Assembly: GCA_963662335.2 (NCBI GenBank)
Contig: CAXXVD010000003.1
Location: 480,001-544,000, forward strand
DNA: 64,000 nt
DNA from: Chloroflexota bacterium
GTDB taxonomy: Bacteria > Chloroflexota > UBA11872 > VXOZ01
Direction: 5' to 3'
Below the pieces are notes generated by a model. That model did not search any database. It saw only the letters and a program-made list of their open reading frames with translations, and was not told the origin of the DNA. This document shows, in pieces, positions 1-64,000 of the stretch. The position numbers and the translations under genes are program-made. Within the stretch, counting starts at the first letter, position 1. Each line of letters starts with the position of its first letter.

Positions 1-358
1 CACGGGCCAGGACGGCGCCGCCGACCGCCTGGAGCACCGCGAACTCTTCTTGCAGGACCACGGCAACATCTTCTACTTCATGAACCGCACCATCTGCGAC
101 GGCCGCTATAAGTTCGTCTTCAACGGCTTCGACTACGACGAACTCTACGACCTGCAAGAAGACCCCCACGAGACCTACAACCTGGCGGAAAATCCGCACT
201 GCGCCGACGTGCGCGAGCGGCTGACCGACCGCCTCTGGGACTGGATGCTGCGGCTGGAAGACCCCTACGCCGGCCGCCAGTACGCGGCGAACGTCATCCT
301 GGGCCGCAGCGAACCGCCGCCCAATCGCAGAGATCCCTCGCCGCGTAAGCTACTGTGA
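1..358 (+). CDS. Sulfatase, C-terminal part (5' truncated by window)
   Basis: Frame open from base 2; RTICDGRYKFVFNG..DELYDLQEDPHETYNLA is the typical sulfatase C-terminal motif. Confidence 0.85.
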   Translation, partial: TGQDGAADRLEHRELFLQDHGNIFYFMNRTICDGRYKFVFNGFDYDELYDLQEDPHETYNLAENPHCADVRERLTDRLWDWMLRLEDPYAGRQYAANVILGRSEPPPNRRDPSPRKLL

Positions 359-496
359 GCGGGCGCGTTCTTTCGTCTTCTCTGCACGCGCATCGTTCGC
401 TCTGAGCCTGTCGCAGGGTGAACGTGGTCTGGGACTGCAAGCTTCGGCTAGACTGGGCCAGCAGGCGGAAAGACGCCCCAACGTTGTCGCATAAAC

Positions 497-609
497 GTAG
501 CGCGGGGGCTTGTCCCCCGCCGGGAGCGCTGGGAACTGCGGTCAAGTCAGCAGATACAGGCGCACGAAGCGTCGCCCCTGCCGCGCCGCAGGTTGCAAAC
601 CTGCGCTAC
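497..609. repeat. Hybrid REP doublet: GTAGCGCGGGGGCTTGTCCCCCGC ... GCAGGTTGCAAACCTGCGCTAC
   Basis: Same two GTAG-headed palindromes recur together at 45605-45695, 51644-51734, 53261-53351. Confidence 0.8.
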
Positions 610-659
610 CGGCCCAGACGTTAGGCGAATTGTGGAAAGGGCTCGTTCCGGGACAAGCC

Positions 660-1415
660 ATGAAGCGCGCACTCATCATCCGCCACGCAGAGCCGGAAAC
701 CCTCGCCGCCAACTTCAGCGGCGTGTTGGCGCGGCACGGCTTTCACCTGGAACCACTCAACGTCTTCGAGGCGGCGCCCGCCTTCGACCGCTTTGCGCCG
801 CCGCCTTTGCAGCGGGTGGACCTCATCGTGGCGTTGGGCGGCCCGCAGTCGGCCAACGACGACTATCCGGCCATTCACCACGAGCGCGCTTATCTGCGCC
901 GGGCGCTGGACGCGGGCACGCCGGTGCTGGGCGTCTGCCTGGGAGCGCAAATCATGGCCACGGCCCTGGGCGGCACGGTGGAACCGACCGGCGGCTACCA
1001 GTTCGGGCTGCGCCGGCTCTCGGTGACCGCCGCCGGGGACGCCGACCCGGTCTTTGGCAAACTGGCCATTCCGCTCGTGCCCACCCTGCACGGGGAGTGT
1101 TTCTCCATCCCCCAGGGGGCTATCCGGCTGGCGGAAGGGTACATGCTCCGGCGCGACGGCAGCTACCGCAGAATCAACATGGCCTTTCGCTACGGCAATT
1201 CCTACGGCTTCCAGTTCGAGCCGCAACTGACGCTGGAAGAACTGCGGGTGTGGAACCGGGAACTCGCCGGCGACTACGCATTGATGGGCGACCGCTTCGA
1301 CCCCCACGAGGAAGCGTCCCGACACCTGCGCGAGTTCGCCCGCTACGAACCCCACTACCGGGAGCAGATGGCCAACCTGCTAACGGCCTTCCTCCACAAC
1401 GCGGGCCTGGCGTAA
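660..1415 (+). CDS. Type 1 glutamine amidotransferase-like protein with atypical triad
   Basis: ATG 660; LGGPQSAND and GVCLGAQ nucleophile elbow; FQFEPQ where QFHPE is expected. Confidence 0.85.
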   Translation: MKRALIIRHAEPETLAANFSGVLARHGFHLEPLNVFEAAPAFDRFAPPPLQRVDLIVALGGPQSANDDYPAIHHERAYLRRALDAGTPVLGVCLGAQIMATALGGTVEPTGGYQFGLRRLSVTAAGDADPVFGKLAIPLVPTLHGECFSIPQGAIRLAEGYMLRRDGSYRRINMAFRYGNSYGFQFEPQLTLEELRVWNRELAGDYALMGDRFDPHEEASRHLREFARYEPHYREQMANLLTAFLHNAGLA

Positions 1416-1427
1416 GGCCGAACTTTC

Positions 1428-1462
1428 CCCTCACCCCGGCCCTCTCCCGGCGGGAGAGGGAG
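1428..1462. repeat. Palindromic repeat family CCCTCACCC..CCCTCTCCC..GGGAGAGGG
   Basis: Further copies near 2958, 3177, 7000, 12855, 20691, 62343. Confidence 0.8.
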
Positions 1463-1490
1463 ATTTGAAGCGGCCGGCCCTGTGCATCGG

Positions 1491-1520
1491 TAGACAACGC
1501 GCTCGCCCGTGGTGTATGAT
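1491..1520 (+). promoter_or_regulatory. Sigma70-type promoter of small transcript
   Basis: TAGACA (1491-1496), 18 bp spacer, TATGAT (1515-1520). Confidence 0.6.
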
Positions 1521-1525
1521 GGGTG

Positions 1526-1670
1526 GCAAGAGAAAGGAGGTGATGCCCATGGATGTAAGTTGTAGATCCAGGGCCGCCTCCGCTAAGTCTCGGTAACGAG
1601 ACCGCGGAGCGGCCGTTGGACAATGAAGGAGCGCTCACGGCGCACGTGCGCCGGGCGCTCCTTTTGTTTT
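1526..1670 (+). ncRNA. Candidate structured small RNA / 15-aa sORF transcript
   Basis: AAAGGAGGTGAT at 1533-1544; ATG 1549 to TAA 1596; multi-stem hairpin 1567-1620 with GTAA loop; terminator 1626-1670. Confidence 0.6.
1626..1670 (+). terminator. Intrinsic terminator
   Basis: AAGGAGCGC...GCGCTCCTT stem followed by TTGTTTT. Confidence 0.75.
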
Positions 1671-1700
1671 GCTCACGTGAAACGTTTGAGGGCGCGCGCG

Positions 1701-1928
1701 TCACTCGGCGAGCAACTTCATGAGTTCGCGGTTTTTCTCTAGGCTATCCCGGAAGTGCGCCATGACTTCGGGACGGGGTGTGCCGTGTCCGCGCGCAGCG
1801 ATGTAGGAGCGTAGGGCAACTTCCAGTACATCCTCGAATCGCCGACCGTCCTGTCTGGCAAGCGTGTGCAAAGCGGCAAGCAACTCAGGGTCAACCTCGC
1901 TGGTGAACTGCTGGCGTTTCTTGGACAC
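1701..1928 (-). CDS. Small ribbon-helix-helix / antitoxin-like protein
   Basis: GTG 1928 after GGAGG; QFTSEVDPELLAALHTLARQDGRRFEDVLEVALRSYI fits the RHH pattern. Confidence 0.7.
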   Translation of the reverse strand: MSKKRQQFTSEVDPELLAALHTLARQDGRRFEDVLEVALRSYIAARGHGTPRPEVMAHFRDSLEKNRELMKLLAE

Positions 1929-2036
1929 GTCTGCCTCCGCAAGATTGCAATTGGGGCGGTTAGCGAACCATCGCTGTGCCTGCCCGCGCACTTAGAACAA
2001 TTGAATCAGCCGGTTAGGCTACCTTTCCAGTGTAGA

Positions 2037-2951
2037 CTATCTGGCCGGCGGCGGATAGGTCGGTTTGCTCTCGTACGGCTCCCCGCCGGTGCGGGTGAAG
2101 AAGCCGGTGGTCTGGCTAAAGCCGGCGTCTTTGGCGTAGATTTCCAGTTCCGGCGCGCGCAGGTTGCCGAGGTTGTCGCGCACGGCGGCGATGTTCGGAT
2201 ACGTGGCGGCGACCGTGTGCTCGTCGATGCGAAAGGCGTTGGCCACCGCGCTCATGGCGTCGGTGGCGCGCTCGGCAAAGGTGTACTTGACCTTGAGCGT
2301 CACCGGGCCTGCCAGCTTCAGGGGTTGCACCACGCCGATCTTGCCCAGCGCCCGCACCGCGCCCTCTGCCGCCGCCTCAGCCGCGGCCTGGGGCGTCATC
2401 GAGATGGCGCTGAAGTGGCTGGTGCCCTTCTTCACCGCCACCGTCTCAATGCCGGGTACCAGGTCCGCCGCTTCCAGGCAGGCCCAGTAGTCGCCGGTGT
2501 TGAGCACCGCCGGCACGTCGTGAATGCCCGCGAACGCCACGAAAATGCCGATTTCGCCCACCAGCAGGTCATTCAGCCAGATGCCCTCCACCGCGCTGTA
2601 GGCGCGAGTAATTGGATGGGGAAGAATTGAATGCCGCCAGCAGCCTTTCTCGCGGTTGCCGGCCATCTCGTGGAAACCAACGAGCATGCCGGCGTCGAAA
2701 GTCTCATCGAGCAGTTCCGTGAAGATGTCGTGGCGGGGCAGGCCGTGGATGATCTGCACCGGCTTGGGCAGCTTGTGGTACTCCATAGTGTGGATGGTGT
2801 TGAGGACGATCTCGCTGACGCCGTTGTCCAGCAGCGCCTCGCAGATCGCCGCTAACTCCATGGTGGCGTATTCGCTGGCGTTCAGGTAGCCCTCGCGCCG
2901 GTTGAAGACGCCGGCCACGCCCTCCTGGTCGGCAAAGATGTAGATCTTCAT
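2037..2951 (-). CDS. M55 family D-aminopeptidase (DppA-like)
   Basis: MKIYIFADQEGVAG; LVGFH, HS, GEIG, TGD, VAVKKG motifs. Confidence 0.8.
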   Translation of the reverse strand: MKIYIFADQEGVAGVFNRREGYLNASEYATMELAAICEALLDNGVSEIVLNTIHTMEYHKLPKPVQIIHGLPRHDIFTELLDETFDAGMLVGFHEMAGNREKGCWRHSILPHPITRAYSAVEGIWLNDLLVGEIGIFVAFAGIHDVPAVLNTGDYWACLEAADLVPGIETVAVKKGTSHFSAISMTPQAAAEAAAEGAVRALGKIGVVQPLKLAGPVTLKVKYTFAERATDAMSAVANAFRIDEHTVAATYPNIAAVRDNLGNLRAPELEIYAKDAGFSQTTGFFTRTGGEPYESKPTYPPPAR

Positions 2952-3227
2952 CTGTTTCCCCTCACCCTGGCCCTCTCCCACGGGGAGAGGGAACGTCTGT
3001 GTAGCGCGGGGGCTTGTCCCCCGCCTCTTGTGCGCTGCCGATACGGGCCTGCCTAGGCAAGTCCCCTAGATTCCTCGCTGCGCTCGGAATGACATTTACC
3101 GACCCCTGTCAGCACGAGGAAAAGGGACATCCCCGTAGCGCGGGGGCTTGTCCCCCGCCTCGGCGAACACAACAACCCTCACCCTAACCCTCACCCGCGG
3201 GGAGAGGGGATCCTGCGCGGTCCGGCC

Positions 3228-4490
3228 TTACTTTGCGTAGTGCGTGAACACCTTGCGCACCGCGCGGGCCATGTCGTGGATCATCTCTTCCGTGCACTTC
3301 TCGTTGACGTGCCGCACGAGCATGCGTTTCAGGATGCCCTCGGCGTTGGGGCACATGCCGGTGTAGTAGCGCACGTCGCGGCCGCTGGCGGGATCCAGCA
3401 GCGGGTAGGCCGACTCGCCAAAGAAGCGGCGGTTCTTCAGCACGTCGTACTCGTAGATGGGTGTGCGCGTATAGCCCGCGCCGAAGCCGACGCCCTCGTG
3501 GGCAAACGCCTGCGACAAGTCGTCCAGTCCCACGGAGAGTTCCTCCAGCTTGGCCAGCGGGCACCAATTCCAAAAGACGTGGGTGCTCTCCGGCGTGGGC
3601 GCGCGCGGCGGGATGACGCCGGGCACGTCCTCCACCAGGTCGCTGAGCAGATTGCCCCACTTGGTGCGCAGGCCCGTAATCGTCGGCAGCTTGCGCAACT
3701 GGGCCAGGCCCACCGCGCCTTGCAGTTCCGTCATGCGGTAGTTTGGCGCCAGGAAGGGCGGCTGGTTCTCGCGGCCGCTGCGGCCGCGGCCCTTGTTGTG
3801 GGCCAGCATGATGCGTTCGCCCAGGTAGTCGTTGTTCGTGACCGTCATGCCGCCGTCGCCGGTGGTCATGTGCTTGCTCTGCTGGAAGGAGTAGCAGCCG
3901 ATGTCGCCGATGGTGCCGGCGTAGCGGCCGTTGTAGGCCGCCATGTGGGACTGGGAACAGTCCTCGATGACGAGCAGGTTGTGCTTGCGCGCCAGTTCCA
4001 CAATCGGGTCCATGACCGCCGGATTGCCCTGCAAGTGCACCACCATGATGGCCACGGTGCGTTCGGTGATGCAGGCCGCGATCGTCTCGGCGGTGATATT
4101 GCCGGAAATCGGGTCTACGTCGGCAAAGACCGGCACGGCAAGCTGGTAGAGGATGGCAATCAGGCTGCCGATGTCCGTAATCGGCGCGACGATGATCTCG
4201 TCGCCGGGGTTCGGTCCCACTGCCAGCACGCCCACGTGCAGCGCGGCGGTGCCGGAAGTGCTGGTGACCGCGTGCTTGACCCCAAAGGTCTTCTTCCACT
4301 CTTCTTCGAATTGCGTGACCTTGGGGCCGCCGAGCACGTTGAGGTTGCCGGAACGGATTACGTCGGTCAGTTCCGCAATCTCTTCATCGCCGAACATGCG
4401 GCCGCTGATGTCGCTGTTGGTGGGGAACTTATAATCGACGGTCCTCGGGCCGCCCTCAATGGCAAGCTGCTCTTGCTCTACGGTCTGCAT
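3228..4490 (-). CDS. DegT/DnrJ/EryC1/StrS PLP-dependent aminotransferase
   Basis: TSGTAALH, IEDCSQSH, SFQQSKHMTTGDGG, NYRMTELQGA. Confidence 0.93.
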   Translation of the reverse strand: MQTVEQEQLAIEGGPRTVDYKFPTNSDISGRMFGDEEIAELTDVIRSGNLNVLGGPKVTQFEEEWKKTFGVKHAVTSTSGTAALHVGVLAVGPNPGDEIIVAPITDIGSLIAILYQLAVPVFADVDPISGNITAETIAACITERTVAIMVVHLQGNPAVMDPIVELARKHNLLVIEDCSQSHMAAYNGRYAGTIGDIGCYSFQQSKHMTTGDGGMTVTNNDYLGERIMLAHNKGRGRSGRENQPPFLAPNYRMTELQGAVGLAQLRKLPTITGLRTKWGNLLSDLVEDVPGVIPPRAPTPESTHVFWNWCPLAKLEELSVGLDDLSQAFAHEGVGFGAGYTRTPIYEYDVLKNRRFFGESAYPLLDPASGRDVRYYTGMCPNAEGILKRMLVRHVNEKCTEEMIHDMARAVRKVFTHYAK

Positions 4491-4643
4491 GGGGTGTTTC
4501 TCCTTGGGTCGCTGCGGGTCTTACCGGGCACGGAATAGGCGAATCGTTGTCCTCATTGTGGACAAACACCAAGGCGAGCGCAAGTGTGCGCCGCGCCCGG
4601 AGATAGAACGCTCAGGTTGGTAGCCTTTGTAGGAAGCGGTTCG

Positions 4644-4719
4644 TGTCATTCCGAGCGCAGCGAGGAATCTAGGATGTTCTCGCTCTAGACTCTTCGTCGC
4701 TGCGCTCCTCAGAATGACA
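4644..4719. repeat. Inverted doublet family TGTCATTCCGAGCGCAGCGAGGAATCT...GAATGACA
   Basis: Full copies also at 6870-6963, 15902-16005, 18128-18231, 21053-21169; half copies near 3068, 10070, 25123, 51740. Confidence 0.85.
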
Positions 4720-4905
4720 GTTGAGAGTTGGCAAAGATATTGAGACGTTATCGTGTTTTGCCTTTGACCAACCCAAGACCATATCGACTAGTCGCGGGCA
4801 GGGGGTGCTTGGGTGTGAGAGGAACGTCGAGAACGAAGGCTCAGTGCCGGCCGTCATTCCGGCGAAAGCCGGAATCCATCTTGCCGCGGCCGCGCTTTTC
4901 AACAT

Positions 4906-4943
4906 AAAAAAGAAAGGACGCACGCTCGTTCGTGCGTCCTTTC
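4906..4943 (-). terminator. Intrinsic terminator of sulfurtransferase gene
   Basis: GAAAGGACGCACG/CGTGCGTCCTTTC stem with minus-strand U tract. Confidence 0.75.
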
Positions 4944-4974
4944 AAGATAAACCAATTTCGCGCGGCGGCAACGC

Positions 4975-5946
4975 CTACGGATTCGAGCCGGTATTGACCG
5001 GCACGTCCGGGTTGTTGCCCCACTCGGCCCACGCGCCGTCGTAGTTCTGGACGTTGTTGTAGCCCAGCAGCCGCGCGACGAAGTAGGCCACCGCCGAACG
5101 CACCGCGGTCTGGCAATGGGCATAGACCACCGTGTCCTCCGAAATGCCGGCGGCGTTGAAGAGTTCCGTGAGTTCCGCGGCCGACTTGAGGGTGCGCACA
5201 TCCGTGCCGTTGAGGTACACCACCCAATCCTGGTTGATGGCGCCCGGAATGTGGCCGCCGCGCTCGGAGCGCGCGTCCCGCCCGGAATACTCGCCGGCGG
5301 AACGGTTATCCAGGATTACGGCATTGCTGTTTTCGTCCGCGATTGCGGCCTGCACCTCATCGATCGTGCCTACCAGCAGCGGATCGAACTCCACCGTGAA
5401 CGTGGTCGCGGCGAACGACGGCACGTCGCTAGTGGCTTCGCGGTCTTCTTCGGCCCACTTGGCGAAGCCGCCGTTCAGCACTTTGGCGTTCTTGTGGCCG
5501 TAAAGCTCGAACGCCCAGAAGACGCGGGTGGCCCACAGGATGTTGCCGCTGCCGTAGACCACAACTTCCTGGTCGTTGCCGATGCCCAGGGCGCCCACCA
5601 GTTCCGCGAACTTGTCCGGCGGCAGCACCATGCCGCTCACCTCGTGATCGGGATCGATGAAGTTGCGCGTGTGGATGTTGATGGCGTTCTTGACGTGGCC
5701 GGCGGCGTATTCGTCGGGGGAGCGCACGTCGATGATGCGCAGATTGGGGTTGTCGAGGTTGGCTGCCAGCCAATCGGTTTCCACCAGCAGGCCGGGGTTG
5801 GCGTAGTCCTGCGGTGGGGCCGGCGCGTCCGCTTCCTGGTCCGCTGCCGGCGCGGCGGCCCCACCGCAGGCGGCGGCGAGCAACGCGCCTCCGGCCGTGA
5901 GACCGGTGAGTTGTAGAAACGTCCGACGGGAAAACCCGCTTAACAT
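4975..5946 (-). CDS. Tandem-domain rhodanese/sulfurtransferase with Tat lipoprotein signal
   Basis: ATG 5946 after GGAGG; SRRTFL...LLAAAC; GHVKNA, GHIPGA, HCQTAVRS, YDGAWAEW. Confidence 0.9.
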   Translation of the reverse strand: MLSGFSRRTFLQLTGLTAGGALLAAACGGAAAPAADQEADAPAPPQDYANPGLLVETDWLAANLDNPNLRIIDVRSPDEYAAGHVKNAINIHTRNFIDPDHEVSGMVLPPDKFAELVGALGIGNDQEVVVYGSGNILWATRVFWAFELYGHKNAKVLNGGFAKWAEEDREATSDVPSFAATTFTVEFDPLLVGTIDEVQAAIADENSNAVILDNRSAGEYSGRDARSERGGHIPGAINQDWVVYLNGTDVRTLKSAAELTELFNAAGISEDTVVYAHCQTAVRSAVAYFVARLLGYNNVQNYDGAWAEWGNNPDVPVNTGSNP

Positions 5947-6012
5947 TGTCCAATGCCTCCCTATAGTGGTTAGGTCAATCGACTTGAGCACGGTCTGGTG
6001 TACTCCTACCTC

Positions 6013-6042
6013 TATCCTAACTAAACTGATCAAGTAAGTCAA
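6013..6042 (-). promoter_or_regulatory. Promoter with overlapping Rrf2 (IscR/CymR)-like operator
   Basis: Minus TTGACT, 17 bp, TAGGAT; plus strand TATCCTAACTAAACTGATCAAGTAA resembles IscR type-1 sites. Confidence 0.55.
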
Positions 6043-6079
6043 CAACATGTACGGGTGTTGGACTGCCTGGGTGAGACGG

Positions 6080-6790
6080 TCAGCGCGGCCGCCCGGCGCG
6101 GATGGTGGCGGCGTTCTTCAGGGCTTCGCGCTTGGAGAGGGCGCTGAGGCGGTCGGCGTTGCGGGCGACGTAGTCCGCGACCGTGGGCAGGTCGGTCCAG
6201 GCCAGGTCACGCAGCGCCCAGCCGATGGCCTTGCGGATGAAGAAATCCGGGTCGTCCAGGTTGGGCTCGATGCAGTCGTAGAGCAAGTCCAGGTCGGTGG
6301 CCTCCTTGCGCTTTACTTGGCAGATGATGGACGAGCGGCGCTTCCAGATATTTTCGTCGCGGCTCCAGGCGCGCATGTGGGCGGCCATCGGCCGGGTGTA
6401 GTTGTCCACCAGTTCGCGCAGCTTGTGAGTAGCCACGTCGTCCACCAGGTCCCACCACGCGCCGCTGACCACCATCTCCTCATAGAGCGGCAGGGTCTCC
6501 AGGGTGCGATAGGCGCGGAACGCCGGCGCGCCGGTCACGTCCAGCGCGGCATAACGCTCCTCGCGGTAGGCGGCATTGCGCCAGAGTTCCAGGACGGCCG
6601 CGAGCCACTCTTCCCTGTTGGCAAGGGGGTAGGCACGCAACGCGGCGCGCACGAGTTTGCGGCGCACGGGAGTCTGCACGCCCCGATACGGCATGGCCGA
6701 CTTCATGTAGGCCTGCATGCCCGGCGCTTTCTCCGGGTTGGCGTGGTCGGCCAGCGCCTGGCGGATAGCGGAAACGAGTTCGTGGGCCAT
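6080..6790 (-). CDS. DNA alkylation repair protein (AlkD-like)
   Basis: MQAYMKS, REERYAA, AWWDLVD, FFIRKAIGWALR. Confidence 0.9.
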   Translation of the reverse strand: MAHELVSAIRQALADHANPEKAPGMQAYMKSAMPYRGVQTPVRRKLVRAALRAYPLANREEWLAAVLELWRNAAYREERYAALDVTGAPAFRAYRTLETLPLYEEMVVSGAWWDLVDDVATHKLRELVDNYTRPMAAHMRAWSRDENIWKRRSSIICQVKRKEATDLDLLYDCIEPNLDDPDFFIRKAIGWALRDLAWTDLPTVADYVARNADRLSALSKREALKNAATIRAGRPR

Positions 6791-7085
6791 GGCGCACTTC
6801 CGAATCCCTCTCCCCGGGAGATCTCTGCTGAACCCCTTCCACCTCGAGGGGCTGGCAGGAATAGGTGTATGTCATTCCGAGCGCAGCGAGGAATCTAGAG
6901 GTGCTGATTCTGCTGGGCAACGCCTTAGATTCCTCACTCCGCTGCGCTCCGTTCGGAATGACAGGTGAAGTTGCTTGTAGAGTATCAGCCCCTGTCAGCC
7001 GGTGAGAGGAGTAGAGTGAGGGGACTCCTAGACGTGGGCATACTCAACCGCTACCGCACGCCCAAGAAAGGCGGAAGCCAAGCCT

Positions 7086-7400
7086 TCAACCCGCCTCCGC
7101 CAGCGGTATGGGGGATGCGCCGCTGTAGTGGACGCCGATGTCGCTGGCCAGGGTCTCCTGGTACTGCCAGTCGGGCACCAGGCAGCGGTAGGGCTTGCGC
7201 AGGAGCACGCGCGGCTCGCCCTGCCACTGGGTGGCGGCCAGGGAGCGCGTCAGATTGACCTGCTGGTACGCCTGCGCGTCGTCCAGCGACGTGTGCAGCG
7301 AGTAGCCGTCCGGATAGTAGCGCCCCTCAGTGGCGCGCCGGCCCCACTCCACGCACCACAAGGCTTGTTCATCCCGCATTGGTATTCCCATTCTTGACAA
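7086..7400 (-). CDS. Hypothetical protein
   Basis: ORF with coding-like composition (WCVEWG..YYPDGYSLH); start uncertain. Confidence 0.55.
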   Translation of the reverse strand: MSRMGIPMRDEQALWCVEWGRRATEGRYYPDGYSLHTSLDDAQAYQQVNLTRSLAATQWQGEPRVLLRKPYRCLVPDWQYQETLASDIGVHYSGASPIPLAEAG

Positions 7401-7488
7401 TCGATTGCTCAGTCTGCAACTTTGACGCGTTCATCGGGTTGCGGACGACTTGGAGACGACCCAATTGCGTATCTAGTGCAGAAGGATG

Positions 7489-7704
7489 TCAACCACCGAA
7501 TATGCGAATTGCGCCAACAAGAACTGCTGCCCACACGGCCATCCCGCCAATCATCCAGCGGGTCAGGCGGATCTCCATCTCGCGGAAGTCAGTCCTCAGT
7601 TTGGCCATTTCGGTCTTTAGGTTAGCAATGTCGGCCTTCGTTGCCAGATGTTCGTAGACGCCTTCAAGGCGACTGAGCCGTTCTTCTACCGTGAGCGCGG
7701 CTAT
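7489..7704 (-). CDS. Small coiled-coil protein with C-terminal membrane anchor (DUF1640/CCDC90-like), ATA start; absent from ORF track
   Basis: AAGGAG, 9 nt, ATA; AALTVEERLSRLEGVYEHLATKADIANLKTEM...RWMIGGMAVWAAVLVGAIRIFGG*. Confidence 0.7.
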   Translation of the reverse strand: MAALTVEERLSRLEGVYEHLATKADIANLKTEMAKLRTDFREMEIRLTRWMIGGMAVWAAVLVGAIRIFGG

Positions 7705-7852
7705 GACCAGATTCTCCTTGTGTACTGCGCTGCCCTCTCATTCTATCACGCGGATTGGAAAAGTACTCCTAAGTAATCCTGTGGCTTTCACACTTGAAAC
7801 TTGCCACACAGCGGATGCGGCCCTCGTGCATCCCTTGGGCTCTCGCTTCGTA

Positions 7853-9010
7853 CTAAAACACGACTGGCGAGAACGTCTCTCTCAGCCAAGCGATTAGCCA
7901 CTCTAGCGCGGCGCCGGCGTCCACACTTATTCTGCCTGCTCCAACCTGTATGAAACCCCATGTACCTTGCAACCACTGGGAAACATCGTCCGCTTCCCGC
8001 AGGACCCATTCAGAGGCATCTCCCAATTGCTGCTGAAATCTCGCGAAAACACTCGAAGCTTCCTCCCACACCTGCATTGGGACAGCCTTTGACTCGTCCC
8101 AAGCTTCCTGTAATTGTGCGATTCCGACGCGCTGCTTCCACTCTGTGCCTAGAGTGTAGAACCGGTGCCCTACCAGAGCAAAACTCACAAATGCCATCGG
8201 CAGGGTCATGTGGCTCAGAACCGGCAATAGTGGGGGAAAGACGATTGTCAGGCCTACCACGAGTCCTGTAACTACAATGGCAAGAGCGGCGTTCTGTAGC
8301 AAGTGCTGCGCGATCTTGGAGTGCATCTCGGCCTGGCTCAACTTGCCCTCTTGGTACAATAGCCCGTATTCCATTACGGCGAACGTGCCTTCAGTCACGG
8401 CAACGACCAGGCCCCCACCTACCATGGAACTGGCCGTAAGCCTTACGGAGCTTCTCACTGCTTCCGTGTTCAAGGCGGCTCGCGCCTGCGCAATCTCCTC
8501 CGCAGTCATCGGCGCTGCGCCTCTAATCCGATTCAGCATTTTATCTTCAAAGATGCCGGCGGTGGCGCTATCACTTCCACCCAGACTTTGCGGAATGAAG
8601 TGACTCCAGTCGCGTGATGAGTGAAAGTTCCGTACCGCATCGGGGCCGCCCATGCGCACCTCCTTCGGAATGGTCTCCCAGATTGACTGTGCACCCACGA
8701 GATTCCGATACGTGCTGCCTGCGTTCCGATAATACCTGGTCAGGTCTGGCGGCAGAGTATTGAAGTTGAGATTGTCCAGCCAACTCTTGGCGAACATGCC
8801 AGAGACCCAGAACGGCAGAGCACCGGTGCGAACGTACTGAAGCAGCAATGACTCCAGGCTGATGCTCTCACGCTTTTCTTCCGCGACTATTGTCGATATG
8901 TCCTCTTTTGTAGAGTCATCCGAGCCTCCACAGCCATGGGCCAAGAGGCTAGTACCAATCAATAGGACAATTTCCCTGCGGAACATCCCCGCCTGTGGCC
9001 GTGACACCAC
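7853..9010 (-). CDS. Putative lipoprotein with HNH-like motif and C-terminal hydrophobic helices
   Basis: LLAHGCGG lipobox-like; DWSHFIPQSLGGSDSA..FED..LNRIRG; lower GC than flanks. Confidence 0.6.
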   Translation of the reverse strand: MVSRPQAGMFRREIVLLIGTSLLAHGCGGSDDSTKEDISTIVAEEKRESISLESLLLQYVRTGALPFWVSGMFAKSWLDNLNFNTLPPDLTRYYRNAGSTYRNLVGAQSIWETIPKEVRMGGPDAVRNFHSSRDWSHFIPQSLGGSDSATAGIFEDKMLNRIRGAAPMTAEEIAQARAALNTEAVRSSVRLTASSMVGGGLVVAVTEGTFAVMEYGLLYQEGKLSQAEMHSKIAQHLLQNAALAIVVTGLVVGLTIVFPPLLPVLSHMTLPMAFVSFALVGHRFYTLGTEWKQRVGIAQLQEAWDESKAVPMQVWEEASSVFARFQQQLGDASEWVLREADDVSQWLQGTWGFIQVGAGRISVDAGAALEWLIAWLRETFSPVVF

Positions 9011-9296
9011 GCATATCCCCCCTTCATTTCTGAACTCATGTTGACAGCCGACCCAACTGCCTCAGCACTAGAATTTGTCGAAAGAAGCTCTTATCGCGAC
9101 ATTAGAACCACCGCATACTCCAGTCAACGACTTTGTACGAACCACTGCTCGGCAGTCTTATTATGGGGGGGGGGAGGGGACGCGTCAATTGTCAAGTTAG
9201 AAAGAGGGGCTTCTGGTCTGTCAACCCCTTGCCATCACTTTGAGGGTATAGTATGCTTGCTAATGGAAGGAAGCTAAGGATTGAGAGGACTTGACA

Positions 9297-9569
9297 ATGC
9301 CTACCGCTGCGCGTCCTGCTTCTTTGGAGGAGAACATAGCCGCATACGATGACATGCGCGAGGAGCTAGAGAGTACCAGCTTTGGCAAGTGGGTTGTATT
9401 CCATAACTGCCAGTTGATAGGCTCTTATCGCTCTTTCTCCGAAGCCGCCGACCAGGCGCTTGAATCCTTTGCAGATGAAGACCCCTACCTGATTCGGCAA
9501 GTCAGAAACTACCCGGACCATCTTCCAGTCTCCGCCCTCATAGAGGGAGGCAGAATTGCCAATCGCTAA
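9297..9569 (+). CDS. Small acidic protein (DUF5678-like), partner of retropepsin-like protease, copy 1
   Basis: GAGAGGA RBS; MREELES..GKWVVF...IGSY...PYLIRQV; homologous to 31186-31422. Confidence 0.8.
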   Translation: MPTAARPASLEENIAAYDDMREELESTSFGKWVVFHNCQLIGSYRSFSEAADQALESFADEDPYLIRQVRNYPDHLPVSALIEGGRIANR

Positions 9570-9981
9570 CATTGGGCCTTTGGACAGAAATCTCTTAATC
9601 CAAGATGGCCCACGGATAGACGTAAAGATTGGCTTCAACACACCGCTCAAAGATAAGCCTGCAATGTCTGCACTTCTGGATACTGGCGCAACTTACTGCT
9701 GCATCGACGTAGAGCTTGCGGGTACGTTGGGCCTTAAACAGATTGACGCTCGAAAGGTTGTCGGTGCACATGAAACGAAATGTATACCTTTCTTTATGAC
9801 AGACATTTTCATACCTGAGTTGAACAAGGCTTGGCGAGAAGAATTCGGCGGATTACCCCTACAAGAAAACGGGTTCGACCTCAAGGTAATCATTGGAAGA
9901 TTCCTGTTAGGCGACATGAACCTGCATTACGAGGGGAGCACTGGAAAAGTGCAATTGGAATTGCAACTCAGCGAGACCTAA
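9556..9981 (+). CDS. Retropepsin-like (clan AA) aspartyl protease, copy 1
   Basis: ALLDTGA catalytic motif and IIGR..L; overlaps upstream gene; GAGGGAGG RBS. Confidence 0.85.
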   Translation: MPIANIGPLDRNLLIQDGPRIDVKIGFNTPLKDKPAMSALLDTGATYCCIDVELAGTLGLKQIDARKVVGAHETKCIPFFMTDIFIPELNKAWREEFGGLPLQENGFDLKVIIGRFLLGDMNLHYEGSTGKVQLELQLSET

Positions 9982-9998
9982 GAGCATTGAAAACCACC

Positions 9999-10028
9999 AA
10001 GAAACCTCCGCAATTGCGGGGGTTTCTT
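9999..10028. terminator. Bidirectional terminator
   Basis: AAGAAACCTCCGCAATTGCGGGGGTTTCTT between convergent genes. Confidence 0.8.
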
Positions 10029-10135
10029 GTTATTGGTCACTAGGTTATATAATTGGGTCCGCCTGCTGTAGATTCCTCGCTGCGCTCGGAATGACATTAC
10101 CTCAGGGAACGACATCAGAGGCACACGCAATAGCA

Positions 10136-11632
10136 TTAGAACCACCGCGTAATCACCACTTTCCGTTCGGTGAAGAAATCGATCGCGTCCCTCCCCTGGC
10201 CGTGGAGGGTGCCGAAGAAGGACTCTTTCGCGCCGCTGAAGGGGAAGTAGGCCATGGGCGCGGCCACGCCGACGTTGATGCCGATGTTGCCGGTGGGGGC
10301 GCGGTAGCGGAACTCGCGGGCGGCGGCGCCGTCCTGGGTGAAGATGGAGGCGGCGTTGCCGTAGCGCTGGTTCTCGATGAGGGTGATGGCGCCGTCGAGG
10401 GTCTCCACGTGGGTCATGCTGAGCACCGGGCCGAAGATTTCGTCGGTAAAGAGCGCCATGTCGGGCTGGACCCGGTCGAAGATGGTCGCGCCGACGAACG
10501 CGCCGTTGGGGTCCTGGGCCGCGGCGGTTTCGCGCCCATCCAGGAGCAAGGCCGCGCCTTCGTCCACGCCGCGTTCGATGTAGCCGAGGATGCGCTCCTT
10601 GGCGGTCTGCGAGATTACCGGGCCGAGTTCCACGCCCTCGTCCGCGCCGTTGCCGACTGCCAGGGAACCGGCGGCCGCAACGATAGCGTCCCGCACGCGG
10701 TCGTGGCCGTCGCCCACGGTCACCACCACCGAACCGGCCAGGCAGCGCTGGCCGGCGGAGCCAAACGCCGAGTTGATCACGTTGCTCACGGTCTCGTCGA
10801 GCGCGGCGTCGGGCATGACCACCAGCACGTTCTTCGCGCCGCCCTGGGCCTGGACGCGCTTGCCCTGCTCGCCGGCGCGGGCGTAGAGATAGCGGGCGGT
10901 GGGCGTGGAGCCGACGAACGAAAGGCCGCGCACCAGCGGATTGTCCAGCAGGGCGTCCACGGCCTCTTTCGCGCCGTTCACCACGTTGATGACGCCGGGC
11001 GGAAAGCCGCATCGGTCGAGTTCTTCGAACACCAACTGCATGCTGGTGGGCACCTGCTCGGAGGGCTTGATGATGTACGTGTTGCCGCAGGCGACGGCAT
11101 ACGGCCAGAACCAGAACGGCACCATCAGCGGAAAGTTGAAGGGACACACCGCCGCGAACACCCCCAGCGGCTGGCGCACCACGTCCTCGTCGATGCCCTT
11201 GGCCGCGCCGTCCTCCAGGCCGTAGCCCATGAGCAGCGAGGGAATGCCGCACGCCACTTCCACGTTCTCGATGGCGCGGCGCACGGAGCCGCGGGCGTCC
11301 TCCAGGGTCTTGCCGTGCTCGCGGGTGACGGCGCGGGCAAAGTCCTCGAACCGCGCTTCCATGCGCGCTTTGACCGCAAAGAGCAGGCGCGAGCGCTCCA
11401 ACGGCGGCGTGGCGCGCCACTCCGGAAAAGCCGCCTGCGCCGCCGCCACCGCCGCGTCGGTGTCCGCTTTGGTGGATAGCGGCACGTGCGCGATGGTCTC
11501 GCCGTTTGCCGGGTTCGTAACGTCCAGGTAGTTCTCGGTCTGCGGGGTTACCCACGCGCCGCCGACGTAGTTGCGGAGCTTGGGGGCGTTGGTGTCCGCG
11601 CCGGTTGTAGTTTGCTTGAGTTGGGTTTGCAT
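10136..11632 (-). CDS. mmsA: CoA-acylating methylmalonate/malonate-semialdehyde dehydrogenase
   Basis: PFNFPLMVP, KPSEQVP, SFVGST, GGAKN, AGQRCLA, EIFGPV, INVGVAAP. Confidence 0.93.
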   Translation of the reverse strand: MQTQLKQTTTGADTNAPKLRNYVGGAWVTPQTENYLDVTNPANGETIAHVPLSTKADTDAAVAAAQAAFPEWRATPPLERSRLLFAVKARMEARFEDFARAVTREHGKTLEDARGSVRRAIENVEVACGIPSLLMGYGLEDGAAKGIDEDVVRQPLGVFAAVCPFNFPLMVPFWFWPYAVACGNTYIIKPSEQVPTSMQLVFEELDRCGFPPGVINVVNGAKEAVDALLDNPLVRGLSFVGSTPTARYLYARAGEQGKRVQAQGGAKNVLVVMPDAALDETVSNVINSAFGSAGQRCLAGSVVVTVGDGHDRVRDAIVAAAGSLAVGNGADEGVELGPVISQTAKERILGYIERGVDEGAALLLDGRETAAAQDPNGAFVGATIFDRVQPDMALFTDEIFGPVLSMTHVETLDGAITLIENQRYGNAASIFTQDGAAAREFRYRAPTGNIGINVGVAAPMAYFPFSGAKESFFGTLHGQGRDAIDFFTERKVVITRWF

Positions 11633-11756
11633 GGGTCAATCCTTAGTGATCTACGGGCAGCGCATACGCTACTCATCAAATTCAAAGACTAGACGGTAGT
11701 CATTATAGTGTATGTGCTAGGCAATGGCTGTGTGGACTTTTCAGTCAACGCCAAGA

Positions 11757-11858
11757 GGCGGGGGACAAGCCCCCGCGCTACGTTAATGCGACACTATCGG
11801 GGACTAGCCCCGCGCTACGTTAATGTGACACTATCGGGGACTAGCCCCCGCGGTACGG
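11757..11858. repeat. Three tandem degenerate GGGGACAAGCCCCCGCGCTAC units
   Basis: Units of about 38 bp joined by GTTAATG(C/T)GACACTATC. Confidence 0.75.
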
Positions 11859-11897
11859 CTTACAAGATAGACCCGCGAAAGTGATGCTCTCTGCCAC

Positions 11898-11927
11898 TTG
11901 ACGCGCCGTGGCCGGGCATTGGATAAT
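11898..11927 (+). promoter_or_regulatory. Promoter of leader-erm unit
   Basis: TTGACG, 18 bp, GATAAT. Confidence 0.6.
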
Positions 11928-11946
11928 GGATATGAAGGAGCCTTGT

Positions 11947-12045
11947 ATGCCTGTGGTAATCATCCGTGTCCGGGGAACGCTCCCGGGCCCCTCGGCGACC
12001 CGAACTCTCGCAGCACTTCCTGCGGAGCGGCGCGCTCGCCGCTAG
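11947..12045 (+). CDS. Putative regulatory leader peptide MPVVIIRVRG... (32 aa) overlapping erm out of frame
   Basis: AAGGAG (11935-11940) 6 nt before ATG; R-V-R at codons 7-9; TAG 12043-12045. Confidence 0.55.
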   Translation: MPVVIIRVRGTLPGPSATRTLAALPAERRARR

Positions 12046-12748
12046 CCTCGTCGCGCACTCGTCGGTCTCACGTGATGACCTCGTCGTAGAGATTGGCCCG
12101 GGCCGGGGCTTGTTGACACACGCCTTGGCGCGCCGGGCCGGTCACGTTGTAGCGGTAGAGATTGACGCCCGCCTTGCGGATCACCTCCGATCCAGTGCGC
12201 AGTCCAACGTGGACGTGGTTACGGGTGACTTCTTCAGGTTTTGCGCACCATCCCGTCCGCATAAGGTCTTTGCCAACTTGCCTTTCGCGCGCACAGCCGA
12301 CATTATGCGTCACCTGACTGAAACGCCGACGCTCACCGAAGCCTACCTTGTGGTACAGCGAGAGGCCGCTGAGAGGTTCGCCGGCTATCCCTACGAAGAC
12401 GAGACGATTCGTTCGCTCTCGCTGAAGCCCTGGTGGCATGTGGAAATCCTGCGGCGACTCCGCAGAACCGACTTCGCGCCTGTGCCCAATGTCGATGCGG
12501 CCCTCCTCTGGCTGATGCGCCGCGATAGGCCGCTAGTCCAGGGGGCAGAAGGAGACACATACCTGCGCTTCATTGAAAGTCAACTGGGTACAACACGCAC
12601 GGTCCGGGCAGCATTGCGGAGACTTTTGACACACAAGCAGATGCGTCGGCTTGCCCGCGATCTTCGATTCTCGCTGGATGCGCGCCCCAGCGAACTGAGC
12701 TTTGAGCAATGGCTGGGGGTTTTCCGATTTCACTCGATCCACCGCTAG
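11966..12748 (+). CDS. Erm-like rRNA adenine N6-methyltransferase (Erm/KsgA family)
   Basis: SQHFL, VVEIGPGRG, VAVEID, FANLPF, VQRE, FAPVPNVD, EQWL; stand-alone context favours Erm over KsgA. Confidence 0.85.
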   Translation: MSGERSRAPRRPELSQHFLRSGALAASLVAHSSVSRDDLVVEIGPGRGLLTHALARRAGHVVAVEIDARLADHLRSSAQSNVDVVTGDFFRFCAPSRPHKVFANLPFARTADIMRHLTETPTLTEAYLVVQREAAERFAGYPYEDETIRSLSLKPWWHVEILRRLRRTDFAPVPNVDAALLWLMRRDRPLVQGAEGDTYLRFIESQLGTTRTVRAALRRLLTHKQMRRLARDLRFSLDARPSELSFEQWLGVFRFHSIHR

Positions 12749-12967
12749 CGGTGTGTCAACCGGCAAGCCGCTTCAGAATCAAGAATCTTGGTGCTCGGAT
12801 GGCGGACTAGAAACGGGGTAGGGGCACGGCATGCCGTGCCCCTACCCCTCTCTTCGCCCTCACCCTAGCCCTCTCCCAGCGGGAGAGGGAACCGGAGAGC
12901 AACGGGAAGCGTCACGCCTCGCCAGGCTTGGCTTCCCTGGTTTCTTACCTGTCCGCTTGCCTCCGGG

Positions 12968-14338
12968 CTATGACGCATTCTCCTTTTCCCACGTGTCCAG
13001 TTCCACCTGCATGCCCTCCATGCCCATGTCGATGGCTTCCTCGGCGGTGATGTTGCCTTCATCCACGAACTGGATGATGCCCGCCGTGGCGGCCTGGTAG
13101 AGCGGGCTGGACGCCGGGTGCGGGAAGAAGCTGGTGGCGTAGCCGATAGCCTTCACGAAGGCGCTCATGTCCGCCGGCCGGGGGTCGTCCGCCGGCGGCA
13201 CAAAGGTATCGCCGGCCGAGAGCATCGCCGGCGCGGCCCAGCCTTCGCCGCCCATCCAGCGCTGGTGCTTCTCGCCCATGGTCCAGAGCGCGAACGTCTG
13301 GGCGTCCGGGTTTTCGGCGCCGCCGGCCAGCACGCTCATTTGCTCGTGGCCGTTAAATGCGCCGCGCACCTTGGTGCCGGTGATGGCGGTATAGGGCACT
13401 TCCACCGTGGAAAACGCGAACGGGTCCGCTTCCCGGAAGGGCTTCATGATGAAGGTGCCGCCGGGCACCATGGCAAACTTGCCGTTGGGGAAGTTGGGAT
13501 TGCCGTAGTAGTCCTCGGCCTCTTTCAGCGTGGCCCGGTCGGGAGCGGCGCGGAACTTCTCGATCGAGTCCTTCAGGATCAACTGGGTGAGGTGAATGGC
13601 GATGTCGCGATTCACGTTCATGTTGCCGTCGGAATCCAACATGCCCGCGTAGAGGTACGGGAAGTAACTCCAGGCGTAGCTCATGGTGGAGATGCCCCAG
13701 CGGGTGCGCTCCTCGCCCTGGTTCAGGCGGCCGGCGATGTCGGCGGAAATCGCGATGGTCTCTTCCCACGACATGTCGTTCGTGGGCGGATTCTGGCCGG
13801 CTTCATCGAACATGTCGCCCCGATAGAAGAAGGCGGTGGTGTTGGAGCCGGTCGGGAAGCCCATGGTCTTGCCGCGCCAGGTGACGGCGTCGAAGAGCCG
13901 CCCGGCGTACTCGGCCTGATTGATGCCGCCCGCGGCCATGATCGGCCCGGCGTCCAGCCACTGCTCCGCCAGAATGTGCGGCGCGGACGAGGTGTTCGCG
14001 ATGTCCGGAATCTCGCCGGCGGCCAGCAACGGCGGTAGGCTGCGCTTCCAGTGTTCCCACGTGATCTTCCACGTGACCTCGGGATGCTCTTCGCCAAAGA
14101 GCGCCATGGCGGTGTTCCAACGCAGTTGGCTGGTCTCGTCGCCCATCCAGACGGCCCAGACCGGCTTGTGCTCCACTGCGGGCGCTTCCGCGGCCGCTTC
14201 CTTGGGCGCGGCTTCCGCTTGCTCGGCAGCCGGCGCGGCCGCGGTCTGCACCTGGCCGCACGCGGCGAGCAGCGCGGCGCCGGAAACGCCGAGCGCGCCG
14301 CCAAGCATCGTTCTGCGGGATAGTTTCGTTGTTGACAT
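12968..14338 (-). CDS. ABC sugar-type solute-binding lipoprotein (Tat signal)
   Basis: SRRTML...LLAAC; FFYRGDMFDEAG...SWEE SBP family 1 pattern. Confidence 0.85.
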   Translation of the reverse strand: MSTTKLSRRTMLGGALGVSGAALLAACGQVQTAAAPAAEQAEAAPKEAAAEAPAVEHKPVWAVWMGDETSQLRWNTAMALFGEEHPEVTWKITWEHWKRSLPPLLAAGEIPDIANTSSAPHILAEQWLDAGPIMAAGGINQAEYAGRLFDAVTWRGKTMGFPTGSNTTAFFYRGDMFDEAGQNPPTNDMSWEETIAISADIAGRLNQGEERTRWGISTMSYAWSYFPYLYAGMLDSDGNMNVNRDIAIHLTQLILKDSIEKFRAAPDRATLKEAEDYYGNPNFPNGKFAMVPGGTFIMKPFREADPFAFSTVEVPYTAITGTKVRGAFNGHEQMSVLAGGAENPDAQTFALWTMGEKHQRWMGGEGWAAPAMLSAGDTFVPPADDPRPADMSAFVKAIGYATSFFPHPASSPLYQAATAGIIQFVDEGNITAEEAIDMGMEGMQVELDTWEKENAS

Positions 14339-14638
14339 CGAATGTATCTCCTATCGCTGTACCACCGGAAACTTCCGACTGTCACAGGCCAACGCTTTGC
14401 TCTTGGCTACCCGCGCGCCGCGTACAAGTGACCGGCGCGCGCATGGCGGAGGGAGCATGGACCTGTGCCTGCGCTACAACCTCCTTTGCTCTGCGTTGCA
14501 CGTGGGTATACGATATTCTGACAGAGAGTGCTTGTCAAGGATATCATTGCCACCGGCGCGTGCCGGGCGGCTCGTTCGGCGGCTGGCGCTGCGCTGATGT
14601 CGCGGAGAATTGGGATTCAATCCCGCCGGCCGGCAGGT

Positions 14639-14971
14639 CTAGTCGCCGGCGGCGCCTGCCTGTTCCTGCTGGGCGTTGTAGCGGGCTATGGCGTCTTCCA
14701 ACCGGGACGAATTCGCTTTGGCCAACAGCCGGATGTCGGCCAAGAGTATGGGTGCGGACTCCGTGACCTTGCTCTCGGCCCGCCGTTTCAGCCTCTTTTG
14801 CCAGAAGAGCGACAACACCAGCGCCACGATTGCTACCGCCGCCAGGCCATAGGCCAGCCGGGCCGCGAGTTCGCTATCGGTGAGCGCGGCATCCGTGACC
14901 GAGGCCACGAAAACCAATGCGCACAGCCAGCTAAGGTTGACTACGCCGTCCCAAGAGCGCCAAAACCTCAT
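14639..14971 (-). CDS. Small hypothetical membrane protein
   Basis: GGAGGA RBS, ATG 14971; two hydrophobic segments. Confidence 0.6.
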   Translation of the reverse strand: MRFWRSWDGVVNLSWLCALVFVASVTDAALTDSELAARLAYGLAAVAIVALVLSLFWQKRLKRRAESKVTESAPILLADIRLLAKANSSRLEDAIARYNAQQEQAGAAGD

Positions 14972-15007
14972 TTTCAATCCTCCTTGGTGACAGTATCCAA
15001 TGCACAC

Positions 15008-15841
15008 TCAAACGCCAAACAGCCGCTCGGCATTGCCCCGGCAGAGCGCCTGCTTCACGTCGTCCGGGGCCTCGGCGTGCTCGATGCTCAGCTTGGCCGA
15101 CTCGGCGTAGTTGATGGGCAGGTTGGAGCCAAAGAGCAGATGCTCTGGCCCCATGAGCGCGCAGAGGTCGTCCACGTCGCCGATCGGCCCCTGCACGCGG
15201 GAGTTCTCGAAATAGAGGTTGTCCTGGTGGTAGGCGTACGACCAGAGGCTCTGCACCTCGGAGAACGTGGCCCCGCAGATGAGGTAGCGGACGCCCGGAA
15301 AGCCGTTGACCGCCTCCGCCGCGTCGACCATGGTCACGGCGGGCACTTTCATCAGCCAGTGGGCAAAGCGGGGGTCTTCCACGCCAATGGAGATGAGCAC
15401 CACCAGGCCGTGCTCCTCGGCCTTGCCCAGCAGCGCCTGCGCCTGGTCGTCCAGGAAGTGGTACTGCTGGTAATTGGGATAGCCCCGCGCCTCGTTCATG
15501 CGCGGCACGTTGCCCTGTAGGCGGCTGTACTGATGGTAGTTCGGGTGCAGGCGCAGGTTCTTCATGCCGAAGTCGTTGAGGCAGATCTCCAGGTCGCGCT
15601 CCCAGCCGGGGAAGCCGGGATTGATGGTGTAGGCGGGTATGAAGCGGTCGGGATGCGCTTGCACAATGGCGTGTAGCTCTTGGTTGCCCACCAGCAGGTC
15701 TTTGTAGAAGACGTTTTCCAGGCGGGAGACCACGGCCTTTTCGATGCCGAGCGCGTCCATCTTGCGCAGGCGGTCGGCCGGCTGGGCGTACGGCAGGCGG
15801 CGAAACGGCCACTCGCCGAGAAAGGCGTTTGCGTCGATCAT
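15008..15841 (-). CDS. Amidohydrolase family (Amidohydro_2) protein
   Basis: IDANAFLGEWPFR, LRLHPNYH, LLFGSNLP, GNAERLF. Confidence 0.85.
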   Translation of the reverse strand: MIDANAFLGEWPFRRLPYAQPADRLRKMDALGIEKAVVSRLENVFYKDLLVGNQELHAIVQAHPDRFIPAYTINPGFPGWERDLEICLNDFGMKNLRLHPNYHQYSRLQGNVPRMNEARGYPNYQQYHFLDDQAQALLGKAEEHGLVVLISIGVEDPRFAHWLMKVPAVTMVDAAEAVNGFPGVRYLICGATFSEVQSLWSYAYHQDNLYFENSRVQGPIGDVDDLCALMGPEHLLFGSNLPINYAESAKLSIEHAEAPDDVKQALCRGNAERLFGV

Positions 15842-16059
15842 CCGGGGGCTTTCCTATTGGCTAGTATTGACTCCGGCGCAATTCCGGTGCAGGCTCTTTC
15901 ATGTCATTCCGAGCGCAGCGAGGAATCTGGAGTCCACGCCGCGCGTAGTCCGACAGCCTATGGGCACTAGATTCCTCACTGCGCTGCGCTCCGTTCGGAA
16001 TGACATGCATGCACACAAGGCCGGTAAGGCGGCGCTTGTGCGAATGGCCGATTGGCAAC

Positions 16060-16836
16060 TCAGATGCTAGCACTGTCCAGCTCCTGCTGCCGGTCGAAGA
16101 CGCGCTGCGCGTTCGTAAAGAGTATCTGCTCCTTCTCCGCCGGCGTGAGGTCCGCGCCGAGAATCTTGGCCAGTTGCGAGGCAAACGACCGGCCGGAAGC
16201 GTCGCTGCCGTAGACCACGCGCTCCGCGCCGAGGTATTTCACCAGGATTTCGGTGTAGCCGTTGGTGGCCTCGTTGCCGCCCACGTCCATCAGGACGTTG
16301 TTCAGGCCCAGCGCGCACTTGGCGCCGACCTCGATGTCGCCGGTGGCGTGGCCGAAGAAGAACGTGACGTCCGGGTGCCGCAGCGCCATCTCGCGCATGT
16401 CCGGGCCGCTGGTCTCGGTGGGCAGGTTGCCGGTGCCTTCGGCGAACGTGTGCTGCAAGACCGGCAGCCGATGTTCGGCGCAGATATGCATTAGCCCGTC
16501 CACCTGCGGGTCGTTGCCGCGCACCGCTTCCCAGAGCTTGACCCCCTGGCGGCCGCGGTAGCCTTTCACCCGGCGTTCCAGTTCGTCGCAGGCGTACTGC
16601 CCGTGCACGGGATTGAGGTACCAGAAGGGAATCACCCGCCGGGGGTGCTGGCGCGCCAGTTCCAGGGTGCGGTCGTTGCAGGCCGTGACGAATTCACGAG
16701 ATGGAAAGTTGGGCGAGGCGCTGCCTTCCAGGTTGATGCTGTTGGTGCAGAGCGTCATGTCCAGGCGCTCGGCCTGGGCCAGCGCCCGCGCCATCATCCC
16801 CACGCTGCGGTAGTGCACGTGCACGTCGTAGATCAT
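16060..16836 (-). CDS. Amidohydrolase family (Amidohydro_2) protein
   Basis: YDVHVH, GVKL, VLQH, FGH, VVYGSD. Confidence 0.88.
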   Translation of the reverse strand: MIYDVHVHYRSVGMMARALAQAERLDMTLCTNSINLEGSASPNFPSREFVTACNDRTLELARQHPRRVIPFWYLNPVHGQYACDELERRVKGYRGRQGVKLWEAVRGNDPQVDGLMHICAEHRLPVLQHTFAEGTGNLPTETSGPDMREMALRHPDVTFFFGHATGDIEVGAKCALGLNNVLMDVGGNEATNGYTEILVKYLGAERVVYGSDASGRSFASQLAKILGADLTPAEKEQILFTNAQRVFDRQQELDSASI

Positions 16837-16881
16837 CGCTTCCCCCTCGCCAACAGTGTACACCACGCCACGCGCCGGCGG

Positions 16882-18045
16882 TTATGCCGGATGCGGGCGG
16901 CTGAACGCGGCGTCGGGCGCGAGCGCAACGCCCCAGCCGGGCGCGTCGCTCAACTGCGCCTCGCCGTCTTGGGGCAGGGGTTCGCCTTTCAGAAAAGGAT
17001 GAATGGGCGCGATTGCCGTGCCGTCGCCGCTGCCAAAGATGAATTCGGCCATAGGACAGACCCCGTGCGCCGCCACGAAGTGGTAGGCCATCGCGCCGCC
17101 AATGTGGGGAATGACCTGCAGGCCGTGGGTTTCGGCCATGGCCGCCACGCGGCGCGCCACGGTGACGCCGCCGCACCAGGCGAGATCGGGTTGCAACACG
17201 TCGGCGCAGCCCTGCTTGATGAGTTCGTGAAAGCCGTAGTGGGTGTATTCGTGCTCGCCGCAGGCGATGTTGAGCCAGGGCAGACGTTTGCGCAAGGCGG
17301 CGTAACCGTCGTAATCGTCCGGCAGCAGCGGCTCTTCCAGCCAGTAGACGTCGTACTGCCGCAGGCGTTCCGCCATGGCGAGCGCGTACGGCACGTCCCA
17401 GCCCATCCAGGCGTCCACCATCAGCAGCATGTCCGGGCCGAGCGCATCGCGGGCAGCGGCGACTTGCGCCTCGTTGCGTCTCATGCCGTCGCGCCCATCG
17501 TGCGGGCCGTAGCGCATGAAGACCTTGTTGCGCGTAAAGCCCAGCGGCGGGTAGGCCTCGCTGCGGTTGCCGCTGGCGTAGAGGGGCACGCGCGGCGGCG
17601 CACCCTTGCCCGACCCGCGCGCGGCGCCGCCGAGCAGCGCGTAGACCGGTGCGCCGGCCGCCTGGCCTGCGATGTCCCAGAGCGCGTTGTCGATGGCGCT
17701 GAGCGCCATGATGGGCAGTCCCTTGCGCCCGTAGGGGAGCGTGGCGCGGAACATGAGGTCCCACAGCAGTTCCGTATCGCGCGGGTCCCGGCCGCGCAGC
17801 AGCGGTTTGAGGTGGCGTTCGATGATGTGGCAACTGGGCGCGCCGCCGCCGCCAATGCCGATTCCGCTAATGCCCTCGTCGGTAGTGACCCTGGCGATAG
17901 CGCGCGGTACCATGCCCTGCCACGAACTGCGGGTCTCGGCGTACTCCGGGTAGGCCGACATGGGGCTGGCCATGCGCTCCGCCACAAGCCAGCTAGGGCG
18001 CGTGGGCGCTTCCGGTATGAGGGCTTCGATTTCAACGATTTTCAT
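16882..18045 (-). CDS. L-rhamnonate dehydratase-like enolase superfamily protein
   Basis: PYGRKGL, SAIDNALWD, MVDAWMG, WLEEPL, GEHEYT, QPD. Confidence 0.88.
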   Translation of the reverse strand: MKIVEIEALIPEAPTRPSWLVAERMASPMSAYPEYAETRSSWQGMVPRAIARVTTDEGISGIGIGGGGAPSCHIIERHLKPLLRGRDPRDTELLWDLMFRATLPYGRKGLPIMALSAIDNALWDIAGQAAGAPVYALLGGAARGSGKGAPPRVPLYASGNRSEAYPPLGFTRNKVFMRYGPHDGRDGMRRNEAQVAAARDALGPDMLLMVDAWMGWDVPYALAMAERLRQYDVYWLEEPLLPDDYDGYAALRKRLPWLNIACGEHEYTHYGFHELIKQGCADVLQPDLAWCGGVTVARRVAAMAETHGLQVIPHIGGAMAYHFVAAHGVCPMAEFIFGSGDGTAIAPIHPFLKGEPLPQDGEAQLSDAPGWGVALAPDAAFSRPHPA

Positions 18046-18319
18046 GGATACCACCAGTACTCGTGCAGGCCGCGCAAGGGGGCAAGAAGAAGAGCGCGGC
18101 TCGTTGACCGCCACTGGGACTAATTGCTGTCATTCCGAGCGCAGCGAGGAATCTAGGGTCCATACGGCACGTAGATCTCCGCCAACGGCGCTGTAGATTC
18201 CTCACTGCGCTGCGCTCCGTTCGGAATGACATGACTACAGAGTCGATAGAGTCAATTGCGGGCAATATAGTCAAGCTCGGCCGACGGGCGGATAGTCCGG
18301 CATCGCCAAGAGCATTTGC

Positions 18320-19519
18320 CTACTCCCCCGTTCCCAGTCCCGCCGAGCCGGGCGCGGCGTCTTCCTTGCTTTCGTTTGTTGGATGCGGACGTTCCAGTTC
18401 GACCTCAGGCGCAAGGTCGTACCCCCAGCCGGGCGTTTCCGGCGGGCGCACCTGGCCGTTTTGCGGCAGCGGTTCGCCGCTGAAGAACGGCTGCACCGGC
18501 GCCAGTTCGCTGCCGTCGCCGGCGCGGAAGATGAACTCCACCAGCGGCGCGTTGCCGTGCGCGAGGCAAAAGTGGTAACTGGCGGTAGCGCCCACGTGGG
18601 GAATGACGTCGATGCCGTGGGGCTCGGCCATCTGCGCCGCGCGGTGGGCCTCGGTGATGCCGCCACACCAGGCGAGGTCGGGCTGCAAGATGTCGGCGCA
18701 GCCCCGTTGGATGAGCTCGTGGAACCCAAAGCGCGTGTACTCGTGCTCGCCGGTGGTGATGCGCGTCCAGGAGATGCGGCGGCGCAGTTCCGCGTAACCC
18801 TCGTAGTCGTCGGGCGGCAGCGCTTCCTCGATCCAGTAGACGTCGTAGGGGCGCAGGCGCTCGGCCATGCGCAGGGTGTAGGGCACGTCCCAGGCCATGT
18901 AGCAATCGAGCATCAGCAGCATGTCGGGACCCAGCGCCTCCCGCGCGCCGGCCACGTGCTCTTCGTTCAGCTTCATGCCCTCCACGCCGTCCCACGGGCC
19001 GTAGGGCATGGCGACCTTGTTGCCCACGAAACCCAGCGCCTCGTAGACCGCGGATTGGTTGCCGGTGGCGTAGACCGGGATTGCGGGCTTGGTGGCGCCG
19101 CCCAGCAGTTTGTAGACGGGCTGGCCGGCGGCCTTGCCCTTGATGTCCCACAGGGCGTTGTCCACGCCGCTGATCGCCATGAGCGGCAGCCCCTTGCGCC
19201 CGTAGGGCAGCGAGGCGCGGAACATCTGGTCCCAGAGGCGCTCCGTATCGCGGGGGTCCTGGCCGAGCAGCAGGCGCTTGAGGTGCTGCTCCACGATGAA
19301 GCAGGCCGGGTTGCCGCCGCCGCCCAGGCCGAGACCCTGCAGCCCGTCGTCGGTGGTGACGCGCACGATGATTGGCCCCAACGGCCCTTGCCACAACGCC
19401 CGCCGCGCGCCGTACTCGGCATAGCGCGACATGGGATTGGCCACCCGCACGTGGGAGAGCCAACTGGGCGGCTCTGGCGGCATGCGGGGAATGAAGGCTT
19501 GAACGTCGGTGATCTTCAC
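18320..19519 (-). CDS. L-rhamnonate dehydratase-like enolase superfamily protein (paralogue)
   Basis: ANPMSRY, PYGRKG, LDCYM, WIEEALPPDD, TTGEHEYT. Confidence 0.9.
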   Translation of the reverse strand: MKITDVQAFIPRMPPEPPSWLSHVRVANPMSRYAEYGARRALWQGPLGPIIVRVTTDDGLQGLGLGGGGNPACFIVEQHLKRLLLGQDPRDTERLWDQMFRASLPYGRKGLPLMAISGVDNALWDIKGKAAGQPVYKLLGGATKPAIPVYATGNQSAVYEALGFVGNKVAMPYGPWDGVEGMKLNEEHVAGAREALGPDMLLMLDCYMAWDVPYTLRMAERLRPYDVYWIEEALPPDDYEGYAELRRRISWTRITTGEHEYTRFGFHELIQRGCADILQPDLAWCGGITEAHRAAQMAEPHGIDVIPHVGATASYHFCLAHGNAPLVEFIFRAGDGSELAPVQPFFSGEPLPQNGQVRPPETPGWGYDLAPEVELERPHPTNESKEDAAPGSAGLGTGE

Positions 19520-19707
19520 GAGTTTGCCCCCTACTTTCGTCTCGTGCGCACGGCTTGGCGGTTCTACGTGTCCCCGGTAGTACCGTCTATGATAACCGGC
19601 AGGACGAGCGCGTGCCCACAGGGGGGCGCAAACGTGCTCTTTGGGTTAGGATTTGTACCAATTACCACGTTAGTTTCCGCAAATGTGTACAGGAGAGCAG
19701 GGAGAAC

Positions 19708-20247
19708 ATGCTCCTCTTGAAGCGCGCGCTTGTGCGTACGGCGCTCTTGATCCTCGGGTTGCATGCGCTTGGCTGCGGCGACCCCACCGCCGAATTGCTG
19801 GAAGGCATGGCGACGCGCGTCGCAGGTGAAGAAACGCCGCTGGCCTATGAAGCGGAGCTATGCGTCAACGATGCGCGCATTCGCGTGCTGGTGGCGGATA
19901 CGCCGGCGGAGCGGGCCGCGGGGCTGAGCGGCTACGCCGGTTTGCCGGCGGACGCGGGGATGCTGTTCGTCTTAGCCGAACCGGCGCGGCCGTCGTTCTG
20001 GATGAAGGGCATGGCGTTTGCCATTGACATAATTTGGATACGCGACGGGACGGTAACGCAAATTCATGGCGCGATTCCGCCTCCCGAAAGCGGCACGGCG
20101 GACGCCGACTTGCCCCGCTACGTGCCGGATGAACCGATCACCCATGTGCTGGAACTGCCGGCCGGCGCGGCGGCGCGCTACGGCATCACCGTCGGCGACC
20201 GCATTGCGCCGTGCGCAGGCGCAACGCCGGCGCCGGAAAGCAACTGA
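19708..20247 (+). CDS. DUF192 family lipoprotein
   Basis: LGC lipobox; VADTPAERAAGL, GMLF, FWMKGM, VLELPAG. Confidence 0.88.
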   Translation: MLLLKRALVRTALLILGLHALGCGDPTAELLEGMATRVAGEETPLAYEAELCVNDARIRVLVADTPAERAAGLSGYAGLPADAGMLFVLAEPARPSFWMKGMAFAIDIIWIRDGTVTQIHGAIPPPESGTADADLPRYVPDEPITHVLELPAGAAARYGITVGDRIAPCAGATPAPESN

Positions 20248-20294
20248 ACGGGCGCAGGTTGCAAACCTGCGCTTCCGGAGAGGGGATGGCCGGG

Positions 20295-20927
20295 CTAATC
20301 CTGGTCGGCAAGGGCGTCTTTGGCGAGCACGTCCTTAGCGCCCGCTTGGTGGTTGGCGAGGCGGGCGAGGGTGAAGAGCAGGTCGGAGAGGCGGTTGAGG
20401 TAGACCAGGATGGGTTTGGCGATTTCCTCTTCTTGCGCGAGGGCCACGGCAATCCGTTCCGCGCGGCGGCAGACGGCGCGGGCGAGGTGGAGCGCGGCGG
20501 CGGCGGGCGTGCCGCCGGGGAGGACGAAGTCCGTGAGCGGCGGGAGCTCCGCATCCGCTTTGTCGATGGCGCTTTCCAGATCCGCCGCGTGCTCCGGCGT
20601 GATGCGGGGCACGGTATATGCGCGCGGCTCCTGGGGTGTGGCGACGTCCGCGCCCATGATGAAGAGTTCGCCCTGGATGCGCTGGAGTAGCGCCCTCACC
20701 CTAGCCCTCTCCCCCAGGTGAGGAGGCAAGAGCTCGCCCGCCGTGGACTCAAGCTGCGTGCTGGGGTCGGTTTCCGTGTCAGGCAGGCGCACAAGTGCCA
20801 AGCCCAACGCGGCGCTCAATTCATCGATTGTGCCGATGAGTTCCATGCGCAGCGCGTGTTTGGGGACGCGCGCGCCGCCAAAGAGGGAGGTCTCGCCGTC
20901 GTCACCGCCGCCGGTGTAGATGGGCAT
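20295..20927 (-). CDS. PduO-type cob(I)alamin adenosyltransferase
   Basis: IYTGGGDDGET, GTIDEL, FVLPGG, ARAVCRRAER, YLNRLSDLLF. Confidence 0.92.
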   Translation of the reverse strand: MPIYTGGGDDGETSLFGGARVPKHALRMELIGTIDELSAALGLALVRLPDTETDPSTQLESTAGELLPPHLGERARVRALLQRIQGELFIMGADVATPQEPRAYTVPRITPEHAADLESAIDKADAELPPLTDFVLPGGTPAAAALHLARAVCRRAERIAVALAQEEEIAKPILVYLNRLSDLLFTLARLANHQAGAKDVLAKDALADQD

Positions 20928-21402
20928 GTAAAGCCTCTATCTGGTATGGGTTGCCTTTGGGTCTAAATGCGGAATTGCAGATGTCTACAAAATCGTTGAC
21001 ATACTTAGCGCTTAGAGCAGGAGGGTCGTTTACCGCGCGCGCCTGATGCACATGTCATTCCGAACGAAGCGTAGCGGAGTGAGGAATCTAGAGTGCCGAG
21101 CCTACTGATCTGCCTGTAGCATGGCCCTAGATTCCGCGAACACTGTTCGACGCTGCGCTCGGAATGACAGAGAATGGTGACACCCTCTCTAATAGGAAGC
21201 GGATTCTGTCAACGAATTGCCTGGCGCGCCCAATTCCACTCGCTCTTTGGAACCGTGCAAGCAGCCATGCCAGTCAGGCCACTGGATTCCGGCTTTCGCC
21301 GGAATGACGGTCTGTTCTTGCCGGCCGGAACCACCTTGCCGAAGCAAACTTTCAAAGAGTGGCGAGTGTAGCGCAGTCGGATGCTAAACGCATGGGAAAG
21401 CG

Positions 21403-22338
21403 CTACCCGTTGGAAGCGGCGCGGAGCATGTCGCGCATGGCCTGCACCAGGGCCAGGCCCTCGTCCCAGGGCCGTTGGAAGCAATTGCGGCCAAAGATGA
21501 AGCCGGTAGCGCCGGACTGCACCGCGATGCGCGCCTTTTCCAGGGCCTCTTCGTCGCTGGCGCGGGAACTGCCCGAAATCAGCACCAGCGTCTTCCCCGC
21601 CGACTGCACCGCCTTGGCCAGCGCCTCTTCCGCCGTGACCTGCATCGTGTCATACGGCGCGGGCGAGAGCTTGTCCTTCTCCGGGTCGATCTTGGGGATG
21701 TTTATCTTCACCACGTCCGCGCCGAGTTCTGAAGCCACGCGCGCGGCGTAGTCGATGGCGTAGAAGCTGTCGCGGCCGCCTTTGGCCTCCATGTGCTGGC
21801 CGCGCGGATAGGCCCACATGATCGTGGGCATGCCGAAGCGGTCGGCGTCCTGGCGCACCTGCCGCCACTGGGCGAAGTCCTCGTCCTGGCGCGACGAACC
21901 CATGTAGAGCGTGTAGCCGACGGCGTCGGCCCCCAAGCGCACGGCGTCTTCCACCGTGGCCTGGATGGGATTGAGCGGATCGTCGTCGGGCGGGATGTTC
22001 GTCTTGCCGTTCAGCTTCAGCACCAGCGGCATGCGGCCGGCGTAGGGGCGCATGTACTTCAGGGCCGTGCCGTACTGCAAGGCTACGCCCGAAAACCCGC
22101 CCTCCAGCGCCAGCCGCCAGATGTAGTCCGGGTCCAGCGCAGCGGGATTGTCGAAGAAGTCCACCGGCCCGTGCTCCATGCCGTGGTCCACCGGCAAGAG
22201 CATCATGGCGCCGTTGCCGGGGCCGTAGCCGTAGAGCAGCCGCTGCAAACGCGCGTGCTTGCCCGGGCTTAGTTCAAGATCGTCCAGCGTGACTCGTCTC
22301 ACCGCGGTCGAGTTTGCGTTGGCGACAGAGTCGGCCAT
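21403..22338 (-). CDS. Class I fructose-bisphosphate aldolase (DhnA family)
   Basis: ATG 22338 after AGGAGG; LPVDHGMEHGP, WAYPRG, ELGADVVK, IFGRN. Confidence 0.9.
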   Translation of the reverse strand: MADSVANANSTAVRRVTLDDLELSPGKHARLQRLLYGYGPGNGAMMLLPVDHGMEHGPVDFFDNPAALDPDYIWRLALEGGFSGVALQYGTALKYMRPYAGRMPLVLKLNGKTNIPPDDDPLNPIQATVEDAVRLGADAVGYTLYMGSSRQDEDFAQWRQVRQDADRFGMPTIMWAYPRGQHMEAKGGRDSFYAIDYAARVASELGADVVKINIPKIDPEKDKLSPAPYDTMQVTAEEALAKAVQSAGKTLVLISGSSRASDEEALEKARIAVQSGATGFIFGRNCFQRPWDEGLALVQAMRDMLRAASNG

Positions 22339-22632
22339 GGTTGACCTCCTTATTGCACTACCGTGAAGGATGTCTTGGAGCGCACGCCCACCCTGCGCTC
22401 CCGGCTTCAGCGTCCACCGTTCCGCTTTCCCCTTTACTCTAGCATCTACACCGCTGCGGGAACGAGTCAGGCGGCGCGCTTGCGTCGCTTGGTCCGCCTC
22501 TTGGTAGCGCAGGATTGCAGCGTACGCCCGCATCGCGCCAAGCCGGACGATGGCAAATGGAAACGCGCCCATCGCTGCCGGTATTATTGATGTCTGGCAC
22601 GATAACATGCGCTACGGCAAGGAAGGGGCGCA

Positions 22633-23010
22633 ATGCAAAGCAACGAGAAGAATCAGCGGGCGGACGAATACTTGCAGACCAGCCATGTCTCTCTCCGGCA
22701 CGCGCAGCGCAGACTCGAGGCAGGCGACTTGCGCCAAGCCTCTGAAAGAGCCTGGGGCGCGGCGGCGCAGGCCGTGAAAGCGCTCGCCGAACAGAGAGGC
22801 TGGAAGCACTACACTCACGCGCACCTGTTCCAGCACGTAGACCGGTTTTCCGCTGAACTGGATAGCGCCGAACTCGGTAGGCTCTTCAGGAGCGCGAACT
22901 CCTTGCACGTCAACTTCTACGAGGGCGATCAGACGGACGTAGCCGTGCGCGGCGGCATCGAGGACGTGCGGCAGTTCGTGGGTAAGCTCGACGCCATCTT
23001 TGCGCGCTAG
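22633..23010 (+). CDS. PaREP1/HEPN-like protein
   Basis: GDLRQASERAWGAA..VKALA...LHVNFYE. Confidence 0.85.
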   Translation: MQSNEKNQRADEYLQTSHVSLRHAQRRLEAGDLRQASERAWGAAAQAVKALAEQRGWKHYTHAHLFQHVDRFSAELDSAELGRLFRSANSLHVNFYEGDQTDVAVRGGIEDVRQFVGKLDAIFAR

Positions 23011-23274
23011 GGAAGGTCGCCTTCTCGTAGCCTGACCTTGGGCGAAAAACCTCGCAGAGGGTGGGCGATTGGCTCCCTGCCGCTCCCTTTCAATCGGGCG
23101 CTGCGCCTTTCGCGCCTGCGGCAATGTGCGCTGCTCTGTATCTTGGCAATAGTCTTAGCCCGTGCTATACTACCTGCGCCTAAGTAGGTATGACGCGGGA
23201 TTGTGTGTGTGATACACTGCTTGGCAGTTGAGTTGATGGACTCTATAAGCACGGTTTCATACAGGAGGAGACCG

Positions 23275-24663
23275 ATGGAGACCAAGTTTACCCGCAGGAT
23301 GCTCATCGGCACGGCGGGCGCGCTGGGCGGCGGCGCATTGTTTGCCGCTTGCGCCACGGGCGGCGCAATGGCCCCGGCGGATGATGCGCCGGCCGAGGAA
23401 GAGGGCGAGGCCGCGGCCGAACAGGACATGGGCCCCATGGAAGTCAAGTTCTGGACGTACCAGGACTTCCTGCTGGAAGGCCACATCGGCAACGTGCTGC
23501 TCAACGAGTTCCAGGAAGCCAATCCCAACGTCGAACTGTCGCTCACGCCGACCCACATCGGCAGCGGCAGCAAAGAGAAGCTGATCACCGCGGCCGCGGC
23601 CGGCGCGCCGCCGGACGTCTTCTACATGGACCGCTATCTGGCCGGCCAGCTTTCCGCGCCGGGCTTCCTCCTGAACCTGAACGACCACATCAAGGCGACG
23701 GCGGCGTTTAGCTGGGACGACATCTGGCCCAAGCTGCGGGACGACTGCACGTGGAAGGGCAACATCTACGGCGTGGGCCTGCACACCGACGCCCGCACGT
23801 ACATGTTCAACGCGGACCACTTCATCGAAGTGGGCCTGGATCCGGAAAGCCCGCCCACCACGTGGGATGAACTGGAATCGGCCACGCTCCTGCTCCACAA
23901 GGCGGGTCAGGACGGCGTGATCGAGCGGCTTGGCTACTCCACCGGCCCGCCAGGCAATCCGCCGGTCGGCTTGCAGTGGTACATCCACTTCTGGCAGCAG
24001 GGCGGCGAATACCTCACGCCCGACAATAAGAACGTCAACTTCGACAATGAGTTGGGCGTGAACGCGCTCAAGTTCATGATCAACATGGTCGACCTTTGCG
24101 GCGGCAACGTGCGCATCGACGAGTTCCTGGGCCAGCAGCGGCCCGATCGCAACGATGCCTTCACCACCGGCGGCGTTTCGCAGATGATCGGCGGCCACTG
24201 GTATGCCGCCACGTACCGCAAGGCGTGGGAATCGGCAATCAACTTCAAGTCGGCGCCGATGCCGCTGCCGCCGGACGGCGTGGCCACCAACTACCAGGGC
24301 GGCTGGGCGCTGGCGCAGCCCCAGGGCGCGGCCAATGCCGACGGGGGCTTCTCCCTCATCGAGTTCTTCTTGGACGGGGACGTCAACCTGCGCTGGTCGG
24401 TCGGCGCCGGCGACTACATTCCCGCGCTCCAGTCGGCGTCATTCGGCGGCTACCTGGAGCAGGTGCCTGAGGCTTCGGCCTACCTGGCGGAACTGGAACT
24501 GGCCAAGTGGGTGCCGGTTATCCCCGGCAACGATGAGATCATCGGCATCAACATCGACATCTGGTTCCGGGCCTACGCCAAGGAGATCACGCCCGAAGAG
24601 GCCAACAAGGAGCACGCCGACCGCGTGCAAGAGGTCCTCAACAAGTGGGCAGATCAACTGTAG
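23275..24663 (+). CDS. ABC sugar-type solute-binding lipoprotein (Tat signal)
   Basis: AGGAGGAG RBS; TRRML..LFAAC; PPTTWDEL. Confidence 0.88.
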   Translation: METKFTRRMLIGTAGALGGGALFAACATGGAMAPADDAPAEEEGEAAAEQDMGPMEVKFWTYQDFLLEGHIGNVLLNEFQEANPNVELSLTPTHIGSGSKEKLITAAAAGAPPDVFYMDRYLAGQLSAPGFLLNLNDHIKATAAFSWDDIWPKLRDDCTWKGNIYGVGLHTDARTYMFNADHFIEVGLDPESPPTTWDELESATLLLHKAGQDGVIERLGYSTGPPGNPPVGLQWYIHFWQQGGEYLTPDNKNVNFDNELGVNALKFMINMVDLCGGNVRIDEFLGQQRPDRNDAFTTGGVSQMIGGHWYAATYRKAWESAINFKSAPMPLPPDGVATNYQGGWALAQPQGAANADGGFSLIEFFLDGDVNLRWSVGAGDYIPALQSASFGGYLEQVPEASAYLAELELAKWVPVIPGNDEIIGINIDIWFRAYAKEITPEEANKEHADRVQEVLNKWADQL

Positions 24664-24769
24664 ACGGCGTACTTCGCTAGGCAGCGCCGCCGGCTCCCGG
24701 TTCCGTACGCGCGTACGGGACAGGCTGGGAGCGTGCCTGCCCTGAGTTTGTTGTAAGGATCGAGAAAGG

Positions 24770-25090
24770 TAGAACGCCACTCCCGCCGTTCGTGCTGAGC
24801 TTGTTGAAGCGCGAACGGCGGGAGTGGCGTTCTATTTTCACAAGCAAGTCACGTCTCATGGTCGTCACGCGCGTCGCAAGCCCAATGTTGTCGTGTTAAT
24901 CCGGTGCTTATGCCGTTCACCCTTCGACTTGGCGCAGGGCGAACGGCAAGAGCATGGGATCGTTGGCCTTGGGCGCTCTACCCCCCGTTCATACTTCGAC
25001 AGGCTCAGCACGAACGGGGGGGGGTAGAGCGCCACAACCGCTACTTCGTTTTCTTCCCCGTTCACCCTTCGGCAAACTCAGGATGAACGC
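24770..25090. repeat. Cluster of CCGTTC..CTTCGACA(A/G)GCTCAG..CGAACGG palindromes
   Basis: Four related hairpins; others near 394-425, 60716, 60973. Confidence 0.75.
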
Positions 25091-25279
25091 CGCGACGAAG
25101 AATTTCGATTCGGGAGCATGTTGGATTTCTCGCTGCGCTCGGAATGACAGAAGCTGTTAATGCTGTCTCGCGGACAGGAATGTTCTCGACAAAGTGAGTC
25201 AACATTTATGGGAATAACATGAACCGCTACCTTGTAAAGACTGCAAGCCAAGATCTACTTATTCCCGCTTGCTCGTCGT

Positions 25280-25308
25280 TTGACTAGATAGTCTAATTTT
25301 CCTATAAT
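25280..25308 (+). promoter_or_regulatory. Consensus promoter with TetR-like palindrome
   Basis: TTGACT, 17 bp, TATAAT; GACTA-GA-TAGTC overlaps the -35. Confidence 0.65.
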
Positions 25309-25336
25309 AGTTTTCAATAATGAAAGGAGCGCAGGT

Positions 25337-26248
25337 ATGGATGACCCGCTGCCGGCAACGCCTGACTATACGATGGGCTTTAGCGAGGAATTCATCCATG
25401 CGCTGCGGCGGTTTACGGCGGATACGAGCGCCGCGCACCTCTTGCCCTGCCTCAGGCCCGGGCAGCGCTTGCTGGACTTTGGCTGCGGGCCGGGCACCAT
25501 CTCGTCGGGATTGGCCGGGGCGGTGGCTCCCGGCGAAATGCACGGCGTCGACATGGAAGAGTCCCAGGTGGAGTTGGCGCGTTCCGTCGCCCGGGCGCAT
25601 GGCCGCGACAACGCCCAGTTCCACGTTGGCGACGTGACGGACCTGCCGTTCGATGACGGCTACTTCGACGTTGCCCACTGCTCGAACGTGCTCATGCACG
25701 TGCCCGACACCGCCGCCGTGCTGGACGAGATAATGCGGGTCTTGAAGCCCGGCGGCATCCTGGCGTGCCGGGAGATGATCGTCGACGCCAGCTTCTCCCA
25801 TCCCACCCTTGGCGTTCTGGACAGAGCATGGGACATGTTCGCGGATCTCCTGATCGCCGACGACGGCCACCCGAATATGGGCAAGCGGTTGAAGAATCAC
25901 GTCGTGGCGGCCGGGTTTGCCAACGTGCGGATACAGTTGACGTTCGATTCATTCAGCGCGCCCGCGGACGTCATGTTCATCTACGGCGTGGCCCAGCAGT
26001 GGTTCTTGTCCCCGGAAATCACGGAAGCGGCCATCAAGTACGGCGCCTCCACGCGGGAACTCTGCGACAGCATCGGCGCCGCCTATGAGGATTGGCTCGC
26101 CCACCCCGGCGCTTTCGCCGCCGTTGCCTACGGCGAAGCCCTGGCCACCCGGCCGTCGTTTGACGGGGGGGGGGGGGGTACCTCCAAGCCCTCGAGGCGT
26201 GAGCGCCTCCCGGCTTCCCTGACACCGCCGACACTACCGCTATCGTAG
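25337..26248 (+). CDS. Class I SAM-dependent methyltransferase
   Basis: LLDFGCGPG, GDVTDLPFDD..FD, RVLKPGG. Confidence 0.9.
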   Translation: MDDPLPATPDYTMGFSEEFIHALRRFTADTSAAHLLPCLRPGQRLLDFGCGPGTISSGLAGAVAPGEMHGVDMEESQVELARSVARAHGRDNAQFHVGDVTDLPFDDGYFDVAHCSNVLMHVPDTAAVLDEIMRVLKPGGILACREMIVDASFSHPTLGVLDRAWDMFADLLIADDGHPNMGKRLKNHVVAAGFANVRIQLTFDSFSAPADVMFIYGVAQQWFLSPEITEAAIKYGASTRELCDSIGAAYEDWLAHPGAFAAVAYGEALATRPSFDGGGGGTSKPSRRERLPASLTPPTLPLS

Positions 26249-26273
26249 CGCACCGCAAAGGAGCGTGCCACGT

Positions 26274-27101
26274 ATGGACGAACGACCGCCGGGAGCGCCC
26301 CCAAAAGCGGCGTATACGCGCGAGGAACTCTACAGTTTCGCACAGAAGTACAGCGCGGCATCCAGCGCCCGGCATCTGTTGCCGTTGCTCGGGCCGGGCC
26401 TGCGGCTGTTGGACTTTGGCTGCGGCCTGGGCACCATATCCACCGGCTTGGCCGACGCAATCGCGCCCGGCGAGTTGCACGGCGTCGACGTGGACGGCTG
26501 GCAGATTGAAATTGCGCGGTTCGTCGCGCGGGAGCGCGGCTGCCAGAACGCGCACTTCCAGGTGGGCGACGTGACCGACCTGCCGTTCGAGGACGACTTC
26601 TTCGATGTTGCCCACGGCCACAACGTGCTCATGCACGTGCCGGATACCGCCGCCGCCCTGGCCGAGTTGAAACGGGTCTTGAAACCCGGCGGCGTGCTGG
26701 CCTGCCGCGAGATGATCGTCGGCTCATGCTTTGGACATCCCGACTTTGGCGTCACGGCAAGTTCCTGGGAGATGTTCGCGGACATGATCGGGTCTGAAGA
26801 CGGCCATCCGCAGATGGGCAAGGACATGAAGGAACACATCGTTGCGGCCGGCTTCGAGAACCTCCGGGTTACGGCGTCGTTCGACACGTACAGCGCGCCG
26901 GCAGACGTAGCCTTCGCGTACGCCTTTGCCCTCAAGTGGTTCTTGTCGCGCGACTTTACGGACGCGGCGATCAAGTACGGGGCGACCACGGAGGAACTCG
27001 CCGCGAAGGTCCGCACCGCCCACGATAAGTGGAAAGACCATCACGGGGCGATTGCGGCCGTGGCGCATGGCGAGGCCATCTCCAATAAGCCCGCGGCCTA
27101 G
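26274..27101 (+). CDS. Class I SAM-dependent methyltransferase (tandem paralogue)
   Basis: LLDFGCGLG, RVLKPGG; co-linear with upstream gene. Confidence 0.9.
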   Translation: MDERPPGAPPKAAYTREELYSFAQKYSAASSARHLLPLLGPGLRLLDFGCGLGTISTGLADAIAPGELHGVDVDGWQIEIARFVARERGCQNAHFQVGDVTDLPFEDDFFDVAHGHNVLMHVPDTAAALAELKRVLKPGGVLACREMIVGSCFGHPDFGVTASSWEMFADMIGSEDGHPQMGKDMKEHIVAAGFENLRVTASFDTYSAPADVAFAYAFALKWFLSRDFTDAAIKYGATTEELAAKVRTAHDKWKDHHGAIAAVAHGEAISNKPAA

Positions 27102-27982
27102 CGGTCGGGCGCTTGCCCGCCGGGTGTTTCCGCGCCGGCCGGCGTCCCGCCGCCGCTTTCCACGCCCCCATCGAGCGGGGCAAGCACGGTCACCCGCGGC
27201 GCGCCGAGCGCCGGGTCGTGCGCCACCGTCGCCTCCACGTTGAAGACGTGCGCCAGGTTCTCCGGCGTAAGCACGTCGGCCACCGTTCCCCGCGCGTGCG
27301 CCTTGCCCCGATGCAGCAGCGCCAGCCGGTCGCAGTAGCGCGCCGCCAGGTTGAGGTCGTGCACCACGGCAATGGCGGCAAGCCCCTGGCGCACCAGGCC
27401 GCGAATCAGTCCAAACACCTGGAGTTGGTGCTGCACGTCCAGCCCGGCGGTCGGCTCGTCCAGCAAAAGCAGGCGCGGCTGCTGCGTGAGCGCCCGCGCC
27501 AGGAGCACCCGCTGCCGCTCACCGGCGGAAAGTTCGGTGATCACGCGCGCGGCGAACTCCTCGGTACCGGTCTCCGCCAGGCTCTGCCGCGCAATGGCGC
27601 GGTCCCGCGCGCCCTCGGCCTGAAACCGCCCCAAATGGGGATTGCGCCCCATCAAGACCACCTCCAGGCACGTAAACGCGAAATCGAGCGTGGCGCTCTG
27701 GGGCAGGAGCGCGATCCGGCGCGCGATCTCCTGGGGCGATTGGCGCGACAGGTCTCTGCCGTCCAGTCGCACCTGGCCGGCGTCGGGCGCGAGCAACCGG
27801 CTGAGGCACTTGAGCAGAGTCGTCTTGCCCGCGCCATTGGGCCCAATGAGACCCAGCAGACTCCCGCCGCGCACCTCCAGCGAAACGTCCTCCAATAACC
27901 GCGCCAGGCCTACGGCATAGGAAACGTCTTCGGCGCTGAGCGCGGCGCCGGCGCTGCGCCTGGTATCAGGCGGGGCGCTCAT
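27098..27982 (-). CDS. Cobalamin/iron-siderophore ABC ATPase
   Basis: GPNGAGKT, LSAGERQR, LLLDEPT, HDLNLAARYCD. Confidence 0.92.
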   Translation of the reverse strand: MSAPPDTRRSAGAALSAEDVSYAVGLARLLEDVSLEVRGGSLLGLIGPNGAGKTTLLKCLSRLLAPDAGQVRLDGRDLSRQSPQEIARRIALLPQSATLDFAFTCLEVVLMGRNPHLGRFQAEGARDRAIARQSLAETGTEEFAARVITELSAGERQRVLLARALTQQPRLLLLDEPTAGLDVQHQLQVFGLIRGLVRQGLAAIAVVHDLNLAARYCDRLALLHRGKAHARGTVADVLTPENLAHVFNVEATVAHDPALGAPRVTVLAPLDGGVESGGGTPAGAETPGGQAPDR

Positions 27983-29049
27983 AGAATCGTGCCCGCGCGC
28001 CGCTGGCGGTAGAGCAGGTAGAGGAAGAAGGGCGCGCCAAAGAAAGCGGTGATCAGCCCCACCCGCAACTCCTGCGGCCGCAAGAGCAGTCGCGAGCCGA
28101 AGTCCGCCCACGTGAGCAGTACCGCGCCGGTGAGTAGACTGGTGGGCAGCACGAGGCGGTGATCCGGCCCCACCACCAGGCGCACCATGTGCGGCACCAC
28201 CAGGCCGACGAAGCCGATGATGCCGCTCACCGCTACGGCCACCGCCGTTATCAGCGCCGCCAGCGTCAGCATGATCAGGCGCACGCGGCGCACGTCCACG
28301 CCCATGCTGCGGGCGGTGTCCTCGCCCAAGGCCATCAGATTGAGGTCGCGCCCGAAGCAGAGCAGGAGCAGACTGCCGATGACGATGAACGGCAGGATGA
28401 GTTGCACGTGGGTCCAACTGCGCGCGCCCAGACTGCCCGTGAGCCAGAAGACGATCTCGCGCATGGCGTTGACGTCCGCCGTGAGCGTGAGCGCCGCCGA
28501 GATGACGGCGCCGATGAAGGCTTGCACCGCCACGCCGGCCAGGATCATCGTCATGAGCGGGTCTACGCCCCGCGCGGCCGCCAGCAGGTAGACCAGCATC
28601 ACCGCGCCCAGCGCGCCCAAGAAGGCCAGCGCCGGGGTCGCTAGATAGTGCAGGCTGCGCAGGCCGAAGTGAATGGCAATCACCGCGCCCAGCGCGCCGC
28701 CCGCGGAGACGCCGATGATGCCGGGGTCGGCGAGCGGATTGCGGAAGACGCCCTGCATGGTGGCGCCGGCCAGCGCCAGCGCCGCGCCCACCAGCGCCGC
28801 CGTCAGCGCGCGCGGCAAGCGCACGTGGCTGATGACGCTCCAGTGCACGTCGCTCGCCGCCGCGCCGATGGGCAGTCCCAGCCGCTGCGCGACGATGGAC
28901 GCCGTAACGCCCAGGGGCACGTCCACGGCGCCAAACGCCATGGTGACCACGAACGAGAGCACGAGCAGCAGCGTGAGCAGGCCCAAAGCCAACGCCAATC
29001 TGAGTGCCAGCGGCGCTTGGACGTCCAGTGTCCGCCGCAGCACGCTCAC
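27979..29049 (-). CDS. FecCD/BtuC-type ABC permease
   Basis: RLPRAL, QGVFRNPLADP, IGFVGLVVPH; GTGA overlap with upstream gene. Confidence 0.92.
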   Translation of the reverse strand: MSVLRRTLDVQAPLALRLALALGLLTLLLVLSFVVTMAFGAVDVPLGVTASIVAQRLGLPIGAAASDVHWSVISHVRLPRALTAALVGAALALAGATMQGVFRNPLADPGIIGVSAGGALGAVIAIHFGLRSLHYLATPALAFLGALGAVMLVYLLAAARGVDPLMTMILAGVAVQAFIGAVISAALTLTADVNAMREIVFWLTGSLGARSWTHVQLILPFIVIGSLLLLCFGRDLNLMALGEDTARSMGVDVRRVRLIMLTLAALITAVAVAVSGIIGFVGLVVPHMVRLVVGPDHRLVLPTSLLTGAVLLTWADFGSRLLLRPQELRVGLITAFFGAPFFLYLLYRQRRAGTIL

Positions 29050-30041
29050 GGCACGAGCTCGGGGTGGAGCAGCCGTGCCACGTCGTAGACGCCTGCCACG
29101 ATATAGTGCGAGAGCGTGGAGAGATGGCGCGCGGGCACGGTGTGGATGCGGCCGTTGCGCTTGGCGTTCACGTTTGCCAGGGCGGGATGATTGGCGAATG
29201 TTTCCCGCCACTCGGCATTGTCTTCAGGCGCGAACTCGTCGGTAATGATTACGTCCGGATTGAGTTCCACGATCTTCTCCAGCGAAATCTCGCCAAAGGG
29301 GCCGTCCAGCGCCTCGTCCCCGAGGTTTACGCCGCCGGCGCGCCGCACGATGTCGCTGAACGTCGAACCCGGCCCGGCGGAACTGCCAAAGGCGGTGTAG
29401 AAGAGCACGCGGGGTTTCACCTCAGCCTTAGCTACTTGCGCTTCGATCCGCGCGAGCCGCTTCGCCATGGCGGCGATGAGTTCCTCGGCCCGCGCCTCGT
29501 CGCCGGTGAGCCGCGCGACGAAACGGATGTTATCCGCTACCTGCGCCACCGAATCGAAGAGCGACACCACCACGACCGGTACGCCGGCGTCTCTGAGCAA
29601 CTTCAGGTGAGCGGGATCGTTATAGGTGGCGGCCAAGACGAGGTCCGGCTCCAGGGCGATTATCTGCTCCGGGTCGGACTGCACGGTATGCGCGACCTGC
29701 TTGGCTTGCTCGCTTACGTTCGTCCACAGCGAGTCTGCGGCCAGGTACGTGACGGCGCGCACGCGGGTTGTGTCTACCAACGAGAGCAGGATTTCGTCCG
29801 TCGCCAGGGTGAGCGAGACGATGCGCTGCGGCTTGTGCGCAATCGTGACCGCGTGTCCCGACCCATCCGTGATGGTGCGGGGAAAGCCCTGGCTGTCCGC
29901 CGGCGCTGCTGCCGTGGCGGCAGGCGCGGCTTCTTTGGTCTCCGGCGCGGCCGCCGGCTGCACGGCGCAACCGGCCAGCAACGCCGCCAGGCCGAGCAAT
30001 AGACTAATGAGCGAACGTCGCGTGCGCCTAGACGAATACAT
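29046..30041 (-). CDS. BtuF-like substrate-binding lipoprotein
   Basis: LLAGC; PQRIVSL..ATDEIL, EQIIALEPDLV, ISLEKIVELNPDVI. Confidence 0.9.
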   Translation of the reverse strand: MYSSRRTRRSLISLLLGLAALLAGCAVQPAAAPETKEAAPAATAAAPADSQGFPRTITDGSGHAVTIAHKPQRIVSLTLATDEILLSLVDTTRVRAVTYLAADSLWTNVSEQAKQVAHTVQSDPEQIIALEPDLVLAATYNDPAHLKLLRDAGVPVVVVSLFDSVAQVADNIRFVARLTGDEARAEELIAAMAKRLARIEAQVAKAEVKPRVLFYTAFGSSAGPGSTFSDIVRRAGGVNLGDEALDGPFGEISLEKIVELNPDVIITDEFAPEDNAEWRETFANHPALANVNAKRNGRIHTVPARHLSTLSHYIVAGVYDVARLLHPELVP

Positions 30042-30190
30042 AGAGTCCCTTCCTTTGGGGTGGGTGATGCAGCGAAGCGGCATCGCCAAGATGCCGGCAA
30101 GAGCGCACGCTCTGGAGGAGCGCAGGTCGGCGCGACCGCATGGTTGGCGCGAGCGTACGAGCCACTGCGCTGCGCCGGTTCCGGCGCGGT

Positions 30191-30267
30191 TGGCCTCCCT
30201 GGGGCGACTCGAACGCCCGACACGCAGTTTAGGAAACTGCTGCTCTATCCAACTGAGCTACAGGGAG
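30191..30267 (-). tRNA. tRNA-Arg(CCT)
   Basis: CTCCCTGTAGCTCAGTTGGATAGAGCAGCAGTTT-CCT-AAACTGC...GTTCGAGTC...GGGAGGCCA. Confidence 0.96.
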
Positions 30268-30340
30268 TTGCCGAGACGCATACGCGGGTGCTTAATCCCA
30301 TTATGCCGTAGCTGCACGATCCCTGCATGGCGATTACCGC

Positions 30341-30393
30341 TTGCTATATATTGTGTGGCGGCAAGTCTAAAACACAATATATTGGCTTGTCAA
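30341..30393 (-). promoter_or_regulatory. Promoter overlapped by tandem NrdR-like boxes
   Basis: Boxes TTGCTATATATTGTGT (30341) and ACACAATATATTGGCT (30372), 31 bp apart; minus TTGACA, 18 bp, TAGACT. Confidence 0.7.
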
Positions 30394-30692
30394 GGAAAAA
30401 CGCGCGCTTGCGAGAAGAGTTCCTCGAAACACGTGTGCCGGTGAAACCTATTTTCGTTTCCGCCAGCGAGATTGAGTCAGCGCGGCATCTAAGCGGGGAA
30501 ACTGCCCGTCACAATTAAATTGGCTAGAGAAAGAGGCTTCATGGGGCTAGACGAGGCTACGCCCAACGGGATGCCGACAGCATAGTCAGCATGGCAAAGC
30601 CGCTGCGCTAAGCATTCCCTTGCGTGGGCGGCTAGTCAGATGAATGGTTCCCCCAGCTAACTACCCTCTTTCATGCTCGACTCTTTCCGAGC

Positions 30693-30722
30693 AAAACCCC
30701 CCGCCACTCGGCGGGGGGTTTT
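30693..30722. terminator. Intrinsic terminator after protease copy 2
   Basis: AAAACCCCCCGCC-ACTC-GGCGGGGGGTTTT. Confidence 0.85.
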
Positions 30723-30733
30723 GACTTCCGAGA

Positions 30734-31189
30734 CTAGCCGGTGGGAGGAACACCGTTTTGAATAGTCTCAGCGCCTGATCTCCCGTCATAATTCATGACG
30801 AAGTCTCGCAGGAACGATCTGCCAAGAATCGCTAGATGCTGTTGGCCTCCCGCGTGAAGGTACACCCCAGAAAATCTCCCGTAGAGGAAACTATCTAGAG
30901 CCGGAATGGAAACTTGGGCTAAGTACTCTGGCACAAACCCTGTCCCGTGAGCGCCTGCGACCTTCCCTTCCCCAACAAGCGGCAGTTTCAAGTACTTGGC
31001 GAGCGCTACATCGATTGCACTGAGGGTTGCGCCCGTATCAACCAACGCGGAGAATTTCTCAGGCGGAAGTGTGGGGGCTCTAGCCTTTCCGGTGAAATAG
31101 TCAAAGTCGAATCCTACTTTAACTTCAAGGCTAGGGCCGTCCGTGAATAGTTGCAATGGGTCATTGGGTTGACAAACAGCAAAGCTCAT
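30734..31189 (-). CDS. Retropepsin-like aspartyl protease, copy 2
   Basis: ALVDTGA, ILGRSFL; ATGA overlap with upstream gene. Confidence 0.85.
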   Translation of the reverse strand: MSFAVCQPNDPLQLFTDGPSLEVKVGFDFDYFTGKARAPTLPPEKFSALVDTGATLSAIDVALAKYLKLPLVGEGKVAGAHGTGFVPEYLAQVSIPALDSFLYGRFSGVYLHAGGQQHLAILGRSFLRDFVMNYDGRSGAETIQNGVPPTG

Positions 31190-31422
31190 CGCCCAACACC
31201 GTAGACCATAGACGGCAAAACGACCTCCGGTTCTCCGATCTCCTTGATCAGATAAGGGCCGCGCCCAAAACGCTGCACCGCTGCGCGCGCAGCATCTTCC
31301 AGGTTGCCGTACGTGCCAACAACCTTTTCGCCCTTGATTACGATGATCTTGCCCATGTGTTTTGACTCAAGCTCTGTACGCATCTCCTCAAAGACAGCGT
31401 ACTCTTGCGCTAGCTCTTGCAT
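31186..31422 (-). CDS. Small protein (DUF5678-like), partner of protease, copy 2
   Basis: MRTELESKHMGKIIVIKGEKVVGTY...GPYLIKEI; homologous to 9297-9569. Confidence 0.8.
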   Translation of the reverse strand: MQELAQEYAVFEEMRTELESKHMGKIIVIKGEKVVGTYGNLEDAARAAVQRFGRGPYLIKEIGEPEVVLPSMVYGVGR

Positions 31423-31494
31423 GGGACGGCGTCCTTTGGTCTTTTGACCTAAACCCAACTCAAGCCACCTACATTCAGTATACGTTTGTCAGTT

Positions 31495-31700
31495 TCAAAC
31501 GTACACCCCGCAAACCCATCGCATGAACCCATCCCACGGCATTTTCAACGCGCGCGAATGGCGCTCATGCGCCGCCGCGCCAATGTAGCGGTTGGTACGT
31601 TGTACTGTCAAGCAGTAGCGCTGAACGGCAAGCGCGCGCTTCACCAGTAACCGGAAAGCCTCGATGGTGTTCGTGTGCCTAGCACCGTCCACATATTGCT
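31495..31700 (-). pseudogene. IS1595-family transposase C-terminal remnant
   Basis: HTNTIEAF.LLVKRA.......NRYI resembles the IS1595 DDE C-terminus; N-terminus missing. Confidence 0.65.
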
Positions 31701-31762
31701 TGCTGTGGCTGATGCGTAGACGCCGCGTCTAGCCGGGGAGTCTTTCATAAGTGCGGTGGTGA

Positions 31763-33040
31763 TTACCAATACCGCATCGCGTCCGCGAACATGCGCGCCA
31801 GGTCGTCCGCCGTGGCCTGGCGTGGCGAGAGTTTCGTGACGCGGTGCTGCGGCAGCGTGCCTTCCACCAGCGCCGGTATGTCCGCGCTCGTGTAGCCCAC
31901 GGCGCTCAGGCCGTTCGGAATCTGCAACTCTTGCATTATGGAAATCAGGCGGTCGGCCAGCACCTTGCCGGCGTCTCGCGGTTTCGTCCGGCTCACGTCC
32001 GCGCCCAGCAATCCGGCCGCGGTGATGTGGCGCGTCGGCCCGGCCGCGCCCGTGAAGCGGAAGACCGCCGGCGCGTTGAGAATGACGGCCATGCCGTGGG
32101 GCACGATTGGCTGCTCCCCGGCGTACCCGTGCGGGTGGTAGCCGCGCACCATGCCCGCCACCGGATAGGACATACCGTGCGGCAGGTGCACGCCGGCGTT
32201 GCCAAAGCCGATACCGGCAAACGAGGCCGCCAGCAGCATCTTTTCCCGCGCTTCCCGGTCCTCGGGATCCGCCATAGCCCGGGGCAAGAACTCCGCCACC
32301 ATCGAGAGCGTCTCCCGCGCCCACAGGTCGCTCACCGGATTCGAGCCCTGGTACGCCGCCCGCAAGAGAGGCCGCGCCGGATAGGGCCGCGCGGTGTAGG
32401 CAATCGCGGTATAGGACTCCAGCGCGTGGCTCAGCACGTCGCAGCCGGTGCAGGCCACCGCCGTGGGCGAGAGGGTGGCGGTGTTCTCCGGGTCGATGAT
32501 GCCCAGGGTAGGCTTCAGGTTGCGGTGGGCGATGCCGGTTTTCGCGTGCATCGCCACCAGGTCGAAGATGGCAGTGCCCGTGGTCTCGCTGCCGGTGCCG
32601 GCCGTAGTCGGAATCGCGATCAGCGGCTTGAGCGGCCCCGGCACCGGCAGCCCCTTGCCGATGGGGGCATTGACATAATCGAGGAAGTCGGCGGGATAGG
32701 TGGCGTAGAGATTGGCGGCTTTGGCGGTGTCGATGGTGGAACCGCCGCCCACCGCCACAAACGAATCTACCTCCTCCGCGACGGCAAACGCGATTGCTTC
32801 CTGAAACGAGGCGTCGGTGGGTTCGATCTGCACGCGGTCGAAGAGCGCGTAGGGCACCTTGGCCTCTTCCAGCGCCGCGCGCACCGTCGCGACCGGCGGC
32901 AACTCCCGCAGCACCGGATCGGTGACCACCATCACCCGCCGCGCGCCCCGGTCGACCAGGTCCAACCCCACCTCGCGGGTCACGCCCCAGCCGAAACGGA
33001 TGCTGGACGCCGCCATTTCAAACGCTATGTCTTGCTCCAT
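31763..33040 (-). CDS. Hydroxyacid-oxoacid transhydrogenase (Fe-ADH family)
   Basis: EMAASSIRFG, GGGSTIDTAK, PTTAGTGSETT, GVHLPHGMSYPV. Confidence 0.92.
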   Translation of the reverse strand: MEQDIAFEMAASSIRFGWGVTREVGLDLVDRGARRVMVVTDPVLRELPPVATVRAALEEAKVPYALFDRVQIEPTDASFQEAIAFAVAEEVDSFVAVGGGSTIDTAKAANLYATYPADFLDYVNAPIGKGLPVPGPLKPLIAIPTTAGTGSETTGTAIFDLVAMHAKTGIAHRNLKPTLGIIDPENTATLSPTAVACTGCDVLSHALESYTAIAYTARPYPARPLLRAAYQGSNPVSDLWARETLSMVAEFLPRAMADPEDREAREKMLLAASFAGIGFGNAGVHLPHGMSYPVAGMVRGYHPHGYAGEQPIVPHGMAVILNAPAVFRFTGAAGPTRHITAAGLLGADVSRTKPRDAGKVLADRLISIMQELQIPNGLSAVGYTSADIPALVEGTLPQHRVTKLSPRQATADDLARMFADAMRYW

Positions 33041-33108
33041 GCCGCCAACTCCTCGCGCGCTACCGCCATGCTCCGCCGCCTATGCGTATGCTACATGCAT
33101 AGTACCAA

Positions 33109-35598
33109 TTACAGCGCGCGCACCGCCTGTTCCAGCCTCTCGGTCGCTTCCAGGTAGTCGTCGCCGGGGGTAAAGACCAGCGGCTTGCCGAATTCCACGG
33201 TCACGTGGCCGCGCCAGGGGAATTTCGCGCCCTCGAAAATGCCCGGCCGCACCTGCCGCACCCGGATCGGCGCCACCGGCGTGCGCGACTCCACCGCCAC
33301 GAACCCGGTGCCGGGCTTGAATTCCTTGATCTCGCCGGGCGTGCGGTCGCCCTCGGGGAAGATGAGCACCGACCAGTCGCTATCCAGCAGGTTGCCCAGG
33401 TTTTCCAGGCTGCGCCGCACCGGGCCGTAGCGAGCGAACGGGAACGTGTTGCCCAACAGCGGGCTGAATATCCGCCACCACACCGACGAGAAGTAGTTAT
33501 CCGCCGCCGCCGCCATAGCCAGCCGCCGGCGCGCCGAGGGCGAGAGGCCCAGCAGTATCATCCCGGCGTCCAGCCGCAGGTTGTGGTTCGAGGCGTAGAG
33601 CACCGGCCCGGCAAGGCCATCCAGATGCTCCGTGCCCTTAACCTCCACCCGGTAGAGCAGCCGGATGCCGGGATTGACAATCAGGTAATAGAGAAGTGTG
33701 CGCGCGATGCGGCACCAGCCGGCCCGGCTCCACGCGGGAAACCGCTCGTCCTCGCTGGCGCTGCCCTGGGCCAGCAGCGCTTCCAAGTCGCCCACGGTCG
33801 TCTCCGGGTGCACCTGGGTCTCGTCGATGTAGACGCCGAGTTCCTGCTCGATTGCCGAGAGCAACTCGACCCGTCCCAGGGAATCCAGCCCGATGTCGGC
33901 CCCCAGGCTGCGCTCCGCGCTCACGTCCGCGGCGGACACCTCGCAGATGCGCACGATAAGCTGCTCCAGCGGCGTCAGCGCCTCTTTCGCCTCCGCAACC
34001 GGAACTGCCGTCGGTTCCGCTTCACCCTGCGCGTCCGCGACGAGTTGCTCCAACACGATGTTCTTCTTCACCTTGAGCGTATGGGTGCGGGGAAAGTCCT
34101 CGTCCGGCCACGTGCTGAAGCCCCGAATCTGCTGGTGGGCGGCCAACTGGGGGTTGACTGCCGCCACCACCGCGCCGGGGTCTCCGCCCTCGTCGCCGTC
34201 GCTGGGAATGAGCACGGCGTACACGTCCTCGCCGCCGCTCGCGCTCGGCATCCCCACCACCACCGCGTCCGTCACCGCCGGGTGGCTCTGCAGCAGCGGC
34301 TCGATGTCCTCCGGATAGACGTTCTGGCCGTTGGCCAGCACGATCAGGTCTTTCTTCCGTCCCTTGAAGTAGATGAAGCCGTCCTCGTCGATGTGGCCCA
34401 GGTCGCCGGTCTTGTACCACTCGCCGTCGAACGACGACGCCGTGATTTCCGGCGCGTTCCAGTAGCCCTGCGTCACGTTGGGGCCGCGGGTGTGGATTTC
34501 GCCGTCCTCCGCGATGCGCACGTCCTGTCCCGGCAGCGCCTTGCCCAGGGCGTCCAGTTTCTTGGCTTGAAAGCTGTTGCAGGCCACAATCGGCGCGGCC
34601 TCGGTGGTGCCGTAGCCCTGGAGCACCATAATGCCCAGCGCCTCCCACTTTTCGGCCAGGGGCGGGTCCAGGCGCGCGCCGCCGCACATCACGAACTCCA
34701 ATTTGCCGCCGAAACGCTTGTGCACTTTGGCGAATAGCTTCTTACGCAGCCACACCGGCAGGCGCGGCGCGGCGCCCATGATCTTCTCTAACTGCTCCTT
34801 CTTGCCGGTGCGTTCGGCCTCCCGCTCGATGGCGTTCATGAAGAGTTCCAGCGCCTGGGGCACCAGCACGATGCTGGTGATGCCGTTCTCCTGCATGGTG
34901 CGCACCAGAATGCTCGGCTGGCGGCTGACGGGATAGACCACCTGGCCGCCGCCGTAGAGGACCGCAATGAGGCCCACCGTCTGCTCCAGCATGTGGCTGA
35001 GCGGCAGGAGCGAGAGCAAACGCCAGTGGGGCAAAGGCGTCACCACCTGGCACGCGGCCACCACGTTGGACATGATATTGCCGTGGGTGAGGATCACCCC
35101 TTTGGGCGCGCCGGTGGTGCCGGAGGTGAACATGATCTCCGCGATGTCGTCCGCCGCCACCGCAACCTGCGGCGGCGTCTCGCGGCCTTCGTCCCGCAGC
35201 AACGTTTCCAGGTCTTCGATGTTCAGATGCGGCAGCGCGTCGACTTCCGCGTTTTCCGGCGTGAACTGGGAGATGAAGGCGAACTTGGGGTCGGTCTGCC
35301 CGAGCACGCCGGCCACGAATTCCGGCGCGCTGCGGATGTCGAACGGCACGGCGATCGCGCCCAACCGCAGGCAGCCGAAGAGCGCCACCACCCACTCCGG
35401 CCGGTTCGGCGCCCAGATCACCACCCGGTCGCCCTTCTCGATGCCCCGGCCGTTGAGATACGCCGCGACCCGGCCGGCGGCTTCCCATAACTCGCGGTAA
35501 CTCCAGCGGCGCACGCGGATGCCCGGCTTGATGCTCAGCGCGGTAGCATCGCCAAAACGGCCGGCGGCGGTCTCCAGGAGGTCGTTCAGCGTCTGCAT
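33109..35598 (-). CDS. Fused acyl-AMP ligase - acyl carrier - PlsC acyltransferase
   Basis: FTSGTTGAPKG, GYGTTE, KTGDLG; GLDSLGRVEL carrier Ser; SNHNLRLD and IFPEG. Confidence 0.9.
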   Translation of the reverse strand: MQTLNDLLETAAGRFGDATALSIKPGIRVRRWSYRELWEAAGRVAAYLNGRGIEKGDRVVIWAPNRPEWVVALFGCLRLGAIAVPFDIRSAPEFVAGVLGQTDPKFAFISQFTPENAEVDALPHLNIEDLETLLRDEGRETPPQVAVAADDIAEIMFTSGTTGAPKGVILTHGNIMSNVVAACQVVTPLPHWRLLSLLPLSHMLEQTVGLIAVLYGGGQVVYPVSRQPSILVRTMQENGITSIVLVPQALELFMNAIEREAERTGKKEQLEKIMGAAPRLPVWLRKKLFAKVHKRFGGKLEFVMCGGARLDPPLAEKWEALGIMVLQGYGTTEAAPIVACNSFQAKKLDALGKALPGQDVRIAEDGEIHTRGPNVTQGYWNAPEITASSFDGEWYKTGDLGHIDEDGFIYFKGRKKDLIVLANGQNVYPEDIEPLLQSHPAVTDAVVVGMPSASGGEDVYAVLIPSDGDEGGDPGAVVAAVNPQLAAHQQIRGFSTWPDEDFPRTHTLKVKKNIVLEQLVADAQGEAEPTAVPVAEAKEALTPLEQLIVRICEVSAADVSAERSLGADIGLDSLGRVELLSAIEQELGVYIDETQVHPETTVGDLEALLAQGSASEDERFPAWSRAGWCRIARTLLYYLIVNPGIRLLYRVEVKGTEHLDGLAGPVLYASNHNLRLDAGMILLGLSPSARRRLAMAAAADNYFSSVWWRIFSPLLGNTFPFARYGPVRRSLENLGNLLDSDWSVLIFPEGDRTPGEIKEFKPGTGFVAVESRTPVAPIRVRQVRPGIFEGAKFPWRGHVTVEFGKPLVFTPGDDYLEATERLEQAVRAL

Positions 35599-35794
35599 GC
35601 GGCTCTCCTTGCGTCTTTACTGGAAGCAATTCATGCACATTGTACGGTGCATTATACGCGCCGCTTCGGTTTATGAAAACCGCGCGCGCTGTGGTACGGT
35701 GAAGAGGGAAGCCATACGCGAGCGCCGATTGACCTAGCGGACTCGCGGGCGTCGCGGTTGGCTCAGCCCCATCTGCAAGGAGCGCAATCAATCG

Positions 35795-36511
35795 GTGCCG
35801 GACATCCGATTCTTCGAGCCAATCGCCATCGCGCCCGGCGTGAATCAAGTGCACGTGCTGGGCGCCCGCGTCACCGTGCTGGAGACGGCTGACGGCGTGG
35901 TGCTGGTAGACGCCGGCAGCCGGGGCAGCCTGCCGTTCATAAAGCTGGGATTGGGCGCGCTCGACATCGCCCTGGAGCAGGTGCGGCTCATCGCGCTGAC
36001 GCACAGCCATCCCGATCACGCCGGCGGTCTGGCGGAACTGGTGGAGGCCACTTCCGCGCCGGTGGCCGTGCACCAGAGCGAAGCCGGCATCGTGCGCGGC
36101 GACGACCCGCCGCCCAGCCCGCTCCGCCGCGAGGCGCTGCCGCAGGTGCAGCCGGTCTTCTCCGTGTTCAGCGGCCCGCCGGTGGACGTGCGCTACCCGC
36201 TGGAAGACGGCGATTGCCTGCCCGTGGCCGCGGGCGTGCGCGTCATCCACACGCCGGGCCACACCCAGGGGAGCATCTGTCTGTACGTGGAACCGGCTCA
36301 GGCGCTCATCGTCGGCGACGCGCTGCAATTTCGCTTCGGCAAGCTGCTCGGACCTTCGTGGCTCTTTACGCGCGACCCGGAACTGGCGCGCGCGTCCTTG
36401 GCCAAACTGCTGGACGTGGACTTCCGCACCCTCTGCTTCAGCCACTTCCCGCCGATCAAGGAAGACGCGCGCGCGATGCTCGCCGGCTACCTGCAAGGCG
36501 TGGAAGCCTGA
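35795..36511 (+). CDS. MBL-fold metallo-hydrolase
   Basis: THSHPDHAGG, TPGHT, GDA, FSH. Confidence 0.9.
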   Translation: MPDIRFFEPIAIAPGVNQVHVLGARVTVLETADGVVLVDAGSRGSLPFIKLGLGALDIALEQVRLIALTHSHPDHAGGLAELVEATSAPVAVHQSEAGIVRGDDPPPSPLRREALPQVQPVFSVFSGPPVDVRYPLEDGDCLPVAAGVRVIHTPGHTQGSICLYVEPAQALIVGDALQFRFGKLLGPSWLFTRDPELARASLAKLLDVDFRTLCFSHFPPIKEDARAMLAGYLQGVEA

Positions 36512-36692
36512 CGCCGCCCGCTTAGCGGCGGCGCCGGCCTGCAACCGGCCTCCCCGGTAGCGCAGGTTGCAAACCTGCGCCCTCTCCCGCCTCTCGCCCC
36601 AACGCGGGCATGAAGTTTGGCGAGAGACATTGTACAGTAGTGGTGAGCGGACGACTGGCACGCGCGCACATCAGCAAAGAGGTAGCGGAGAC

Positions 36693-37916
36693 ATGGCGGA
36701 AGAACTCGCGGCAGGACTGAGCGCGGGCGGCGCGACGCGGCCCGCCGGCTTTCTGGCGGACGGCGTATTTTGCGGCATCAAGGAACATGACCCGGCCGGC
36801 GAAAAACGCGACGTGGGCTGTCTGGTATCGGAACGTCCCGCCACCGTGGCCGGCGTCTTCACGAAGAACGTGGTGAAGGCCGCGCCGGTGCTGCTCGACC
36901 AGGAGCGCGTGCGGCGGGGCGCGACCCGCGGCATCGTCTACTGCAGCGGCAACGCCAACGCCTGCACGGGCGACCAGGGCATGGCCAACGCCCGGGAAAT
37001 GGCGGCGCAATTGGCGGCGCAGGTCGGCGTGGCCGCCGAGGACATCCTGGTCTGCTCCACCGGCATTATCGGCCATCAACTGCCCATGGAGACAGTCCGG
37101 GAAGGGATCAGCCGCCTCGCGCCCGCGAAAGACCGCCACCGCGACGCCGCTACCGCCATGCTCACCACCGACGCCTGGCCCAAGGAAGCCGCGGCCGAGT
37201 TCCAGGCCAACGGCGTCACCTACGCGGTCGGCGGCATGGCCAAGGGCGCGGCCATGATCCATCCCAACATGGCCACCATGCTCGTCTACCTCACCACCGA
37301 CGCGCCGGTTGGCAATGCCTTCCTGGACTCCGCGCTGCGGCGGGCGGTGGCTGATTCCTTCCACGTAATCAGCGTGGACGGCGATACGTCCACCAACGAT
37401 ACGGTGTTGGTTCTTGCCAACGGCGCGGCCGGCGGACCGGAAATTAACGGGGGCGCGGCTGGTGACGCTTTCGAGGACGCGCTGCGGGCGGTGGCCGTCT
37501 TCCTGGCCAAGGAGATCGTGCGCAACGCGGAAGGCGCCACCAAGATCTTCGGCGTGGAGGTGCGCGGCGCGCCCACGGCGGACGCGGCCCGCGTCATCGG
37601 CCGCGCCGTTGCCAGTTCCAGCCTGGTAAAGACCGCCTTCCTCGGCTCAGACCCCAATTGGGGACGCATCATGTGCGCGGCCGGCTACAGCGGCGTGGAC
37701 TTCGATCCCGACAAGGCCTCGCTCTGGCTGGAAGATATTCTGCTCTTCCGCAACGGGACGCCTACTGAATTTGACGAGGACGCCGCCTCGGCCCTGCTGG
37801 ACCGCAAGGAGACGATGTTCATCCTGGACCTGGCCGCCGGCGACGCCACCGCCACCGCCTGGGGCTGCGACCTGACCACGGAGTACGTCATCTTCAACAG
37901 CGACTACCGCACATAA
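36693..37916 (+). CDS. argJ: Bifunctional ornithine acetyltransferase/N-acetylglutamate synthase
   Basis: SGNANACTG, STGIIG, AKGAAMIHPNMATML, VDGDTSTND, DPNWGRI. Confidence 0.95.
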   Translation: MAEELAAGLSAGGATRPAGFLADGVFCGIKEHDPAGEKRDVGCLVSERPATVAGVFTKNVVKAAPVLLDQERVRRGATRGIVYCSGNANACTGDQGMANAREMAAQLAAQVGVAAEDILVCSTGIIGHQLPMETVREGISRLAPAKDRHRDAATAMLTTDAWPKEAAAEFQANGVTYAVGGMAKGAAMIHPNMATMLVYLTTDAPVGNAFLDSALRRAVADSFHVISVDGDTSTNDTVLVLANGAAGGPEINGGAAGDAFEDALRAVAVFLAKEIVRNAEGATKIFGVEVRGAPTADAARVIGRAVASSSLVKTAFLGSDPNWGRIMCAAGYSGVDFDPDKASLWLEDILLFRNGTPTEFDEDAASALLDRKETMFILDLAAGDATATAWGCDLTTEYVIFNSDYRT

Positions 37917-37949
37917 GAGGCCAAACTGCCTCAAGGGAGAGCGGGCGGC

Positions 37950-38720
37950 ATGACAGGTGAAGCCACACAAAACCCAATCCCGTTTGAGCCGGTAGTAACC
38001 GGCCACGTGACGCAGGCCCGGCGCGTTGGCAGAGGCCCGGCCATCTGGCTGGCGGGCGATCCCGCGGACCTCGCGCCCTGGATGGAGCGCGGCGCCGCCG
38101 GCATCGTCACCAACACCGTCGTCCTCAACGAGATGGTGAAGAAATACGGGCAGATAGCAGACGTCGTGCAGCGCTACCTGGACATCACCGACAAGCCCGT
38201 GGTCGTCGAAGTGGACGGCCACTCCACGGCGGAGTTGCTCGACGTGAGTCGCCGCTTTACCGGCATGTCCGACCAGATCATCATCAAGATTCCCTGCACC
38301 GTGCATGCGCTGGCGGCCTTTCGCTGTTTGGCGGAAGAGGGCGTCGAGACTTTCTGCACCACCGTCTTCTCGCTGCCCCAGGCGGCGGCCGTGGCCCAGG
38401 CGGGCGCGACCCACGTCCTGCCCTTCTGCGAGCCGGTGAAGCAGATGGGCGGCGACCCCACCAAGCTCGTGCGCGAGTGCGTGCGCATGTTCGCCGGCTG
38501 GGAGCACCGCCCCTACGTCACCGCCGCCCTCGTCAGGAGCGTTGACACTGCCTACGCCGCTCTGCGCGACGGCGCCGACGGCATCATCATCTTCTGGCCC
38601 ATTTTCCAGGAGATGCTGGCGCACCCGCTCACCGACACGTGGAACGAGACTTTCCTGGCCGAATGGGAGGCCATGCGCGACGCCGGCCGGCTGGCAGGCG
38701 TGCCGGTGAAAGACGGTTAG
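37950..38720 (+). CDS. Divergent transaldolase/FSA-family protein
   Basis: GIVTNT, IIIKIP Schiff-base Lys, TVFSLPQ, HPLTD. Confidence 0.8.
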   Translation: MTGEATQNPIPFEPVVTGHVTQARRVGRGPAIWLAGDPADLAPWMERGAAGIVTNTVVLNEMVKKYGQIADVVQRYLDITDKPVVVEVDGHSTAELLDVSRRFTGMSDQIIIKIPCTVHALAAFRCLAEEGVETFCTTVFSLPQAAAVAQAGATHVLPFCEPVKQMGGDPTKLVRECVRMFAGWEHRPYVTAALVRSVDTAYAALRDGADGIIIFWPIFQEMLAHPLTDTWNETFLAEWEAMRDAGRLAGVPVKDG

Positions 38721-39103
38721 CCGCCTGACGCTCTTCTCTGCGCGAGCGCACCCTGGATGAGCGCCCGCACCGCCGGCTTTTGGGCGTCAGCCAGCGAACG
38801 GATCTTCACGTGGCGCATCTTGGCACCGGATCCTTCCAGCAAATTGTCCGGGTCGCTCAGGTCCGCGCCCTGGTAGAAGCCGAGGTTGATCCACGACGTG
38901 TGGGGCAGAATGTAGGCGTAGCCGTCCTTCATCTTGCGCGGCCCCACGCCGTAGGTGGCGGCGCGATCGCCGAGACGCACCACCTCGCACGCCTGCGGGT
39001 CAACCTCGAGAATTACCTTCCGCAAAGCCGCGGCGATAGGGCGCAAAGGCTCTGACGTCATCCGCAGCAAGTCGTCGAATGTGCCAATCTTAGCCGCTGC
39101 CAT
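38717..39103 (-). CDS. DUF1801 domain protein
   Basis: INLGFYQGADLSDPDNLLEGSGAKMRHVKI. Confidence 0.85.
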   Translation of the reverse strand: MAAAKIGTFDDLLRMTSEPLRPIAAALRKVILEVDPQACEVVRLGDRAATYGVGPRKMKDGYAYILPHTSWINLGFYQGADLSDPDNLLEGSGAKMRHVKIRSLADAQKPAVRALIQGALAQRRASGG

Positions 39104-39205
39104 GCGTGATTCTCCCGTTGGAGACCGGAACTGGACGGCAGTGTATCATAGAGTTGACGCGGCCTGACGTGCGGCGCACTCCTTTCAGCAGACAGCGCAT
39201 TCGCA

Positions 39206-40057
39206 ATGCCCGGCATCGACCTTCACCTCCACACCACCGCATCCGACGGCGCGTTTGCGCCCGTCGCGCTCGCGCGCATGGCGCATGAGGCCGGGCTGGA
39301 CTGCATCGCCATTACCGACCACGACAGCACCGGCGGCGTGGCAGCGGCCCAGAAAGCCGGGCGCGAGTGCGGCGTGCGCGTGATCGCCGGCATCGAGTTC
39401 AACACCCTATGGCACGGCCAGTCGGTGCACGTGCTTGGCTATTTCGTGGACACGGCGCACCCGGAGTTGCAGACGGTTGTCGCGCGGCAGCGGGACGGCC
39501 GCCTCTACCGCGCGCAGCGGATGGTGGAAAAACTGGCGGCGCTGAACATGCCGCTTGACTGGCAGGAGATTCTGCGGGACGCCGGCGGCGGCGCGGTGGG
39601 ACGCCCCCATATTGCCAAGGCCATGCTTGCCCGGGGCTACGTGCGCGACTCCAACGAGGCCTTCGACCGCTTCCTCGGCCACGGCATGCCCGCCTACGTG
39701 GAGCAGCCCAAGCTCACGCCGGTTGAAGCCGTAACGTTGCTGCACCGCGCCGGGGCCGCGGCCGGCCTGGCGCACCCGTACAACGTGGAAGGCGCCGACC
39801 AGGTAGACCTGGACACCCTCGTGCCTGAACTCGCCGCGGCCGGCCTGGACGCCATCGAAACGTACTACACCGGCTACTCGGCAGCGCAGCGAGAGGCCAT
39901 CCTGGCGCTGGCAGCGCGTTTCGATCTGATCCCCACCGGCGGCAGCGACTTCCACGGCGGCGGCATCCTGCCCCAGGCCGAACTGGGCGCAATCCACGTG
40001 CCGCCGGCATCCCTCGCGCGTTTGGAAGCGGCCGCCCGGCAACGCGCGGCGCGGTAG
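39206..40057 (+). CDS. PHP-domain phosphoesterase (TrpH/YciV-like)
   Basis: DLHLHTTASDG, ITDHD, GRPHIA, LAHP, TGGSDFHG. Confidence 0.92.
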   Translation: MPGIDLHLHTTASDGAFAPVALARMAHEAGLDCIAITDHDSTGGVAAAQKAGRECGVRVIAGIEFNTLWHGQSVHVLGYFVDTAHPELQTVVARQRDGRLYRAQRMVEKLAALNMPLDWQEILRDAGGGAVGRPHIAKAMLARGYVRDSNEAFDRFLGHGMPAYVEQPKLTPVEAVTLLHRAGAAAGLAHPYNVEGADQVDLDTLVPELAAAGLDAIETYYTGYSAAQREAILALAARFDLIPTGGSDFHGGGILPQAELGAIHVPPASLARLEAAARQRAAR

Positions 40058-40119
40058 CGCGTTACCGCCGCGCCCGGTGCGGCAGGCTTGCCGCGTTTGC
40101 GTGTCCCAGAGCCTGATTG

Positions 40120-40290
40120 AAAAGTAGAGGCAGGGAGCCAATTGTGCCAGCCGGCTCGTGTTGGCGCCGTCAGCCACTGACAACCAGTGCGCACCACGTA
40201 CACGACGGCGTTCACCACCGCTCTCATGTCCCGTTCCGGCGGGCATCCCGGCCCCTTCCGACCAGGGAACAACTAACGAATGATGGGGCA
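40120..40290 (-). pseudogene. IS5-family transposase N-terminal remnant
   Basis: GPGCPPERDMRAVVNAVVYVVRTGCQW, then similarity decays. Confidence 0.7.
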
Positions 40291-40353
40291 ACGTGACCGC
40301 AAGTTTGCTGCTCGGCCAAGAATGCGCGCTGCGCCAGGAAAGCAAGCAAACAG

Positions 40354-41868
40354 CTACAGCGGGTCGGCAAACGCGCGCGTATCCGTGGCCGGGCCGTCGT
40401 AGTCGTCCAGGTAGTTCATCTCGCCGGTCAGCGGCCAGTGGTAGGGCTCCGGCGGGCGCACGTGGCGGGTCCAGCGGGCCATGAGTTCCAGGTCGGGAGT
40501 TTTCCGCTCGATGCGGCGGGCGATGTAGTTGGGGTTCCAGTCAACGTGCACCTCCGCCAGTAGTTGCTCCTGGATGTGCCGGTATTGCGGATCTGAGGCC
40601 AGGTCGGTGGTCTCGCGGGGGTCGTCCGCCAGGTTGAAGAGTTGCGCCGGTTCGCCGTGGTAGTAGTTCAGCTTCCACGGGCCGCGCCGCACCATGCGTT
40701 GGAAGCGGCCGTGGGGCGCGTACTCCGCCAGCGCCACGTCCTTCCAGGCGGCGCTCTCGCCGCGCAGCGCCGGCAGGAGCGAATCGCCCCGCCCGTGCGG
40801 CAGCGGCTCCGCGCCGAGGGCGTCCACCATGGTGGCCACCACGTCCACGGTGCTCACCGCCTGCGTGAAGCGCGCGCCCGCCGGCAGCCTGCCCGGCCAC
40901 GAAAATATAGCCGGCACGCGGATTGAGCCTTCGTAGAACGTCTGCTTGAACCAGAGGCCGTGCTCGCCCACCTGGTCGCCGTGGTCGGAGGTGTAGACGA
41001 CCAGCGTGTTCTCCGCCAGGCCGTTGGCCTCCAGCGCGTCGAGAATCTGGCCGATCATCGCGTCCATGCGGTCCACCAGCGCCCAATAGGCCGTGCGCGC
41101 GCGCATAGTCTCGGCGTCGGTGGCCTTGTCCAGGCCGCACTGCTCGCGCCACCAGCCGATGTAGGGATGCGGATCGCTGGGCGGCTGCGGGTGCGTCGGC
41201 GGCGGCACCTTGCCCCAGTAGCGGTCGTAGTCGGCTTTGCGCGCCACGTAGGGCTGGTGCGGCAGCAGATAGCCGACCGTGAGGCAGAACGGCTCGCGCA
41301 GCACGCCGGCGCGCCGTTGCCAGCCCAGGCGGTTGAGCGCGTCTACCGTCGCGGCGGTGGTGTCCTCGTCGATCACCTCGTAGCCGCTCTGGCCGGCGCC
41401 GGTGCGCTCCAGCGCCACGGCATAGGGCCCGGCCGTGCCGCCGCCCAACATGCCCAGGTCAATCCCCGTGCCGCCGGGATAGCTGGGCGTGGCGTCGCCG
41501 CCGCTGCGCTCGGCAAAGCCGTGATGCTGGTCCGCCCCCACGAAGTGCATGCGCCCGATGAGTTTAGGCCGGTAGCCCGCAGCCCCCAGGGCATGGGCGT
41601 ACGTGGGTATGCCGTGATCGAGAATGTGCCGGTTGTCCCAGGTCTCGATGTCGGTGGGGTACTGCCCGGTCATGTACGACATGCGCGCCGGCACGCAGAG
41701 CGGCGCGGTGCAGTAGAGGTTGTCCAGCACCACGCCGCCCGCGGCCAGCCGGTCCAGATGCGGCGTTTGCACCACCGGGTCGCCGTAGCAGCCCGTCACC
41801 ATGGGATTGTGTTGATCGGAGATGATGAAAAGCAAATTGGGACGTTGGGCGGACGCTTCTGCTGACAT
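40354..41868 (-). CDS. Cys-type sulfatase (choline-sulfatase-like)
   Basis: PNLLFIISDQH, CVPAR, GRMHF, TSDHG. Confidence 0.93.
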   Translation of the reverse strand: MSAEASAQRPNLLFIISDQHNPMVTGCYGDPVVQTPHLDRLAAGGVVLDNLYCTAPLCVPARMSYMTGQYPTDIETWDNRHILDHGIPTYAHALGAAGYRPKLIGRMHFVGADQHHGFAERSGGDATPSYPGGTGIDLGMLGGGTAGPYAVALERTGAGQSGYEVIDEDTTAATVDALNRLGWQRRAGVLREPFCLTVGYLLPHQPYVARKADYDRYWGKVPPPTHPQPPSDPHPYIGWWREQCGLDKATDAETMRARTAYWALVDRMDAMIGQILDALEANGLAENTLVVYTSDHGDQVGEHGLWFKQTFYEGSIRVPAIFSWPGRLPAGARFTQAVSTVDVVATMVDALGAEPLPHGRGDSLLPALRGESAAWKDVALAEYAPHGRFQRMVRRGPWKLNYYHGEPAQLFNLADDPRETTDLASDPQYRHIQEQLLAEVHVDWNPNYIARRIERKTPDLELMARWTRHVRPPEPYHWPLTGEMNYLDDYDGPATDTRAFADPL

Positions 41869-42140
41869 GCGCACTCTCCTTGGCGAGAATTACTCTAGTG
41901 TGGCGCGGCGCTGCCAAAACACTCGGAAACATGCCGCGCGGCACGCCCGATGCAGACCGCTTGCTTGGAGTGATAGTAGCACAGCAAGCGCGGCGGACTG
42001 GCGAGGATACTATAGTGCATCGTTCGCCCATCCGCCGCGCTCTTGCCGCATTGCCAGTCTACGCGGGCTCTCTGCAAACACGTGTGCGCGTCAAGCCATG
42101 CGCAGCGCGTGATTGCCGCACACGCACGAGGCTCTCGTTG

Positions 42141-43505
42141 CTAGCCGCCCAGACTGCTCAGGAACGTATCCATGATGGTCTGAAGCTCCACTTCGGTATC
42201 CCGCAGCGTCTCCTCGATGGTCTTTTCGCCGCCGAGGGCGGTCGGCACTACCCGAAGCGTGGCCCCAAGCATCTGAGGCGCGCCAGGCGCGGGGATGACG
42301 AAACGGCGGTTTTCCATCATTTCCACCGCGATCTGTAAGAAAGGATCGTTCTGGTGGTACGCCTCCTGGCGGGAAACGTCCGGCCGGATCGGGAGCGTGT
42401 TGAAATTGTGCGACCAGCGCACGTTCACGTCACCGCTGCCGAAGTATTCCAAGAACTTCCAGGCGTTCTCCGGCTGCTTGCTCTGGGTAGTCAGAATCCA
42501 GGTATGGCAACCGCCGTAGGTCATGTGGCGGCCGCCGGGCGGCGTGGGCCAATGCGCCACGTGATATTGCACGTCCGGCACATCCCGCTGCATGATGCTG
42601 TGGAGCGTGCTCGGCCAGTAGAGGTTGGCCACGTGGCCGTCGTAGAAGAGCAGATGGGGACGGGTATCCTTGCGGAAGTCTTCCAGCGCCTGCCAGCCGC
42701 CCTGCATCTCGTAGATCTTCATGAGCCAGCGCAGACCCTCGATACCCTCCGGCGTGTTGATGGTGACTTTACTGCCGTCATCGCTCAGCGTCTCGCCGCC
42801 CAACTGCCACATGGGCACCATCCAGATGCTGTTGATCTGCCAGAGGGGCGCAAACGCCACCTGTTCGGTGGTATCGCCGCTGATGCGCGTGAGCTTGGGG
42901 ATCGCCTCCTCCAACTCTTCCCAGCTTGCCGGCGGGTTCTCCACGTCCAGGCCGTTTTCCAGGTAGATGGTGTCGTTCATGTAGACCGGCCGCACGTCCG
43001 GGCCGAACGGCATGCCCTGGATCTGCCCCTGCCACGTAAGGTCGCGCTGCAGCGACGGCCAGATGTCTTCGCCGCGCACGACGTCAGACGCGGCCATGAA
43101 CGGACTCAGCGGCTGCCCGATCTCCAAGGCGGCGAGGGTCTGCGCCTGCCACGAGCCGGACTGGCCGATGTCCGGGCCGCTGCCGGCAGCCATGGCGGCC
43201 TGTAGTTGGGTGACGCGGTTGCCCTCGGGAATGGTCGGGTCTACCGTGAGACCGGGGTTCTGCTCCTCGAACTCCGCTACGACCTCGGCTCCCAGTCCCT
43301 CGCTGAGCGTCCAGAAGGGGACGGTGAAAATCGTGATCGTGTACGGCTCCGGCGCGGGCGCTTCCGTCGGCGCCGGCTCCGCCGCCGGCTTCTCTTCCAT
43401 GGTTTCCGCCGGCATGACGGCGGTACCGCATGCCGCCAGCAGGCCGGCCGCTCCGGTCAGCACGGCGCCGCGTAGTAGTGCTCTCCGGCTGGTCTTGACC
43501 CTCAT
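42141..43505 (-). CDS. ABC sugar-type solute-binding lipoprotein (Tat signal)
   Basis: SRRALL..LLAAC; PPASWEEL. Confidence 0.88.
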   Translation of the reverse strand: MRVKTSRRALLRGAVLTGAAGLLAACGTAVMPAETMEEKPAAEPAPTEAPAPEPYTITIFTVPFWTLSEGLGAEVVAEFEEQNPGLTVDPTIPEGNRVTQLQAAMAAGSGPDIGQSGSWQAQTLAALEIGQPLSPFMAASDVVRGEDIWPSLQRDLTWQGQIQGMPFGPDVRPVYMNDTIYLENGLDVENPPASWEELEEAIPKLTRISGDTTEQVAFAPLWQINSIWMVPMWQLGGETLSDDGSKVTINTPEGIEGLRWLMKIYEMQGGWQALEDFRKDTRPHLLFYDGHVANLYWPSTLHSIMQRDVPDVQYHVAHWPTPPGGRHMTYGGCHTWILTTQSKQPENAWKFLEYFGSGDVNVRWSHNFNTLPIRPDVSRQEAYHQNDPFLQIAVEMMENRRFVIPAPGAPQMLGATLRVVPTALGGEKTIEETLRDTEVELQTIMDTFLSSLGG

Positions 43506-43879
43506 CGTGGTCTCCTTTCGCCCGTTGCATGGGCACTCTGCGTGTACTCCTTCTTACCAAATGCCTTGCGTTGCGGACGAACGATTGCGGACCTCATGGC
43601 GGGCAGACGTGTTCTCAAGAAGATCCCTGCACCACGCGCCCTTGCAGCGGGCGGTGGACTTAGCCGATGAGGAATTGCCCTCGCCCCCGAGAGAGGGGGT
43701 AGTTTGCTGCGTGTCGAGGGTGCATCCGACCGAGACGCAGGGAGTATCTGCGCAATTGCCGGGAAAATGCAAAGATGACCGCAAGGCGGAGTGTCTACTA
43801 TGCCCCTTTCTCTAAACGACACTCTTGTCAAGAGTACACCGCACTGGCGCTGCGGGCAAACAGCCTGTGCTAAGGAGTC

Positions 43880-45307
43880 TCAGTCCTCGGCTACCCGCGC
43901 GACATAGCGCCGGATTTCCAGTTCCAGAGCGTCGCCCACGTCCGGGTGCTCAGCCAGCACGTTCCGCTGGTCGTAGGGATCGTCCGGCCGGTGGTAGAGT
44001 TCCGGCTCGGTGCGCTCTTGTCCATTGAGGAAGTAGAGGTAGCGCCACTCGTGGTCTTGCAGCGACCAGCAGCCCTGGTAGTGGCCCGAATAGGCGTAGT
44101 CGCGAACGCTCGCCGTTTCGCCGCGCAGCAGCGGCAGCACGCTGGCGCCGTGCATGGCGACGTCTTTGCGTCCGACGGCTAAGTCTTGCGGAAAAGTGCC
44201 GGCCGTGCGCGGCGCAATGTACGCCAGCGGCAGCGGCGTGGCAATGTCCAGCGCGTCCAGCACCGTCGGCATGAGGTCGGTGTGCTGCACCAGCGCCTCC
44301 ACGCGCGGCGGCGGCTCCGGCATCGACGCGCGCAGTTCCGTCGGCAGCTTGAGCACCCACGGCACGCGCACCAGTTCCTCGTAGTTCCACGGACGCGCCT
44401 TGCGCACGATGCCGTGCTCGCCGAACGGTTCGCCGTGGTCGCTGGTCCACATGAGCAAGGTATCGTCGTAGATGCCAAGATCCCGGATGTGGTCAAGCAG
44501 AATGCCCACCCACTTGTCCACGAACGTCACTTCGCCCGCGTAGAGTTCGAGGGTGCGTTGGAGTTCCTGCGGCGTGATGTAGCCTTCCACGGGCCCCGGC
44601 ACCGGATCGATGAGTTCTTGCCCGCTGTAGCCGGGGGTCTTGTACATGGACCAGTACGGCTCCGGCGGGTCCCACGGCTCGTGGGGATCGAAGTAGTCCA
44701 CCCAGAGGAAGAGCTTGTCGCGCACGCCTTTCTCCTTGACCGCACGATCCAGCCACTGCATGGCGGCTTGCGTCACCTGCGGCGTGAAGAAGTCTTCTTC
44801 ATCCCGGAAATGCGCGCGGTTGCGCAGGTATTGGACGTAGTACTCCTCCCACAGGGCGTCGCCTTGGTCGCCCCGCAGCCGGTGCCAGCGGCTCAGGTCC
44901 ACCGGCACGTCCTCCGTCACCCACGGGTCGATGGAGTTGCCGCGCACGAATTCAACCGTGCTGAAGCCCCGCCCGCAATTGAAGACCGGCTTATGCAGGT
45001 GGTAGGTGTCGGTTATTAGCGCAGATGAGAAACCCTTGTCCCAGAGCACTTCCGCCAGCAGGTAGTCGTCCAGCTTGAACGGCTGCCAGGGACGAAACGG
45101 GAAGTGCGTGCGGCCGGTCCAGAAGACGGTGCGCGCCGGCACCGTGGGCATGCTGTCGGCATAGGCGTGCAGGAAGGCCGTGCCGTCGGCGGCGAGGCGC
45201 TCCAGGTTGGGCGTCGCCACTTTAGCGCCGTGGTAGCGGTAGCAGAGCGGGTCCAGGCCGGTGTGGTCGGCGCGGAGACTATCGGTGCAGATGACGATGA
45301 TGTTCAT
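43880..45307 (-). CDS. Sulfatase-like hydrolase with Thr at the nucleophile position
   Basis: ICTDSLRADH, PTVPAR, FDPHEPWDPP, TSDHGE, ELY..PDDP. Confidence 0.9.
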   Translation of the reverse strand: MNIIVICTDSLRADHTGLDPLCYRYHGAKVATPNLERLAADGTAFLHAYADSMPTVPARTVFWTGRTHFPFRPWQPFKLDDYLLAEVLWDKGFSSALITDTYHLHKPVFNCGRGFSTVEFVRGNSIDPWVTEDVPVDLSRWHRLRGDQGDALWEEYYVQYLRNRAHFRDEEDFFTPQVTQAAMQWLDRAVKEKGVRDKLFLWVDYFDPHEPWDPPEPYWSMYKTPGYSGQELIDPVPGPVEGYITPQELQRTLELYAGEVTFVDKWVGILLDHIRDLGIYDDTLLMWTSDHGEPFGEHGIVRKARPWNYEELVRVPWVLKLPTELRASMPEPPPRVEALVQHTDLMPTVLDALDIATPLPLAYIAPRTAGTFPQDLAVGRKDVAMHGASVLPLLRGETASVRDYAYSGHYQGCWSLQDHEWRYLYFLNGQERTEPELYHRPDDPYDQRNVLAEHPDVGDALELEIRRYVARVAED

Positions 45308-45604
45308 GAGAAGAGGCCACTCCTAGCTACATGACGAGCGGGGTGAGGGTTATCGAAATGAAGTGTAAATGGTGTGCGGCTTGGTTCACCCATCCCCGTG
45401 GGTCAAGCCCCGCGTCGGAAACGGGTCAGACTATGCGTACTGCTGCCATACAGGTGCAACTAACCGGAATCGGCATTGGTCCCCGTTCAACCCGAACGAG
45501 CATTCCCTATCAACCCTTGCCGTACACGCATAGAGTAGCGGGGGGCAAGCCCCAATGCTGTCGCCTTAAACAGAAAGGCAGCAAACTCGCGTCCATAATT
45601 TCCG

Positions 45605-45695
45605 GTAGCACAGGTTTGTAACCTGTGAATTTGTTAGGTCAATCCTTGCCGTGTCAGTTTCAATAACCCCGGCGGGGGACAAGCCCCCGCGCTAC
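45605..45695. repeat. 91-bp hybrid REP doublet
   Basis: GTAG...CTAC ends; same length as 51644-51734 and 53261-53351. Confidence 0.8.
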
Positions 45696-45763
45696 TCTGA
45701 TACCGGACGCAGCAAACATCCAGTGCAATCCTATCCGTTCGTTAGTCTTTCGGCAGTAGTTCG

Positions 45764-46867
45764 CTAGCGGAACTGCGGCACGTCGAGCCAGACGCCGCCT
45801 TGCATGGCCGCCTCGTGGGCGATGATGCCGGGGGCGGTGAACTCCACGGCGCGCACGGCGTCAATAGGGGCCTTGGTGTTGGTGTCGATCGCGTCAATGA
45901 AGTCCTGCACCAGGAAGAACTCGGACGTACCATGGCCGCCAAGCAGGGCCTCCGGCGGTGCGTTGGGATCCACGAGCGGGCAGTCAATCTCTTGCGCCCC
46001 GGTCTGTTTGGACATCGTATCCACGTTAAAGTAACGTCCGGTTGAATAACGTCCGGTTGCAGCGCGGTTTTCTACGTAGCGACCGTTCTCGATAAACCCC
46101 TTGGCGCCGTAGAGCGAGGAAAAGGCCAACTGCGGATGCCGGAGCGCTACCTGGCTACGCTGTATTTTGATGACGCTGCCCTTCTCGGTATGAAAGAGCC
46201 CAACTTCCATATCCAGGTGGCCTAAGTCCTCTTCTTCCGGGAAGATGTTCCTGCCGGCGGACGCGCCGGTGGCCTTTACGATGCGGTCGTCCATGAGCGT
46301 GAGTAACGGCCCCAGCGGGTGCGCGCAATACCAAATCGGCGGGCGCGTCAGGCGCCACTTGGGCGTGCCGGTGTCCGGGTCGCGCAGCAAGTGCGCGATC
46401 TCGTGAATGTAATCCGCCTCCGCATAGAAGAGCGTGCCGAGGTCCCCCCGCGTGATGAGTTTGCGCCACTCGCGGATGTAATGAAAATAGCAGTGATTCT
46501 CCACCATCATGTAGACGTTGCCGGTACGCTCTTGGGCGGAAATGACCGCTTCACACTCATCCAGCGTGTAGGCGACGGTCTGTTCACAGAGCACGTGCTT
46601 GCCGCTCTCCAAGGCGGCGATGGACTGTGCTGCGTGAAACTCGATAGGCGTGGCGATCACAACGATATCCAGCGCAGCGTTGACGAATTCGTCGAATGCC
46701 GTGTAGAGCGCACTATCGGGCAGGTTGAAGTCTCCGCCCACAGTGGCGAGAAGCTCTTCCTTGAGATCACAAAGAGCCGCAACTGCGACGCGTGGATGCG
46801 CGGCCATGGCGCGCAAGAGCGCGCCGCCGCGGTGGAGACCGACAAAGCCGACTTTCAGGTTCTCCAC
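45764..46867 (-). CDS. Gfo/Idh/MocA oxidoreductase
   Basis: VGFVG, IATP..HA, GKHVLCE, YAEADYIH. Confidence 0.9.
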   Translation of the reverse strand: MENLKVGFVGLHRGGALLRAMAAHPRVAVAALCDLKEELLATVGGDFNLPDSALYTAFDEFVNAALDIVVIATPIEFHAAQSIAALESGKHVLCEQTVAYTLDECEAVISAQERTGNVYMMVENHCYFHYIREWRKLITRGDLGTLFYAEADYIHEIAHLLRDPDTGTPKWRLTRPPIWYCAHPLGPLLTLMDDRIVKATGASAGRNIFPEEEDLGHLDMEVGLFHTEKGSVIKIQRSQVALRHPQLAFSSLYGAKGFIENGRYVENRAATGRYSTGRYFNVDTMSKQTGAQEIDCPLVDPNAPPEALLGGHGTSEFFLVQDFIDAIDTNTKAPIDAVRAVEFTAPGIIAHEAAMQGGVWLDVPQFR

Positions 46868-47082
46868 TGCATTGCCTTCCCATCTCTCAAATGAGCAGGA
46901 TCGCTTCGGGGACTACCTTGCGCCGCTCACAAGCGAGACCTGCGTCGGCACGCTTGCGCCGTACTTCCGTCAAGGTGGATGGGGCCGCGTAAGCGTATCC
47001 CGGGTTGGCGGGCTATCGTGCGCTTCAGCGTGTCGCTACGCGACGGGCCGGAAATCCGCGCACGCATGCGAAGCAGTCCGAC

Positions 47083-48462
47083 CTAAAGGGAATCAGCCCA
47101 CTTATCCAGGATGGCCTGCACTTCCACTTCCTTCTGCGCCAGCGCCTCTTCCGGCGTCACCTTGCCCGTGGAGGCGTTCACCCACGCGGTGCGATCGGCG
47201 CTGAGGATCTCATCGTTACCGGGAATCACCGGCACCCACTTAGCTACCTTAATCTCATCCATGACGGGTATGGCATGGGGCGCAGAGCTGCGGTACTCGT
47301 CGGATCGCGCGATGGATTCCAGCGCCGGCACGAGACCAAGCCCATCTGCCCACGTAAGCTGGCTCTCCTTGGTCATGAGATGCTCGACGAAGCGGAACGC
47401 TTGGTCTGGGTGCCCACCGACTTGCGGCATAGCAATCGACCAGCCGCCCAGGTAGTTCGTCCGCAGCCCGCCTTCAGGTATTGGCAGACCGCCCACGCCC
47501 CAGGTCACGGACGCGCCCCAGTTTTGGTAGCGCCGCGTGGTGCTGGCGCCGTTATGCACCATCATGGAGACGCGGCCCACGGTGAAGTGATCGTTCTGCG
47601 AGGGATTCGTGTTGCCCAGCGCCGCGGTGATGCCCTCCAGTCCGCCCTGGAGATCAAGCAGGCCCAGCATGAATTTGAATGCGCCGAGACCGGCATCGTT
47701 GTTGAAGTTCGGCTTGCGGTTGTCGGGCGTCAGGTACTCGCCGCCGAGTTGCCAGAACCAGATGTACCACTGCAGGAAGTGCGGCGGATTGCCCCACGTG
47801 GGGGTGAACCCAATGCGCTCCACCGCTTCGCCGCTGGTCTTGTAGAGCCGCGAAACTGCGGACTCCAGTTCGTCCCAGGTACCCACCGGCGCCTCGGGGT
47901 CCAGGCCGATCTCGATGAAGTGCTCTTTATTCCAATGTAACGCGCGTCCGTCGCAATGCAAGGGCACCGCGTAGATCTTGCCTTTCCACGTCACGTCATC
48001 GCGGAGCTTGGGCCAGAAATCCTCCCAAACGAAGACGCTGGTTGCATTTACCCGCGGGGTGAGGTCGGCCAGAAAGCCCGCCGCGGAGAATTGACCGGCC
48101 AGGTAGCGGTCCAAGTAGAAGACCTCGGGCGGCGACCCGGCCGCCGCCGCGGTGATGAACTTCTCCTTGGCGCGCAAGCCAACGGGGATGGGCTGGACTT
48201 CTACGTTTATGTCCGGGTTCTGTTCGTTAAACCGCTCTACGATGGTGGAGGCCGGGTGGTCCGGGGTGGCGAAGACGCTGGCGGCCCAAAAGCTGATGGT
48301 CACGGGTTCTGCGGGTGCGGGCGCCGCTTCCTCGGCGGCGGGCGCCTCGCCCTCTGTCGGTGGCGCGGCCGCAGGCGCCGCGCCGCACGCGGCGAGCACG
48401 ATCCCTCCACTCATCACGCCGGCAGTCGCGAACAATCTCCTGCGCGAAACTAACGTCGCCAT
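47083..48462 (-). CDS. ABC sugar-type solute-binding lipoprotein, paralogue of 23275-24663
   Basis: SRRRLF..LAAC; both share WPKLRDD, LQWYI and KWVPVIPGNDEI. Confidence 0.88.
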   Translation of the reverse strand: MATLVSRRRLFATAGVMSGGIVLAACGAAPAAAPPTEGEAPAAEEAAPAPAEPVTISFWAASVFATPDHPASTIVERFNEQNPDINVEVQPIPVGLRAKEKFITAAAAGSPPEVFYLDRYLAGQFSAAGFLADLTPRVNATSVFVWEDFWPKLRDDVTWKGKIYAVPLHCDGRALHWNKEHFIEIGLDPEAPVGTWDELESAVSRLYKTSGEAVERIGFTPTWGNPPHFLQWYIWFWQLGGEYLTPDNRKPNFNNDAGLGAFKFMLGLLDLQGGLEGITAALGNTNPSQNDHFTVGRVSMMVHNGASTTRRYQNWGASVTWGVGGLPIPEGGLRTNYLGGWSIAMPQVGGHPDQAFRFVEHLMTKESQLTWADGLGLVPALESIARSDEYRSSAPHAIPVMDEIKVAKWVPVIPGNDEILSADRTAWVNASTGKVTPEEALAQKEVEVQAILDKWADSL

Positions 48463-48744
48463 GATACTCCTCCTTGTCTAGAGGCATATAACACATACTA
48501 TATACCATAAAACACAAGGGAATGCAACGGTCTGGAATGTGAGTCTAACCTATTTCTGGGGAGGGCTTAAGCCGCCGGTAGGTAGAAAAATGGGCCATCC
48601 GGCGAGCGTCAACGGAGTTGAGCGAAGCAATACAAGGCGTGCGTTCCGCCGCAACCCTTGAGCGCGATTAGGGCTGCACATCCGGTTCCGCCGCACGGCA
48701 GCCGACCGGCCCCTTACAGGAATGTACTTAGCGCTATCCGGTTG

Positions 48745-49347
48745 CTAGAAGGGCAGGCTAAAGGCAAAGAGTTCGCGCAGGATGGCCCAGATGCTGCTGT
48801 AGACGGCGCCGACCCAGAAGATGCCGTTCAGGGTGGTGCCGATGACGACGAGGGTGTAGGCGCGCACGCCTTTGATCCGCAGCACCCAGATGAGCGGCAG
48901 GCCGGCCATGGTGGGACCGGAGAAGGTGTAGACCGCCAGGATCCCCAGGTCGCGCCGCAGGTCCGAGGCGCGGATCAGCCGCCGGGTGCGCTCCAGATGC
49001 CGGGTCTTGGCGCGTATCCAGTCCAGGAGGTCAAGCTCGATCGAGAGCAGGTAGAGGAGCGCGCTGTTGAGGACGATCATCACCGCGATGGTGGCGGCGG
49101 TGGCCACGACCGGGTTGAAGCGCAGGATGAGATAGTTGGAGAAGACCGTGACGATGATGTCGATGGAAGGCCAGAGCGCCACCGTGACCAGGCGGCGCAG
49201 GAGCTTCCGCGCGGCAAGCGGCCCCACGGCGCGCAACTGCACACGGTTGACGAGCGTCGTCACGCGGCTTTTCAGACTGCGGCGTGCGGGCGGCCTGTTC
49301 GGCGAGGATGCGGTCATGAGACTCCCTACCATCCCTTGCCCAGACAT
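48745..49347 (-). CDS. Hypothetical membrane protein
   Basis: About four hydrophobic segments; same strand as and just downstream of the glx-like genes; start uncertain. Confidence 0.65.
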   Translation of the reverse strand: MSGQGMVGSLMTASSPNRPPARRSLKSRVTTLVNRVQLRAVGPLAARKLLRRLVTVALWPSIDIIVTVFSNYLILRFNPVVATAATIAVMIVLNSALLYLLSIELDLLDWIRAKTRHLERTRRLIRASDLRRDLGILAVYTFSGPTMAGLPLIWVLRIKGVRAYTLVVIGTTLNGIFWVGAVYSSIWAILRELFAFSLPF

Positions 49348-49407
49348 GACGGCATGTGGAAGCGCGTGACACCGCGCGGCAATCGTCGTTCCGCGCTTAC
49401 GGCGGCG

Positions 49408-50700
49408 TCAGCGGCCAATCACGGTGTCCATGCCCACCAGCGGCACGTTGGTGATCAGGGAAGCCTCCAGGCTCAGGGCGCGCAGGTCTTCCGCTTCCAG
49501 GTCGTGCACGTTGGCTTTGCCGCAGGCCCGCGCCAGCAGTTGGATTTCTTGCGTCAAGGTGGCGATAAAGTTTGCCAGGTGATGCGCGGCGTCTTCGAAA
49601 CCGGGTAGGTCCGCGAACCCGTCGGGGGCGGCAGTGGCGCGCTCACCGGCGGCGGCCGCACCATCCGTCCCGCCGTCGCGTTGGTTCGCGCCGGTCTCCG
49701 ACTGCGCCCACGGCTCCAGGGAAGCCAGGGCGGCGGTGCCGATCGAGACGGCGTCCGCGCCCAGCGCCAGGGCCTTGGCCACGTCCGCGCCGCCGCGGAT
49801 GCCGCCACAGAGGATCAGGTTGACCTCGTCCTCCAGTCCCAGGTCCTGCAGCGCGCGCCGCGCCTGGCAGACCGCCGCCATGCCGGGCACGCCGGTGTGT
49901 TCGTTCAGGATTGCCGGGCCGGTGGACGCGCCGGCTTCCATCCCCTCCACGGTCACGATGTCCGCGCCGGCCTTGGCCGCAAGCTGGACGTCGTCGTAGA
50001 CGTGGGCGGCGCTGATCTTCACGATGATGGGCGCTTGCCAGTCGGTGGCTTCCCGCAATTCCTCCACCTTCTTGGGCAGATCGTCTGAGCCTACCCAGTC
50101 CGGGTGCCGCGTCGGCGAATGGGAGAGTTGGGAATAGGCCGTCTCTTGCACCGCGCGGGCCGACTGCGCCGCGCCGGGGCGGTCGTGGTAGGGCATGCCG
50201 ATGCTGGGGCTCACGCCGCGCACGCTCACAAGCTCGATCACGTCGGCTTGCCGCAGATGCCGGGGCGAAAAACCGCTGCGGCTGGGCAGCACTTCATAGG
50301 AAAGGAGCGTGGCGTACTGCCGTTCCGCCGCCAACATGCCGCCGTGGCCGGTGGTATAGAGGATGCCGGCGCGCGCCGCTCCGTACGCCAGCGCGGCCCG
50401 CACGGCCGGCGGCAGCAGCCGCGCGCCCATGCCGGCAATCGTTACCGGCGTGCTCAGCGCCAGCGGCCGCGCGGCAAAGCGCGTCCCCAACGTGGTCGCG
50501 GTGGTGCACTGCTCGTAGAAAGACTCCAGGGGCACGCGGGTCAACGAGCAGGGGACGAGCGTCAGGTCGTCGAACGTGGGGAGATTGCGCGCCCGGCCCG
50601 CGCCCCCCACGCGAAAGCGACCGGTTTCCGCCTTCTCTTGGATTTCGGCGTACACCTGCGGGGTATAGGTGGCGCTTTCAGTTCGTTCCGGTGATTCCAT
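49408..50700 (-). CDS. FMN-binding glutamate synthase-family subunit (GlxD/MgsC-like), degenerate motifs
   Basis: FDDLT, RHPDW, IIVKI, GGIRGGADVAKALALGADAV, ARACGK; no Fe-S Cys motif. Confidence 0.85.
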   Translation of the reverse strand: MESPERTESATYTPQVYAEIQEKAETGRFRVGGAGRARNLPTFDDLTLVPCSLTRVPLESFYEQCTTATTLGTRFAARPLALSTPVTIAGMGARLLPPAVRAALAYGAARAGILYTTGHGGMLAAERQYATLLSYEVLPSRSGFSPRHLRQADVIELVSVRGVSPSIGMPYHDRPGAAQSARAVQETAYSQLSHSPTRHPDWVGSDDLPKKVEELREATDWQAPIIVKISAAHVYDDVQLAAKAGADIVTVEGMEAGASTGPAILNEHTGVPGMAAVCQARRALQDLGLEDEVNLILCGGIRGGADVAKALALGADAVSIGTAALASLEPWAQSETGANQRDGGTDGAAAAGERATAAPDGFADLPGFEDAAHHLANFIATLTQEIQLLARACGKANVHDLEAEDLRALSLEASLITNVPLVGMDTVIGR

Positions 50701-50709
50701 GATCCGGTA

Positions 50710-51375
50710 TCAGCCTCCGGCGCGTTGGGCGCTCGCCGCGCCGCCGGCGCCAAACTTGCGGAACGGACGCGCGTGCGCCAGGCCGGCGGCGGCGACGATC
50801 TCTGCCACGCGGGCGTGTTCAGCCGGTGTCGGCTCGCATTCCACCACGCCTTCGCCAAGCTGCTCCACCGCTCCCGCGACGAAGATGCGGCCGCCGTCCA
50901 TGCCGTGGCCCAGCCGTTCGCTTGCGTTGCCGCAGACGATCAGGTCGCCGCGATGCATCATGAAGCCGCTCATGAAGCCTACGTTGCCCCCTACTACCAC
51001 CATACCACCAAGCATGGCGATGCCGGTGCGCGCGGCCGCGTTGCCGTGCACGCAGACCATGCCGTTGTGGATCGCGGCGCCGGTGGCGTTGCCTGCGTGC
51101 CCGCGCACGACCACGCTGCCGCTCTGGAGTCCTTCCGCCGTGCTCCAGCCGGCGCTGCCGAGAATCTCGACCGTAGGCCCGTCGCCCATGGCCCCGCAGT
51201 AGTAGCCCACCGTGCCGCCAAAGATGAGGCGCGCGGGTTGGAACAACGCCACGCCCAGGCTGTGCCGGCCCCGCGGGTCGTACACGTGGATGTCGCGCTC
51301 ACCCTGCGCCAGCGCGCGGCGAATGAGTTGGTTGACCTCGCGGGTGGAACGGTCTACGGCTTCAATGAAGAACAT
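50710..51375 (-). CDS. GXGXG beta-helix subunit (GlxC/MgsB-like)
   Basis: REVNQ, GRHSLGV, GTVGYYC, GNVGFMSGFMM and repeated GxAG. Confidence 0.88.
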   Translation of the reverse strand: MFFIEAVDRSTREVNQLIRRALAQGERDIHVYDPRGRHSLGVALFQPARLIFGGTVGYYCGAMGDGPTVEILGSAGWSTAEGLQSGSVVVRGHAGNATGAAIHNGMVCVHGNAAARTGIAMLGGMVVVGGNVGFMSGFMMHRGDLIVCGNASERLGHGMDGGRIFVAGAVEQLGEGVVECEPTPAEHARVAEIVAAAGLAHARPFRKFGAGGAASAQRAGG

Positions 51376-51416
51376 CGTCTTACCATAGGAGCAGGGCGAC
51401 CGAGCACGTCATTCCC

Positions 51417-51766
51417 CTGAATAGGGTGGCAGCCGCCGTCATTGCTCTGAAAACAGCGCGACCGGCTCCGTCATTCCCGCGCACGCGGGAATCCATCTGC
51501 TCCGCGCGCCACAAGGATGGATTCCCGCGTGCGCGGGAATGACGGTGCGGCGCCCTGCCCCCATACTCGTTCCCTTGGGTGACCGTCGGGCGGCCATGGC
51601 GATTACTCTGGTAGGGCACGTCGCTAACCTCCCGGAGTCTCCGGTAGCGCAGGTTTGTAATCTGCGAAGATGTTAGCTCAATCCTTTGCGTGTCAATTTC
51701 AACAGTTCCGGCGGGGGACAAGCCCCCGCGCTACGGCCCAGATTCCTCGCCGCGCTCGGAATGACG
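51417..51766. repeat. Mosaic of REP-like palindromes between glxB-like and glxC-like genes
   Basis: CGTCATTCCCGCG..CGCGGGAATCCA doublet, 91-bp hybrid at 51644-51734, and half copy at 51740. Confidence 0.75.
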
Positions 51767-51783
51767 TGATTTGTCAGCGTCAC

Positions 51784-52740
51784 CTACGGTAGTGCCGTCT
51801 GCGCGCCGGCCTCGGCAAGACTTGGCTTCCGCCTGGACCAGACGTGCACCTGCTTGGCGTCCGGTTCCCACGTGACCAACTCTTGTTCCAGCCCTTCGCA
51901 GACCGCGGCGGCTTCCGAACTCACCACCACGAAGTCGTCGGTCTCCGCGATCACCAGCGGGCGCGCGCCCATGAAGTCCTTGGCCGCGCCCAGTTCGTTC
52001 TCGGTGGCCGCCACGTAGGTGTACGTGCCGTCCAGCACGTCCAGCGAAGCGCGCATGGCGTCCTCCAGCGAGGCCCCGCGCTCCATCGCCAAGGCCAGGA
52101 AGGCGCCGATCACCTCCGCGTCGTTGGTGGTGGAGAAACGCCGGCCCTGCGCCTCGAACTTGCGGCGCAGTTTGTGGTAGTTCGTAATCTGCCCGGCGTG
52201 CGCCACCGCCATGTCGGGCCGCGGCCGCGCCCAGAAGGGCTGCGAATGGCTCACGTCCACCCGACTCTCCGTGGCCAGACGCGCCTGGCCGATCATGTGG
52301 GTGCCGCGAATGGCGGAAAGCGCGTACTCCTCCTCCAGGTGGTCGATGGAGCCCACGTCCTTCATGATGCTGAGCCGCCGCCCGACGCTGAAGCACTCGA
52401 CGCCGCCAAGTTCGCTCACGCTCTCGGCGACGCTCACCACCCCGTGCACGTCTTCCACTCCGTCGAGCACGAGTTGCAAGGTGTGGCCGACCATGCGCGA
52501 CTTGACGACGTTGGCCTTGCGTCCCACGCGCCGCACGACCCGCCCACTGAGCGTGCGCGCGTCAGCGCCCTCGACCTTCACGGCCACCAGGACCTGGCCC
52601 CGCGTCTCCGGCACGAAGAACGCCGCCCCGGTTGAATCCGGCGTGTGCGGCGAGAGCGACCGCAGCATCTTGAGCGCAATGTCGCCAATCGGCGCGTAGC
52701 CGTCGCCGGTGCGGTCGAGATAGCCGACAACTCCGTACAC
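51784..52740 (-). CDS. Class II (Ntn) glutamine amidotransferase-like subunit (GlxB/MgsA-like) lacking catalytic Cys
   Basis: GGAGGAGG RBS then GTG-TAC-GGA (MYGVVG); RLATES, HSQPF, HAGQITNY, NDAEVI, LDGTYT. Confidence 0.85.
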   Translation of the reverse strand: MYGVVGYLDRTGDGYAPIGDIALKMLRSLSPHTPDSTGAAFFVPETRGQVLVAVKVEGADARTLSGRVVRRVGRKANVVKSRMVGHTLQLVLDGVEDVHGVVSVAESVSELGGVECFSVGRRLSIMKDVGSIDHLEEEYALSAIRGTHMIGQARLATESRVDVSHSQPFWARPRPDMAVAHAGQITNYHKLRRKFEAQGRRFSTTNDAEVIGAFLALAMERGASLEDAMRASLDVLDGTYTYVAATENELGAAKDFMGARPLVIAETDDFVVVSSEAAAVCEGLEQELVTWEPDAKQVHVWSRRKPSLAEAGAQTALP

Positions 52741-52851
52741 GATTCGTGCCTCCTCCCTTCTATCATACGCCTTCGGGCAAGATTGCACGCTCCATCTCTC
52801 CTGTACCTTCCGCTTCTATCCCTATATTCAGTGTGGTGAGACTTTACCATG

Positions 52852-52917
52852 ATGAAAGCGCAGCGGACTCCGTCATTCCCGCGTGCGCGGGAATGACGGA
52901 GTCCGCTGCGCTTTCAT
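52852..52917. repeat. Perfect 32-bp inverted repeat with 2-nt loop
   Basis: ATGAAAGCGCAGCGGACTCCGTCATTCCCGCG-TG-exact reverse complement. Confidence 0.95.
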
Positions 52918-53061
52918 TCCCCTGGGAGGCAGAGCCAACCGTTTCTCTATTCCACAGGCTGCCGGACGGGGCCGCGGGTACGGCCCACGTGCTTGACTCC
53001 CGCGCGCGCTCTGCGTGCGTGTCCCTCGCCGCCGGTTGGGCCAACTGCGCCGCCGCTGTGG

Positions 53062-53091
53062 TTGACCCTCGGCTTGCGCCCTACCTATAAT
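53062..53091 (+). promoter_or_regulatory. tRNA-Thr promoter
   Basis: TTGACC, 18 bp, TATAAT. Confidence 0.7.
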
Positions 53092-53152
53092 TTCAATGTG
53101 GGCAGTGGTCCGGTCCAAAGCGGGAATCTCCAACTTCCCAGGCAACGCGCGC

Positions 53153-53224
53153 GCCGACGTAGCTCAATGGCAGAGCAGCGGTTTTGTAAACCGCAGGTTA
53201 TGGGTTCGAATCCCTTCGTCGGCT
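53153..53224 (+). tRNA. tRNA-Thr(TGT)
   Basis: GCCGACGTAGCTCAATGGCAGAGCAGCGGTTT-TGT-AAACCGC...GTTCGAATCCC.TCGTCGGCT; CCA not encoded. Confidence 0.95.
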
Positions 53225-53392
53225 CCGGTTTTCTCCTCACCCTAATGCTGTCGCATTAACGTAGCGCGGGGGCTTGTCCCCCGCCGGAGCAAGAGAAAAA
53301 GATATGAAAAGGATTGAACCTACAGTGTCGCAGGTTGCAAGCCTGCGTTACCGGAGATGTGAGGCGGATTGGGTTTCACGAGGAGGCGCAAC

Positions 53393-55639
53393 ATGGCGCG
53401 TTCCGCATGGCGGCGGGTGGGGCTGGAAATACAGGCGGAGCCGGGCGCGGAGCCTGACCGCTGCGACGTGGCGTTTCACGGCGTAGACGGCCGGGTGGAC
53501 CGGGGTCTGGCGCTCACGCTGCCGGCCGGCAGGGTCGGCACGTGGGAGTTCACGGTCACCGTGCGCGCGCCGGTGGCGGCCGGCGGCGGCTTCCTCTTCC
53601 GGCGCCACGGCTTTTTGCTGGGGCACCGGGTGCAGGACTACAACCCGCGCGGGCGCGACTACGTGACCCTGGAAACGCGCTCGGCGGCGCGGCTGCGCCT
53701 GGTGGTGAATTCCCTCAACCAGTCGCACCGGCCCAGCTTTGCCCAAGTGCTCGTGACCGGCGGCGCGCTGAGGCCCGGCGACCGCTTTACCGTGCGCGTG
53801 GGCGACCGGCGGCAGGGCGGCCCCGGCAGCGAGGTCTACGATTGCACCACACTCGGTCGCCTCGCCTTTGCGGTAGACCGCGCCGGTGATGGCGTCTACC
53901 GGACGCTGGCGTGCAGTCCGGCGACGGTGCGCATTGACGCCGAACCCCGCGCCGACCTGCTGCGCGCGCTCGGCCCCTCGATTGTCGCGCCGGGCGAACC
54001 GTTTGCGGTCCATCTTATCGCCTTCGACCGCCATCGCAACGTCTGTTCCCAATACCGCGGCACGGTGACGCTCACCGGCCCGGACGGCGCGCTGCCGCCA
54101 ACGGCCGCGTTCACCGCGCGGGAGCAGGGCGTCTTGATCATCGAGAACGCGCGCCTCACCGCGCCCGGCCTCTACCGTTTCACCGCCGTAGACGAGCGCA
54201 ACGGCCTGCGCGCGCGCAGCAATCCCACGCTCTGCGAGGCCGCGCCGCAGCGACGCCTCTACTGGGGCGAACTGCACTGCCATAGCTGGGGCGATACGAC
54301 GCTTGAGCTGATGAGCGAGCCGAACTTCAAGTCTCATCCCGCCCGCCGCCACGAGCAGGCGCGGCAGGTGGGCCGCCTGGATTTCTGCGCGCCGGGGCCC
54401 ATGTCCGCGCCCAACGACGCGGACCGTCCCGAAGTCTGGCAGGCGCACCGGGACGCCTTTCGCGCCAACGACGAGCCGGGCGCGTACGTGCCCTTTCTGG
54501 CCTACGAGGCGCATCCGGGACTGGGCGGCGACCGCAACGTGGTCTTTCGGGGGGATGAGCCGACCCACTTGCCCATGAAAGCGCCTATGGACGACGTGAT
54601 GAACGCCTACGGCGCGCGCGCTGACGTTCTCCTGGAAGCCCATATCGGCGGCGGGCCGCCCAACTGGACGGCCTATCCCACTGAGGAAGCGCCGCTGGTG
54701 GAAGTCACCAGCGGCCACGGCGCGTTCGAGTGGGTGCTCCAGCGGGCGCTGCGCCACGGCTACCGGCCGGCGGTGATCGGCTCCAGCGACGTGCACCTGC
54801 CGACCCTCGGCGCGCCCATGGCCGCCCACTGCTTTCGCGGGCGCTTCAACGAGGAGTTCAATATCCGCGACACGGCCTTCGGCAGCGGCCAGGTGGCCGG
54901 GGTCTACGCGGCGGCCCGCGCGCGGGAAAGCATCTGGCAGGCGCTCCGCGACCGCCAAACGTTCGCCACCACCGGCGCGCGCATCATCCTGGACGTGCGC
55001 GCCAACGGACAACCGGCCGGCGGCATTGTCGAGTCCGCCGGGCCGGTTGACGTATGCGTTCGCGCCCACGCCTGCGCGCCAATCGAGCGGGTGGACCTGA
55101 TTCGCGGCGACCGCTGTGTGGCGTCCTGGTTGCCTGGCGCGCTCGACGCCGCGCTCGACGCCGCGCTCGACTTCACCGATGCGCAGCCTTTGCGGGAGAA
55201 TGCCTACTACGTCCGCCTGCGCCAGACCGACGGCGAATACGCCTGGAGCACGCCGGTGTGGGTCGCGTGCGCCGGCGGCGGCGCTGCGCCGGACCCCAGC
55301 CTGCCGCTCTGGAACGCCCACGAGCCGGTCGACCTGGCAAGCCTGCGCCCCAACGCGGCGGAGCAATACGAAGACGCGCTCTGGGCGTACCTGGAAACCG
55401 AGGAAGACCCGGCGCTCTTCCGCGGCCTGACGCCGGTCAAGCTCTTGGAGGAAGCCCCCGGCCGCGCGGCCCTGTTCTACGCTTTCTACGCCCCGGACGG
55501 CTGGCCGGTGAGCATCCGCTGGTACTACGAGTTCGACCTGCCCCGGCTGCACGTAGACTGGGGCTGGCGCGACTTCGGCGCGCGCCCCACGCCCACGAAA
55601 GTCACCGAACCGGCGGAGATGAAAGACCCCTTGGCCTGA
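53393..55639 (+). CDS. DUF3604-like PHP-fold metallohydrolase
   Basis: AGGAGG RBS; YWGELHCHS, GDRNVVF, VEVTSGHG, GSSDVH, FATTGARI, YYVRLRQTDG..AWSTP. Confidence 0.8.
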   Translation: MARSAWRRVGLEIQAEPGAEPDRCDVAFHGVDGRVDRGLALTLPAGRVGTWEFTVTVRAPVAAGGGFLFRRHGFLLGHRVQDYNPRGRDYVTLETRSAARLRLVVNSLNQSHRPSFAQVLVTGGALRPGDRFTVRVGDRRQGGPGSEVYDCTTLGRLAFAVDRAGDGVYRTLACSPATVRIDAEPRADLLRALGPSIVAPGEPFAVHLIAFDRHRNVCSQYRGTVTLTGPDGALPPTAAFTAREQGVLIIENARLTAPGLYRFTAVDERNGLRARSNPTLCEAAPQRRLYWGELHCHSWGDTTLELMSEPNFKSHPARRHEQARQVGRLDFCAPGPMSAPNDADRPEVWQAHRDAFRANDEPGAYVPFLAYEAHPGLGGDRNVVFRGDEPTHLPMKAPMDDVMNAYGARADVLLEAHIGGGPPNWTAYPTEEAPLVEVTSGHGAFEWVLQRALRHGYRPAVIGSSDVHLPTLGAPMAAHCFRGRFNEEFNIRDTAFGSGQVAGVYAAARARESIWQALRDRQTFATTGARIILDVRANGQPAGGIVESAGPVDVCVRAHACAPIERVDLIRGDRCVASWLPGALDAALDAALDFTDAQPLRENAYYVRLRQTDGEYAWSTPVWVACAGGGAAPDPSLPLWNAHEPVDLASLRPNAAEQYEDALWAYLETEEDPALFRGLTPVKLLEEAPGRAALFYAFYAPDGWPVSIRWYYEFDLPRLHVDWGWRDFGARPTPTKVTEPAEMKDPLA

Positions 55640-55760
55640 CGGTCTGAAAGCCACGCGAAATCCTGTCCGAATGACCGTCATGCCCGCGCGCCGCATCCAG
55701 GGTAGAGGCTCATGCCCGCAATGATCCCGTCCTCACCGCAGTTCTAAGGAGGTGTCCACC

Positions 55761-56795
55761 ATGCGCCCGCTTGCGTTCGAATACGACCTCTCCCAACACA
55801 TAGACGAAGCGCAGCCCGCGATGCTCTTCAGCGGCGCTACCGCTGAGGAACTCCGCGACTGGCAGGAGCGCTTTCGCGCCAAAGTGCTCAGCCTGCTGGG
55901 CATCCTGCCGGAACGCGCCGCGCTGAAGATCGAATATGTGGAAGAGGTAGACTGCGGGACGTACGTCCGCCGCAAGCTGCGCTACCAGACCGAGGAAGGC
56001 GTCTGGGTACCGGCCTATCTCCTCGTGCCCAAGGGCGTATCCCCCGCTAAGAAGTCGGCGGCAATCCTCTGTCTGCACGGCCACGGGCGCTTTGGCAAGG
56101 ATAGCGTAGCCGGCATCGCGGACACGCCGGAACGCGCGGCGGAAGTCAACCGCCTGCAGTACGACTTTGGCCGGCGCTTTGCCGAGCAGGGCTACGTGGT
56201 GCTGGCGCCCGACCTGCGCGGCTTTGGCGAGCGCCAGCCGCACTATCCCGACCCCAAGCCCGACTACTGCTGCCGCAACTACATGGCCGCCACGCTGCTG
56301 GGCCGCACCGTGGTCGGCTACCAGCTCTGCGACCTGCACGCGGCGGTGGACGTCTTGGAGTCGCTGCCGTACGTTGATTCCCAGCGGCTGGCGGCGGCCG
56401 GCCTCTCTTACGGCGGGCGCATGACGATGCTCATCAGCGCCATGGACGCCCGCATTGCGGCCTGCGTGCCCTCCGGTTGCCTGAACGTGTACCAGGAGCG
56501 CTACCAGAACCTCCACCAGTGCGGCTCCCAACTCATCCCCAGTTTGCTGCTCTATGGCGACACGCCGGAGATATTTTCGCTCATCGCGCCGCGCCCCATG
56601 GTCATCGAATGGGGCCTGCGGGACAAACTCATCCCCCACGAGTGGGCCGAACGCGCCCTGGCCCGCATCCGCAAAGCCTACGCCGCTTCCGGTAGTCCGG
56701 ACAACCTCACCGTGCACCAATTCGACAAGGGCCACGTGTTCGAAGGCACGGTGGGCGCGGAGATGCTCCACCGCTGGCGGCAGGGTGTAGATTAG
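55761..56795 (+). CDS. Alpha/beta hydrolase (dienelactone hydrolase/acetyl esterase-like)
   Basis: AAGGAGGT RBS; LCLHGHG, APDLRGFGER, GLSYGG, GHVF. Confidence 0.88.
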   Translation: MRPLAFEYDLSQHIDEAQPAMLFSGATAEELRDWQERFRAKVLSLLGILPERAALKIEYVEEVDCGTYVRRKLRYQTEEGVWVPAYLLVPKGVSPAKKSAAILCLHGHGRFGKDSVAGIADTPERAAEVNRLQYDFGRRFAEQGYVVLAPDLRGFGERQPHYPDPKPDYCCRNYMAATLLGRTVVGYQLCDLHAAVDVLESLPYVDSQRLAAAGLSYGGRMTMLISAMDARIAACVPSGCLNVYQERYQNLHQCGSQLIPSLLLYGDTPEIFSLIAPRPMVIEWGLRDKLIPHEWAERALARIRKAYAASGSPDNLTVHQFDKGHVFEGTVGAEMLHRWRQGVD

Positions 56796-57025
56796 GAGAC
56801 GCGGCGGCAGCGAAGCGCCCGGCGCCGGGACGTGGCTAATGTACCCTTTGCGCGCGCCTGCGCAGCGTAGGGCAGCGCGCCAGCGGCTGTCATTGAATTG
56901 CGCGGATTGTTCAGGGCGGGCGCGAAGTGGCATAATGTCGAATGGCGGTTGTTTCTTCTCCATCGCCGCGCCAGCGTTGCGCGGGTTGGATATAGTCGAT
57001 TTCGTCGAAGACGCTGAGGCGGCGC

Positions 57026-58135
57026 ATGCAAAGACGGGTTCATTACTTTCCGCGTCGTCTGCCGTGGCGGCGGGCCCTCGTGGGCGCGGGTCTGGTTGTC
57101 CTCCTGCTGCTCACCTTCGTCGGCGGCGCGGCATGGTTCGTGAACCAGGGAGAAGAAGCGCCGCCGGAGCCGGCCGGCGCGGCCAGCCCCCCGGCGGTGG
57201 AGAAAGCCGATACCGGCGCCTCCGTACCCGAAAAGATCATAGAGAGCGCCCGCGCGGTAGGCGAAAAGCTCATCCCCGACTGGCCGGAATCCGAGCCCTT
57301 TAGTGTGCTCGTCATCGGCGTGGACACCCGCCAGTATGACGTTGGCGGCCGCGCCGACACCCTCATCGTGGTCACGATCGACCCGGAGAAGCAGGCCGCG
57401 CTGCTGATCTCTATCCCGCGCGACATGATGGCGCTGATTGCCGGCTATGAAGACCGGCGCATCAACGAACTCTTCGCCTACGGCGGCCCGGAACTTGTGC
57501 TAAAGTCGGCCGAGTACTTGCTGGGGATGCCAATCCAGTACTACCTCACCATCGACTTCGAAGGCTTCCGGCGCATGGTCGATACGTTGGGCGGCGTGAA
57601 GATCGACGTGAAGTACGACATCGAGGACTACAAGTTCCCCAACGCCGATGACACCGGCTTCGAGCCGTTCATCATCGCGCGCGGGGAGCACCACATGGAC
57701 GGCGATACCCTGCTCCGCTACGTGCGCACGCGCTGGGACGACCCCCGGGGCGACTTTGGCCGCATCGAGCGGCAGCAGCAGGCGCTGGTCGCGCTCAAGT
57801 CGCAGTTGCTGACCCATCAGACTTTCGGCAAGATTCACCTGCTCCTCGGTGAGTTCCAGGGCATGGTGGATACCAACTTTCCCATCTCGCCCCAGCGGGC
57901 GCTCGCGTTGGGCAAACTCGGTCTCGCCATCGAGCCGGAGCGCATCTATAGCAAGGTGATCGACTACGAGGGAAACCTGGTAGCGGACGTTGAACTGGAA
58001 TCAGGCGCGAAGGTGCTCAGGCCGAACCTGCCCGCTGTGCGCAGCATGATGGAGCGGAGCCTCGTTGCGATCGGGCAACTGGAACCGGTGGCGGGCCAGG
58101 AAGCCACGTTGCAGCAAGCGGACGTCGAACCCTAG
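57026..58135 (+). CDS. LCP (LytR-CpsA-Psr) family protein
   Basis: N-terminal TM; RADT, SIPRD, YVRTR..DFGRIERQQ. Confidence 0.92.
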   Translation: MQRRVHYFPRRLPWRRALVGAGLVVLLLLTFVGGAAWFVNQGEEAPPEPAGAASPPAVEKADTGASVPEKIIESARAVGEKLIPDWPESEPFSVLVIGVDTRQYDVGGRADTLIVVTIDPEKQAALLISIPRDMMALIAGYEDRRINELFAYGGPELVLKSAEYLLGMPIQYYLTIDFEGFRRMVDTLGGVKIDVKYDIEDYKFPNADDTGFEPFIIARGEHHMDGDTLLRYVRTRWDDPRGDFGRIERQQQALVALKSQLLTHQTFGKIHLLLGEFQGMVDTNFPISPQRALALGKLGLAIEPERIYSKVIDYEGNLVADVELESGAKVLRPNLPAVRSMMERSLVAIGQLEPVAGQEATLQQADVEP

Positions 58136-58255
58136 GCCGGTCGAAACGCGCGCCGGGGGCCGCCCGCGGCGGCGGCATGAATGCGCATGGCGTAGCGCGC
58201 CGCCGCGCTGGAAATCGCTACCGTCGCTTCAGTGAATGCGCAACAAGGGATAGCC

Positions 58256-59194
58256 ATGTCAGAAACGCCGCCGTTACCGCCCATGATCTACGACAACGTG
58301 AGCCAACTGATCGGCCGCACACCGCTGGTGCGCCTCAACCGCCTGCCGGGGCCGGACTCGGCAACGGTGCTCGCCAAGCTGGAGGCGCGGAACCCGGGCG
58401 GCAGCGTGAAAGACCGCATCGGCCTGGCCATGATCGAAGCGGCGGAGCGGGACGGCAAGCTGAAGCCCGGCGACACGGTGGTGGAGCCGACCAGCGGCAA
58501 CACGGGCATCGGGCTGGCGATTGCCTGCGCCGTGAAAGGCTACCGGCTCATGCTCACCATGCCGGAGGACATGAGCGTGGAGCGGCGCAAACTGCTGGCG
58601 CTGCTGGGCGCGGAGCTGGCGCTGACGCCGGCCGTGGAAGGCATGTCCGGCGCGGTCTACGCGGCGCAGGAACTGGTGCGCGAACACGGCTACTTCATGC
58701 CCCAGCAGTTCATGAATCCGGCGAACCCGGCCATCCACCGCGAAACCACGGCGCGGGAAATCTTGCACGATACGCAAGGCGCGCTGGACGCCGTGGTGGC
58801 GATGGTGGGCACCGGCGGCACGATTACGGGCATCGGCCAGGTGATGCGCGCGGAAGCGCCGCACGTGCAAGTGATCGCGGTGGAACCGGCGAAATCGGCG
58901 GTGCTTTCCGGCGGCCGGCCGGGCATTACGCGCATCCAGGGCACCGGCGCCGGTTTCGTGCCCGGCATTCTGGACCGCAGCGTGCTGGACGCGGTGCGCA
59001 CGGTGGAAGATGAAGAGGCGTTTGCGACGGCGGAGCGGCTGGCCAAGGCGGAAGGCATCCTGGCCGGCATCTCCGGCGGCGGCGCGGTGACGGTCGCCCT
59101 GGCCGTGGCGCAAGAGTTGGGCCCGGCTAAGACCGTGGTGACGCTCATCCCGGACGCCGGGGAACGCTACCTCTCGATGTGGGAGATAGAGTAG
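58256..59194 (+). CDS. cysK: Cysteine synthase A
   Basis: IGRTPLV, NPGGSVKDRI, EPTSGNTG, GTGGT, IQGTGAGF, ERYLS. Confidence 0.95.
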   Translation: MSETPPLPPMIYDNVSQLIGRTPLVRLNRLPGPDSATVLAKLEARNPGGSVKDRIGLAMIEAAERDGKLKPGDTVVEPTSGNTGIGLAIACAVKGYRLMLTMPEDMSVERRKLLALLGAELALTPAVEGMSGAVYAAQELVREHGYFMPQQFMNPANPAIHRETTAREILHDTQGALDAVVAMVGTGGTITGIGQVMRAEAPHVQVIAVEPAKSAVLSGGRPGITRIQGTGAGFVPGILDRSVLDAVRTVEDEEAFATAERLAKAEGILAGISGGGAVTVALAVAQELGPAKTVVTLIPDAGERYLSMWEIE

Positions 59195-59229
59195 CCGGCC
59201 CTTCGCCACCGGGTCGAGAGAGGACAACC

Positions 59230-59472
59230 GTAGCGCGGGGGCTTGTCCCCCGCCACCTACGCGGGCGGTGAAGATGGATTCCCGCGTTCGCGGGAATGAC
59301 GGAAAAGAGGCACTACTCGTGCCGCGCAGGGCTTGTCCCCCGCCACCTACGCGGGCGGTGAAGATGGGTACCCGCTTTCTCGGGAATGACGGAACGCGGG
59401 CCTTACTGCCGTACCGCGAGGGCTTGTCCCTAATGTTGTCGCATTGAAGTAGCGCGGGGGCTTGTCCCCCGC
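59230..59472. repeat. BIME-like tandem mosaic with about 90-bp period
   Basis: GCTTGTCCCCCGCCACCTACGCGGGCGGTGAAGATGG at 59241 and 59331, alternating with the GGGAATGACGG family. Confidence 0.85.
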
Positions 59473-59491
59473 CGCCGGTGGGCGCATCCCT

Positions 59492-60526
59492 TTACTCCGC
59501 CGGATGCAGCAGCATCTTGCCGAATTGCGCCCGCGCGGCCATGCGCCGGTGCGCCTCTTGCGCCTCCGCCAGCGGATAGACGGTATCGAGCACGGGATTC
59601 AGAATGCCGCGCGCGGCCAAATCAAGCACCTGTTGCAGATCCAGGCGGTTGCCGCCCATGCTGCCTAAGAGGCTCTGCTGGCGCGTGTAGAGATGGCCGA
59701 TGTCCACTGTGCCCGCGCGGCCCGTGGTCGCGCCGCACGTGACCAGCCGCCCGTTGCGCGCCAAGGAGCGGATGCTCTGCTCCCAGGTGGCCGCGCCCAC
59801 GTGCTCGAAGACCACGTCCACGCCGCGCCCGTTGGTGATGCGCTTCACCTCATCCGCCACGTTCGTTTCGCTGTAGTTGACCGTCTCTTCCGCGCCCAGT
59901 TCCCGCGCGCGCTCCAGCTTCTCCGTGCTGCCGGCGGTGGCAATCACGCGCCCGCCGAGAAAGCGCGCGATCTGCACGGCGTAAACGCCCACGCCGCTGC
60001 CGGCCGCCTGCACCAGCACCCATTCACCGGGTTCAACGCGCGTGCGCCGGTAGAGCATGTGCCAGGAGGTGATGGCGGCCAGGGTGAGCGCGGCCGCGTC
60101 ATCATACGAGAGGGCGTCCGGCATGGGCACGGCAATCGCGGCCGGCGCCGCGACGTACTCGGCGTAGCCGCCCTGGTTGGGCGCCGTGCCGATGATGTGG
60201 CCGTTGGCGCAGATGCTCTCCTCGCCCGCCAAGCAGAACTCACACGCGCCGCAGAAAGCCCACGGCGAGACCGCTACCCGTTGGCCCACGGCCACGTTCC
60301 GCGCCGCCGCGCCGGCCTGCACGACCTCGCCGGCAATCTCCGAGCCGGGAATGTGCGGCGGCTCGATGCCGGGCCGCGCGCCCGTGCGCAGCCAGATGTC
60401 CAGGTGGTTGACGCCCGAGGCGTGGATTTTGACAAGAACCTCATTTGCGGCGGGCTCCGGCGCGGGCACGGTATCGAGTTGCAGGGTTTCCGGGCCGCCG
60501 AAAGAATGAAAACGAACTGCGCGCAT
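59492..60526 (-). CDS. Zinc-binding MDR dehydrogenase/quinone reductase
   Basis: GVNHLD, PGSEIAG, CGACEFC..C, AAGSGVG, FGKMLL. Confidence 0.92.
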   Translation of the reverse strand: MRAVRFHSFGGPETLQLDTVPAPEPAANEVLVKIHASGVNHLDIWLRTGARPGIEPPHIPGSEIAGEVVQAGAAARNVAVGQRVAVSPWAFCGACEFCLAGEESICANGHIIGTAPNQGGYAEYVAAPAAIAVPMPDALSYDDAAALTLAAITSWHMLYRRTRVEPGEWVLVQAAGSGVGVYAVQIARFLGGRVIATAGSTEKLERARELGAEETVNYSETNVADEVKRITNGRGVDVVFEHVGAATWEQSIRSLARNGRLVTCGATTGRAGTVDIGHLYTRQQSLLGSMGGNRLDLQQVLDLAARGILNPVLDTVYPLAEAQEAHRRMAARAQFGKMLLHPAE

Positions 60527-60731
60527 GGAATCTTCTCCTGAGGAGCAACGGTATTGCGTGTCTATTCGTGCAGAGTACGCGGTGGTGGATTGCTCATTTC
60601 CGCTTCGCGCTTATGGTACCGCGTGCGCGAGCGGTGCGCATCCCGCCCAACCATGAGTGTCACCATGTCCTTGCCCGGGCTGCATGAGCGAATGCAGTGT
60701 GCGCTTCGCCTCTTTCCGTTCATGCTTCGAC

Positions 60732-60960
60732 AAGCTCAGCACGAACGGAAAGAGGCTTGGCGCGAATGGGAACGGCTCCAGCGCGAGTGGGCGGAAGTTC
60801 AGCACGAGCGGGCGGACGTTCAGCGCAAACGGCAGAAGTCCAGCACGAGTGGAGAGAAGCCCACAACGAGTGACAAGAGGCCCAGCGCGAGCGGAAAAAA
60901 GTCTACAACGAATGACAAGAGGCCCAGCGCGAGCGGAAATGAGTCCGAGCACGAACGAAG
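60732..60960 (+). repeat. Degenerate 21-bp tandem array, about 11 units
   Basis: Units such as AAGCTCAGCACGAACGGAAAG and AGGCCCAGCGCGAGCGGAAAA. Confidence 0.8.
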
Positions 60961-61093
60961 AGATGCGTGTTAGCCGTTCGCCCTGAGCGCCGTCGAAGGG
61001 TGAACGGCGGGCGGGCACAGCGGTGTGCTAGGCTTGCACGTGAGACTGACCGCAATTCGTCCCAGAACAGCAATCGCGCGCACGGAATCGCAC

Positions 61094-62269
61094 ATGGCCG
61101 ATGCCGTCACATTCAGCATCGAGGCAACGGACGGCGCGGCGCGCGCCGGCGCGTTGACCACGCCGCACGGTGTCGTCGCCACGCCCGCTTTCATGCCCGT
61201 GGCGACCCAGGCCAGCGTAAAGGCGCTCACGGCCGGTGAGGCGGGCGCGCTCGGCGCGGAGATGCTGCTGGCGAACACCTACCACCTGATGCTGCGGCCG
61301 GGCGCGGACCTGATGCGCCAACTGGGCGGCCTGCACCAATTCATGCGCTGGCCGGGGCCGCTGCTCACCGATAGCGGCGGCTATCAAGTCTACAGCTTGG
61401 CGCACCGGGTGGACGTGACCGACCAGGCGGTGACCTTCCGCTCGCACCTGGACGGCAGCGCGCACGCGCTCAGCCCGGAGCGGGCGGTGGTCGTGCAGGA
61501 AGCCCTGGGCGCGGACATCATCATGGCGCTCGACCACCTCATTGCCCAGCCGGCCGACTACGCCGCGGATGAAGCGGCGTTGGCGCGCACGCTCCACTGG
61601 GCCGCCCGCTGCCGGGACGCCCACCGGCGCGGCGACCAGGCGCTCTTCGGCATCGTGCAAGGCGGCCTGCACCTGGACCTGCGGGAGCGCGCTATCCGCG
61701 AACTGGAGGAGATCGGCTTTCCCGGCTATGGGATTGGCGGCCTGAGCGTGGGCGAGTCGAAAGCCGATATGTACGGGATGCTTGCCAAGCTGCACCCGCT
61801 CTTGCCGCAGGGCAAGCCCCGCTATCTGATGGGCGTCGGCGCGCCGGAAGACCTGCTGGAGGCGATTGGCGCCGGCGTGGACCTCTTCGACTGCGTCTTG
61901 CCCACGCGCCTCGCCCGCCACGGCGCGCTCTTTGCGCCTACCGGCCGCGTGAACATCCGCAAAGCCGCCTACCGCGCGCAGGAAACGCCCATTGACCCCG
62001 CGTGCGATTGCCCCGCCTGCACGCACTACAGCGCCGCCTACGTGCACCACCTCTGCCGCAGCGGTGAGTTGCTCTACCACCGCTTGGCCACGCTCCACAA
62101 CCTGCGCTTCATCTTCCGCCTCCTGGAGCAGGCGCGCGCCGCCATCCGGCAGCAACGCTTCGGCGCGTTCAAGGATGAATTTCTCGCACAATACACGCCC
62201 GCCGCCGAGGCCGTGCGCGTGGCACAGCGCCGCAAGTGGCAGGCGCGCCGCGCGGCGCAGAAATCCTAG
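61094..62269 (+). CDS. tgt: tRNA-guanine transglycosylase
   Basis: TPAFMPVAT, LANTYHL, TDSGGYQ, GIVQGG, RYLMGVG, FDCVLPTR, CDCPAC. Confidence 0.96.
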   Translation: MADAVTFSIEATDGAARAGALTTPHGVVATPAFMPVATQASVKALTAGEAGALGAEMLLANTYHLMLRPGADLMRQLGGLHQFMRWPGPLLTDSGGYQVYSLAHRVDVTDQAVTFRSHLDGSAHALSPERAVVVQEALGADIIMALDHLIAQPADYAADEAALARTLHWAARCRDAHRRGDQALFGIVQGGLHLDLRERAIRELEEIGFPGYGIGGLSVGESKADMYGMLAKLHPLLPQGKPRYLMGVGAPEDLLEAIGAGVDLFDCVLPTRLARHGALFAPTGRVNIRKAAYRAQETPIDPACDCPACTHYSAAYVHHLCRSGELLYHRLATLHNLRFIFRLLEQARAAIRQQRFGAFKDEFLAQYTPAAEAVRVAQRRKWQARRAAQKS

Positions 62270-62361
62270 ACACAGAAGTCCCAGACGTAGGACTCCAAGG
62301 CGCAGAATTGCCAGGCGCGAAAATCATGCGCGCACAGACATTCCCTCTCCTGGGGAGAGGG

Positions 62362-63819
62362 TTAGGGTGAGGGCGGTTCCCAGCGCAGGTTGGGACGCCG
62401 CGCGGCGGTGGTCTCGTCCAGGCGGCGCACGGGGGCGGAGACCGGGGCCTCTTTCAGCTTCTCCGGCGTCGTTTGCGCCTCTTCCGCGATTGCCAGGAGC
62501 GCGTCGATGAACTCATCAAGGGTATCCTTGTTCTCGGTTTCCGTCGGCTCGATCATCAGCGCTTCCGGCACGATCAGCGGGAAGTAGACCGTTGACGGGT
62601 GGAAGCCGTAGTCGATCATGCGCTTGGCCACGTCCAGCGTGCGCACGCCCTCGGCCTTTTCTTTCAGTCCCGCAAAGACCACCTCGTGCATGCAGGTGCG
62701 GTCGTAGCGCAGGGCGTAGGCGTCGCGCAGGCGCTCTTTAAGGTAATTCCCGTTCAGGACGGCGTATTCGCCGGCGCGCTCGATACCCTCGCCGCCCAGG
62801 GTGCGGATGTAGGTGTAGGCGCGCACCTGATTGAGGAAGTTGCCGTAGAACGAGTGGATGCGGCCGATGCTGTCGGGACGGTCGTAGTCCCAAGCGTACG
62901 CGCCGTCTTCCTCGCGCACCAGCGGCACCGGCAGGTAGGGTTCCAGGGTTTCGTTCACGCAGGTCGCGCCCGCGCCGGGGCCGCCGCCGCCGTGGGGCGT
63001 GGTAAAGGTCTTGTGCAGGTTCAGGTGGAGCACGTCCAGCCCCAGGGCGGCCGGCTGCACCGCGCCCAGCAGCGCGTTCATGTTCGCGCCGTCGCAGTAG
63101 ACCAGCGCGCCCACGTCGTGGGCCATGCGGCAGATCTCCACGATGTCCTGCTCGAAGAGGCCGAGCGTATTCGGCACGGTGAGCATCAGGCCCGCCACGT
63201 CCTCGTCCAGCAGCCCGGCCAGCGCGTCCATGTCCACCGTGCCCCGCGCGCTGGACGGCACCTCAATTGAGTCGTAGCCGCACATAGCGGCGGTGGCCGG
63301 ATTGGTGCCGTGGGCGGAATCGGGAATGATCATCTTGCGGCGCGGATTGCCCTGCTTGACGTGGTGCGCCCGCATCATTAGCACGCCGCAGAGTTCGCCG
63401 TGCGCGCCGGCCGCCGGTTGCAGCGAGCAGTTGGCGTAGCCGGTTATTTTCATAATTGCTTGGGAGAGATGGTAAATGAGTGAGAGCGCCCCCTGGATGG
63501 TGCTCTCCGGCTGGTGCGGATGGATGAACGAGAAGCCCGGCAGACCGGCGGTGGCGTCGTTCACCTTGGGGTTGTACTTCATGGTGCAGGAGCCGAGCGG
63601 GTAGAAGCCGTGCTCAATGCTGTAGTTGCGCTGGGAAAGGCGGGTGAAGTGGCGCACCACGTCGAGTTCCGACGCTTCCGGCAGCGGCAGGTCGTCGCGC
63701 CGCCAGTGCGCGGGCACGGCTTCTTCAAGCGCAACGTCCGGCACGTCGCTCTCCGGCAGCGAGTAGCCGCGGCGGCCGGGCGAACTGCGCTCGAAGATGA
63801 GGGGTTCGTCGAATTGCAT
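62362..63819 (-). CDS. gcvPB: Glycine dehydrogenase subunit 2
   Basis: YPLGSCTMKYNP, QPAAGAHGE, AHGTNPA, HLNLHKTFTTPHGGGGPG. Confidence 0.96.
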   Translation of the reverse strand: MQFDEPLIFERSSPGRRGYSLPESDVPDVALEEAVPAHWRRDDLPLPEASELDVVRHFTRLSQRNYSIEHGFYPLGSCTMKYNPKVNDATAGLPGFSFIHPHQPESTIQGALSLIYHLSQAIMKITGYANCSLQPAAGAHGELCGVLMMRAHHVKQGNPRRKMIIPDSAHGTNPATAAMCGYDSIEVPSSARGTVDMDALAGLLDEDVAGLMLTVPNTLGLFEQDIVEICRMAHDVGALVYCDGANMNALLGAVQPAALGLDVLHLNLHKTFTTPHGGGGPGAGATCVNETLEPYLPVPLVREEDGAYAWDYDRPDSIGRIHSFYGNFLNQVRAYTYIRTLGGEGIERAGEYAVLNGNYLKERLRDAYALRYDRTCMHEVVFAGLKEKAEGVRTLDVAKRMIDYGFHPSTVYFPLIVPEALMIEPTETENKDTLDEFIDALLAIAEEAQTTPEKLKEAPVSAPVRRLDETTAARRPNLRWEPPSP

Positions 63820-63905
63820 CTTTGCTCTTTCTGCTTGCTTCGGTGCAATGGCGCTCGTGTGATAGTAGTCATGCGGCCGGCGGTCTGTGCTGCCGCTATC
63901 GCTCT

Positions 63906-64000
63906 CTAGTTTGCGAATTCTCGCAGCGCCGCGACCAGGCGGTCGATGTCTTCTCGTGTATTGAGTTCCGTCACGCAGACCAGCATGTGGCGGTCGAGTT
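63906..64000 (-). CDS. gcvPA: Glycine dehydrogenase subunit 1, C-terminus (partial)
   Basis: LDRHMLVCVTELNTREDIDRLVAAL*; directly upstream of gcvPB. Confidence 0.85.
   Translation of the reverse strand, partial: LDRHMLVCVTELNTREDIDRLVAALREFAN

Follow-up and report, generated by a model that had tools for sequence, protein, structure and literature searches.

A small rre-like RNA gene in Chloroflexota with an extended 16S-tail complement and a 15-codon reading frame

What is selected in a short bacterial transcription unit that opens with a long complement of the 16S rRNA 3′ tail, carries a reading frame of only 15 codons and closes with a terminator: its peptide, its base pairing with other RNAs, its effect on a neighbouring gene or its dealings with the ribosome? 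The question is raised by positions 1491–1670 of the window, by which we mean the whole 64,000-nt stretch of Chloroflexota DNA analysed here. We read the following features there, with counts that refer to the 17 members of the genus.

1491–1496, plus strand: −35-like hexamer TAGACA (TAGACA in 15/17, TGGACA in 2/17).
1515–1520, plus strand: −10-like hexamer TATGAT after an 18-nt spacer (TATGAT in 13/17, TATGCT in 3/17, TAGAAT in 1/17).
1527–1670, plus strand: predicted transcript of ~144 nt (~145), its start inferred and its end at the U-tract.
1531–1544, plus strand: extended Shine-Dalgarno (SD), complementary to the 16S 3′ tail and invariant in 17/17.
1549–1596, plus strand: 15-codon mini-ORF, MDVSCRSRAASAKSR, with AUG at 1549–1551, 8 nt past GGAGG, and UAA at 1594–1596.
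1550–1570, plus strand: predicted small 5-bp hairpin, UGGAU/AUCCA (1550–1554/1566–1570), which holds the U and G of the AUG and has an 11-nt AU-rich loop.
1572–1614, plus strand: long GC-rich hairpin of 43 nt, with the stop codon in its apical GUAA loop (1593–1596); 18 pairs, 99.7% of cells paired.
1575–1581, plus strand: internal anti-SD-like CGCCUCC, which may mask GGAGGUG (1536–1542) in an alternative predicted fold.
1625–1670, plus strand: intrinsic terminator, a 17-bp hairpin (1625–1664) with the U-tract UUUUGUUUU; 17 pairs, 100% of cells paired.

We found the promoter proposed in a first-pass annotation (TAGACA/TATGAT) to be present and conserved in the genus; it is sigma-70-like, matches 10/12 consensus positions and is one of 2 such sites in 5 kb, where 0.7 are expected. 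In an alignment of the 17 genomes, a near-invariant block runs from CAAG (1527), 7 nt past the −10 hexamer, to the terminator between flanks that are unalignable, and the 16S complement begins four bases from the predicted 5′ end. The start codon is ATG in 17/17 genus members, and the ORF spans 15 codons in 16/17, with 43 codons in the remaining genome, G012. Both the tiny ORF at 1549–1596 and its stop codon in a hairpin loop, as first described, can be read in the sequence, and the peptide, MDVSCRSRAASAKSR, is indeed polar and basic rather than hydrophobic like type I toxins. Two RNA-labelled runs (X22 and X23) and a soil run (X7) gave coverage of the repeat at 1424–1465 alone; the element itself is covered only by run X1, whose kind is unspecified and which may be the source sample. 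From the sequence we infer transcription of the ~145-nt RNA, its binding to 30S, its translation and the coupling of these to its stability.

The docking site was compared with the sole 16S gene detected in this genome, whose DNA 3′ end reads ...GGAUCACCUCCUUUCU and is a 14-nt perfect complement of 1531–1544. The 12-nt match AAAGGAGGTGAT at 1533–1544, reported in the first-pass annotation, was thereby confirmed against the genome's own 16S, and it extends to the 14-nt AGAAAGGAGGTGAT (that is, AGAAAGGAGGUGAU) at 1531–1544. As the Rfam 16S model stops at ...CCUUU, 12 nt are certain, and all 14 would pair only with a mature tail two bases longer (...UUUCU). The 14-mer has 2 copies in 3.23 Mb (a 3,228,809-bp assembly), the element and the 16S gene, and the same is true of every 12- and 13-mer of the complement. 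Because each of these words is absent outside the element and the 16S gene, 1531–1544 is the strongest SD of the genome. Allowing ≤2 mismatches, the 64-kb window contains 1 match to the tail complement where 0.18 would be expected. The predicted duplex with the 16S tail reaches −23.8 kcal/mol, compared with −12.2 for a GGAGG-only control; with no other copy of ≥12 nt outside the rRNA gene, the description of the site as an SD far beyond the normal is well founded.

In predicted folds of the 17 genus members, the 14-nt site is mostly unpaired (mean probability 0.56–0.79), at an opening cost of 0.5–3.2 kcal/mol. The minimum-free-energy structure of the 145-nt version of G000 contains the CGCCUCC/GGAGGUG pairing and is near-isoenergetic with an SD-free fold. 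GGAGGUG and CGCCUCC are both invariant. We also observed that the base after ...GGUGAU (1543–1545) is G in 33/46 tabulated unit rows, C in ten g8 copies and two others, and U in one. This G ends the complement and makes a second AUG 2 nt past GGAGG, one that shares the frame of the main AUG in this genus and in g5 but not in f4 or f3.

Downstream of the docking site, the RNA is predicted to be highly structured. For a 146-nt RNA the predicted folding energy is −74.5 kcal/mol (z-score −6.7), and 0/200 shuffles were equally stable. The stems of the long hairpin are GGCCGC/GCGGCC, UCCGC/GCGGA and GUCUCG/CGAGAC, capped by GUAA. The nested stems drawn at first pass therefore hold for the region of GGCCG/CGGCC, CTCCGC/GCGGAG and GTCTCG/CGAGAC. 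The outermost TCCA/TGGA may form as drawn, but it is absent from the predicted fold, which pairs AUCCA with the upstream UGGAU. Likewise, the GNRA cap is seen as GUAA in 15/17 genus members and is not strict, with CUAA in G002 and UUA/UUAC in G012. The G012 unit (L018) has a one-base insertion, GGUAACG to GGUUACCG, that adds a base pair, loses the TAA and leaves a 43-codon ORF running through the terminator; as this genome comes in 60 contigs, the insertion may be an assembly error, or else it is a genuine variant.

Pairing is kept throughout the genus. The alignment has 99.9% of 680 cells paired, and 15/40 pairs vary with all but one cell still paired; together with an SD invariant in 17/17, this shows that the SD and the stems are conserved in relatives. 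Variable pairs change by G-U or, in 2 pairs, by compensation, a number of compensatory pairs that 27/500 shuffles also reach. In the long hairpin, the pair 1583/1604 is C-G, U-G or U-A among genus members and two other pairs vary via G-U alone, and the terminator stem has one compensatory pair (U-A to C-G) and six pairs with G-U changes. All 5 pairs of the small hairpin at 1550–1570 are invariant, so the alignment speaks neither for nor against it. Because nearly all positions are invariant within the genus, the hairpins are suggested there mainly by thermodynamics and the 2 compensatory pairs, and the genus alone is weak covariation evidence. The terminator was found by folding; a simple terminator scanner did not list it. 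A minus-strand reading, which folds as well (z −6.71), was rejected: the G-U pairs, the U-tract and the promoter suit the plus strand only, and a signal scan at the element detected neither promoters nor terminators on the opposite strand.

The unit is single-copy in its own genome and occurs once each in 17/17 species of the genus, with the 16 others at 82–89% identity over ~180 nt. The same search in 44 genomes of other families returned short matches only (E ≥ 3.8e-4). In 15 genomes, 54/56 of the first 56 nt are invariant, compared with 20/81 four-fold sites of the neighbouring Peptidase_M55 gene (binomial ~1e-30). This block includes the beginning of the ORF, where 10/11 third positions of codons 1–11 are invariant, which indicates a constraint on the nucleotide sequence.

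The upstream gene encodes a class-I glutamine amidotransferase (GATase) on the plus strand. Past the terminator hairpin (1625–1664) and its U-tract, the genes that come next are minus-strand without exception: a 96-aa ORF (1701–1991, no Pfam match), Peptidase_M55 and a DegT-type aminotransferase. Thus an intrinsic terminator with no same-strand gene downstream, another element of the first-pass annotation, is what we find. Peptidase_M55 lies downstream in 15/17 genus loci and the GATase upstream in some. The gap before Peptidase_M55 holds variable small cargo, with a Fic/DOC-domain ORF on the other strand in G008 (L007:1047–1445), and toxin–antitoxin-like modules may preferentially settle in this gap, as in a hot-spot. 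A REP-like palindrome (1424–1461) lies between the upstream gene and the unit. It belongs to one of three families of intergenic REP-like repeats (1424–1461/2955–2992/3172–3209; 475–523/2979–3027/3113–3161; 3065–3101/4637–4673); the copy at 1424–1465 is matched by many contigs of unrelated soil and wastewater runs, so this repeat family is widespread.

To look beyond the genus, we used a covariance model built on it (R1). R1 scored 168–183 bits in 17/17 genus genomes and 17.7–27.3 bits in 5/81 other genomes of the class, and these weak matches owe their score mostly to the SD block and the terminator. The exact pattern GAAAGGRGGTGATGC occurs in 27/98 class genomes, almost always once each (reversed control, 0), and a looser pattern, AAGGRGGTGAT-2..9-RTG, in 72/98 (reversed control, 14/98). 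Reading these loci revealed stand-alone units in other families, each version specific to its genus or family, with a TTGAC-type promoter, a 12–14-nt tail complement that starts within a few bases of the predicted 5′ end, an ATG 8–11 nt past GGNGG, a short ORF, nested helices and a terminator. Their ORFs are as follows.

f4 units: 19 codons in 10/10 copies from three genera, MSDTYGSRFGASLTEVIEH and variants.
f5/g5 units: 21 codons in 9/9 copies.
f6/g8 units: 17 codons in 10/10 copies.
f3 units: 29–30 codons in 10/10 copies.
f2 unit: 22 codons, in a single genome.

The 24 genomes of g10 and the 7 of g4 yielded no unit. When the f4 units were modelled with the terminator left out (R2), the model matched 12/19 f4 genomes (g14 5/5, g19 5/5, g18 1/1, g17 1/1, g4 0/7). 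Whole-genome searches with R2 gave no match in the 17 genus genomes, the 9 of f5 or the 14 of f3, and with filters off the element itself scored 15.2 bits (E 0.004 in 21 kb), mainly from the SD block. Using tblastn, we found no matches of five flanking proteins at 14 other-family loci; the flanking genes are not common to the families. To judge from their sequences, these families share one architecture and possibly one lineage.

Across a sample of the phylum, the 15-mer is present in 66/401 genomes. Of 30 such loci that we read, 8 are stand-alone tiny-ORF units (five from one genus, together with L106, L107 and L109), 10 from one genus form the leader of a lipoprotein-like gene, and the remainder are ordinary genes or unclear. 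At those ten loci (L090–L099), a conserved leader of ~110 nt opens with GAAAGGGGGTGATGCGGCG, which is not followed by a start codon at SD distance, and the downstream gene, lipoprotein- or solute-binding-like, has its own SD; the leader may hold a start-less ribosome-docking site. A Thermoflexus/Chloroflexota version appears in at least 11 records (L114 (5316–5460), L125, L126, L131, L134, L152, L154, L162, L167, L168 and L175). It is stand-alone and has the identical 14-nt tail complement, a 21–22-codon ORF (MDEKRRTDLKEAGRRITSGER) and a terminator. Within this ORF, GCAUCACCUCC is an 11-nt perfect partner of the SD, so that the SD is predicted to be able to mask itself. In a metagenome scan we came across another copy of the genus type, as well as two additional versions.

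No Rfam family accounts for the unit. At gathering thresholds, Rfam gave only two tRNAs in the window, and a search at E ≤10 over 1350–1800 gave only sub-threshold candidates, which we rejected: mir-2830, ctRNA_p42d on the terminator and CC2171 at 16.9 bits against a cut-off of 75. Rfam thus matches no known family at the element, in agreement with the first-pass view, and on seven relatives' loci it found one tRNA only and no family match to the units. However, the accompanying claim of an undescribed sRNA does not stand, as the unit shares its build with Ms_IGR-5 and, in the accessible text of PMC5711450, with rreB and rreR.

In that text (Hahn et al., RNA Biol 2016/17, PMC5711450), rreB of Bradyrhizobiaceae is a 165-nt RNA with a 17-nt 16S-tail complement and a 14-codon sORF starting with GTG. 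It is found in the ribosomal fraction, where it co-sediments with 30S; it is weakly translated, and removal of its start codon makes it more stable. The sORF of rreR, from Rhodobacterales, has 18 codons, and rre RNAs of both types were shown to bind 30S. Genomic context is conserved within each family only. The peptides are unstructured and unrelated, with no similarity reported even between RreB and RreR, and neither a phenotype nor a function was found. Over-expression of rreB had no effect on growth, and the authors argue that ribosomes far outnumber the RNA. The rre start codon is GTG, with an ATG exception in Azospirillum (PMC5711450). Our literature search found no later paper on rre RNAs.

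Set against this account, the Chloroflexota unit resembles the rre RNAs in being a free-standing small unit with a sigma-70-type promoter and a terminator (here as signals only; ~145 versus 165 nt), in having an SD embedded in a long perfect 16S-tail complement with possible partial self-masking, in the short sORF that follows (15 codons in 16/17 members versus 14–18), and in conservation and synteny that are family-bound, with unrelated peptides in different clades (PMC5711450, accessible text). By contrast with rreB as described there, the complement is 12–14 nt, not 16–17, and is followed by a mismatched G; a 4-nt spacer precedes the AUG, whereas the rreB complement reaches into the start codon; and the start is AUG in 17/17, not GTG. 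Owing to this spacer, translation should be less hindered than in rreB. The unit also differs from rre RNAs in its phylum, and over such a distance similarity to the rreB or rreR sequence would not be expected; it differs further in an SD predicted to be mostly free at the extreme 5′ end and in a stop codon at a hairpin apex. As it departs from rreB in two defining details, the complement of 16–17 nt running to the start codon and the GTG, the unit is rre-like rather than an rre gene. It is an uncatalogued member of that kind, and in the literature searched we found none reported for Chloroflexota.

Other known systems share parts of the design. The model consensus of Ms_IGR-5 (RF02471, Actinobacteria) opens with an SD-like block, ACACAaGGAAGGAgGugGuC, and its Streptomyces match (74.3 bits), our positive control, has a 12-codon ORF after the SD, then hairpins and a terminator stem. 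Unlike that control, the element gave no RF02471 match at E ≤10 in 1350–1800, and the best score in the whole genome, 14.5 bits against a cut-off of 45, lay elsewhere. The Streptomyces pattern site L153 is itself not Ms_IGR-5 according to the model search. Among ribosomal-protein genes, rplJ of two genus members (L080 and L081) has the same 15-mer, GAAAGGAGGTGATGC, ahead of it, and a long SD precedes the bS21 gene (rpsU) in a relative from the class (L229) and in Nonlabens. The long SD of bS21 serves autoregulation. We also observed the long SD before Lys/Ala-rich histone-like proteins in Planctomycetota; the Nonlabens and Planctomycetota loci are L116, L159, L186, L130, L135 and L143. Whereas the SDs of rplJ and bS21 serve normal protein genes, the one here is followed by a 15-codon ORF and a terminator. 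The short ORF within alternative hairpins, then a terminator, is reminiscent of leader-peptide attenuators and type I toxin mRNAs. However, an attenuator would have a regulated gene downstream on the same strand, and there is none; nor is the peptide hydrophobic or an antisense partner seen at the locus, as in type I toxin–antitoxin systems.

The unit could instead be a true micropeptide gene, in which the basic peptide of 15 residues acts as the effector and the extreme SD serves only for very high translation, with the hairpins stabilising the mRNA. This would fit the ideal ribosome-binding site and AUG, invariant in 17/17, and a peptide that is identical in 12/17 genus members with conservative changes in the others. 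It would also fit an ORF length that is constant inside each family and the similar N-termini of some families (MD.S, MGSS). Two shallow families have an excess of variable sites at the third codon position, on few sites (positions 1/2/3 being 2/1/4 in g5, or 4/7, and 1/0/4 in g8, or 4/5), and some peptide constraint may therefore persist. Within the genus, however, synonymous sites are equally frozen, the 10/11 third positions standing against 25% invariant four-fold sites next door. Over five families, variable ORF sites fall 30/35/37 on the three codon positions (chi-square p 0.68), with no overall periodicity; G012 with its 43 codons, two 30-codon f3 members and the G088 copy were left out of this count. 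In the deep families nearly all variable codons alter the residue (16/17 in f4, 24/24 in f3), and the changes track stem compensation. The f4 alignment has 95.5% of cells paired and compensatory changes in 18/42 pairs, and 0/500 shuffles reach any of five measures; because codons 5–10 contain the 5′ arm of its 16-bp helix, compensation rewrites the peptide. Stem covariation in the face of a changing peptide is therefore evident in f4, whereas the genus gives weak evidence, with 2 compensatory pairs and 27/500 shuffles. The peptides of different families are unrelated, although ORF start, frame and length are fixed within each, and the stop is lost in 1/17 genus members. In three of the five families, the majority of members have stops in the +1 and +2 frames (+1-frame stops in 0/9 copies of f5/g5 and 0/10 of f6/g8; +2-frame stops in 3/10 of g8). 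In the accessible text of PMC5711450, the RreB and RreR peptides are unstructured and without phenotype. Taking these observations together, we consider a peptide effector unlikely. The simplest reading of the sequences is that ribosomes start at the AUG and need to terminate at one given point of the fold, with the amino acids largely free. It was fair to suggest, as the first pass did, a dual RNA/peptide unit, but of the two the data favour capture and transit of the ribosome over a peptide effector.

Two further explanations do without ribosome transit. One is a trans-acting base-pairing or decoy sRNA, whose G-rich 5′ end or AU-rich loop (1555–1565) would pair with CU-rich RNAs, either anti-SD-like sRNAs or mRNA segments, or bind a protein, with the ORF incidental. 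Its size, promoter and terminator are sRNA-like, and the 54/56 invariant nucleotides include an 11-nt loop with no evident structural role. We nevertheless judge it improbable, more so than a peptide effector: the invariant 5′ block is the exact complement of the 16S tail, an AUG follows at the right distance in every family, and start, frame and ORF length are kept across families when loops and inserts are not. The other is that the unit regulates a neighbouring gene, in cis as its leader or attenuator, or by an antisense mechanism. The combination of short ORF, hairpins and terminator looks attenuator-like, and elsewhere in the phylum the same SD block heads the ~110-nt leaders of lipoprotein-like genes (L090–L099). 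Here, however, the genes that follow are encoded on the opposite strand. Conservation ends at the terminator, and the adjoining DNA is not the same in the 17 genomes and carries variable cargo (Fic/DOC on the other strand), which makes a role in cis very improbable.

We lean towards a free-standing, rre-type ribosome-docking mini-mRNA, in which selection would act on the RNA and its dealings with the ribosome and not on the peptide. Its own promoter would yield an RNA of ~145 nt ended by the intrinsic terminator. A mostly single-stranded stretch of 12–14 nt would pair with essentially the whole free 16S 3′ tail, and this pairing would put the AUG, 8 nt past GGAGG, into the P site. The ribosome would read the 15-codon frame, unwind the 5′ arm of the GC-rich hairpin and terminate at the UAA of the apical loop. 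The docking site, start, frame length, stop position and stems would then be selected, and the peptide sequence would not. If rreB is a guide, the fate of the RNA probably depends on its engagement by ribosomes, and the level or conformation of the RNA would reflect free 30S or initiation capacity. Two observations count against parts of this scheme. The loss of the stop in G012 argues against a strict need for apical termination, unless it is an assembly error, and the AUG and ideal spacing, unlike those of rreB, predict efficient rather than damped translation. As for the earlier proposal that the RNA binds or sequesters 30S subunits, the unit appears built to engage 30S, but bulk sequestration is unlikely if the ribosome excess argued for rreB (PMC5711450, accessible text) applies here.

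A broader possibility, which we hold only tentatively and think doubtful, is that rre RNAs, Ms_IGR-5 and the Chloroflexota units form one pan-bacterial class of translation-gated RNAs with the peptide as a by-product. If so, a full-tail SD at the 5′ end would capture free 30S, and translation of a fixed-length mini-ORF to a fixed stop would be the signal. Such a signal could, for example, report how much free 30S or initiation capacity there is and thereby set the stability or conformation of the RNA itself. Alternatively, such RNAs could be dedicated test mRNAs, or tail-protectors for newly made or idle 30S subunits.

To our knowledge, small mRNAs with a full-length 16S-tail complement have been studied by experiment in alphaproteobacteria only. 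Within Chloroflexota, the same design is found in the majority of the genera examined in one class and also in several further families, and in this genus the element is among the most conserved non-coding DNA. That docking site, start, ORF length and stems are kept when the peptide is not argues that ribosome engagement is the selected property. These units widen the phenomenon well past one bacterial class and offer many natural variants for work on 30S binding, toeprinting and stability, and they represent a recurrent, nearly universal small gene that annotation pipelines have missed.
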